Shown here: in pieces, positions 1 through 64,000 of the stretch
Numbering within the stretch: the stretch's first letter is position 1
How the letters are laid out: every line of letters starts with the position of its first letter
NCBI RefSeq assembly: GCF_964194025.1
Contig: NC_134481.1
Coordinates: 23,808,001 to 23,872,000 of the forward strand
From: Convolutriloba macropyga
Lineage: Eukaryota
Length of the DNA: 64,000 nt
Direction: 5' to 3'
Position numbers and translations under genes: made by a program
Notes under the pieces: model-generated
What the model saw: only the letters and a program-made list of their open reading frames with translations
Database searches by the model: none
Told to the model about the DNA's origin: nothing

Positions 1-689
1 AAATAATCTTGTTTCGTTAGTGGGTTGCACATTTACATAAGGTTCTCCATGTACATTTGTTGAAGTCATACTTTGTTTGGGAGAAATTTCAGTAGATTTC
101 TCTCAAGTTTTTTTGCTTGATAGTTGTGTTAAATTGGAAGGCCGTGGGTGCATGTTATTTGCAGCCCACAGACGCACTTGCTTTGTTTTATTCAAAATGA
201 TTCACTGAGTAATGGTACATGCTCTGTAACTTCGGGGGGAGGGGGGGGGGGCAGAACGTACTGAGAGGTCAAGATCGCGAATGCACAGCCGGTCAACATC
301 CCGGAAAAGATCGACACATAAACAAAGAGTGGAAGAACTTGAATTCATCGTTGTCATAAAAACTCATAACTATGTTCTAAATGGATAGAACATGGAATGG
401 AGTACGTACAATAGCAATCAAGAGAGATGAAATAATGGTCCAGCTCCTATCTCACATCTAATTGTTAGAATTTTTTTAAGACACTTTGCCAATGGAAGAA
501 ACTTTTGGGATGTCAAAAATGAAGAATTTTTGTGAGATGAGACAGTACTGAGAAAGAAGGCCATCTTAGAGATTATTTTTATGAGATTGCTAATCTTTAT
601 TCAAAACGTTACAAAGATTCCCTTCTACTACTGCAGCAGCGATGGAGTTTTCTTGTGGCGTATTTGGCTTTATTTTTTAGACGTTTCAT

Positions 690-3600
690 TTATTTTGATG
701 GCAAAATTTTCCCTCGACAGTCGCCAAAACCTAATATCCGAAGATCACCTTGGAAACACGCCCCTTTTATGATAACTTCGTCACCATCATTCAGGAACTT
801 CCTTGTTATCCCAGATGCGCCCAGATGAACTTCCTTCGTACCTCTCCAAGAAAGTTCCAGCATGCTGCCGTAACTGGTTTCCGAATCTCCCGAAATTGTT
901 CCACTGGCAATCAAATCGCCCGGTCTTAAGTTACAACCGTTGCTTGTGTGATGAGCAATTTGCTGTTTCAAGGTCCAGTAAAGGTATTTAAAATTTGAAT
1001 GGGATACATGACCCATCTGTTTAGAGTTTTCGGGTTGAATGAGGATATCTAATGCTATATCGAAGTTAAAATCATCTTCATGCTGTAAATATGGCAGTGG
1101 CTTTGGGTCTTGTTCTACATTTGGCACTTTAAACGCTTCTAAAGCCTCGATTGTTATTATCCAAGGAGATATGGTAGTTCCAAGAGATTTGCCTAAAAAG
1201 GGACCTAAAGGTACATACTCCCATTTTTGAATGTCTCGAGCACTCCAATCGTTCATAAGTGTTAAGCCAAAAACGCAGTCTTGTGCATTGTCAATAGGTA
1301 TTGGCTCTCCCAGATTGTTTCCTGGACCGCCAATGAAACATGCCATCTCTAGTTCGAAATCCATAAGCTTACATGGCCCAAATGCCGGGGTTGTAGGATT
1401 GGCGGGAGATACCATTTGACCGTTGGGCCTCCTAATTGGGGTGCCTGACACCACTACCGAAGATGCCCGTCCATGATATCCTACTGGTAGCTGAACCCAA
1501 TTGGGAAGTAGAGCATTTTCTTTTCCTCGGAATAAAGTTCCGACGTTCGTTGCGTGTTGTTTTGATGAATAGAAATCTAAAATATTTTTATTTGGTCCAA
1601 GAATTTTAGCCTAATTGAAGTGTGTTAGCCTAATTGAAGAAGACGGTATAGCTAAGTGGTTATAAGGCGTGACTGCCACCAGGGAGGTCGCGGGCTTGAA
1701 CCCTTTCTGGAGTTGCTTGTAACCTTAAGCTACACCCCCTCTAAATTAAATTGCCGAAACAATGCTGAAACTATATCTATTGATTGCCAATTGATCTCAA
1801 GCGTATCTGCAGTAAAAATGGCAGGAGATCTAATGCTTCTCACAGTATGCAGTATTTTCTGTCAAAGAAATTAGCTGGCGACTAAAACAAACATCACCCT
1901 GTTCCTAATCCTTCCAAAAAAAAGATTCAGAAGCTTAACTCATAGATTATCTTTCTTAATTGTTTGTAGGTTAAATTTACAGTTGTTCCGATATTTATGC
2001 GGGACTATTTTGTCTGGGTCTTTTTTGTCTGCTTTTCTTGGACTATTTTGTCTGGCGCAATTTTGTCTGCTCTTCTTGGAGCATTTTGTCTGAGACTCTT
2101 TTGTTTGGGAATATTTTGCAAGTTGGGACTGTTTTGTCAGGACATGTTACACCTGGCCAATTGACTTTCGTTAAGCTTTTTGGAGATATTGAGATTTTTC
2201 TTTGTCATATTTTTTTCCCTAATTTTATTTTTCTACTAAAACTATCTGTAAAGACGCTTATTTGTACATAATTTTTTATACAAAGCGCATGTAGGCAAAA
2301 ACAGACTGTTAGCCAACTTTTTGAATAGTCTGTCTCGTGTTTCATTTTTTATAGCCGCGAAGCGATAGCTGAGGCTATTATTGGCCTTCTCTTGTTTTTA
2401 CGGTTCACAGAATTTGAATTGTATTGGGGCGCTGTCTGTTTTTAAGATCTGTTCACACATTTTCTTGATTTTTGAAGTCAAATTGGAGTACTGATTTTGG
2501 TCATGCCAAAACAGAATTGGAGCGAAAAAACGAGTGGTTTTGTGGCGTGAAGTTTTTGCGCTCTAATATTAAAGTAGAGTGAGAAAACGGTGTTTGAACA
2601 AAAATCCGCTTTCTCGCTAGTGATTTTTTGTTCACATGCGGCAATTTCACTTTCATTTTTACTGTTTTTTTGATTTTTCGGGTAGCATTTTTTTCTTAAT
2701 GGTTTTCCCAATCCATTCGTAGTTCATTCTAGACAGTTTTTTGCTCAAGCCAAGTTTCCGTTTCTCGCTAGTGGTTTTTGTTCACATGCGGCATTTTGAC
2801 ATTGATTGTGTGTTTTTAATTTTTTCGATCTGTGTTTTTTTTAAATGGTTTTCCAATTTACTCATAGTCTGTTTTAGGTCTAGTTATTGTTTGGTCATTG
2901 AAAATTCTTTGAATTGTACGTCAGGACTTGTCCTGCTATATTTTTAAAATTCAAAGAATTTGAATTGTATTGGGGCGCTGTCTTTTTTTTAAGATCTGTT
3001 CACACATTTTCATGATTTTTGAAGTCAAATTGGAGTGGTGATTTTGGTCACGCCGAAACAGGAAATGGAGCGAAAAAGGGAGTGGTTTTGCGGCGTGGAT
3101 TTTTTTCGCTCTAATTTTAAAGTAGAGTGAGAAAACAGTGTTTGAACAAAAGTTCGATTTCTCTGTAGTGGTTTTTTGTTCACATGCGGCAATTTCACTC
3201 TGATTTTTACTGTTTTTTCGATTTTTTGGATCGGATTTTTTTCTGAATGGTTTTCCCAATCCATTTACAGCTCATTCTGGACCTAGTTTTTTGTTAGAAT
3301 CAAAATTACATATCTCACTAGTGGTTTTTTGTTCTCCCTAGCAGCATTTTGACATTGATTTTCTGTTTTTTTTGTTTTTTTTTCATCTGATTTTTTTAGA
3401 AATGGTTTTCCCAATTCACCCACTGTCCGTTCTAGGTCTAGTTGTTTGTTAAGTCAATGAAAATTTTTTGAATTGTACGTCAGGACTTGTCCTGCTATGT
3501 TTTTTATTTCGTCAAGATTTTTGTTACCACCACTTCAAATCTGCTTTTTATTCATTCGTTCATGCAATTTCAACTAAGTGCATGCGTGTCGTCATTTTTC

Positions 3601-4864
3601 ACTCTCATTAAAGCGAGTTTTTTGTTCATTGGTGCGAAAAAGTTTTTCGGTCACACGTGACTTACCTCACTCTCAAAAATGACTCCTCGCTCAAAATTGA
3701 CTTTTCTTCACTTTAATTCAAAGAGATAAGGTCAAACGAGTGTGTGTCACTCTAATTGAAGGTTATTTGAGAGCAGTGAATAAAAGTAGCGTTAGGATAA
3801 ACCAATTATTGATAAAAAATACAGCTCAGCATTAAATAAAAAGGATTTTTTGGTCTGATTTTTTTACTATCTTTTTGAGACTGCAGATCTATTGCGACTA
3901 TTTTCTGGCAATCTGCCAGTTATGTTTTCTCTTTGCTTTTTTAATGAATTGTTTTTATGATTTTTATTTTGGATAGATATGGTAATATCGTTTTGTTGAA
4001 GTTAATTTTGAAGAAAAGTTTATTGCTCGTTCTAATTACTCTCAAAGTATGTATGAATAATTATATTAATCTGTTGATCTTTTTCATGGATTTCGTTTTG
4101 CTCTTTATTTTACATCTGAAAGATGAATTTCGTAACTTTTCGCCGTGAGAAATTGGATAAACTAGAAAACAACCGGGGAAATGAATCGCAATCCCACCAA
4201 GAGTCTTGCTAGTGTGTGATTGGCCGAAACTACTGAGGAGAGTCGAATTCATGCATAAAAAGCAGTTCTTGGAGTTTTGTAGACCCCCGACTCTACTTCA
4301 GTACGATTTCTGCTTTGTAGGTGTAAATTCATGTTGAAAAGGGAAATCACTGACAAGATAGTTTACTGGAGCTTAGGGTTGCATTTGGTAAATCAATGTT
4401 GAATTTTACAAATTGCAGAGTTCAGAAAAATAAAAAAACACGGGTTTTTCAGTTTGTTTTTAGTTTTTTAGTGCTGACCAATTACCTGTATAATCGCCAA
4501 TATTTGCTGGCAAATGCATTTCAGCCTCAACAATGGGAACCAAAATTTTGGATCTTGCTTCATCGTTGTCAATATCTGATCCTTTCTTCAACAATCTTTG
4601 GACTTCCGATCTTGTTTTCCTCCACATTGGTCTTCCACAAGCCATGAATTTGTTTAAGACATCGGACTTGAACACTTTTTTGTTTTGAAGCAACTCCTCC
4701 TCTTGAAAGTACTCGGAGAGTTCTCGCAGATCGATTACAAAAGAGCCAATAGCACTGCAAATTGATTTTGGCTTCGAATACTTTTCCGAGGAAAATACCC
4801 CAAATGGGATATTATGTATTGTAAAATCGGAGTCGGAGTCAATATCGATGAATATTTCAGACAT
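690..4864 (-). CDS. FAH: Fumarylacetoacetase, 2 coding exons, 421 aa
   Basis: Exon 1 4864-4486 ([25 protein letters not shown]...LPANIGDYT, donor GTAAT). Exon 2 1576-690 (acceptor TTAG; [13 protein letters not shown]...DFELEMA...[23 protein letters not shown]...LIASGTISG). The phase-1 junction rebuilds the conserved IGDYTDFYSS; total 1266 nt. Confidence 0.96.
1643..1710 (+). repeat. tRNA-like head (SINE or tRNA pseudogene) in the FAH intron
   Basis: A-box-like TAGCTAAGTGG (1649-1659) and degenerate B-box GGCTTGAACCC (1693-1703) at tRNA spacing; stems pair poorly. Confidence 0.45.
2351..3924 (+). mobile_element. Helentron/HINE-like host (B type) containing two tandem family-A elements (2400-2941, 2946-3499)
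   Basis: 5' ATAGCCGC...GGCTATT. 3' GCGACTATT, hairpin CTGGCA-ATC-TGCCAG, then TTATG and T-run. Each A copy ends TTGAATTGT, CAGGA-CTTG-TCCTG, CTAT. Confidence 0.8.
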
Positions 4865-6047
4865 CGCTATCCAATGTCGACTTGGTCAGCTTTCAAAAGG
4901 CGTTAGTTTAAGTGGAATGAATTTAAAGAAGGCGTTGACTTCGTTGCTGGCGGTGTGTTTGAAAGATTAAGATAATGGAACTTAATTAACGTAACTTCAC
5001 TAAATGAGCTATGACTGTCATTTTGATAGAAATAAATCATTATATAATCTATCAGTTCAAGCAGAATTGACCATGACTTGATGGAGCCAATATTTGAATT
5101 GGTGTACAAGTGACTCAGATGGCAAATAAACGGTAAGGTCAAATAGACAGATTTACAATTGTTATTTGAACCAACTCTCTAGTGTTCTACTTCTAGCCCC
5201 GATTCGTTTAACCTCCTACATTTTATCATGTTTTAACCCCTCACGGTGTTACCCCAGATCTCTCTTCCGAAACCTCCCGTATCTTTAAATTCTGGTGTTG
5301 AATTGGGATAAAGAATGGCGTTGAGATAACAAATTGGGTTTTAGATAGCTACTGAAAAAGTGTTTGTTCTCTTTTCTTAGTTTCGGTTAAAAAAATTTTA
5401 ACCTTTTTTGATCGACTGAAGTTTTCTTCTGCCCACCCGTCGAGTTATTTTGAAATATTTTGAGTGAAATATTTTTAATCTTAAAGGTATAATATGAATT
5501 TTAAGATACAATGATCGTTGTAGATAGTCTTGTTTTTCAATGTTCTCTCAGAATTACACAAAAATTTGTTGGCAGGATAAATGTGTAGTAATGTATTGTT
5601 TTTCTTCCTTGCGAACAATTACCACCTAGTACTTAAGATCTTTGATTTTATTGATTGATCTTAACGATTTTTGTGCTCTCTGAGATACGCCCCCTTTTTC
5701 GTTCTTGTGTACTAGATTAATGAATAACCGATTTTTTTTCTTTCTGTATTTCATTTATTCAAGTACTGGCTATAGATTCATTCGATAACTTAGAATAGTT
5801 TTCAAAAAATTAAATTCAGTAAAAAAAATTGTTTTTAATCCGTCTGATGCATTTTTCCTATAGTGGTTGGTTGTGTGCGACTCATAATCGGGTTTTCAAA
5901 TCATTGTTACTAAACAGCTCACTAATCCGGATTTGAAAATAGTACAACTAAATAGTTAAGCTTCACAAATTTGTTCTTGTTATAAAATGTCAATATCCAG
6001 TGCTTAAGCAGGGATTACCTTTCGGTTGAAATTTTCAGATCGTGCAA

Positions 6048-6359
6048 ATGGGAGATTTACTAGCCCTCATATCCCCAAAAGTAGACACATTCCACGATTT
6101 CAAGGGACAGAAAAAAGCCGAGCGATGGTTTCAAATTATTCACGTTGTCTTTGCCATATTCGGCTTTGTGTGGGGCTACATGCTGCAAAGGTTCTCGATT
6201 ACAGTCTACTCGGTGCTAGCGGCCTTCGTTGTGAGTGCTCTGGTGACGTTGCCTCCGTGGCCTTGGTTCAGACGGGACCCTCTCAAATGGCAACCAAAGC
6301 AAATTGCCGTCGATTCTACACCGAGCAAGAAGAAACAAAAGACTAAGAAAGACTTGTAA
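6048..6359 (+). CDS. SPCS1: Signal peptidase complex subunit 1 (SPC12), 103 aa
   Basis: DFKGQKKAE, two hydrophobic segments, then LVTLPPWPWFRRDPLKW, the SPC12 family pattern. First in-frame ATG at 6048, stop at 6357-6359. Confidence 0.93.
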   Translation: MGDLLALISPKVDTFHDFKGQKKAERWFQIIHVVFAIFGFVWGYMLQRFSITVYSVLAAFVVSALVTLPPWPWFRRDPLKWQPKQIAVDSTPSKKKQKTKKDL

Positions 6360-6966
6360 ACGAAAACAAACAGCAGTTAAAATGCCCTCATCGTTTGAGT
6401 AATTATTATCTAAGAATTTGCTATAAACTGCAGATGTTGAACTTTCCTAAGTTCGTACCGTGTAAAGCGTTGACAAGCTATGGTATTGGGTTGCTATCAA
6501 CATATTCATTAAAATGTAACCACCCCGAAAAAGCCATTAACGATATTCGTTGAATCTTTCTAGAAAGGGATTTAAAAAAACTTTCTTGCACTCGAAAGCT
6601 GCTGTTCTTAAGAATTATTAGGATCGTGTGCTATATAGATAACTATGATTTTGTTTGTTAAAATGAATAGGTAGGGTAGGTTTCGTGGGTTTTTTCCCTC
6701 CGCCAATTAATCATTAGGCGAAGTTTTCATTTACTGTCGTTAGTTTTGGTTAATGGAACGTGCTTTAACTATATTTAATATAGCAATGTAATTTCAAAAA
6801 TTATCGTTTGTTTATTTTATCGTTGTTGATGTTAATTTTATCCTATTTAGATATGTTGGATCTGTTTCTCATTTAGTGTTGAGGTTCGAAGCAACAGGTT
6901 TTAAAAATATTAGTTTGTGCGCAGTTAGAGCAGTTTAACTCATCATCAGTGTTTATTTCAGTTAAA

Positions 6967-9900
6967 ATGGGGTTAGTTTCATTAACAGCTGTGACTTGTG
7001 CTTTCTTTCTGTTGACCTCGATCGGTCAAATGCATCAGAAAAGTCAATTGAGTAGCAATAACGACGATTTTGCCGAGTTCGATGATGAAGAATTTGATGG
7101 CGTGTCATCACAAACTCATGAGCGAAATGAGCCCTCTGAGCGGGCAGATAATTCCAGATCGATGGGGCAAGATTTGGGATCTGGTGGTGGAGACAGTACA
7201 GAAGATGAGGATCCAGGTGTTGATGACGTTGAAGAAGTGGAGGATATTGAAAAGATAGGAAAAAATGGAGCCGTGGACAAAGATTTCAAGTCATTTGACG
7301 ACGAACCCGAAGATGAAGACGACGTTTTAATTGAAGAAGAGGTGAGTTCGGAATCGATCTGGAATGAGGTTAAACTGGTAAACTTTAACGACCCCATCCC
7401 CTGTATGATATACCCATTTGTAATTTATTGCTCTCAAAAAGAAGTTTGTAGCAGTTATATTAGTCCTGTGGTCTTTTTTTTACGATTTTTCGCTTGACCG
7501 ATTTTTCCTCTGAGCCATTTGACTTTTCGTCCTTAAAAACGGGTTAAATAGTAGGTAGCGCCAGGAGGGCATTAAGTGGCCGAAATTTCATCGAAAATGT
7601 TATCAGGAGACAATTTTATGGTGTGAAGGGTGGTTCTTAATCTTGAAAGTTTGTCCCACTCAGTCATCCCCCCTCCCACTCACTCCCCCCCTGCACCTGG
7701 TGATTTGAACCGTCTATCGTCCAGCCCTCCCAATCATACCCTAATTCGCAGCTGGCTACTACCGAAGCCAACCGCTCGCCGGTCGTTTGAGAGTAATTCC
7801 CCGACGTTAGTCGGTTATATACTCTAAATATAACCTTGAAATGGTAGCACCATTTCTTAACTAGGATTCACAACTATTCACTGTGGACGGATTCGTGTTC
7901 TACAAATACCAAATGAGCTCATCTATGGTCACCTTCGGTCTGTTCAATTAGTTCCTTTTCAGACAGAGCAACCAGCAGGGGAGAAAAAGAAGCCGATGGG
8001 AGATCTGTTCACTGGGGTGAAGAAAGAGGGTCTGAAAGTGATCGATGTCCCTGAACACTTGAGAACCAAATGGGACGGGTTCTACCTGGAGTTCCTCCTT
8101 CTGATCGGATTGGTGTCCTACGCTTTGAACTTCTTCTACGGCAAACAGAAGAATCAAAAACTGGCTTCAGCTTGGTTAGTTGTTCAACGGGTCAGTCAGC
8201 CAAAAAGCTATACTTTCCAATCCCGAAATGTTGGGATTTTATGGCTAGCAATGGAAAAAAGTTATTCATGGCATAGGCATAGTGACAATGGATGTTGATA
8301 AATAATTTTTCTTTGATTTGGTTGCTCTTTGCTCTCAATCAATGCCTGATGCGGTTGAAAAGGACTCCCTGAATCAACTGCAAATAATTAATAGATTTCT
8401 TCGGATTTTTTCTATTTGCGATAGAATTAAGGTACAATATTTGACCTCAGCGTCTGGCTAATTTTTGGTATTTTTGCTAAGTTTGCGTTATCAGACCTAA
8501 ACTTCTGGTGAAAAGGTATTAGTTTCATTTGGGTCTGTTGTTTAGGCTTGATACTACACGAACTACGCTGGAGCGTAACTTTGCGGTGGTTGGAGACGAC
8601 GGTACCTCTAAGGAGCCCCCGAGTGTCACTAGTACTGGGTACTCACCTGTGCTGATGAAAGAGACTGAACATGTCTTCTCCCTCTGGTGCTCAGGGCGAG
8701 TCGGATGTCAGAGTCTACTCATAGATCTCAAGGTAGCAACTTATTAACTCGAATGGAACTTCCGAGGATTTAGTACTACTTCTTTCTATTTGTCAGCAAC
8801 GGAAATTCAAAAGACATTATATAATTTCAGGGTTACACCGTCCGGTTACATTGACGAATACGAATTTGAAGGCAATTTTTCCATAAGTTATCCAGCTGTC
8901 ACGGTTCCTTTCTGTCAACTATTTAATTATCGATAGATTTTATACTGACCAAGTATGAACATCTTCATAACCGCTCAGGGTGTCTGAGGGCTAGAAGAAG
9001 AGTTTATTTATCCATCTAATACTTATTAAACAATACATTTGCAAAACAACATTTTGTACAGATGGAAAGGACAAACAACGAGTCACTGCGAACTACTATT
9101 CGGTTTACCCAGGCGATAGATCAAGAATTCATGAAGCAAGTTTTACAGAGCATATATAGTACAAACGGGGAATTATTAATCAATAAGAAAACAAATATCC
9201 GCAGTTTAGCAAAAACTTGGTATAACGCTAGAATCATTAAATCAGGCCCAACAGAATTTTTAACAAATTTATTTTCTTAGAATCCAAACGGTAATTGAGG
9301 AAAGGATGAATTTAATGATTGGTGCAATCCATCTTGGTTATCCTTGTTTGCCAAACGAAGTATCCTGAAAAATGAAAAACAACCCTTTTTACTAAAAAGA
9401 ACCTAAAAAACAACACAGAATTACAAAATGGGCAGCATGAGGCCCAGATAGAAGCCATTGAAACAAGATATTGCGTTGCAGTAAAAGAACAAGTCTTTTG
9501 CACCATTAAAAATGAGAAATTTGGCGCCTCGTGAATCTGAGACCAGGAGCAAAAAAACAACTGTGCCAGGAAGACATGAGCTGCTTTGGGCCCCAGGTAG
9601 TGGTTAACTACTTCCAGTTCCAAATATCGAGAGAGTGTTTCTATAACAGCTAACTGAAGCGATGCATGTTGATCTCTCAGAAGGTCCCGTTTAGTCAGGC
9701 TACAAAATTAGATACGGATTTAGATCATTTTTACAGACGAGTTGATGGCAGAAGTTGTTACTTTTTGGGAGTTTAGATAGGTTTAAATTTTAAGTGGCAT
9801 CGATTGCTGGTGTGATGACTAAGTATTAAAAATTTGCTCATCCTTGTTCTTTACTTGGAATAGAATATATTCCTCATAACATAAACACTTCTTTTTTCAA

Positions 9901-12900
9901 AAAGGCAACCGAATTGTTATACGCTTAGTTTGTCGCCTGCTTGTGAATTGCAAACATTTTTAGACATTATAGTAATTCATTCCCTGGCTACCAATTTTGT
10001 TAAAATTTCAGTTGCAAAGTTTGCCTTCACAGTAAATTGCAATCAGAAATATATTCCAATTCAAGTAAATAATTAAGAATGAGGAAATGTATCATATTTG
10101 TTCGCCATGACATTTATCAATACTTTGCAGTTAAAACCCTCGCAACCCCTGATCGGTCATAAAATTTTTACACATATCAATTTTCATTAATCGATTCGGA
10201 CTTTAACACCGTAGATTGTAATTTGTTGAGTTTAAAATTCGCGTTATCGAAAATAGAAACAAATTTAAATAGTTCTTGAAAGATAGCTGTGCGACGAGTA
10301 TTGACTCCTCAAAGGTGTAAACATTGGAGCTGTACGACTATTTTGACCCTGTGTTGTTTCAGTTTGTTAAGAGGCAGGATATCATATCTCTTATCAGCAG
10401 AATTATGAAACCAGCGAGCGATCTAATGGTAACGTATTCGTGTTCCTGCAGCCTTATTACATGCATTCTGCTGTCATTATTCAGCCAATAATTTGTTTCG
10501 CTGTTTAGGAAGTAAATGTTACTCTTGACGAGGAATTTGAGCCATTGATATTTGCGTTTGGAACTAAGAAGGTTCTCACTAAGAACCTCAAAGAGCTGCA
10601 AGATCTGGTAAGTTCGACATCCTGGTTAATTATACTAGAAAGATCTCGATCAGATTTGCTGCGTTTGAACGAAGTTCTTTTAAAACATTTAAAAACCTTT
10701 TGTTTATCGTGCTTTGATTTACTCCAGTCGTTATGTCATAACTTGCTTGAAAAGAACTAGTACTTGAGAAAAAATTGCCACTATCTTTTCTCTTCCGTGA
10801 AATTGTTTGCTGATTGAGGTGCTCTGATAGGCTTGAATGGGTTTTATTTTTGCAAAAAATGACTGTTTTCACTGAATTTTTCTTTCAATTGTTGTTTTAG
10901 TTGTTCTTTCTCTGCGGCTTCGCCTGATCTAAAATTCTCTCTCAATCACAATTTCAAGCATCTGAACTCAATTGGCGGCAATTTAATACTAAAAGTTAAA
11001 TGAAAAGTGCGCCGAAACTGGTGTCGTTTTTTTACTTTAAATCTTATTAGTGGTATATGTTAAACTCTGATGTGGTTATTTGAAGCCCATTTTTGAACTT
11101 CTTGGTCCCATTTAGCCCCCCCCCCCGTCTGAAGCAGGCTGCAATTGATTAGAACTCCCACTGGTGGTTCGAGAGCAATTCTTTTGACGTTTAGTTGGTT
11201 ATGTTTTGACTTCGCTTTCTGCAAGAAACTGGCGAAACAACCTCAGGACCAAGAAGGACAGGGTAGGCAGTATTTGATTTAGAACCAAGTTTGGAGAAAT
11301 TATAATTTCTTTTAGGGCAAAATTTTTGCTTGACCGATCTTGCTCTGGACTGAACTTTCGCTCTCTTGAGATCATTCCTCTCGAACGAAGTTTGAAGCAA
11401 TTATTGCAAACGTTTGACTTCAACTTTAGTTCTTCATTTTGGAGTGATCTAAGTTGATCTCGTTCTGAAATAAAGTTGCACCTGCCTGTCATTCGAGAGG
11501 AATTTATCCGACGCTGGTCGGTTTAGGTTTTGAATTTTTGTCGAAAGAAATGGGCTAAAATAGTGAAGCCCGAGGGCACCTCAAACTTTTACACAATGTT
11601 AGGTCAACTGTTTTATTAACTGACCACCAAGCAGTTAACCTTAAGCGAATTAGGGGCAAACATTTTCAAAGTAGTAATTTTGGGTGATGAAGTAAATAGT
11701 GAACAGACTGGCGTAATGATTAATATGTTGAATATTGCTAGCACTTTTTTGATGCTATTAAAATGGTGACGGCGAGTTTTCAAACAAACGCGTATAAATG
11801 TAGAATTTAGATTGACCAATTAGAATTGGGATGTCACTATCCTATCACAGATTTTGCGCAGATTTCAAGCATTATGAACTTGAGAACAAAGCACCACACC
11901 ATTGCGGGAAAAGATAGAGGCAAATGAAGTGAATAATAAAAATTTTTATTTTAGATCTTTGAATCCGGTTTTTATGCAGAGTTGTCAGGCTTTGTTTTGA
12001 CTTTATACTTCAGTTCTGTGTTTATACTCGTCTGTGTTTAATTGAATTTAGTACCGTGTAATCAAATAGTCATACAAACATTTTTAGCAAATCCATTTTG
12101 TGGAGAAATTTGAATTACTAATTCTTTTTTTTTAAATCTCAAACATGTAAATTCGAATAACCCCAAGGTTAAAATTACATGTTGTAATATTATAAATCAA
12201 ACATACTACATCTTTCCCTTGAATAACTAAACATAATAATAATAATAATAATAAAAAACTAAGGTTCAGTTTCTAGTTCTCGTGAATTATTTTATAAAAA
12301 TAAACTTTTAAAGCCTTCAATTTTTTTGTCCATTGGAACTCGTTTGTGTCTTTTTTGCATCTCTTCCTTTAATTCTTTTTTAAATTTTTTCTTTGATTTT
12401 TCTTTGATTTTTGCTGGCATCTACCGTTTTTGCGAGTCTTTTCGGGCCTTGGCCATGCGTCGATGTCATTTGATATAAATCTATCTGAACCAATGAGGTA
12501 AAATATGTCAGTTTTTGCCTTCTTTATTGAGCAATACAATGCCCTTTGAGAAAATAGTATTTGCATATTGTCAATGATACGTCTGCAATTTTCACTAGCG
12601 CGGTGGGATCCGCGCCAATATGGAGAAATATTATTGCTGACCAGAGAAAATCAGAGTACGAGGAAATGGCTGGACTGTTACTTCTCATTTGCGATGTATG
12701 TCCAATTTTTCTTTGTTTTTTGTTTGTTTTTGGTTTTAAATCATTTTCTGTGCTCAGCCAGTGGTTTAATTTCGCGTTTTTAAAAACTGATTTTGAAATT
12801 TGAAGAAAATATGTTTTAAATACAATTTTCATACGTTTTTTAAAATTAGTTTTAATATTTTGACCATTTTTTGCAACGTATTTTAATTCCTCGAATCCCT

Positions 12901-15900
12901 GTAATCTTTTTTTTTCATTTTTTATTTAGGCAGAACGATGACTGTGTGATGATCGCTAAATGAATATATAGGTACAAGCTACATGTAGAAGTCGATGCTT
13001 CATATGAAACCTTAAGTATTCAGGCCAAACGGCTGAATAGATCGAAGAGCAGCAAGGAGAGAGATTGGTCTTCTGTTCATAATATTAATAGCCGCCCTCA
13101 TCTTCTCAGCCGGCTATTATAGCGCTCCTATTTTTTTTTACAATTCAAAGAATTTGAATTGTACTGGGGCGCTGTCTTTTTTAAGATCTGTTCACACATT
13201 TTCATGCTTTTTGAAGTCAAATTGGAGTAGTGATTTTGGTCACGCCGAAACAGGAAGTGGAGCGGAAAAGCGAGTGGTTTTGCGGCGTGAAGTTTTTTCG
13301 CTCTAAATTTAAAGTAGAGTGAGAAATAGGTGTTTGAACAAAAATTGGCTTTCTCGCTAGTGGTTTTTTGTTCACATGCGGCAATTTCACTTTGATTTTT
13401 ACAGTTTTTAATAGCCGCCCTCATCTTCTCAGCCGGCTATTATAGCGCTCCTATTTTTTTACTTCGTCGAATAAAAAAATGTTTCTTTACCTCATTTTGC
13501 CGCCTTTTCAACATTTTGCGTGAAATTTTTTTGACTTCTCTAGGCTAGTTTCTCTCTTCTCTCATTCTAATAAAAGTGATTTTGAACATCAGTTGCTCAG
13601 CAAAGCAATTCAAAATGAACAGCGTTAGTACAAAATGGATGTCAGAAATAGAAACGGGATAAACCCATAAAGCCCAATTTTAGATGCCCGCTATTTGAAC
13701 GTCGTTCCCATAAGTCTTAGTTACCATCTCTAATGCTTATTGTTATTGATAGTGGCCCCTGTAGCCTCTCTCTAAGAAACAAGTATGTTCAACTACGAAA
13801 TGCCATCAAAATAAATCGGACTTAAAAAGATGTTTTGTACAAAAATCTTTTTTTTTTCAATATCTTCTGTTTTTTCAATCCCAATCGTGCTTATTGGAAT
13901 CAACGGCGGCTATTTTCCGGCAATCTGCCGGGTATGTTTTTTTGAGAGAGAACGAGAAAAGTAGGCGTGAAAAAATTTTCGCTAAACGAGTGAAATTTTT
14001 GATCATGTGCGGATTTTTCGGGGCATTTAGTTTTTAGTTTTAACTTCAATTTTTCTTTCAAAAGTGTTTCTCAAAATTTTCTTTACTAGTTATAGTTTGT
14101 TTGGAAGCAGTTTCTGGCCATCTAAAGCAAATATTACACTTTAAGGTTCTACATTCAGCAATTTTGCCTTATTTTTAAGTTTTTCTGGCATTTTGTGTAT
14201 TCTGCTTTTATCGCTGATAGCAGTTGCGGAGTTGTGTGGTTGAAATCAGTTGTATAGCACTTCTAGTGGTCTTTCGTTCTGACTAATAATTAATTTCAAA
14301 CATTTTTGCTGAAGAAAATTTGATCAAATTTTTGCTGTTTCGATGTTTTTTATGGTTTTGACTAATTCTTTTGATCTTGCGCTTTTCGCTGCAGTTTTTC
14401 TTGGTTGATTTGTAATCAGGAGTTATTTATAGGTGAGACTTCAAGTCTAGATATGGCCAAAAAAATACGCAATTTTTATTTCAGGTTTTTGATCTTGGCA
14501 GTTTCCAGTAGTGGTTTGATTTTTCTTGCCTGCGCTTTTGATGAGTGACTGATTTAGCAGAAGCTTTATCAGGGTTAGCTTGGAAGAATCTTGGAATGTA
14601 AGCAGGGCACTTTTCACTCAAATAAATTAAACAATTTTCTCATTCTCAGGTTTTTGTCTTTTATTTTTTAGTTGTTGTTTAGTACTTGTCTGACAATTAT
14701 TGGGTGCGTTTCTAATGTATGAGATATTGTAATTGTTTTTCCCAAATAAATGGTTCGGAAATTTTGTTTAAAATTTGTAGAGGTCTTTTTTAAGAGTATA
14801 TTACTTCGGTTTTGTCTGTCATCTCCTTTCCCTTTCCTTGAGTTTCTCTTTACCAACCCCCGTAAAAAGTTGTCGGTCAATTGTTAATTTTTTGCAAACT
14901 ACCTGTTTTACAGGATCCTTCCCCAGTACATTTTTTTAATCTCGAATTTGATCGAATTTTATCAGATGGTCTATCAGTTTCTCTCAGTTAGTTTTCTCAT
15001 ATTTTTCCTGTTGTTGTTTCAAAATGCTTAGCATAAATATGTAGAATTTGCATTAGTGCAGTGAGGATAGTGATTTTTCGAGTTGTTTCCGGAATTCTTC
15101 CGGCTATGTTTTTTTGTTTCGTCAAGATTTTTGTTACGACCATATGACGTCACAATCACTTCTAGTCTGCTCTTTTCATTCGCTCATGCAATTTAAACTG
15201 AATTGCGTGCTTGGCGTCATTTTTCACTCTTAGTGGAACGAGTTGTTTCATTCATTGGGTGATAGTTTTTTTGTCACACGTAACTTACCTCAGTCTCAAA
15301 AATGATTTCCTCACTCTGAAATTGTCTTTTCTTTACTTCAATTCAAAGAGGTAAGGTCGAGTAAGTGTGTGTCAGTCTAAGTGGAGGTTTTTTGGGTGCA
15401 GCTAATAGAAGCAGAAATAAGTTAAAGAAATTCTTAATCGAAATATAACATCTCTGCATTTAAAAAAGTTTTTTTGGTGTTTCTTTTACTTTCATTTTGA
15501 GACTGTAGATCTACAAAGCTATTGTGGCTTTTTTCTGACAGTCTGTCAGCTATAATTATCTGTTTGGCTTATTGCTCAATAATATACACGGCAAGATTTC
15601 ATGTTTTGATATAGGATGTGAATGTTAGTTTGGCAAACTTATCTCTTGTTTGGTGATGGATTCATATGGAGTCACTGCGAATCATGGCCAAACGCTGTAA
15701 AACGCATTGGCATCTAAACTTGGGCTGCATCGATTATAGGTTAATTGAAAATAAATTTACAGTTTTCAATTTTATCGGCCATCATAATTCCTGAAGTTCT
15801 ATATTTTGGCGCTTTGTTGAGATTTTTCCTGAGGTATGTTTTTTTTGTGTTAGCTCATGTTATGCTCGGTTGTAATAGATTCTAATCTAATCTCAATATA

Positions 15901-18900
15901 TTCCCATCTATCTAAATTACCTAGAGGTATCTATCTCCTATCATGGCAATCTGGTCGTCCAGCAGCTCTAGATGTAACGTAACGTCTCCCCTGCAACCAG
16001 GAATTATAAATGATGCGGCGGAGAGTTCAGGTTTCGGGGAAAATGACAAAGCGATTTGATGACGCGATTTAAGTTATTGAACAACAATCATTATGCTTAA
16101 CTAAGCTAAAATTAACTATGACCAGAATCCTTGCGCCTGAGCTGTTCCAAAAAATTTTCCGAAGATTTTAATCTTTTTCTGACAAAAAAGAGAAAATCTT
16201 TTTCTCTTGTGTTGTTACAGAGCAGTTTCTGCGATGGTCGCAAGAGCTGCGAGAGATTCAAGTTGCCACAGTACTTCTACGCGGCTGAATTGGGAGAGGC
16301 TGCTGACTTCGTGGTCGATTCTGAGGTGAGATCTGTCATAAGCCCTGTGTCTAGTAAATTCTGAACAGATTATTATGTACCAAATAAGCATGAAAAGAAT
16401 ATAGTATATAATTTCATGGAATTACTTTCATGGAGTATATATTTTTTCATGGAATCTTGACTCAATCAGTCGAAAAATGTCTAGCAGAAATTTGCGATTT
16501 TAGTCATCAAAGAATAATTTTTGAGACCTTGTGGGAATTTTTGTCAATTGTATTGCATCGACATGCAAGATTGTAGTAAATTAATGAATCTTGGTGTATT
16601 TAAATCATTGTTAAATCTGCCAGTTCACATTCTGATGTTTATTAAAAGGATCTTCATTCGATGTCTCAATTCGCCATAAAATCTTTTCGAACCGTCAATC
16701 AACAATTTATTTTAGCTTCAAAAATTCCTCAAGACGTATCCTGACCTCCTTGACTATTTGCACATCTCTGATCAGTACAGCGGGAAGAAACCAGATGATC
16801 AAACTGCCGGTTCTGGGCCCCCTAGTCCACCCAGCGCGGTTGCCAAAGTCCTCCAGGCGAGGTTTGCAATGCCCAAATTTGGCAGGACGCAGCCAGAGGA
16901 TATGGACGTCATGCTACCGTGTCTGAAACTGATGATATATTTCATAGATAAATTGAAGAAATTGAAGCTTTCGAAAGAGGTGAGACAATGACAATTTTAA
17001 GCGCGCCCTGATTTTGAGGTTGTTAATAGCCGCCCTCATCTTCTCAGCTAGGCTATTATAGCGCTCCTATTTTTTACGACTCGAAGAGGAGTATTGGAGA
17101 AGTCCTTTTTTTTAATCAATTTTATTGGAGTGATTTTTGAAGCGGGAAATGAAACGCGTGAAAAAATTTAGGGATTTTGGGGCTGAACAAAAGTTAAGAG
17201 CGGAGCGAAAAGAGAGTGGTTTTTGTTCATACCGCTGTTTTTGAGACAGCGAGAAATTGAAGTGTGCAAAAATTTTCTCTAAGCGAGCGAAATTTTTTTG
17301 TTCACGAGCGGCATTTTAAGGCAGTTTTTTTTTCATTTATTTTGGCTAAGAGGTTTGGTTATGATTTTGTTTTAATTTTAGGCTGGTTTTGGCAGTGGTT
17401 TGAAGATTTCTAGAAATTCATATGAATTTTATGATAATTCGGAGGTTTTTAATGTATTTTGCTGATTTTCGGGCTAATTTTTGCGTTTTTTTGAGGATTA
17501 TTTTGTTTTACTGGCTCAAATGGGTATTGAAGAAACCCCTTCTACTTGAGCAATTTTATGATAACAATTGGTTACAGTTTTGTGGGTAAGAATTATTTTT
17601 TTTTGTCGAGAAATATGACAAAAAAATGGCGAAAGTTGGAACTATTTTTCTTAATTTTTTGCAGTTTTTCGTTTTTTTTCTGTTTTTAGCTAAGTTTCTT
17701 TGTTAATTATGACTTTCTTATTGTTTTGCGAGCATCTGGATACCTTATTGGCTGAAGGAAATTTTTCTTTGGATTTTTATGTTTTTGAAATATTAAAGAA
17801 TTTAGTAACTTTTTCCAGTTTTTCAGTGAAAGTTTTTTAAGAGCTGTTTTTCATAATTTTAGCCTAAAGGATTTTTTCAAAATTCACATAAGTGGTTTTT
17901 GTGAGTACTAGTTGTTTTGATGAAGTTATTTCGGCAGAGATAGTTTTTTCGGGATCTCAATTTATAACAAAATTTGATCCGATTTTTTATCATATTTTAA
18001 CAGATTTGATTTTATTGTTTTTACTTTTTTGTTTCATGACTTTGTTTCAAGATAATCATGAATTAGTGAAGGCACGTTTTGTCTGATGAGTAGTTAGATG
18101 GCGTTTAAATGGATTTTCACTTCGAGTCGTTTCCGGAATTCTTCCGGCTATGTTTTTTTTTTACTTCGTCGAACTTTTTTTCGCTTTATCATTTTTGCCG
18201 CTTTTTGGACATTTTGCGTGAAATCTTTTTGACTTCTCTAGGATAGTTTCTCTCTTCTCTCACTCTGCTAAAAGTGAATTTGAACATCAGTTTCTCAGCA
18301 GAGCAATTCAAAATGAACAGAGTCAGTATAAAAAATTGAAGTCAGAAATAGAAACGGGATAAACCCATAAAGCCCAATTTTAGATGCCCGCTATTTGAAC
18401 GTTGTTCCTATAAGTCTTAGTTGCCATCTCTTATGCTTATTGGTATTGATATTAGCCCGTGTAGCCTCTCTAAGAAACACAAATATGTTCAACTACGAAA
18501 TGCTGTCAAAATAAATCGGACTTAAAAAATGTTTTTAAACAAATCTTTTTTCTTTCAATATCTTCTATTCTTTCAATTCCAATCATGCTTATTGGAATCA
18601 ACGGCGGCTATTTTCCGGCAATCGGCCGGGTATGTTTTTCGTCGCAACCAATGAAATTCAAGTCTGTATTTTTACTATGACCAGATTCTGGTTATCTCTT
18701 TTTTTGCAATAAAAAGTCCTAAATCTGGCAAAAAAGGTTTTCGTTGTTTATCGGCCAACAGTTTTATTATGAGCCAACAGTTTCATTCTGATCATACTTT
18801 GTTCATACTTCAAAAGCTAATTTAGACCTGTACATTAGACGCCCTTAAAGAAGAACTTTTCCACATTGTCCGCTTAATAGAAGTGTTCCCAACCCTTTGT

Positions 18901-21900
18901 GGGATATAAAAATGTTTTTCCTGAGGAAGAAACAGTTCATAGTAAGTTAATTGTTTCCTTTTTAATCTCTCTAGTTTTAGTGCTCAGTTATTTAATTGAG
19001 GGCAGTTGAACTTGTGTCATGACGATAATGCCCGGATTTTTATCCCCGATTTCTTGTCCAACCATTTCGCATGATGATTGAAATAGCATAATTGAATTAT
19101 GAGCCGAAATTGACGCCAGTTTTCATAGACAGCTGCAACTAATTACAGAAATTTGATGTCATTTATTAATAGCCGCACAGCGATAGCTGAGGCTATTATT
19201 GGTCTTCTCTTGGTTTTTTTTACAATTCAAAGAATTTTTACAATTCAAAGAATTTGAATTGTATTGGGGCGCTGTCTTTTTTCAAGATCTATTCACACAT
19301 TTTCATGATTTCTGAAGTCAAATTGGAATAGTGATTTTGGTCACGCCGAAACAGGAAGTGGAGCGAAAAAGCGAGTGGTTTTGCGGCGTGAAATTTTTTC
19401 GCTCTAAATTTAAAGTAGAGTGAGAAAACGGTGTTTGAACAAAAATTCGCTTTCTCGCTTGTGGTTTTTTGTTCACATGCGGCAATTTTACTTTGATTTT
19501 TACTGTTTTTTCGATTTTTCAGATCGGATTTTTTTCTAAATGGTTTTCCCAATCCATTCATAGTCCGTTCTAGGTCTAGTTTTCTGTTTAGTCAATGAAA
19601 ATTCTTTGAATTGTACGTCAGGACTTGTCCTGCTATGTTTTTTTTATTTCGTTCGCGATTTTTGTTACGACCATATGACGTCACAACCACTTAAAATCTG
19701 CTTTTTGTTCATTCGTTCATGCAATTTCAACTGAAGTGCGTGCGTGACGTAATTTTTCGCTCTTAGTGGAGCGAGTCTTTTTGTTAATTCGTGTGATTAA
19801 ATTTTTGGTCACACTTGACTTACCTCACTCTCAAAAATGACTTCACTTTGAAATTGACTTTTATTTACTTTAATTCAAAGAGATAAATTCAAATGGGTGT
19901 GTGTCACTCTAAATGAAGGTTATTTGAGAGCAGCTAATAGAGGCAGCAAAAACTTATACAGATTTTTAATCAAAATATAACATATCCTTCAATGAAAAGA
20001 CGATTTTTTTTGTGTCTTTTTCACTGTTTTTTTGAGACTGCAGATCTACGAAGCTATTGCGGCTATTTTCTGGCAATCTGCCAGCTATATTATTATTATT
20101 TTCAATCGTTATAAAAGTTTGTATATCAATTTATTTTACCCATTATTAAAGGGGTTTTCTCTGCATGTTAGACCTTCCCGTTTCTGAGGTTCCCTGTCTG
20201 CTGCCATTGACATTATAATGTCGCTGACTAAGAGCTAAGAACTGTACCGAGCTCTATGCAAATTATTAGGTCCGCTTTAGACAAATATTTATGATTGCGA
20301 AAATTTTTCCGATAAAAGCAATGATGGCAGCAATGAGAGCAATGATGGAAAAGCGAAGAATTCATAAGAGTGTAAGGCAATTTCTGATACTATCAAGAGG
20401 CATCTTTAGTTGAGAAGACAAAATTCTAAACTTCAATAACATCATGTGAAACACTACTGAAATTCGCCAAAGTGAGCTTTGATCAAACCCGCTCACGCCT
20501 GTCTTTCGAGAGCAATTAGTCCGATAGTAGTCGGTTGTTTTCTTTATTAATAGCCGCCCTCATCTTCTCAGCCGGCTATTATAGCGCTCTTAATTTTTTT
20601 TATTTCGTCAAACTTTTCGCCTTACCATTTTGCCGCTTTTCAGCATTTTGCGTGAAATCTTTTTGATTTCTCTAGGCTAGTTTCTCTCTTCTCTCATTCT
20701 GCTAAAAGTGAATTTGAACATCAGTTGCTCAGCAAAGTGAACAGAGTCAGAATAAAAAATTGAAGTCAGAAATAGAAACGGGATAAAGCCCAATTTTAGA
20801 TGTACGCTATTTGAACATCGTGCCTATAAGTCTTAGTTACCATCTCTTATGCTTATTGGTATTTATAGTAGCCCCTGTAGCATCTCTCTAAGAAACAGAA
20901 GTATGTTCAACTACGAAATGCCATCAAAATAAATCGGACTTAAAAAATGTTTTTGTTCAAAAATCTGTTTTTTTCCGATATCTTCTATTCTTTCAATCCC
21001 AATCATGCTTATTGGAATCAACGACGGCTATTTTCCGGCAATCTGCCGCTATGTTTTATTAATAGCCGCCCTGACTTGTCAGCTGGCTATTATAGTGCTC
21101 CTATTTTACGTCGAATATAAGTTTTTTGCTTTACCTTAGTTCACAGCTTGTTCAACATTTATAACAAAATTTGATCCGATTTTTTATCATATTTTAACAG
21201 ATTTGATTTTATTGTTTTTACTTTTTTGTTTCATGACTTTGTTTCAAGATAATCATGAATTAGTGAAGGCACGTTTTGTCTGATGAGTAGTTAGATGGCG
21301 TTTAAATGGATTTTCACTTCGAGTCGTTTCCGGAATTCTTCCGGCTATGTTTTTTTTTTTTACTTCGTCGAACTTTTTTCGCTTTATCATTTTTGCCGCT
21401 TTTTCGACATTTTGCGGGAAACCTTTTTGACTTCTCTAGGCTAGTTTCACTCTTCTCTCGTTCTGCTAAAAGTGTTTTTAGACAGCAGTTGCTCAGCAAA
21501 GCAATTCAAAATGAACAAAGTTGTTACCAAAAACCGAAATCAGAAATGAAACGGGAAAAAACCCATAAAGCCCAATTTTAGATGCCCGTTACTCAAACTT
21601 TGTTCTTAGTTACCATTTCTAAGGCTTATTGGTACTAATACCTTCACCTGTGTCGTTTGTCTTCGACACAGGAGTATGTTCAGCTCCAAAATGACATCAA
21701 AATAGTTTGCACTTAAAAAATGTTTTTGTACAAAAATCGTTTTTTTTTTTCAAATGTTTTTTTCTTTCAATCCCAATCATGGTTATGGGGATCAACGGCG
21801 GCTATTTTCCGGCAATCTGCCGGGTATGTTCGGTTTTTGTTTCGTTTTCACTGCTGTTAACTCGTATATGCTCCGTATGTTTTGATAGCTTACAATCAAG

Positions 21901-24491
21901 ATCAGGCCTGTAGTTATATCTGTTTTCGTTGCATGCTGAAGTGATGTAATGTGTTTCATACAGTTCAAACACTCAATTTTCTTTGCCATACATACTGTGT
22001 TTATGGTTGCCAAATTTTGTTGTATTCAATAGTCGCTTTAGAGCATTTTTATGTTTAATTGCTCTTAAACGAAGTTTGTAACAATTATATTAGTCCTATT
22101 GGTCTTTTTCATGCGATTTTTCGCTTGACCGATTTTTGTCCGACCCATTTGACTTTTCGTCCTCCAAAACGAAATAACTAGGTCGTGCCCAGAGTGCATA
22201 ATTTTTCTCGGAGCATTTGAGCTCACTAGTCTCCAAGTATGCGACTCACGACTTATACGTATGGTGTGAAGGGCGGTTCTTAGGTTGACCCCTACACCCT
22301 CCTCACTTCACCCAATCCCTACTCCTGCATCCTTAAAGCAGCGAGCTTGTCATTCATTTGAGATCAATTTGCTCGAGGTTAGTCGGCTGTGTTTGAAATA
22401 ATGGCTCTTTTAAAACAATGAAAATGTTTCTGAAATTATTTTCATAGATAAATGTAAATATGCGAAAAAAAAACAAAGGTCGCTATTGGGCGGAAGCGCC
22501 TTAATTTGCCATTTTTGCTTTTCCGCTTCCTGGCACTCAAGAGTTTAATGAGGCGAGGTGTTTCACCGCGCAGTTGTTTGGGATCTAGTTCGCTTGACTT
22601 TCGTTATTTTCTTTTTAATTCAAGATCAATAAATATTTAACAACTTTGGGTTTAGACCTCGCGGCGTTTTAAACTTTTTCGCGATTTTCTTATGCTAATT
22701 ACAATCAACTGTTGTCTTTTCAATCGGCCGAGCTGCAGTTTAGTAAGCACGCATGAAAAATTACTTGAATGTTCAATTGCTCTCAAACGAAGTTTGTATC
22801 AATTATATGATACAAAAAAGTCCTGTGGTCTTTATGCGATTTTTCGCTTGACCGATTTTTTGTCTGACCCATTTGACTTTTCGACATCAAAAATGGATTA
22901 AACAAGTAGCGCCCTGATGGCATTAAGGGCGCTCAGAGTCTTTCAGCCTACTAGACTCTATGTATGCAATTCAACGAAACTGTTTTGGAGACATAAAATT
23001 AGTGAAGGGCGGCTATTAGAGTTACCCCTGCACATCATTTCACCCGTAAACCAGCGAGCGAGCCAGTCATTCACACCCCCCACCCTACTTCACCTCCCCA
23101 TACACACCCCAAACCTTGCTTATTGTTGCACCCGTAACCCAGCGCGCTCGACAACCTCCTAAGCCCCCCCCCGCTGCGCTCACTCTGACCTTTCTATTAA
23201 GTTAAAGCTGGCCTCCCTAAGCCGTTACTAGCTACTTACAAAGCAAACCGCTCGCCAGTAATTTGAGAGCAATTCGCCCGACGTTAGTCGTTTATGTTCT
23301 CAATTGATATACACGTTTTCCCATTTTGTTATTGTTCACAATTATTCTCTCCAATTATTTTACGCTTTTGTTTTTCCTATTTGGGAATTATTGCATACTG
23401 GTGAAGAAAGTTTTTTGAATTACACCCTCTGTACAGATTTTCGCCCTGATTTTTGCGCTTTAGATGAAACACGAGAAAGTACTAAAATTTTTTGATATCA
23501 TTGTAATATTATCGAGACTTGAATTACAGATATAGCATATTTTACCCAAGACGAGCAAAGAAAGCAGCTGTGATCCTTAAAATTTGATTTCTGAATCAGT
23601 TTCCAATTTTTTTCCTGATTTATGCAAAATTATGATAGCAATTATTTTTTCAAATTGCTATCGGAAAACAAGCAGACTAATCAAGCATCTCCAATACGGG
23701 GAGTACCAATTTGGATATAACGAAGCTTGGTTTATTTCACATTTAGTCTTATTACAGTCTTGAATTGTAATGCTCTTGTTTAGGCTCGGAGTAAGGCAGA
23801 GCGTAACAGGTGTAAGATGGAGGAGGCTATTAGCAAAATGTTGCATAGTCAGAGGCAGGAGAGTCAACAATTGAGAAAAGAGGAGAAGGTCAGGATGGAA
23901 AAGGAGAGACTCATGAACGAGACTGACCCTGACAAACTGAGGAAGCTAGAGGTCAGTACAACTGTTCACCCCCTATAGGGCTGCAATATGTAATATGTTC
24001 AAACATTACTGACAATATTGTCTAAACTGGATCAATGGGCTACTTGACTTGGGTTATTAAAAGGATTTCACCCAATTATTCAATAATTGGTTTGGTTTGA
24101 CTTACCTAATGATAGGCGAGTTTTAAAATGTTTCAGAGTAGACAGAAAAGATGAGCGCAAATCTATTGATGCAAATAATTAATAAGGGACGTTAATTGAT
24201 GGACTAGAAGTTAAAAGGGTGTCGATTTTTGAAAGACTAATAGCTTAATGAACTCCTAACCTTATGCGGTGGACTAATGGTCAAGCTCAAGAGCAAGTCT
24301 GTGTATTTTGTGTGATATTCTTTTTATCAAACTGAATTGACAATTTTCATGATTTACAATCCTCTAAAATTGTCAAATTCTCGATATAATCTTTTTGATT
24401 GCATTCTTCTCATTTTTAGGACGCACAGGCGAAGCGTGATCGCAAGAAAAATCAGCCCAAAATGAAGTCAATGATGGTTCGAATGAAGTAA
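6967..24491 (+). CDS. CCDC47: PAT complex subunit CCDC47 (calumin), 9 coding exons, 515 aa
   Basis: Exons 6967-7341, 7963-8174, 8546-8732, 10363-10428, 10509-10607, 16221-16325, 16716-16979, 23784-23951, 24420-24491; all GT-AG, frame continuous (1548 nt). Signal peptide, acidic NDDFAEFDD region, VPEHLRTKW plus a TM segment, [30 protein letters not shown], and a C-terminal coiled coil ending [12 protein letters not shown]. Confidence 0.94.
7427..7820 (+). mobile_element. Helentron/HINE-like element, family G (short)
   Basis: 5' ATTGCTCTCAAA, 3' TTTGAGAGTAAT, hairpin CCGAC-GTTA-GTCGG, then TTATAT. Homologous to copies at 22057, 22775, 44548 and 55125. Confidence 0.8.
13087..15554 (+). mobile_element. 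Composite Helentron-like array: host 5' end, A fragment (13140-13409), complete D (13410-13936), C-like 3' part (to 15108), B-type remainder
   Basis: Two identical AATAGCCGCCCTCATCTTCTCAGCCGGCTATT starts and three hairpin+TAT ends (13936, 15108, about 15554). Confidence 0.78.
17025..18634 (+). mobile_element. Family D host with a nested family C element (17076-18152)
   Basis: C starts ACGACTCGAAG and ends with its reverse complement CTTCGAGTCGT, then CCGGAA-TTC-TTCCGG and CTATG. D resumes ACTTCGTCGAA and ends GCGGCTATT, hairpin, GTATG. Confidence 0.85.
19168..20090 (+). mobile_element. B-type host with a nested family A element (19222-19637)
   Basis: AATAGCCGC...GCGGCTATT termini. A is bounded by ACAATTCAAAGAAT and ATTCTTTGAATTGT plus hairpin. 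Confidence 0.85.
20549..21828 (+). mobile_element. Two head-to-tail family D elements (20549-21053 empty; 21061-21828 chimeric with a C 3' end)
   Basis: Both have an AATAGCCGC start and a CGGCTATTTTCCGGCAATCTGCCG end. Confidence 0.82.
22057..23296 (+). mobile_element. Two family G elements (22057-22391, 22775-23296)
   Basis: AATTGCTCT(C/T)AAAC starts; TTTGAGA(G/T)CAATT plus ...GTTAGTCG ends. Confidence 0.78.
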
Positions 24492-26747
24492 TTACAAACA
24501 AACAAACAAACAAACAACAATAAGCAGCTATTCGTCACAGTGTTACATTGACAAACAGGATACTAGCCGCTTCTTGAACGACTTTGTGCGCTCAAACATC
24601 AAATGTAATCTTTATCATCAGCAGAAAAAGTCACTCTAGAACTGACATGATTAATCAGTTCTATTCACGACTCCATTGTCATAAACGTGCATGAAATGGG
24701 ATAAATCTCTATTTATTTTATAGAACCCACCGCCCATCCCCCCAACAGACTTTCTGTTTCCAACTAATAGCAAAGTGATCATATTTTAGCATCGATTATA
24801 GTTTATATAGACTAATGCAAAGTGGACTATTCCGTAACAATAGGTGGTAAGGTAATGTTGTAGAAGTACCACTTATCGATTCGAGGGAAAAGTGGGAAAG
24901 AAGTTCTATTATTATTGTTATAACAAATGATGCTACTTTAACTTGTATTCAGCCCCTAAGATTTAACTATTACTCATCTCATTTTGTATATCTGAAATCT
25001 CGTCCTAGTCACGCTAATGTCAATTATTGATATAAACTGTGCAGACTTGTCTGATAGCTTCCCTAAAGTTAATCGAAATTGGATCGAAAAGGTCAAGTTC
25101 TTTTGATTCTGATTTAACATACAATTTTATATTGAAAATTTTGAACCCTGTTTTGCGTTGCGTCTGTAAGAAATTGTTAAAGATTTAAAGCTCAAAATAA
25201 GGAAGCAAACTTTGGCTTTACTGGTGAATATGTTCTAGAACATTTGGCTTTAGAGCTGAATTTGTTCTAGAATGTTCTGTATAGGTTACGTGACTCTGCG
25301 TGAAGCCATTAAGGCGTCAACTTCTGTTTATCGAGAACTGTATAGCGGTTTGAGATGTTCAGGCGGAACTTCAAAATTACTTCTGCACAGTCACTTCACC
25401 TTGCTTGAAACACGCAACTTGCACGTTTTAAAATAACGAAAGTCAATGGAAGTCAACTTCTGGCTACGTGTAAAGGGAACTTCTGGCATCTTCTTGACAA
25501 CTGTTCTGTACAAGAGCACTGAGTGTTCTCAACAATCGCATACAATTGACATTTAAATTGAACAGGATATAATTTATAAAAAATTACTTACACGATTAAA
25601 TATTGCATAGCTGCAATTAAAATATGCTGTATATTAAAATTCTAATTTGACATGAACTCTATCACGAGTAACAGAGATCGAAATCTTTGGCGTTATGGAT
25701 CTAATTACGATCAATAACAGAAAAAAACTGGAAATTACTCGAAATACTGAGTCAACATTGGGTAAACAATTGAGGTTGACCACCATGTTTTTGTGCCACA
25801 AAAAATTGTGATTTAAATACATAATGCTCTTAGAGTTCTTATGAGTCAAAAACAGAATACATTGTGGAATACACAAAACGTTATTGTGGCATAAGCAGAA
25901 TTATATCTATATTATTTTGTAATTCTTTCGACTCAATTAAAAATAAACTGCTATGAAAGCTAAATACTTAGCAGGGAACATAGCAGATGTGTAATAACAT
26001 TTTAATTTCTTGATTTTTAATAATACAAAGCTGGTGATTAATCGAAGCGAAGGTTTACTTTCTGACGGACATTAAAAAATGGTTTTTATGGTAGAGGTTT
26101 CTAGTCCAATAATATCATTAAAAGCTAATTTTTTTCTTGGATTGATTTTTAAATGCTCTCCTACAAAATTTTTACCCAGGGAAAATCTAAACTCAGTAGC
26201 AATCTGCTGTGGTACATCAAATACTTCTTCACTCAATTAAACTATCGAATTGAAAGAAAAATTGTTTTTTGAACCAAAAAATGAAATAATGATTCAAACA
26301 TGAGTGGAAGTTTATGGAAATGTAACTTTAGTTTTTGTACGTATAAATTGTAGAAGTGTAGTTAGTTATAGGGAAAGATCTTAATTATAGTTGTTGTGTA
26401 TTCATTAGGGGAGATATTATTCTTGAATGAATGCGTTGAATTGTGCCTCTTGTGTTTTTGATATGGCACAATTGACTATTCTGTCTTTCTGGACAGAAAA
26501 CGATTTCAATTGACGCTATTGTTCACACGCATTTTTTTCCAAAAAAAAGTGCTGTTGGTTTTTTAAGAACTTGACTGCAACTTTCATCATTTGGAATTGT
26601 TTGTTAAGTTGAAAAATCTTAAATTAATCATTTATGTCATACTTGGTTAAGCTGAATAGATTATAATCTGTTTATCTTTGAAAAATTTTCAAGAAAATTT
26701 CCTTTGAAGTGATGACTCCTCTATACGCTCTATTTTTGTAACTGTTT

Positions 26748-27358
26748 AATAGCTGCCCTCATCTTACCAGGCTATTATTGCGCTCCTATTTTTTTTACAG
26801 TTCAAAGATGGTTTTGGAAGTCAAAAGAGAACTGATTTTGGTCTTGCGATGGTCATTGAATTCTGCCAAGACTTTTCCTGAATTTTTTTTACTTCGTTGA
26901 ATAAAAATTTGTTTCGCTTTACCTTATTTTGCCGCTTTTTCGTTATTTTGCATCAAATCTTTTGAGTTTTCTAGACTAGTTTCGCTCACTCTGCTCAAAG
27001 TGCTTTTAAACAGCATGTGCTCAGCAAAGCAATCTAAAACGAACGGATTCATAAACGGAATCAAAAATGGAAGCTGGATGGACCCATAAAGCCCAATTTT
27101 AGATGCGCGCCACTTAAACATTGTTCTTAAACTTATAAGCCTTAACTACTCTAATGCTTATTGGTGTTGATACTAACCTCTGTATCCTCTCATTAAGGAT
27201 CAGGAGTATGTCTAACTGCCAAATGAAATATGAAATGAAAGAGTTTGCTCTTCAAAAATGTTTTTGTACTAAAATCAGTTTTCATTTTCTGTTATTTCAA
27301 TCCCAATCGGGGATATGGGAATCAACGGTGGCTTTTTTCCGACAATCTGCTGGTTATG
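26748..27358 (+). mobile_element. Diverged family D element with a minimal A-like insert of about 85 bp
   Basis: AATAGCTGCCCTCATC start and degenerate 3' hairpin. Insert 26797-26882 retains A-like ends. Confidence 0.7.
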
Positions 27359-28496
27359 TTTTCATTGACATTGCAGACACAATCTGCAGCTGGAGGGTTT
27401 GGTTTCAACGGTAGTATGGGTTTTAAATTAAAAGAAAATCTTTTTGTTAAAACCAGAACTGTTTTGTTATTCCTCCTTTGGAAGCATATTTTTAATGGTG
27501 AGCTCCTGATAATGTCTGTACTATTTTGAACTCTACTTGTTAAAAAGTGTCAATTAAATTTTCTTCAATTCGAGAAAATTTTCGAAGTGTTCTGATTTCA
27601 GTTTTGGTTAGTTACCAATCTTCCTGGTTTTCGTTCCCTTTGTATGCATTTTTGCTCTAGTATTCGACCAATTGTAGAAATTGATTCGCCGATGTGTTGT
27701 TTTGTCGCCGCAATTACTGACCTCCGTTTCTTCTGTGCATGCAAAGTAAAGACTGTGATGTATACCTTACAGCCTGAGTCCCCAAAGGACGGCTAAAGCG
27801 ATTGAAGATTGGCGTGAGAGAAGTTTTTGGGATGTTGAAATTGAAATAACGTTCCTCTAACGATGCTACTTTCGAAGTAACGAATAATTGATTCACTTTA
27901 GCTAATAATTGATTCACTTTAACTAATAATTGATTCACTTTAACATCTGTCTTGCTGTTAGTAAATTAGCAAATGTACGTGGAATCGTTCTGCTTTTCTT
28001 AGCTTTTCTAATTAGCTTCCACGATTTGTTGCGACAGAATTTTGCGTTGTCAAAACTTGAATGAGCTTATAAGAGTTCCATACTTGCACTTTTTTTGAGG
28101 CATTTTACTAATTTGTAATCTATTTTAGATATTTATGTGCGCGCTCTGCTGATTCCGATTATTATTTTTATTATTACTTTGTGACAAAAGTTAATTTGCT
28201 TTCAATATTTTGCATTGTTGTCCCAATTGAGTGAGTCAGTCACTAGTTCTGGAATTTAGTTGTCTAAATTAATCCTGAGCTTACCCCGCTGTTTATCTAC
28301 AATTGTTGAATAGCCCCCAAAATTATTCCTGACAGTAAAGTTATCGTTTGTTATAAGCGGTTGCCTTTTGAAGTATTTGTTATTTGATTCTTTGTTATTT
28401 GGGACTAATTCGTCTGCTGTGACCAGAGCGAGCGCCTTTATCGTCAAGTTTATAGTTTCAAGTAGTCAAGTGATATTTTTCACCTCCGCTTGAATA

Positions 28497-31400
28497 ATGC
28501 CGAGAAAACATCAACAGAGTGAGATCAACTTCAGAGAAACGAAGAAGAAGTCACAAAGTAAGTACCGCTCAAGAGATCTCAATATTGGAATAAATGCGAG
28601 ATATCAAATATTGGGATGAAAATATTCACTCATTTTCCAGGACCTGAATCCAAATCTGGATCATACCATTTTATTAAATGAAATCGCATTTCATTTTATC
28701 TGTGCTTGATTTCTTTCGACATCTGTGCAATATATCGAATTCAAAAAGTACGAACCAAAATATTGAGTCAGTTGAGTTTATGCAAAGATCTTTGAGTTCT
28801 ACCATTTTTGGACAGCTCCAAAAATTTGATCTCGTGAAATTTAAACTGAAAAAGCTTTGTACTCGTTGATTTTAACGTTTAGGCAGACAGAAAAGCAGTG
28901 CACAATTAGTTTGATGTCTGCCCGCCTAAGATTATCAATAGCCGCCGTCAGCCTCTCACACGGCTATTATTTAGGCGCTCTCCTTTTTGATTACAATTCA
29001 AAGAATTTGAATTGTATTGGGGCGCTGTCTTAAGATCTGTTCACACACTTTCATGATTTTTGAAGTCAAATTGGAGTAGTGATTTTGGTCACTCCGAAAC
29101 AGGTTTGTTCACGTGCGGCAAGTTCACTTTGGTTTTTACTCTTTTTGTGATTTATTAGATCGGATTTTTTTCTTAATGGTTATCCTAATCCAGTCATAGT
29201 TCATTCTAGGCCTAGTTTTTTTATCATCCAAATTTTCCTTTCTCGCTAGTGGTTTTTTGTTCATGCATTGAATTACGCAATGTGGTGAATAATGTCATAG
29301 TTATAATATCAGAATCAAATGAGGCGGGATGCAGCCCGGTCATTAAGTCATTGAGAATTAGGTTATCAAAATTCATTAGAGTTTTTGCTAGCTGATATCG
29401 GTATTAAGCTTATTACTTTCAGATTAGATGCTGAATTAAGTATAGTTTTAGAATCTAACCGAAACTGCACTCCAAATAGGAGCAGTTTTTGACACTAAAA
29501 GAAACAAATAAAATGCAGTCAATTTGTCTCCTCTTTTTTTTTTCTTTTTCTGTTTCAATCTTGATGTGCGTCAACGGCGGCTATTTTCTGCAATCTGGCG
29601 GCTATTTTAATATTTTGCTAAGAATTGATTTCGAATTTTATTTGCATATTTGCAAGAGTCAGTTAAGAGAAATGCAATAATCTTTTTAAATTTTTTTCCT
29701 AAACTTTATACGCTGCAATAACTTTCAGGTGATTCTTTATTATCCGACAATTCTTTCCAGGTTTCCGTAGTGCCAAGCCGACCATTGACAAAGAGAATGA
29801 TAATCAAGTGAAACTGGATTACGGACATAGTGTGGGACATAGTGTGGACGACATGTCTCTGCCGACTCCAATCCGACGTTCTTCAAGAAGGAACCCAACA
29901 GTCAACAGACGCATTGGATCTCCGAAAGCACTTGCTGTTGTATCTGAAAAAGAGAATCCATCAGGTGATTCAGATGAAAGCGATATTCAGATCATTGACG
30001 AGGCACCTTTGAAGACTCCCAGGTCTAAGCGAAAAGTATCGTCTGGGAAATTAAACAAAAAGGTTGTCAGTGGCTTTTTAGAAAATGACGAGAACAAAGA
30101 GAACGTCATAGATCTAACGGAAACCGACGAGGACGTTGTGAATACTGAATCAAAGTCAAGGACACAAAAGCTTCCTGTATTCACAATAAAGTCAAGCTTG
30201 AAATGCAGAAATGTAAAAGCTCCGATACAGTCAAAACAAGACGACGCGGTTTTAGGAACCAAGACGAGCAGCGTTTTCAACTTAGTCGAAAATGGTGTTG
30301 AAGAACGAAATAGAATATACTCGAACACGAACCGCGTAGAAAACTTGCCTGTTTTGCCTCTAACACCCCCAGATGAACCGGTTCCGGTCACTGCTTCTGT
30401 CAAGTTTGCTTCACCACTGAAAATCACCAGTGGTGAAAATGGACACAAGCCACCAATAGTTCAAGTAACCCCTCAGAACCAGAAGTCATTAAGAAGATCG
30501 ATCGTGGAATCGAACAGCCTGACATGCTCTGCTGTTGGTAGGAAACGAAGGATTCTCTTTCCCGGATGTTAGTGTTCAAATTTTTATCGTGACCGTACTG
30601 TTAGATACTTGCATTATCAGACATTTCATGGACGTTCTCATTTACTTGCACATTTTGAGTAACCCTCCCTAAAATTGCGCGGTGTACTGGATACTAGAAT
30701 GGCACGAAAAGTGAAAAATTTAACACTGCGCGTTGTTTGATCATCAGCATGTTAGTTTGAAATGTGCAACTTAAGCATATTTCGCAAGAATCTAAGACAC
30801 GATTGTATATCAGTCCATTAGCGTAAGACTCAGGTTGCAATATTTTCTAACTTCGTGTGCCCGTCTGTGAGCCAATTCTACACATTATCATGAAATGGAA
30901 TTGCTAATTAAGATCAAATATGTTATATTTGCTCATAAGTCCGTTAACTTACATTTAACTCAGGAAAATTCATGCTTCTGAATTTTTTGAATTAATTGTT
31001 TTCCACGTGTCAAAAGTTAGTTGGGATGCCTTTGTGTCCTCTAATCTGTGAAATTTTGTAAACTAACATTTTGAAACACGTGACTGTTTAGACGAGTACT
31101 ACCAAGAGATGAAAAGCGCTTTTTGTCCTAAGCAACAAGTCCTCTCTGACGACTACACCAATTTGGACAACAATATGCTTGCATTCGATGGAAAGGCCTC
31201 AGGCAAAAGAACCATCGAAGCCAAAGAAATCATTCCAGGTCGAGAGGAAGAAATTGACAGATTGCAATCTTTAGTGAACCAAGTTGTTTTGGAAAGACAA
31301 AATGCAAGTTTGTATATTTCTGGACCTCCTGGAACAGGAAAAAGCGCTTGTGTCACTGCAGTGTTGCAAGAGTTGCTCTCGAAACGTGGTAAAGACGTCG

Positions 31401-34400
31401 CAGTTGTTAAGATAGTCAACTGCGTAAGGTGCAGAACTCAACAGAGCATTCTAGAAGTCTTAGGATGTGATGCCGATGGAGTGTTCGCTGACAAGAAAAT
31501 GGGGTCAAGTAAAGGTCAACGACCTTTTATAGTTGTTTTGGACGAAGTGGACCAGGTGGAAGCAAACCACCACTCATTCATTTACAAAATGTTCGAGTGG
31601 GTTCACGAATGGAATTCTAGAACTTTCCTATTAATAGCAATTGCTAATGCACTGGATTTGACCGAGAGAGTTTTGCCAAGACTTGCGCTGTCATCTGTGA
31701 AACCACAGTTAATGCATTACAAGCCATACAGTGGGCCTCAAATTGTGAAAATTATCCAAGACAGAATTAGTAAGGTAAGTTTTAAATTTTGGCTCAGATT
31801 GATAGCCGAGGCTAAACGGATACTAAAATTGTGTAGTTTGTTTTCCAGATACTGCGTAAATCCATTTGATAATTATTCTCATTGGTGACTCAATTTTAAT
31901 TTTGAAGGCGTATTACGTAATTTTGAAGGCGTATTACGTACTGTATCTTTACTGAAGTTTGTTCCGACTCCATTGAGTGGGAGGAGATCAGCTAAATCCT
32001 CAAAGGGTTTTTAAAAACATGTATATTCAGTATATAACCAAATAGCTCAAACGTAATTGTAGCACAATAAAACAAATTATATTTAATTCATTTCAATTTA
32101 ATTCTGCTGTTATTTTGGAATTCATGAAAAAAGGCTTTAAAATCGGGTGTAGAATACTTTCGTTAGGGGGTTCGCAGGTTCTCTATTTTGAGGACTTATT
32201 GAGTTTCGAAGTTTTGGATGATAACTAATTCAATCCACTTTTGATGTCCTTTTTTGGTCAGTTTAAGTTTTTTTGGCGAATTATGTTGAAACTGTATACC
32301 GCTACCATATCCTGAATAGTCCTTAATAGTTGCTGGAATATCTGACCTGACGCTATGTTTTTGGGCTACATTTTAGAGAATATTCCCAAAATTGAGATAA
32401 TCGTGCGCTATATTTTGTCCAGTATTGCATAAAAACATTAAAACTTACCAACGAAATTAGGGTTGTAGGTTCCCACGTTGCTTGTTAATAGCCGCGAAGC
32501 GATAGCGGCTAATATTGGAGACATCGTGGTTTTTACGACTCGAAGAGGAGTATTGAGATTCTACAGGTTTTTACGACTCGAAGAAGAGTATTGAGATTCT
32601 ACAGGTTTTTTTAGCAGAAAGCATGTTTGTTCATGACTTGAATTTTGACTTTTTTCTGTTCGAGCATTTACCTCCGTTTGTGATTGTTGACTTCTGTTTT
32701 CGAACATTGGACTTTAACAGTATCGTTTGTAATGTATAGTAATTAGGAACTGCCGGTAATGTTCAAGGTGAAGAGGTCATTTTGAGATTTTTTTGTTCCG
32801 ATTTTTTTGTCCCGGATCTTCCAACGACAAAAAGCCAAACTACATAGAATCTTCACAGGCAGAGTTCTTTAGCAGTCTAAATTCTACGAGGATTGTAATC
32901 TTTACGAATATTCACGTGTTGATTTGATCGTAGCAATGAGATTGAATTTGACTCTGCTTTATAATAGCTAGTTCGCGTTATTAGTATTGAAAGAGCTTGA
33001 CCTATCGAAAGAGATCAAATTTAGGTCAACAATGGAATGGGATTGTCAAGTGGTATCCCTGGTGTCTCTAACTCTACTTCCCAGCCATTATTGGATCGGG
33101 GTGCGATTGAACTATGCGCGAGAAAGGTGGCATCCTCCACTGGTGATGCGAGGAAGGCTCTCGAACTGTGTCGAAAGGCTATCGAGACAGTACAGAGAGA
33201 GGCTATGAACCAGTACAACGCAATTCAGGCATTAGGTTAGTGTCTAAAACGCTATTCATGTTTCATTTCGACTTCAATGATTTTTTTTGCGTGTATAAGT
33301 ACAATTTTTGCATTTACTAGTAAGAGGAAGGAGTAGCAACTGCATAAAACATTTACTTTTAAAAGGGTTGCACCATAAATATCTCTTATGCATGGTCTTA
33401 CTGTACATGGGGAGCGGGATGAAAGATGAAAGAAAACGGTTCCTCTTGGGTTTCTGAAATTGATTTTGTTCCTTACCAGTACTGCCAATGGAAGCAAATG
33501 AGAATACTATTAAATATTAATAATGATGAATTAACCAAGCATTTTGGGCGGTACAAAAAGCGTGAACTTGCTTATTTACCGTCCACCTTCGTGCTTTTTA
33601 TTTCATTGATTTATAAAAAAAAATATTATTTAGCATTGAGGAAATTAAACTATTATTATTCCTCAAACTTGAACCGTACTTGTATTAAACAAATTCCAAT
33701 TCACTCTAGTATACTTTGTAAATAAAATTTAGTCCTGATTCACTGACGAGAAATCGTTTGACAGTCTTAAACTCGAATTTTTTCGTCTTGTCCATCTTTG
33801 GTCATGATCTTTTTTAGTTTTCAATTCGATTGATTGAGCTTAATTTAATTGAGCTTTCAATTAGATTGATTTCTAACATTGTTAATGAAGTTAAGATAGC
33901 AATTTGAACTGGGTGATGAAACTGACGTTAATGCTCGAAATTATCAAGACCCGAAAGCCTTTCTTAGAACCAATGCTTTTCAGATACCCCACCCCATAGT
34001 CCTAGACTAGACCAGGAGAACAGACATCCATCGGGAATTCAAGGAAACTCCACTCCAGGAAATGTGACTTCCAGGGTGACGATCTCTGTTATGAACAAAG
34101 TCATTTCGGACTCCTTGACGTCCTGGGCCAGTTCTAAGTCTAATTCTCTCGGATCAATGACGAGCTCCGTGAATAGTGGGATTGGGGGATATTCGATTAA
34201 CAACAGCGGAAGTAGTCAGGACTCTTGTCCCTTGCATCATAAAGTTATCATCACCTCACTGGCCAGGCTCACAAAACAATCTTCGGCTGCCTATTTCAAT
34301 ATGCACCAGGTTTGCTGACTTCCTCTAACTAACTGAGTAAAAACTAAATGAGTAAAAAGTTACCAGATGTCACGTTGCAAACGGTAATTAAATCATTTCA

Positions 34401-37400
34401 CAACGGGTCGATGTTTTTGTCGTTTTCCGCTACCTTTAGTTTCGCCCAAAACGTTAAACTGTTAAGTCATTATTAGGAGAGCTCAAAAATAAGAATTTTA
34501 AGAATCAACATTTCAGAGACGTTAAATTTGAACATGTGTAAGTTGCACATGTTTAAATACACAAAATTGTGAATATATGCAACCTGCTTCACATGAGCAA
34601 CCTCATATTTCTAAGAGTTCAATGAAAACTAAGCACAAACTATCGTTTTGGCATTTATATTTAAATAACCGATAACTTAAATTTATAAAAGATTCCTGAA
34701 TCTGCAGGGCCGTGCAAAGTAAGTGTTTTTTAAAATTATTTCGGTATATCCAATTATGGGGAAAATACGGAGTTTGTCAAGTGCCTTGTCTGACTCAAAT
34801 TCCTTTTGTCCTTGTTCAAATGAGCTATCACAACAAAAAACAGTATAAATCGGTCAAGTAAAACAAATTCGCGAACAAACAAAAAAATCCGCAGCTTTAT
34901 CTATGAATTTTTAGACGTTTCTTTTTCAGTACAGATGTTCAAAAATTTCTCATTTTTGTTACTGAGATAATCAATCTTAGCAATGAGGTTAGTTATAACG
35001 AAAGGTGTAAATGTGGGACAATGAAAAAAAGTATGTAAACATGTTTTTGTTCTGTTATGAAACTAAGGTTTAACTCATTCAATATATTTTATTGAATTTC
35101 TTATGAGATTACTTTTGGGCTATTGTTAACTTTATTTTTTCTGATTTCTTTAAATCTGTATTCTTAAGCACAGGAAACTATTGCCTTCATAAAAACACGC
35201 GACTCATTTCTCGTTTCGTCATATAGCGCTGCTTCTGGCAGCAAAAACAAAAGGCAAGAAAGTTACTAAAAGCCGCCTCAGCTTCTCAGCGGGCTATTAT
35301 AGCGCTGCTAATTTCTTTTACTTCGTCGAACAAAAAAATGTTTCGCGTTACCTCATTTTACCTCATTTTGTATCTTTTTGACTTCTCTTGGCTAGTTTCT
35401 CTCTTCTCTCATTCTGCTGAAAGTGATTTTGAACATCAGTTGCTCAGCAAAGCAATTCAAAATGAACAGAGTCATTATAAAAAAAATTGAAGTCAGAAAT
35501 AGAAACGGGATAAACCCATAAAGCCCAATTTTAGATGCCCGCTATTTGAACGTCGTTCCTATAAGTCTTATTTACCATCTCTAATGCTTATTGGTATTGA
35601 TAGTAGCCCCTGTAGCCTCTCTCCAAGAAACATAAGTATGTTCAACTACGAAATGCCATCAAAATAAATCGGACTTAAAAAATGTTTTTGTACAAAAATC
35701 TTTTCAATATCTTCTATTCTTTCAATCCCAATCATGCTTATTAGAATCAACGGCGGCTATTTTCCGGCAATCTGCCGGGTATGTTTTTTTAATGCCTTGA
35801 ATAAAAAAATTTTTCGCTTTACCTTAGTTCACAGCTTTTTCAACATTTTGCTTGAAATCTTTTTGACTTCTCTAGGCTAGTTTTACTCTTCTCTCTAAAA
35901 GAGTTTTTAGAGAGCAGTTGCTCAGCAAATCAATTCAAAATGAACAGAGTCAGTATCAGAAAAAAACGAAATCACAAAAAGAGAAGCGGGATAAACCCAG
36001 AGCCCAGTTTTAGATGCTCGTTACTCGAACTTGGTTCTTATAAGTCTTAGTTACCATTTCTAATGTTTATTGGTATTGATACTGGCTCCTGTATCGCCAC
36101 ACTATGAAACAGGAGAATGTTCAACTACTAAGTGACATCAAAATAGTTCGCACTTTAAAATTGTTTTTCAAAATTTATTTTTCATTATTTCTTCTTTCAA
36201 TCCCAATCGTGGTTATGGGAATCAACGGCGGCTATTTTCGACAATCTGCCGGGTATGTGTAAAGTTTGATGTTTTTGTAGTACATTTCAACAATTTTGCA
36301 GATTCATGCTGTTATCTTTTCAAAGATTTTCGCCTGAGTATTTTCCATCAATTTGGTGCCCCGCTTTCAACGACTTTCACTGAGTTGAGCGAGTGGCTCT
36401 TAACTCAGTTTTCATCAGACTTGTCGAAAAATCATGGTCAGAATATAGATGTTTGTTGGGACGAGGAAAAATTTATTACCATGAATTAAAAACTTAAAAG
36501 ATAAAAGGAACTAGTTTTTTTTCTTCGTTTTAAAGTTTCTCTCGAGTCTTTTCTTTCTTTTATGTCTACTTTTCTGATGACTCTCTCCAATTTGTGCGAA
36601 CAAGTCAGTATTAATTTGCAAATTTCTTCAGATAACTTTCCTGTATTTGGAAAAAGAGTGGTTTTCGATTTTTTTCGGATGCATCGCTTCCTGACCGAAG
36701 TTTTTCATCCAAAATTCAGTTAACAAGATTCTGAATCCAAAAAATCAGTGATACCTTAAGAAATTGAAGCACTTGTGAGCTCATTGATGAAGTTGAAAAA
36801 ATTAAACTGGTTTTCAAGTCTTTCCCTGCATTTCAATGATTTCCCCTTGCAACATTAATGCATTGTCCTTTAATTGAAATACTCGATCTCAAATGGGAAA
36901 AATTAAACTTGTTTATAATACTTTGTTCATGAGTCAGACCTCTCACAGAAAATGACACAGACGAAAGATTTACAGGAAAGTTTTTCACTTTGTTGTACGC
37001 TTTTTTTCAAGTGAAGTATTTTCGTAGTTTTTTTCCTCTTGGCTGAATGCTTTGGTTGTTAGTAGGTTGTTGTTCTTCGTGTAGTTTTTTTGTACTGAGA
37101 CTTCAAAGTTTCTTTTGATATCAATTTTAAGTTCGGACGGCTGCACCGTTTTGACTAATTTTGTCAAAAAAGTTTTAATTATTCCATAATCATTTTATTC
37201 AAAGCTGAGTGTTCCATTGAGAATTTCGAGAATCTGGAGCTCATTAACAAAAATAACTGCTTTTCAAGTGTTATTTCAAGTGCTTTTTGACAGTTATCAT
37301 AATTTTTCAAAATTTTTTGCTTCCATTCACGTTTTGAAGCATTCTTGATTTCAGTTTTGAAGCATTCTATGTTTCAATTAAAGCACACGTTGGAAAACCA

Positions 37401-40400
37401 GAGAAATATGTATTATAATTACTCCGAAATCAGGATCCTCCGAAATTAACTGATTTAACTGTCTGGAAGTCAGAAGTCAACTGTATGGATAAACCATTTT
37501 TTTGTTTCGTTTTATTCGCTTCTTTTTGAACAAGTCTTTTTCGACCCTTTTTCTCTGAAGCTGTTACCTTACTGGGTATTCTTTCACGTCATTGAAATCT
37601 CGCAGTTATTGGGTATCCTATCATACGACGATCAGAAAATCTTTTGTTATTTTGTATTTATCGGTTATTTTTCGTTTTTTTAAGACATCCAAAAAAGAAA
37701 TAAAATTCTTATTGGGTATTCTGCTTGCTTCATCACCGGTGAGATCATTCACATCTTATCTCTACTCACATTTTTAAATAATTTTCAGGTCAGAAACGAA
37801 AATAAAAATGCTTTAGATTTTTTTAAAAAGTCAACTATAGCAAATACGCGTTGTCATCATGTTTTCAAAAAAAAGTTCTCGAGAAAAGCAACAAAGCAGA
37901 ACTAATTGCGAGGCTTTTGGAGACTTATGAAAAAATGCAAGAAAAAGACAATCTCATAACAAAGCTTGAAAAATATCTTGTTAACTCTGAAATGAAAAAA
38001 TCAACTGTCGGACATCATAAAGAAACTATTGATCGCATGGAAAGAGGTATCGAATTTTTCAAAACAAAAACTTCGAAAGTTATTGATAATTTACTTGAGA
38101 GACAGGAGACGTCAAAAAGCAACATTTGTGTTGATCCTCCACTGAAAATTTATCAACCAAAATTCATTCGCCGATTTGCCAAGCAATTAGTTATATCTGA
38201 TAGTACTTTTCGCAAAGGAAATCAGCATGACTGCAATCCACTCATATTCAACTGCAACAATAGGAGATATTTCTAATATGGTTAATTGCTATTCCCCTGG
38301 AGCCAAAACGGAAACATTAATTGTACATGTCGGTCATAATTCAATTGACAAAGGTGTTTCTGAACAGGAGGCAGCGACTCAACTCAAAGAAACAGTCGAC
38401 AAGTGTATGCTAAAACTCAAACATCGTCGTGTTGCTACATGCAAAATTGGTCCGTTAAAAGGTGGTTGCTATGGTAAACTCAAGTAAATAAGAAACATGA
38501 AAATTTAGTAAATGTACTGATTTGCAGAGAATGCTGATTTTTTTATTATTCATTGCGGCTGTTCGTAGCGTTTCACTTTTTCTTAACAGAAGTTTTTTTG
38601 CTTCTTAGTGGTGACATAGAAAAAAATCCTGAACCCTTTGATGTTTCAAAATTTTCTATTTTGGATGTTGCTTTATTTGGCGCTCAAAATGGCCTCAAAT
38701 TTCTGCTTTTCAACGCTCGCAGCAAACAAAATATGTATCAAGTTATATCAAATTTGCTTCAGCAGCTGGACTCGGAAACTATTGTTATAGTAACTGAAAC
38801 TTGGATGAGCGAAGAACAAAACTTGAATATAAGCCTCCGCGCTGAGAACAATTATAAGCTTAAAAATCGGTCACATAAACAGGAGCAGCTAAGGGTGGGG
38901 ATGGGAGGCTTTGGGTTCCGAAGAAAATAAATTGTAAACGCAGAAGAGAATTTGAGTTTGCTGATCCAATAATTTTTGAAACGTTGTGGCTGGAACTAGG
39001 CAATCCCTTAGTGGAAAAATGTCTCGTTAACATCTATTGAACACATCAAAGCCTGGGTGATTTCTTTTTAGACGAATTAAGTGCCAAGGTTTCTAAGGCA
39101 ATCTCAACTATTGATAATGTTCTTTTATTTGGTGATGATAACCTTGATATGTTGAGCATAAATGGACAGAAAAGCGTTCTATTTTTTGCGGCGGAACTAG
39201 TATTACAATTATCTAACACTGATATTCCTACAAGCATAAGCAACAATAAATGAAGTTTGATAGATCACTTTTTCGGCTAATGAGCAAATCACTAGTTGGA
39301 AAATCTGCTTACTTCCTTTCGATATTGAACATTTAATTTTTATTCAGAGCAAACTTTTTTGATGGAAAAAGAAAACTATTTTATTAGACGAAATACAGAA
39401 AGTTTTGTCGATGAAAAAGTAGAGATCTAGTAGAGATCTGGCTCTGGCACATTGGAGAATAGTTTATCAACAAAGAAACTGCCATGAAATGTTTGACCGA
39501 ATTTTTAAGAATTTTTTTGAGAACACTCGGGAAAACCGCACAAACAGAGAAGAAATTAATTTCCAATATCGAAAAGACTGCTTCAGATAAACCTTGGGTG
39601 ACAAAAGAAATTAAACAGTTATTTGCTGAGAAACATTGTTTTTTTCAATGACTACAAAATTAACACAAAGTGCTGAATCATTTGTTTAAAAAGTATCGCA
39701 ATCTTGTAAATCTAAAGTTAAAAGAAGCACTAAATCTTTTTCAGAGGATTATCTTAAGAAAATTGAAACCTCAAAAGAGAATTGGAAATTCATTAACAAA
39801 AAAATTGGACAGAAATAACAGTCCAAACATCACTGAAATTGATGAAAATGGTCAAAAAAGGAAAGGCAAAAGTCAATCTCTAACGCTTTCAACAGAGGTT
39901 TTAGCAAAATGGGCATCAACAGAGGGCAGATTGTTCCATTGGATGTCGAGAAATTAGAGTGGAATTTTCAGGAATTTAACTTAACACATTTTAGTTTGAG
40001 GGAAATCTATTAGAGTTATTGGCACTTAAGACAACATTAAAGCACCAGTGCTGGGATATCTCAATGCTTGGGCATTGAAATCCTGAAAATGCTGTTGGAA
40101 CACATCTTCAGATTATATTTGACGTATTCAAGAGAATTTTCCAATAATTGTTAAGGATGCACACATCACACTATTTTTCAAAAAAGGGGATGTTCTGTTT
40201 CAACTAATTACGGTCCAAATTTCGGTAATTTCTGCGAATGTTTTTGAAAGACTTTTACTTTATCTATAAAGTCGTCTATTGATGCTGTGCTTTACTTATC
40301 TGGACTAATAATAGGAAATATGGAAGATAACAACGACACAGGTTATCTGTTCTTAGATCTTGCAAAAGCTTTCAATTCAATTTCACATGAGATCTTTCTC

Positions 40401-43400
40401 AAGAAAGCTGAAGGTTTCAATCTCTCACTCAACAGTTTTACTTCTCAAATCTTTTCTCGCAAATTGAACACAATGCGTAAAATCGTGTTCCGACTATCAG
40501 ATAAAATAACTATTAATCATGGTGTTCCACAAGGAACTGTGTTAGGACCTCTTATTTTTCTGTTATTTGTCAACGACTTTTCTTAAAAACTGGAAGGTGA
40601 AAATGATGTTGCTGAATTTGCGGATGACAATTACATTATATAAAAGTAATGATAATATTCCACAAAAAATGAAAAAAAATATAACAAACAGACAAATACC
40701 TGACAGAGAATCAACTCACTTTAAATGGCGATAAAACAGATGTTATTCTTTACAAATCATACTAATTCGGATCCAGAGTTTACTTCCAAAGCTGAAGTGC
40801 TCAAACCAGATCATGCTTGTCGTTATCTGGGGGTAAAAATTGATTAAAATCTAACCTTTGAAAATCACTTGAACTCAGTTTTAAGCAAAATGGCTAATAC
40901 ATTTCGTTCTTTGTATCTTGTAAGAAATCAAATTCTTTGGAAATAAGAATTGGTGTTTTCAAGTCAGTTGTGCTGTCTCCTCTTTCTTTCAGTGGAGTAT
41001 TCCTTCAAACTCTTACAGCGAAAAATATAAACCGCCTAAGCAGGAAAATTAACTGGGGAATAAAAGTTTGTTATTTTCGACAAAAATTTGACCACTCCCT
41101 TGATCTTCTCATTAAGGAGCGTATCCTGCCAGCCAAATTGTTTATCTCAAATGTTAGCCTAATGATGCTGCAAACAGATATAAGACACTGGGAAACATCC
41201 GAAAATTTTAAATATTTTAGTGGCCATAACGCTAGACAGAAAAAGAGAACAAATCAAATTATTTTAAAAAAGAGGTGGACTAACAACAAAAATGAAGTGG
41301 AGTAACAAATTGATCTTGAAAAACGTTCAAAAATGGAACAAAATGCCCTTTTCAATAAGAATTTTTAACTGTAAAACTTGCTTTAAAAATGTTTTAACCG
41401 AGTTTTTGCTCGATCAGCACAAAAAAGTACCCGTTAATACACAAATAGGAGCCTTCAAATCCTATTTTTTCCTATGAGATCGAACAGCCAGTTTTAAGAT
41501 TTTTATATTAATAACAATGCTGATAAGTTTATTTAACATTTTGAAGCATGTAGATATCTAACCTTAGGGTTATTTTGTGAGTAATTTACATGTTTTAACA
41601 AAAAATGAATTTCTGTAATTTACATGTTTTAACAAAAAACGATTTTCTGTAATTTACATGTTTTAACAAAAAACGAATTTCTGTTCTTGGCTGCGTTAGA
41701 ATTCTTGCACATCAATGTTAAAAATTTTTATCTTTTGATGTGGGTTTTCGTTTGGGCCAGTTTTAAGATTTTTATATTAATAACAATGCTGATTGGTTTA
41801 TTTAACATTTTAAAGCATGTATATATCTAACCGTAGGGTTATATTGTGAGTAATTTACATGTTTTAACAAAATAACGAATTTCTGTTCTTGGCTGCGGCA
41901 GAATGCTTGCACATCAATGTTAAAAATTTTTATCTTTTGATGTGGGTTTTCGTTTGGGCCAGTTTTAAGATTTTTATATTAATAACAATGCTGATTAGTT
42001 TATTTAACATTTTAAAGCATGTAGATATCTAACCTGAGGGTTATATTGTGAGTAATTTACTTGTTTTAACAAAAAAATGAATTTCTGTTCTTGGCTGCGG
42101 CAGAATGCTTGCACATCAATGTTAAAAATTTTTATCTTTTGATGTGGGTTTTCGTTTGGGCCAGTTTTAAGATTTTTATATTAATAACAATGCTGATTAG
42201 TTTATTTAACATTTTAAAGCATGTAGATATCTAACCTGAGGGTTATATTGTGAGTAATTTACATGTTTTAACAAAAAAACGAATTTCTGTTCTTGGCTGC
42301 GGCAGAATGCTTGCACATCAATGTTAAAAATTTTTATCTTTTGATGTTGGTTTTCGTTTGGGCCAGTTTTAAGATTTTTATATTAATAACAATGCTGATT
42401 AGTTTATTTAACATTTTGAAGCATGTAGATATCTAACCTTAGGGTTATTTTGTGAGTAATTTACATGTTTTAACAAAAAATGAATTTCTATAATTTACAT
42501 GTTTTAACAAAAAACGAATTTCTGTAATTTACATGTTTTAACAAAAAACGAATTTCTGTTCTTGGCTGCGTTAGAATTCTTGCACATCAATGTTAAAAAT
42601 TTTTATCTTTTGATGTGGGTTTTCGTTTGGGCCAGTTTTAAGATTTTTATATTAATAACAATGCTGATTGGTTTATTTAACATTTTAAAGCATGTAGATA
42701 TCTAACCTGAGGGTTATATTGTGAGTAATTTACATGTTTTAACAAAAAAACGAATTTCTGTTCTTGGTTGCGTTAGAATGCTTGCACATCAATGTTAAAA
42801 AATTTTATCTTTTGATGTGGGTTTTCGTTTGGGCTAATTAATAGTTCTGAAACTTCTCTGAATTTCTTTTGGAACTACTCTTCTATGTATATTTGAATAT
42901 TACCAAACAAATGCATGGTTTTCAGTTCTGTTCAATGACTTTTGAATTTTTTTTGTTCGAAAATCGAGGGAAACGAGAGAAAAATCAATTCGACGTTTCT
43001 TCTGACTAATATGTCTTGTCTTCAATGCATTATCAATCATAAAAGCACTATTTTCACAAACCGGTCTTGTTTTTCAAATCTTTCTAGCTTCTCGGCTAAT
43101 CGTGATAACATGTCCTCCAAGATTAATGTTGGTCATTTTAAAGTTTGCTTTCGGTTGTTCTAACGCAACTTGATGGGCTTTTGGCAAATATACGGGTCAA
43201 CTGAGCAACTGACCATGCAATTGCACTTGTGCACATAATTTGGTCGGTTTTAAGAAGACAAATTTTAAGAAGACAAAAAGAAAAATTCGAAATGATTAAA
43301 GCCAACGGTAATCGGGTTGTTGTTCATTCTCATGCTCTTTCTTCCATTGTAAAGTAATGCGTTGGGCGTGCTGACTCTGACTGATGCCACAGGCTTTCCA

Positions 43401-44179
43401 ATTTTTGGTTTCAAATAACATGAAAGCAATTTTGAAACCGTTGAAGAATTCAGCGAGACTGGTATTGGCTTTGAAATAAAATGTTTTGGCATTGGTCCAA
43501 GCTCAGTTATATTATTAGAATGCCAAATTTAATCATTTCAGGTATTGGCTAAGTACGCTTTGGTGTGCAACGAGAAAGCCATTGCTACTCTGGATCAATC
43601 ACAGCTTCATATGGTTATGAACCTACTAGAGGCCAGAGGTCTTCTACAGTTGACTGCCCCCGGCAACAGGAAGCTGGGGACCTGCGACCTCAGAAACATG
43701 AAGGTTTGTTTACGAATCTTGGTCAAATAAACTGTCTTCATTGTTTCTTAAGTTGCTGTCAAACAAATTTCGTAGCTATTTTTTGGTCTTATTGATCTAT
43801 TGGCTGATTTAATTGTCTATCATAAGCAACTTGATAGACGCGATTAGTACAAACTTGATAGTACATGAGAGAAATTTTATAGTGCACGGAAGCCATAAAT
43901 GAATGTCGAAAAGGGAATTTTTGTTATTGAAAATGCATTTCTCTTTGCTGATGGTAGCCACCTAAGCGAAAGCTAACTACTGTGAATTAGATCAGCTGTC
44001 CGTAGTTTATGGTAATAGTAAGTTACACTCCATAATTTAGACTTCATTGTACTCGCTCGTTTGCTGCTGGTCAAGGAGAGTAAATTTGCTGACACATTCT
44101 ATTTGAACTTGGTACGTTTCAGGTCCACGTCAAGGGAAATCTGTTCGAGCTCCTGTCTTCAAATGAACTTGACGTGTGA
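28497..44179 (+). CDS. CDC6: Cell division control protein 6 (AAA+ helicase loader), 7 coding exons, about 768 aa
   Basis: Exons 28497-28557, 29761-30567, 31092-31774, 33025-33235, 33984-34309, 43542-43703, 44123-44179; GT-AG, frame continuous (2307 nt). GREEE, Walker A YISGPPGTGKS, Walker B VVLDEVD, IAIANALDLTERVLPRL, AIELCARKVASSTGDARKAL, winged-helix LLEARGLL. An alternative in-phase exon 2 donor exists at 30538. Confidence 0.92.
28937..29605 (+). mobile_element. Helentron-like host with a truncated family A insert (from 28993), CDC6 intron 1
   Basis: AATAGCCGC...GGCTATT start, A 5' hairpin after the T-run, end GGCGGCTATTTTCTGCAATCTG. Confidence 0.75.
32487..32612 (+). mobile_element. Host 5' end followed by two 38 bp copies of the family C 5' end
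   Basis: AATAGCCGCGAAGCGATAGCGGCTA, then ACGACTCGAAGA(G/A)GAGTATTG at 32535 and 32573. No 3' end recognised. Confidence 0.6.
35268..36257 (+). mobile_element. Family D element (35268-35783) followed by a second D-like body lacking its own 5' end (35791-36257)
   Basis: Two CGGCGGCTATTTTC...CAATCTGCCGGGTATG ends; body highly similar to 13410-13936. Confidence 0.8.
37800..41480 (+). mobile_element. Decayed non-LTR retrotransposon (CR1/L2/Crack-like LINE) in CDC6 intron 5
   Basis: ORF1 remnant: coiled coil plus LVISDS and IVHVGHNSI (SGNH esterase-like). ORF2 remnant: LLLSGDIEKNPEP, APE motifs FNARS, IVTETW, LFGDDN; RT motifs FLDLAKAFNSISH, GVPQGTVLGPLIFLLFVND, FADD, RYLGVKI. Many stops and frameshifts; 5' boundary approximate. 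Confidence 0.9.
41487..42834. repeat. Tandem array of six units (269, 202, 202, 202, 269, about 203 bp)
   Basis: Unit start GCCAGTTTTAAGATTTTTATATTAATAACAATGC at 41487, 41756, 41958, 42160, 42362 and 42631. Confidence 0.95.
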
Positions 44180-45106
44180 GTCATTTTGTCAACAGCCGGA
44201 AGTTTGAACTGTCACAATGTAAAATTTGTTCTATTTTTGTTCTGTTCGAACAAAACCAATTAAACAACGACATGCCACCCCCACATAATATATCACTAAT
44301 TTTCAAATAATATAGTAAAAAGATCGGAGATAATTGTACCAATCATCTCAAGTCTGATTGAAACACTTGGGATCTCAAGACTAATGGAAATTGATGGGAA
44401 AGATTCATCGTAATGTTAACTGAAAACGATATTGTTTGGAATTTTCTTTTGTTCCGACTGGACGGTAAAAGCATAAGTATGTATAGAAGACGTCGAAAAA
44501 AATTGTCGAATTTATTTGTCTTCTATCCATCGTGAAAATTCATTGTTAATTGCTCTCAAACGAAGTTTGTAGCAATTATATTAGCCCTGTAGGTCCTTTT
44601 GGAGACTGTTTTGGAGACTTATACTCATGGTGTGAAGGGGCGGTTCTTAGAGGTTGAAGAGCACCCCCACTGTTGACCTTCCCCCCACTATTGCCCCCCC
44701 ACCCCACTGTTACCCCCTCCCTCCCCAATACCCCCCTCCCTCCACCGTGGCTACTGACCAACAATCGATCGCTGCAAACACGCATCTTCTTACTAATTTT
44801 ACAATTTTTTTCAAGCATTTTAAAAATTTTTGTCATGTTTCGAGTTCTTGTGGCCCTAGGTGTCAAGGAAGCTCCTCCAGGCTTTTATAATACGTTACTG
44901 AATAGTTTTTAGTGGTAGTGGAATGGTTTCAACATTTTAACATCACGAATTTTTTGGTTATTTTTGACAAAACGTGCAAATTTTTTCCAGTTTTTTGACT
45001 TTTTTTTCATTAGCCACCTCTTTCAAGACGCAGGGGCCAGAAAACGTCCTTAATGGTTTGATAATAAGTTACTGAAAAAAATTATTTGCCATGGAATAGC
45101 TTTCAA

Positions 45107-45380
45107 TTTGAACCCAATTGAAGTTGAACCCAATTCAGTTGCTGATGTGAACTGTCCTCCTCTACGCTTCTTCCCGTTCAAACATCGTGAGTTCCATGAT
45201 TAGATTTGTAAGTGATATGGGGTTCTGAGTTATTGCATTTTCGAACACTTAAGACTTCATAAAGTAAACAAATCGAATTTCCTAGCATTCATGTAGAATT
45301 ACGGAAAAGCTCGACACCTTGTTCCATTCTTCCCTATTGGTCAAGTTCAGCTAACCATTCTTTTCCAGAAAAAGTCATCC
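45107..45380 (+). pseudogene. Maverick/Polinton minor capsid (penton-like) C-terminal remnant
   Basis: Frameshifted translation EVEPNSVADVNCP/LLRFFPF...FPSIHVELRKS/HLVPFFPIGQVQLTILFQKK resembles the recalled minor capsid C-terminus (VGD..APLLR, SI.IEL, VPF..G...LTL.F). Confidence 0.6.
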
Positions 45381-45399
45381 TTATTTGTTCTTATGAAAA

Positions 45400-46490
45400 C
45401 AGTCGGCTGAAATTCAAATGAGTTGCTTGTTTCACTCCATGCTGGACTTTTTCGGGAAAGTTCCAATTTTAGAACCCAATCTTTGTTCCAATGAACATAT
45501 ATTTCCAACAAATTCACTAATTGAAAATACAATCGAATTCCAGTTGGAAAGTGATCGTAATATTTTACTGACTTGAGATCTACTCGATTTTTCATCAGAT
45601 GAAGGCCTATTAATGGTGATGGAACACGTTGGGATAATACCGAAGAAGCATTATTAGTAAACAATGCTCTTCATTCTCTTTTCTCTAACTGCGAAGTCTA
45701 TCTGAACAATGAACAGGTTCACAGTGTCAATTCTCTTTATGCACATCAAGCTTTTATCTGCAGAATTTTCAGGGACGATGGAAAGTATCTCACTGCCAAG
45801 GATATCGTTACGAAGTTAAACTAAATGGTTTAACAAAAAATCTTTTAGATACTGTTTTCAGAAGGTTAAAGATGAATCTACTTCTTACGGTTCCTTGGCA
45901 ATAGGTCTTTTTGCTCGTGAAGCTTTACTTTTTTCCGAATGTCAACCTCCGACTTTAATTGATCCGATATCTCAGCGTTTTATATGATTGATACTGTGGG
46001 GCTGAACTCCGAGTCTTGAACTTTGGAAAGTTGCCTTTTTACAAGACAGTTCGTGATCTCAGATAAGTGGACAAAAAGTTTTAAAAGCAAACTGCTCCGA
46101 GATGCTGCCATATTTTTGAAGAACTTCCAAAATGTTTATTATTTCCGCAGGAAATCAGTTTTTACAATAAAATATATTTTCAAACAAACCAATTCGAATG
46201 ATTGATTTTGCTATGAATATTGACAATGAGTTCAGTGAAACATACAACACGAATCTTTTTCATATTCGTAATCTTGATCTGGGACAAGTCAAACTTGTGC
46301 ATGGAAATCAAACCTTGGTTAATTTAAAAACGGAAAATCACGTGCGAGCTTATGCTGAAACAATGAAAGCACTAAGTTTGATGATAACAGTCCTAACATT
46401 CAGTATAAGGATTTTAAAAATCATTTTCATTTTTTTATCTGGTTTTTAACACAGGAGGCTAATGTTGAAATACATTATTTTGTGGTGAAC
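45400..46490 (+). pseudogene. Maverick/Polinton major capsid protein remnant
   Basis: IFPTNSLIENTIEFQLESDRNI, LVNNALHSLFSNCEVYLNNEQVHSVNSLYAHQAFI, PNVNLRL, FAMNIDNEFSETYNTNLFHIRNLDL follow the order of recalled Maverick MCP motifs (IEF, NN.LHSLFS...V.LN, NPF.F). Frameshifted. Confidence 0.75.
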
Positions 46491-46535
46491 GAATAAGTTC
46501 AATGGCAGTTGACAAAGAGAGGTCAGTTACCAAAA

Positions 46536-46710
46536 ATGGATAACCAACAACTTCTGCATGTAGTCAACAGGTTACCTCACCTAAGTTTCAATTATCTTGG
46601 TTCCTTCCCTGCTGATCTTCGACCACGATTTTTACCTTCAAACACGTTTTGTATAGTCAACACTGATACATCACCACAGCCGGGCCCCTCTGGATATTGC
46701 TTGCAAATTT
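46536..46710 (+). pseudogene. Adenain-like cysteine protease N-terminal remnant (Maverick PRO)
   Basis: MDNQQL...YLGSFPADLRP...FCIVNTDTSPQPG, then after a frameshift WILLA. Matches the G.FP.D / IVNTD / PG.HW pattern; truncated. Confidence 0.75.
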
Positions 46711-47948
46711 TCTCTCATTTTTCCGGCCCCAGGGTCCTGGGGACCCTCTCCAAGGTTGAATGATCAGCTGTTGCATAGTTTCTAGAGTTAATCGAATGGT
46801 TATCAATATTCTAATGACTCCAGCTTTAGCAATTGTTTGATAAAATTTATTTTTCAAATTTTTGGAAAATTATGTTCCAAGTTTATGGATCTTTATTGGG
46901 CAATGAAACTATTTAAAGCTTGAAATAGGGATACTGTATTGTCTCTTGAGGCAACAAAATGGTTTTTAAGATTTTAATATTCTGAATTTTAGCAGGATTT
47001 TGTTAAAAATTGCGGTTGTTTTCAAATTTTTTGAATTTTTTTGTTTTCTGAGATTAACGATCATTACTGGTCAACGAAGCTTTTCAAGTCTTGCAGATGG
47101 TTACTTGACATAACTCCGGAGACAGAAAATAGTTTTGAACATTTTCACTCCAAAATCTGGAAGCATCTCTTTTAAATTTTGCAATTTTCTGCAAGTTTTT
47201 AAAATATCAGTTTTTCATTTGATTTGTTGATTTGTTTACTAAGAAGGCTAGAAAACTAAAAGTTGCAGAGTCGAATCAAGCTAAAGCTAGCCTCACTAAA
47301 CCGTGGCTGGCTACTGACGAAGACAACCGGTCGTTTGAGAGCAATGCGCCCGACGTTAGTCAGTTATGTTTTTTTCTTTTTCTGTTTCAATCCCGATGTG
47401 CATCAAGCGCGGCTATTTTCCGGCTATCTCTTACATATTCACCCTCTGCTTAATCTATAATGTTGGTGTGTCGCTGTATGCCTTATACACAAAATTGTGC
47501 CTTCTTTAGTCAATGATAATTGGCAAAATACTGAATAGCAATCAAAACTATGCTGAATAATGGTAAATAAGTGCAATTTTCATTCTGTCTGCTCTTGTTA
47601 TTTGTTTGTTTTTGTTCAATTTGTAATTTAATATTCATTGTAATATGGATTTGCACTAATTAATGTGATGTGAATCAAAAGTTTTTTCAGTGAGTTAGCA
47701 ATTGCCTGCTTAAAACAATTTGCGGCTGAAGTGCACTGCCGTCAAAGGAAACAATTAATTGGGGAGAGGGGTAGGAGCAGAAGCAGATATACCGGTCAAT
47801 TACAATTCTACAGTTTCGGTGTTCCAAGGTGTAATTTAGTTTCATGCTAAATTTACTGACAATCTGATGCCTCAATTGAATCGGCTATCTGGCATTTGAT
47901 TGATAGATTTTTCTTCTGATGTTGAGCCAACGTCAATGCGAAGTTTTT

Positions 47949-50716
47949 ATAGCTGCGAAGCTGTAAGCTGAGCGTAGCTATATTGCGGTGCTCTTGGTTT
48001 TTTACAATTCAAGGAATTTGAATTGTATTGGGGCGCTGTCTTTTTTACAATTCAAAGAATTTGAATTGTATTGGGGCGCTGTCTTTTTTTTAAAGATCTG
48101 TTCACAAATTTTCATGATTTTTGAAGTCAAATTGGAGTAGTGATTTTGGTCACGCCGAAACAGGAAGTGGAGCGAAAAAGCGAGTGATTTTGCGGCGTGA
48201 AATTTTTTCGCTCTAAATTTAAAGTAGAGTGAGAGAACGGTGTTTGAACAAAAATTCGCTTTCTCGCTAGTGGTTTTTTGTTCACATGCGGCAATTTCAC
48301 TTTGATTTTTACAGTTTTTTCGATTTTTTGGATCGGATTTTTTTCGAAATGGTTTTCCCAATCCATTCATAGTCCTTTCTTGGTCTAGTTTTCTGTTTAG
48401 TCAATGAAAATTCTTTGAATTGTGTGTCAGGACTTGTCCTGCTATGTTTTTTTTTAAGGTCTGTTCACACATTTTCATTATTTTTGAAGTCAAATTGGAG
48501 TAGTGATTTTGGTCACGCCGAAACAGGAAATGGAGCGAAAAAGCGAGTGGTTTTGCGGCGTGAATTTTTTCGCTCTAATTTTAAAGTAGAGTGAGAATAC
48601 GGTGTTTGAACAAAAATTCGCTTTATCGGTAGTGGTTTTTTGTTCACATGCGGCAATTTCACTTTGATTTTTACTGTTTTTTCGATTTTTTGGATCGGAT
48701 TTTTTTCTAAATGGTTTTTCCAAACCATGCATAGTCCGTTCAAGGTCTAGTTTTCTGTTGAGTCAATGAAAATTCTTTGAATTGTACGTCAGGACTTGTC
48801 CTGCTATGTTTTTTGTTTCGTCGTCTGACGCTCTTTTTTCGTTTTACATTTGTTCACACAGCAAAGCTGAAAAAGTCAAATTTTCTGAATGTCTTCTTCC
48901 TCTCACTAACGGCATTTGCGCGCGTGACGTCATTTCTCACTCGCTTTAGCAAAAGTGTTTAGGTTATTCGCGTGATTAGATTTTGATCATACGTGACTTA
49001 CCTCACTCAATAAAATGACTTTTGCACTTTAAAAACTTAAGTTTAATTTGAATTTGTTTAAGGTCAAAGGAACTCCTATGTGCAGTAAAGGTCCCTAATA
49101 ACAGGCTTCTGTGGAATCAATTTTAACAAGCTTTACTAATTTATCGTTGAATGTTTTTTAGCCTAGTTTTTTGAGCGGCGTCGATTTTTTTCAATTTAGA
49201 TCTGTATCTGTTTCTATCTCTATTATATGGCACGCAGGTCTATTCTTTCGCAGCTATTCAGGCAATCTGCCGGCTATGTTTATTATAGCTGCGAAGCTGT
49301 AAGCTGAGCGTAGCTATATTGCGGTGCTCTTGGTTTTTACAATTCAAAGAATTTGAATTGTATTGGGGCGCTGTCTTTTTTTTTTAAGATCTGTTCACAC
49401 ATTTTCATGATTTTTGAAGTCAAATTGGAGTAGTGATTTTGGTCACGCCGAAACAGGAAATGGAGCGAAAAAGCGAGTGGTTTTGCGGCGTGAATTTTTT
49501 TCGCTCTAATTTTAAAGTAGAGTGAGAAAATCGTGTTTGAACAAAAATTCGGTTTCGCTAGTGGTTTTTTGTTCACATGCGGCAATTTCACTCTGATTTT
49601 TACTGTTTATTCGATTTTTTGGATCGGATTTTTTTCTAAATGGTTTTCCCAATCCATTCAAAGCTCATTCTAGGCCTAGTTTTTTGTGTGAATTAAATTT
49701 TCATTTCTCGTTAGTGGTTTTTTGTTCACATTCGGCATTTTCACATTGATTTTCTGTTTTTTTTCTTATTTTTTATCAGAATTTTTTAAAAATGGTTTTC
49801 TCAATTAACTCTTAGTCCATTCTAGGTCTGGTTTTTCTGTTTAGTCAATGAAAATTCTTTGAATTGTACGTCAGGACTTGTCCTGCTATGTTTTTTTTTT
49901 AAGGTCTGTTCACACATTTTCATGATTTTTGAAGTCAGAGTAGTGATTTTGGTCACGCCGAAACAGGAAATGGAGCGAAAAAGCGAGTGGTTTTGCGGCG
50001 TGAAATTTTTTCGCTCTAATTTTAAAGTAGAGTGAGAATACGGTGTTTGAACAAAAATTCGCTTTATCGGTAGTGGTTTTTGTTCACATGCGGCAATTTC
50101 ACTTTGATTTTTACTGTTTTTTCGATTTTTTGGATCGGATTTTTTTCTAAATGGTTTTTCCAAACCATTCATAGTCCGTTCAAGGTCTAGTTTTCTGTTT
50201 AGTCAATGAAAATTCTTTGAATTGTACGTCAGGACTTGTCCTGCTATGTTTTTTTGTTTCGTCGTCTGACGCTCTGTTTTCGTTTTACATTTGTTCACAC
50301 AGCAAAGCTGAAAAAGTCAAGTGTTCTGATAGACGTCTTCCTCTCACTAACGGCTTTTGCACGCGTGACGTTATTTCTCACTCTCACTCTAGCAAAGATT
50401 TTGAGATCATTTGCGTGATCATACGTGAGTTTGATCATACATGACTTACCTCACTCAATAAAATGATTTTTGCACTTTTAAACTTAAGTTTAATTTGAAT
50501 TTGTTTAAGGTCAAAGGAACTCCTATGTGCAGTAAAGGTCCCTAATGAGAGGCTTCTGTGGAATCAATTTTAACAAGCTTTACTAATTTATCGTTGAATG
50601 TTTTTTAGCCTAGTTTTTTGAGAGGCGTCGATTTTTTTTCAATTTAGATCTGTATCTGTTTCTATCTCTATTATATGGCACGCAGGTCTATTCTTTCGCA
50701 GCTATTCCGGCAATCT
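47949..50716 (+). mobile_element. Two tandem F-type hosts (47949-49278, 49285-50716), each holding two family A bodies
   Basis: Host termini ATAGCTGCGAA and TTCGCAGCTAT plus GGCAATCTGCC hairpin. A ends at 48446, 48808, 49890 and 50248. Confidence 0.85.
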
Positions 50717-51413
50717 ATAATATTTCTGAATCAGTCGACCAGATTTGCTATTGAGAATCCCGAGGACGTCATCGATCGATGGAGCAACATAGACGCAAGA
50801 AATAGAAATTCACGAGAAGCTTGAACGCGAATGAACGATTATTCATCAATAAGGACTAAACAATAAGTTAAAAAAAATCATTTTGCGTGCTGAAAAATAT
50901 AGACTGATGAAAATTCACATTAAGCTGTTGAGGTTATGCTGCTCTATTGATGCCCATAGTTATGTTAACCAAGTTAATTGTCAATTATAGTTTATCACTA
51001 GAAAAAATCTTGCCAGTCAGACTTGAAGGCCAAGAACGGCGCTGCTTTTTATCTGTAAATAAAAATGAACGTAAAAGATTGCACTCGACTAGAAAATTAC
51101 CGGCTAGACCTATTTTACTTGTGCATTACACTATCTCTATGATTGCTCAATCCCTGAGATAATCAGCAGTTGAAGTAGACAAGATTGCTTGATGCAGGAG
51201 TTTCCAACGAACGTCTGAAGCCTTTCATTTTTTTTGTTTTGATGATGATTGTACCATTTTCATCAAAATTTTGACAATTTATTAACACAAAATTTCACAA
51301 AGAATAAGCAACAAAAAGGTAGCAAAACTTTGATAATTATTTGAAGATTTTACTGATTTCTGTTAATACTTCTTGTCACATGTTAATCAAATTAGTTTTT
51401 AAATTGCAGCAGG

Positions 51414-51580
51414 TTGCTAAAGCGTGGAGCTTTTCTTGCATTGAAGGTTACGCAGATATTAACGAAGTCGTAGTATTAACGAAGTCGTTCGACTTCGTTA
51501 AATATACGACTTCGTTAATACTACGACTTCGTTAATATCTGCGTAACCTTCAATGCAAGAAAAGCTCCACGCTTTAGCAA
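51414..51580. repeat. Perfect inverted repeat (foldback), 75 bp arms, 17 bp spacer
   Basis: 51414-51488 is the reverse complement of 51506-51580. Confidence 0.93.

Positions 51581-64000: not shown

What the first reader, a model, noticed from the sequence alone, without database searches (positions are those of the whole stretch)
44548..47368. Maverick/Polinton virion module (penton, major capsid, protease) inside a rolling-circle-type element
Seen: about 1.6 kb (45107-46710) encoding three consecutive decayed virus-like proteins lies inside a family G element. The sister copy at 55125-56595 is colinear on both sides (…GCCATGGA.TAG.TTTCAA left; TTTTCCGGCC.CAGG.TCCTG right) but has about 235 bp of ordinary element sequence there. 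Established: Mavericks/Polintons encode minor capsid, major capsid and adenain-like protease genes, and Helitron-superfamily elements capture gene fragments. Inference: this is capture of a virus morphogenesis cassette by a HINE-like element, which could spread it or supply small-RNA memory against the virus.
Basis: partly seen in the sequence, partly recalled or inferred. Interest (0 to 1): 0.8.

Follow-up and report, generated by a model that had tools for sequence, protein, structure and literature searches.

The report
Dead virus fragment stuck in transposon
A broken 1.6-kb piece of the capsid and protease genes of a virus-like Maverick element sits inside one copy of a very common small transposon, likely patched in during DNA break repair; no second full copy was found, so it is most likely an ordinary genomic scar and not a travelling virus cassette.

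Summary
Window 45122-46708 is an internal piece of a resident Maverick family, 81-84% identical to it: the last third of the putative minor capsid gene, the double-jelly-roll major capsid gene and the first 58 of 131 protease codons. It sits inside a HINE-type element with both ends present. It is not a module: both outer genes are cut, and it carries 23 indels and 6 new stops. It was not mobilised as a unit. The left junction and the internal deletion each occur once in the genome, against 1,784 exact HINE 3' ends. The right junction recurs at two places 102-118 kb away. These are one segmental duplication of another HINE copy that shares only about 220 bp of cargo plus about 85 bp of arm (5 of 8 rare letters shared inside, 2 of 37 outside). 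Best reading: a one-off repair ('filler DNA') insertion, later partly copied into a neighbour by ectopic repair. No Maverick ends lie at the junctions. Small-RNA memory is untested. Ordinary; low interest.

The parts
44548..45109 (+). HINE-type element, left arm, with 5' subterminal inverted repeat at 44550-44563 after a TT
45110..45125 (+). 16-bp near-copy of the adjacent Maverick 15-mer (45126-45140) at the left junction; only TT is shared between element and Maverick; templated insertion or later slippage
   Evidence: junction found once in the genome
45122..45377 (+). 3' third (aa 181-267 of 267) of the Maverick gene before the major capsid, putative minor capsid; broken
   Evidence: identity as penton inconclusive
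45412..46540 (+). Maverick major capsid pseudogene with many frameshifts and stops and a 76-78 bp deletion near 46478
   Evidence: relative's model pLDDT 87.6 matches virophage, iridovirus and PBCV-1 capsids; deletion junction found once
46536..46708 (+). 5' part (about 58 of 131 codons) of the Maverick cysteine protease gene, cut by the right junction
   Evidence: weak Peptidase_C5 hit of the relative, E 0.003, below cut-off; weak match to protease S273R
46487..46800 (+). Tract shared with two other HINE copies (G000:C15:23736781 and 23752963, minus strand): last ~220 bp of cargo, right junction and ~85 bp of arm
46709..47370 (+). HINE-type element, right arm, with 3' subterminal inverted repeat 47331-47344 and hairpin 47350-47363 (one stem mismatch), ending in a T run
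55126..56595 (+).

Best explanation
A decayed internal 1.6-kb piece of a resident Maverick lies inside one copy of an abundant HINE-type element, likely copied in once as filler DNA when a break in that copy was repaired, and no second copy of the whole chimera is found. Shown: the donor family, cut genes, no Maverick ends, single-copy left junction and deletion, and decay at all codon positions. Inferred step 1: a double-strand break inside the HINE copy was mended by end joining or aborted strand-invasion synthesis on a Maverick template (a genomic copy or free Maverick DNA of a subfamily not found among the scored hits). This replaced some hundred bases of the element and left 2-4 nt overlaps and a 16-bp duplication. 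Inferred step 2: later a break in another HINE copy about 110 kb away was repaired on this locus. Its right end paired with this right arm, copied leftwards about 85 bp of arm and about 220 bp of cargo, and rejoined at a 3-nt overlap, so that an ~80-bp element unit was doubled. Step 3: that neighbour was duplicated with ~14 kb of flanks (shown). The fragment is predicted to have no function.
For: Donor: 40 of 191 candidates scored, 39 other than the window, 78-84% identical. 29 of the 39 were fetched; 0 of 29 have HINE flanks, and one of them aligns over most of its 4.4 kb to the other 28. Two copies read in full have long inverted repeats, AGTAGT ends and 6-bp target duplications. The cargo is bases 6636-8351 of a 14,696-bp copy, more than 6 kb from either end; no other piece of its coding part and no AGTAGT/ACTACT motif lies in the element. 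Decay: differences by codon position 58, 45 and 131 of 503, with 23 indels and 6 stops; control between two Maverick copies 5, 2 and 50 of 557, one in-frame indel (sums of the three genes). The arms differ from column-wise commonest letters at 66 of 908 sites (sum of six segments), a similar age. Copy counts: left junction 1, deletion 1, right junction 3 plus 1 chance hit, window-type arm haplotype 3, exact family 3' ends 1,784. Tract: the neighbours rank 1st-2nd only for the last 220 bp of cargo and the first 92 bp of arm, and 2nd-43rd elsewhere, with 2nd only at the 53-bp conserved 5' end. Rare letters shared 5 of 8 inside, 2 of 37 outside, Fisher p 0.0008. The doubled unit's left copy differs from its window-like right copy at the shared rare sites it covers. 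The two neighbours share flanks at 96.5-97.4%. The filler-DNA model and templated insertions are in print (PMC6544945, PMC7407515; passages).
Against: The overlaps are only 2-4 nt (up to 8 if a site ~35 bp upstream is used) in AT-rich DNA, so chance is not excluded. The 16-bp duplication may be later slippage. The exact donor was not found (best 80-86%), so donor-side junction letters are read from relatives. The tract border was chosen after seeing the data, so p is optimistic. DNA searches scored only 40 of 191, 3597, 2159 and 213 candidates, and patterns miss copies with more mismatches. The neighbour's left junction lies ~9 bp from this copy's internal deletion, which the model does not explain. 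Private changes in the 220 bp are uneven: 4 here, 12 in the neighbour.
Confidence: 0.6

Rival explanations
1. A whole Maverick inserted into the HINE copy and was then trimmed by two deletions (or one imprecise excision) that removed both ends and a little HINE sequence; the tract copy to the neighbour came later as in the best reading.
For: Mavericks are abundant and integrate with 6-bp duplications here. Deletions with short overlaps occur in this locus (76-78 bp at 46478). The similar ages of cargo and arms fit either order.
Against: It needs two deletions of more than 6 kb each, both ending within a few hundred bases outside the insertion point, with both HINE ends spared (inference). There is no terminal-repeat remnant in the element; the only Maverick-like ends in 264 kb belong to a separate element 70 kb away.
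Confidence: 0.2
2. The fragment was picked up by template switching during Helentron-driven rolling-circle copying, and this locus is the single product of that transposition.
For: Both element ends are present. Rep-helicase genes occur in the genome (90 matches). Helentrons carrying amplified gene fragments are in print (PMC4067079, section 12 read).
Against: No parent or sibling with both junctions. End bypass does not yield internal cargo (PMC6544945, passage). No autonomous partner with these ends was found in the 10 Rep-helicase loci examined.
Confidence: 0.12
3. One reading: the HINE captured a virion module and spreads it, or keeps it as small-RNA memory against the Maverick.
For: The right junction occurs at three places. 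Window-specific cargo sequence is found unchanged in contigs of two further studies, so the allele is not private to the assembled sample.
Against: The three places reduce to one full chimera, one ~300-bp tract and one segmental duplication. The genes are cut and decayed. Identity to the living family is only ~82%.
Confidence: 0.04
4. This copy and the neighbour both copied their shared tract from a third, now lost or unassembled, chimeric locus.
For: The shared tract is short; its left end in the neighbour lies ~9 bp from this copy's internal deletion; private changes are uneven.
Against: No third locus in any junction or haplotype search; it needs an extra lost locus.
Confidence: 0.04

Closest known systems
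Filler-DNA sequence acquisition by Helitrons (Hel1 family of insects; PMC6544945, passages read)
   Same: Internal foreign DNA with both element ends kept, and short end overlaps attributed to break repair.
   Different: There the acquiring exemplars were amplified; here no amplification is found, the host is of the Helentron/HINE type and the donor is a Maverick.
Helentron-Cq-32A with histone gene fragments (PMC4067079, section 12 read)
   Same: Decayed gene fragments about 83-84% identical to the parent inside a Helentron-type element.
   Different: Eight copies carry the fragments there; one full copy here. The cargo is virus-like.
HINE / DINE-1 non-autonomous Helentrons (PMC4067079, passages read)
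   Same: 14-bp subterminal inverted repeats, 3' stem-loop, T-rich boundaries, internal repeats, no coding capacity.
   Different: The autonomous partner was not identified; the target site was not tested against an empty allele.
Mavericks/Polintons (adintoviruses) and their degraded endogenous relics (PMC8502044, passages read)
   Same: Donor family has terminal repeats, rve integrase, A32-type ATPase, double-jelly-roll capsid and a protease; the cargo is a degraded relic.
   Different: The relic is a 1.6-kb internal piece without ends, integrase or polymerase, lodged in another element.
Ectopic strand-invasion repair between repeat copies, and templated insertions at end-joining scars (PMC7407515, passages read)
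   Same: A short tract copied between non-allelic repeat copies; short duplication at a junction.
   Different: Here the pathway is inferred from sequence only; the tract carried a viral scrap and doubled an element unit.

Membership tests
Maverick/Polinton (donor family) | Long terminal inverted repeats and 6-bp target-site duplication; AGTAGT ends (motif recalled) | tested here: met
   2 of 2 copies read in full
Maverick/Polinton (donor family) | Retroviral-type integrase and A32/FtsK packaging ATPase | tested here: met
   rve E 5e-9 and Pox_A32 E 6.8e-9, both over cut-off, one copy
Maverick/Polinton (donor family) | Double-jelly-roll major capsid | tested here: met
   85-sequence model pLDDT 87.6; best matches Sputnik, iridovirus and PBCV-1 capsids, E 2e-14 to 6e-14; Atlas look-alikes carry PF21738 in 24-30% of members. 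Pfam scan itself gave no capsid hit in 85 of 85.
Maverick/Polinton (donor family) | Adenain-type cysteine protease | tested here: inconclusive
   Peptidase_C5 E 0.003-0.004 and C48, below cut-off; S273R protease E 0.027; consistent but weak
Maverick/Polinton (donor family) | Single-jelly-roll minor capsid (penton) | tested here: inconclusive
   No Pfam hit; Atlas hits are unnamed, mostly viral clusters, recognition below threshold; not folded; position before the major capsid only
Maverick/Polinton (donor family) | Protein-primed PolB | tested here: inconclusive
   1,436-1,442-aa frame on the opposite strand with no Pfam PolB hit; DTDS-type motif seen, its meaning recalled
Maverick element (the cargo itself) | Termini, integrase, polymerase, whole virion genes | tested here: not met
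   Internal piece 6636-8351 of 14,696 bp; two of three genes cut; no ends
HINE (non-autonomous Helentron) | Subterminal inverted repeats near both ends | tested here: met
   14-bp repeats at 44550 and 47331; same in other copies
HINE (non-autonomous Helentron) | 3' stem-loop | tested here: met
   Perfect 5-bp stem in 15 of 28 full-length ordinary copies; one mismatch in this copy
HINE (non-autonomous Helentron) | Insertion in TT / T-rich sites without target duplication | tested here: inconclusive
   T-rich boundaries in the copies printed; no empty site compared
HINE (non-autonomous Helentron) | Autonomous Rep-helicase partner with the same ends | tested here: inconclusive
   10 loci of 20 kb chosen from 90 matches; none seen bounded by these ends; ends may lie outside the stretches
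Helitron/Helentron gene capture with amplification | Several dispersed copies with both junctions and different flanks | tested here: not met
   Left junction 1, deletion 1, right junction 3 local
Filler-DNA capture | Short homology between acceptor and donor at the junctions | tested here: inconclusive
   2 nt plus a 16-bp duplication left, 3-4 nt right; exact donor missing
Small-RNA (piRNA-type) antiviral memory | Small RNAs from the cargo that target the donor family | not testable with these tools
   No RNA run was available to lay

The most novel reading that the evidence does not exclude
HINE copies act as break-prone acceptors that pick up pieces of an active Maverick and pass them between neighbouring copies by ectopic repair, not by transposition, seeding virus-derived sequence that the germ line turns into small RNAs against the Maverick; this locus and its neighbours would be a snapshot of that relay.
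Probability: 0.06. Interest if true: 0.55.

Novelty: new member of a known kind. Interest (0 to 1): 0.2.

Why it matters
As it stands it is a tidy natural example of two known processes: internal sequence acquisition by a rolling-circle-type element, and copy-to-copy repair that doubles an internal unit. The second suggests one way in which HINEs grow their internal repeats and why 'several copies share a junction' does not prove mobilisation. It gives no evidence for a virus cassette carried by a Helitron-type element. It would matter more only if the cargo yielded small RNAs against the Maverick or if dispersed chimeras turned up in related genomes.

Tried and rejected
Mobilisation as a unit: rejected on copy counts and arm comparison. 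Fourth right-junction hit on C1: no similarity to Maverick or element, chance. The 86% hit at C15:36.57 Mb as donor: it is an ordinary family member, 80% over the longer piece. The 14.5-kb element with Maverick-like ends 70 kb away as donor: no capsid or other core genes. Single-sequence fold of the capsid: pLDDT 33.7, not used. Sequence search of solved structures with the capsid profile: nothing significant. Pfam for capsid and putative penton: no real hit. Autonomous partner: not found in 10 loci. Sequencing runs: no RNA holder listed, which is no evidence on expression; contig depths were not used as copy numbers; the left junction is reached by only 28 letters of arm in the listed contigs, below the tool's bridging rule. 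Global alignment with the sister misaligned the left arm and was not used there. Whether the element lies in an intron of the upstream Cdc6-like gene: unresolved. Earlier notes of the scan: none. Literature: seven searches listed no title or abstract start describing a Maverick fragment inside a Helitron/HINE. The library lacks most subscription papers, listed papers other than four were seen only as listings, and no supplements were opened.

Full report
Observation. The region is as described. A repeat element runs from 44548 to about 47370, with 14-bp subterminal inverted repeats at 44550-44563 and 47331-47344 and a hairpin at 47350-47363. The copy at 55126-56595 is colinear on both sides and has 240 bp between the anchors where this copy has 1,612 bp. 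It is not the closest relative: it ranks 8th to 45th among 45-50 matching copies in ten arm segments, and ordinary copies have about 85-940 bp at that place.

What the cargo is. A genome search with the cargo scored 40 of 191 candidates; the 39 other than the window are 78-84% identical. I fetched 29 of the 39. None has HINE flanks, and one of them aligns over most of its 4.4 kb to the other 28. Two copies read in full are 14.7 and 15.8 kb, with long terminal inverted repeats, AGTAGT ends and 6-bp target duplications. One of them gave an A32-type ATPase (E 6.8e-9) and an rve integrase (E 5e-9); its 1,436-aa frame gave no Pfam polymerase hit. The 412-aa frame, folded with 84 relatives, reached pLDDT 87.6 and matched Sputnik, iridovirus and PBCV-1 major capsids (E 2e-14 to 6e-14). 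The 131-aa frame has only sub-cut-off hits to adenovirus-type and Ulp1 proteases and to protease S273R (E 0.027). The gene before the capsid has no family hit, so 'penton' rests on position. This gene set fits Mavericks/adintoviruses as described in PMC8502044 (passages).

It is a fragment, not a module. The cargo corresponds to bases 6636-8351 of the 14,696-bp copy. It holds aa 181-267 of the first gene, the span of the capsid gene and about 58 of 131 protease codons. Against that natural copy it differs at 58, 45 and 131 of 503 first, second and third codon positions, with 23 indels and 6 new stops; two Maverick copies differ at 5, 2 and 50 of 557 with one in-frame indel (sums over three genes). 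I infer a donor subfamily that diverged under selection (third-position excess) and then roughly 8-9% unselected decay. The element arms differ from column-wise commonest letters at 66 of 908 sites, so capture is about as old as this HINE copy. No Maverick end motif lies in the element; in 264 kb the only Maverick-like ends belong to a separate palindromic element 70 kb away.

The host element. It has the features given for HINEs in PMC4067079 (passages): subterminal inverted repeats, a 3' stem-loop (perfect in 15 of 28 full-length ordinary copies), T-rich boundaries and internal repeats. Its exact 31-nt 3' end occurs 1,784 times. Rep-helicase genes exist (90 matches), but in the 10 loci examined none was seen bounded by these ends. 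So it works like a HINE; the partner is not shown.

Junctions and copy number. Left: element and Maverick overlap by TT, followed by a 16-bp near-copy (45110-45125) of the next Maverick 15-mer. Right: 3-4 nt of overlap at 46706-46709. The left junction occurs once with up to 2 mismatches in 27; the internal deletion once with up to 3 in 28. The right junction occurs four times with up to 1 in 22: here, at C15:23736556 and C15:23752739, and once by chance on C1. DNA searches across the right junction ranked the same two loci next to the window; the left-junction search showed no other spanning hit. These searches scored only 40 candidates each, of 3597, 213 and 2159, so old diverged copies can be missed.

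The two neighbours are not transposed daughters. They lie 118 and 102 kb away, inverted, and belong to one tandem duplication with flanks 96.5-97.4% alike; their flanks are unrelated to this locus. They hold only cargo 46487-46708, at 91-93% identity. They are this copy's nearest relatives for that piece and the next 92 bp, and rank 10th-43rd in the other arm segments, apart from 2nd and 9th at the 53-bp conserved 5' end. Letters rare among 29-36 ordinary copies are shared with the neighbour at 5 of 8 sites in 46720-46800 and 2 of 37 elsewhere (Fisher p 0.0008; border chosen after the fact). The window-type arm haplotype occurs only at these three places. In the neighbours an ~80-bp element unit stands on both sides of the cargo; the left copy differs from the window-like right copy at the shared rare sites it covers. 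This is what a one-ended invasion would leave: the right end of a broken HINE pairs with this arm, copies leftwards into the cargo and rejoins at a 3-nt overlap. That mechanism is inferred. Not explained: the neighbour's junction lies ~9 bp from this copy's internal deletion, and private changes in the shared cargo are 4 here and 12 there.

Reality of the locus. Four runs of contigs were laid. A contig of run X2 crosses the right junction with no difference. A contig of X5, from another study, covers 46437-46671, across the window-specific deletion, with none. A contig of X6, from a third study, covers 46450-46622 with none. The best holders may be the source sample. The left junction is reached by only 28 letters of arm in the listed contigs.

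Mechanism and rivals. Best (0.6): one-off filler-DNA insertion during repair of a break in this HINE copy, then partial ectopic copying to a neighbour, then segmental duplication. The filler-DNA model predicts internal cargo with short end homologies, and end bypass does not (PMC6544945, passages); templated insertions, non-allelic repair and short duplications from ectopic donors are reviewed in PMC7407515 (passages). Insertion of a whole Maverick with loss of both ends (0.2) needs two deletions of more than 6 kb that spare both HINE ends. Capture during rolling-circle copying (0.12) lacks a parent or sibling. Spread as a unit or small-RNA memory (0.04) fails the copy test and is otherwise untested. 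A lost third donor for the shared tract (0.04) cannot be excluded.

Novelty. Decayed, amplified gene fragments in Helentrons are known (PMC4067079, section 12), as are degraded Maverick relics. Seven literature searches listed nothing on a Maverick piece inside a HINE, but the library is partial, most hits were seen only as listings, and no supplements were opened. The scan's earlier notes held nothing. Verdict: a real but ordinary chimera of two abundant repeats, a new member of a known kind; interest 0.2.

Noticed in passing
G000:C15:23923794-23938267 (L068-L069), 70 kb right of the finding: 14.5-kb element with AGTAGT/ACTACT ends, a 6-bp target duplication and ends 96-98% like a Maverick terminal repeat. 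It is largely one giant palindrome (arms up to 98.7% alike) with tandem repeats and a 300-aa open frame in each arm without Pfam hit, and no Maverick core genes: a likely non-autonomous fold-back Maverick derivative.
   Followed up: partly
window 29733-43703: Cdc6-like gene on the + strand (AAA+ frame at 31067-31888; exon 43542-43703 hits Cdc6_C, E 0.0004, below cut-off), ending or continuing about 850 bp upstream of the element; last exon not located.
   Followed up: partly
G000:C15:23733006-23763764: Tandem segmental duplication of about 14-17 kb at 96.5-97.4% holding the two neighbour copies and a ~940-bp-period array; a further local duplicate keeps only ~10 bp of cargo.
   Followed up: partly
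window 46478 versus 46487: The neighbour's left junction lies about 9 bp from this copy's 76-78-bp internal deletion; unexplained coincidence.
   Followed up: partly
L094-L131: 8 of 28 ordinary full-length HINE copies hold stretches of 150 bp or more found in fewer than two other copies; some reflect missed ends or nested insertions; not identified.
   Followed up: no
G000:C16:33.94-33.96 Mb, C6:50.31, C1:22.47, C4:49.03 (L158-L161, L166-L169): A young Rep-helicase element family (87-98.6% alike) with a long ~94-bp tandem array upstream of its open frames; other Rep-helicase loci have single frames of about 2,500 aa.
   Followed up: no
run X6 (organism B, study P3) on window 46450-46622: A 173-bp contig identical to the window's decayed cargo in a run labelled as another organism; close relative, mixture or label unclear.
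   Followed up: no
window 37827-41305: Decayed reverse-transcriptase-like frames next to a ~202-bp tandem array at 41487-42834; the label is from recalled motifs.
   Followed up: no
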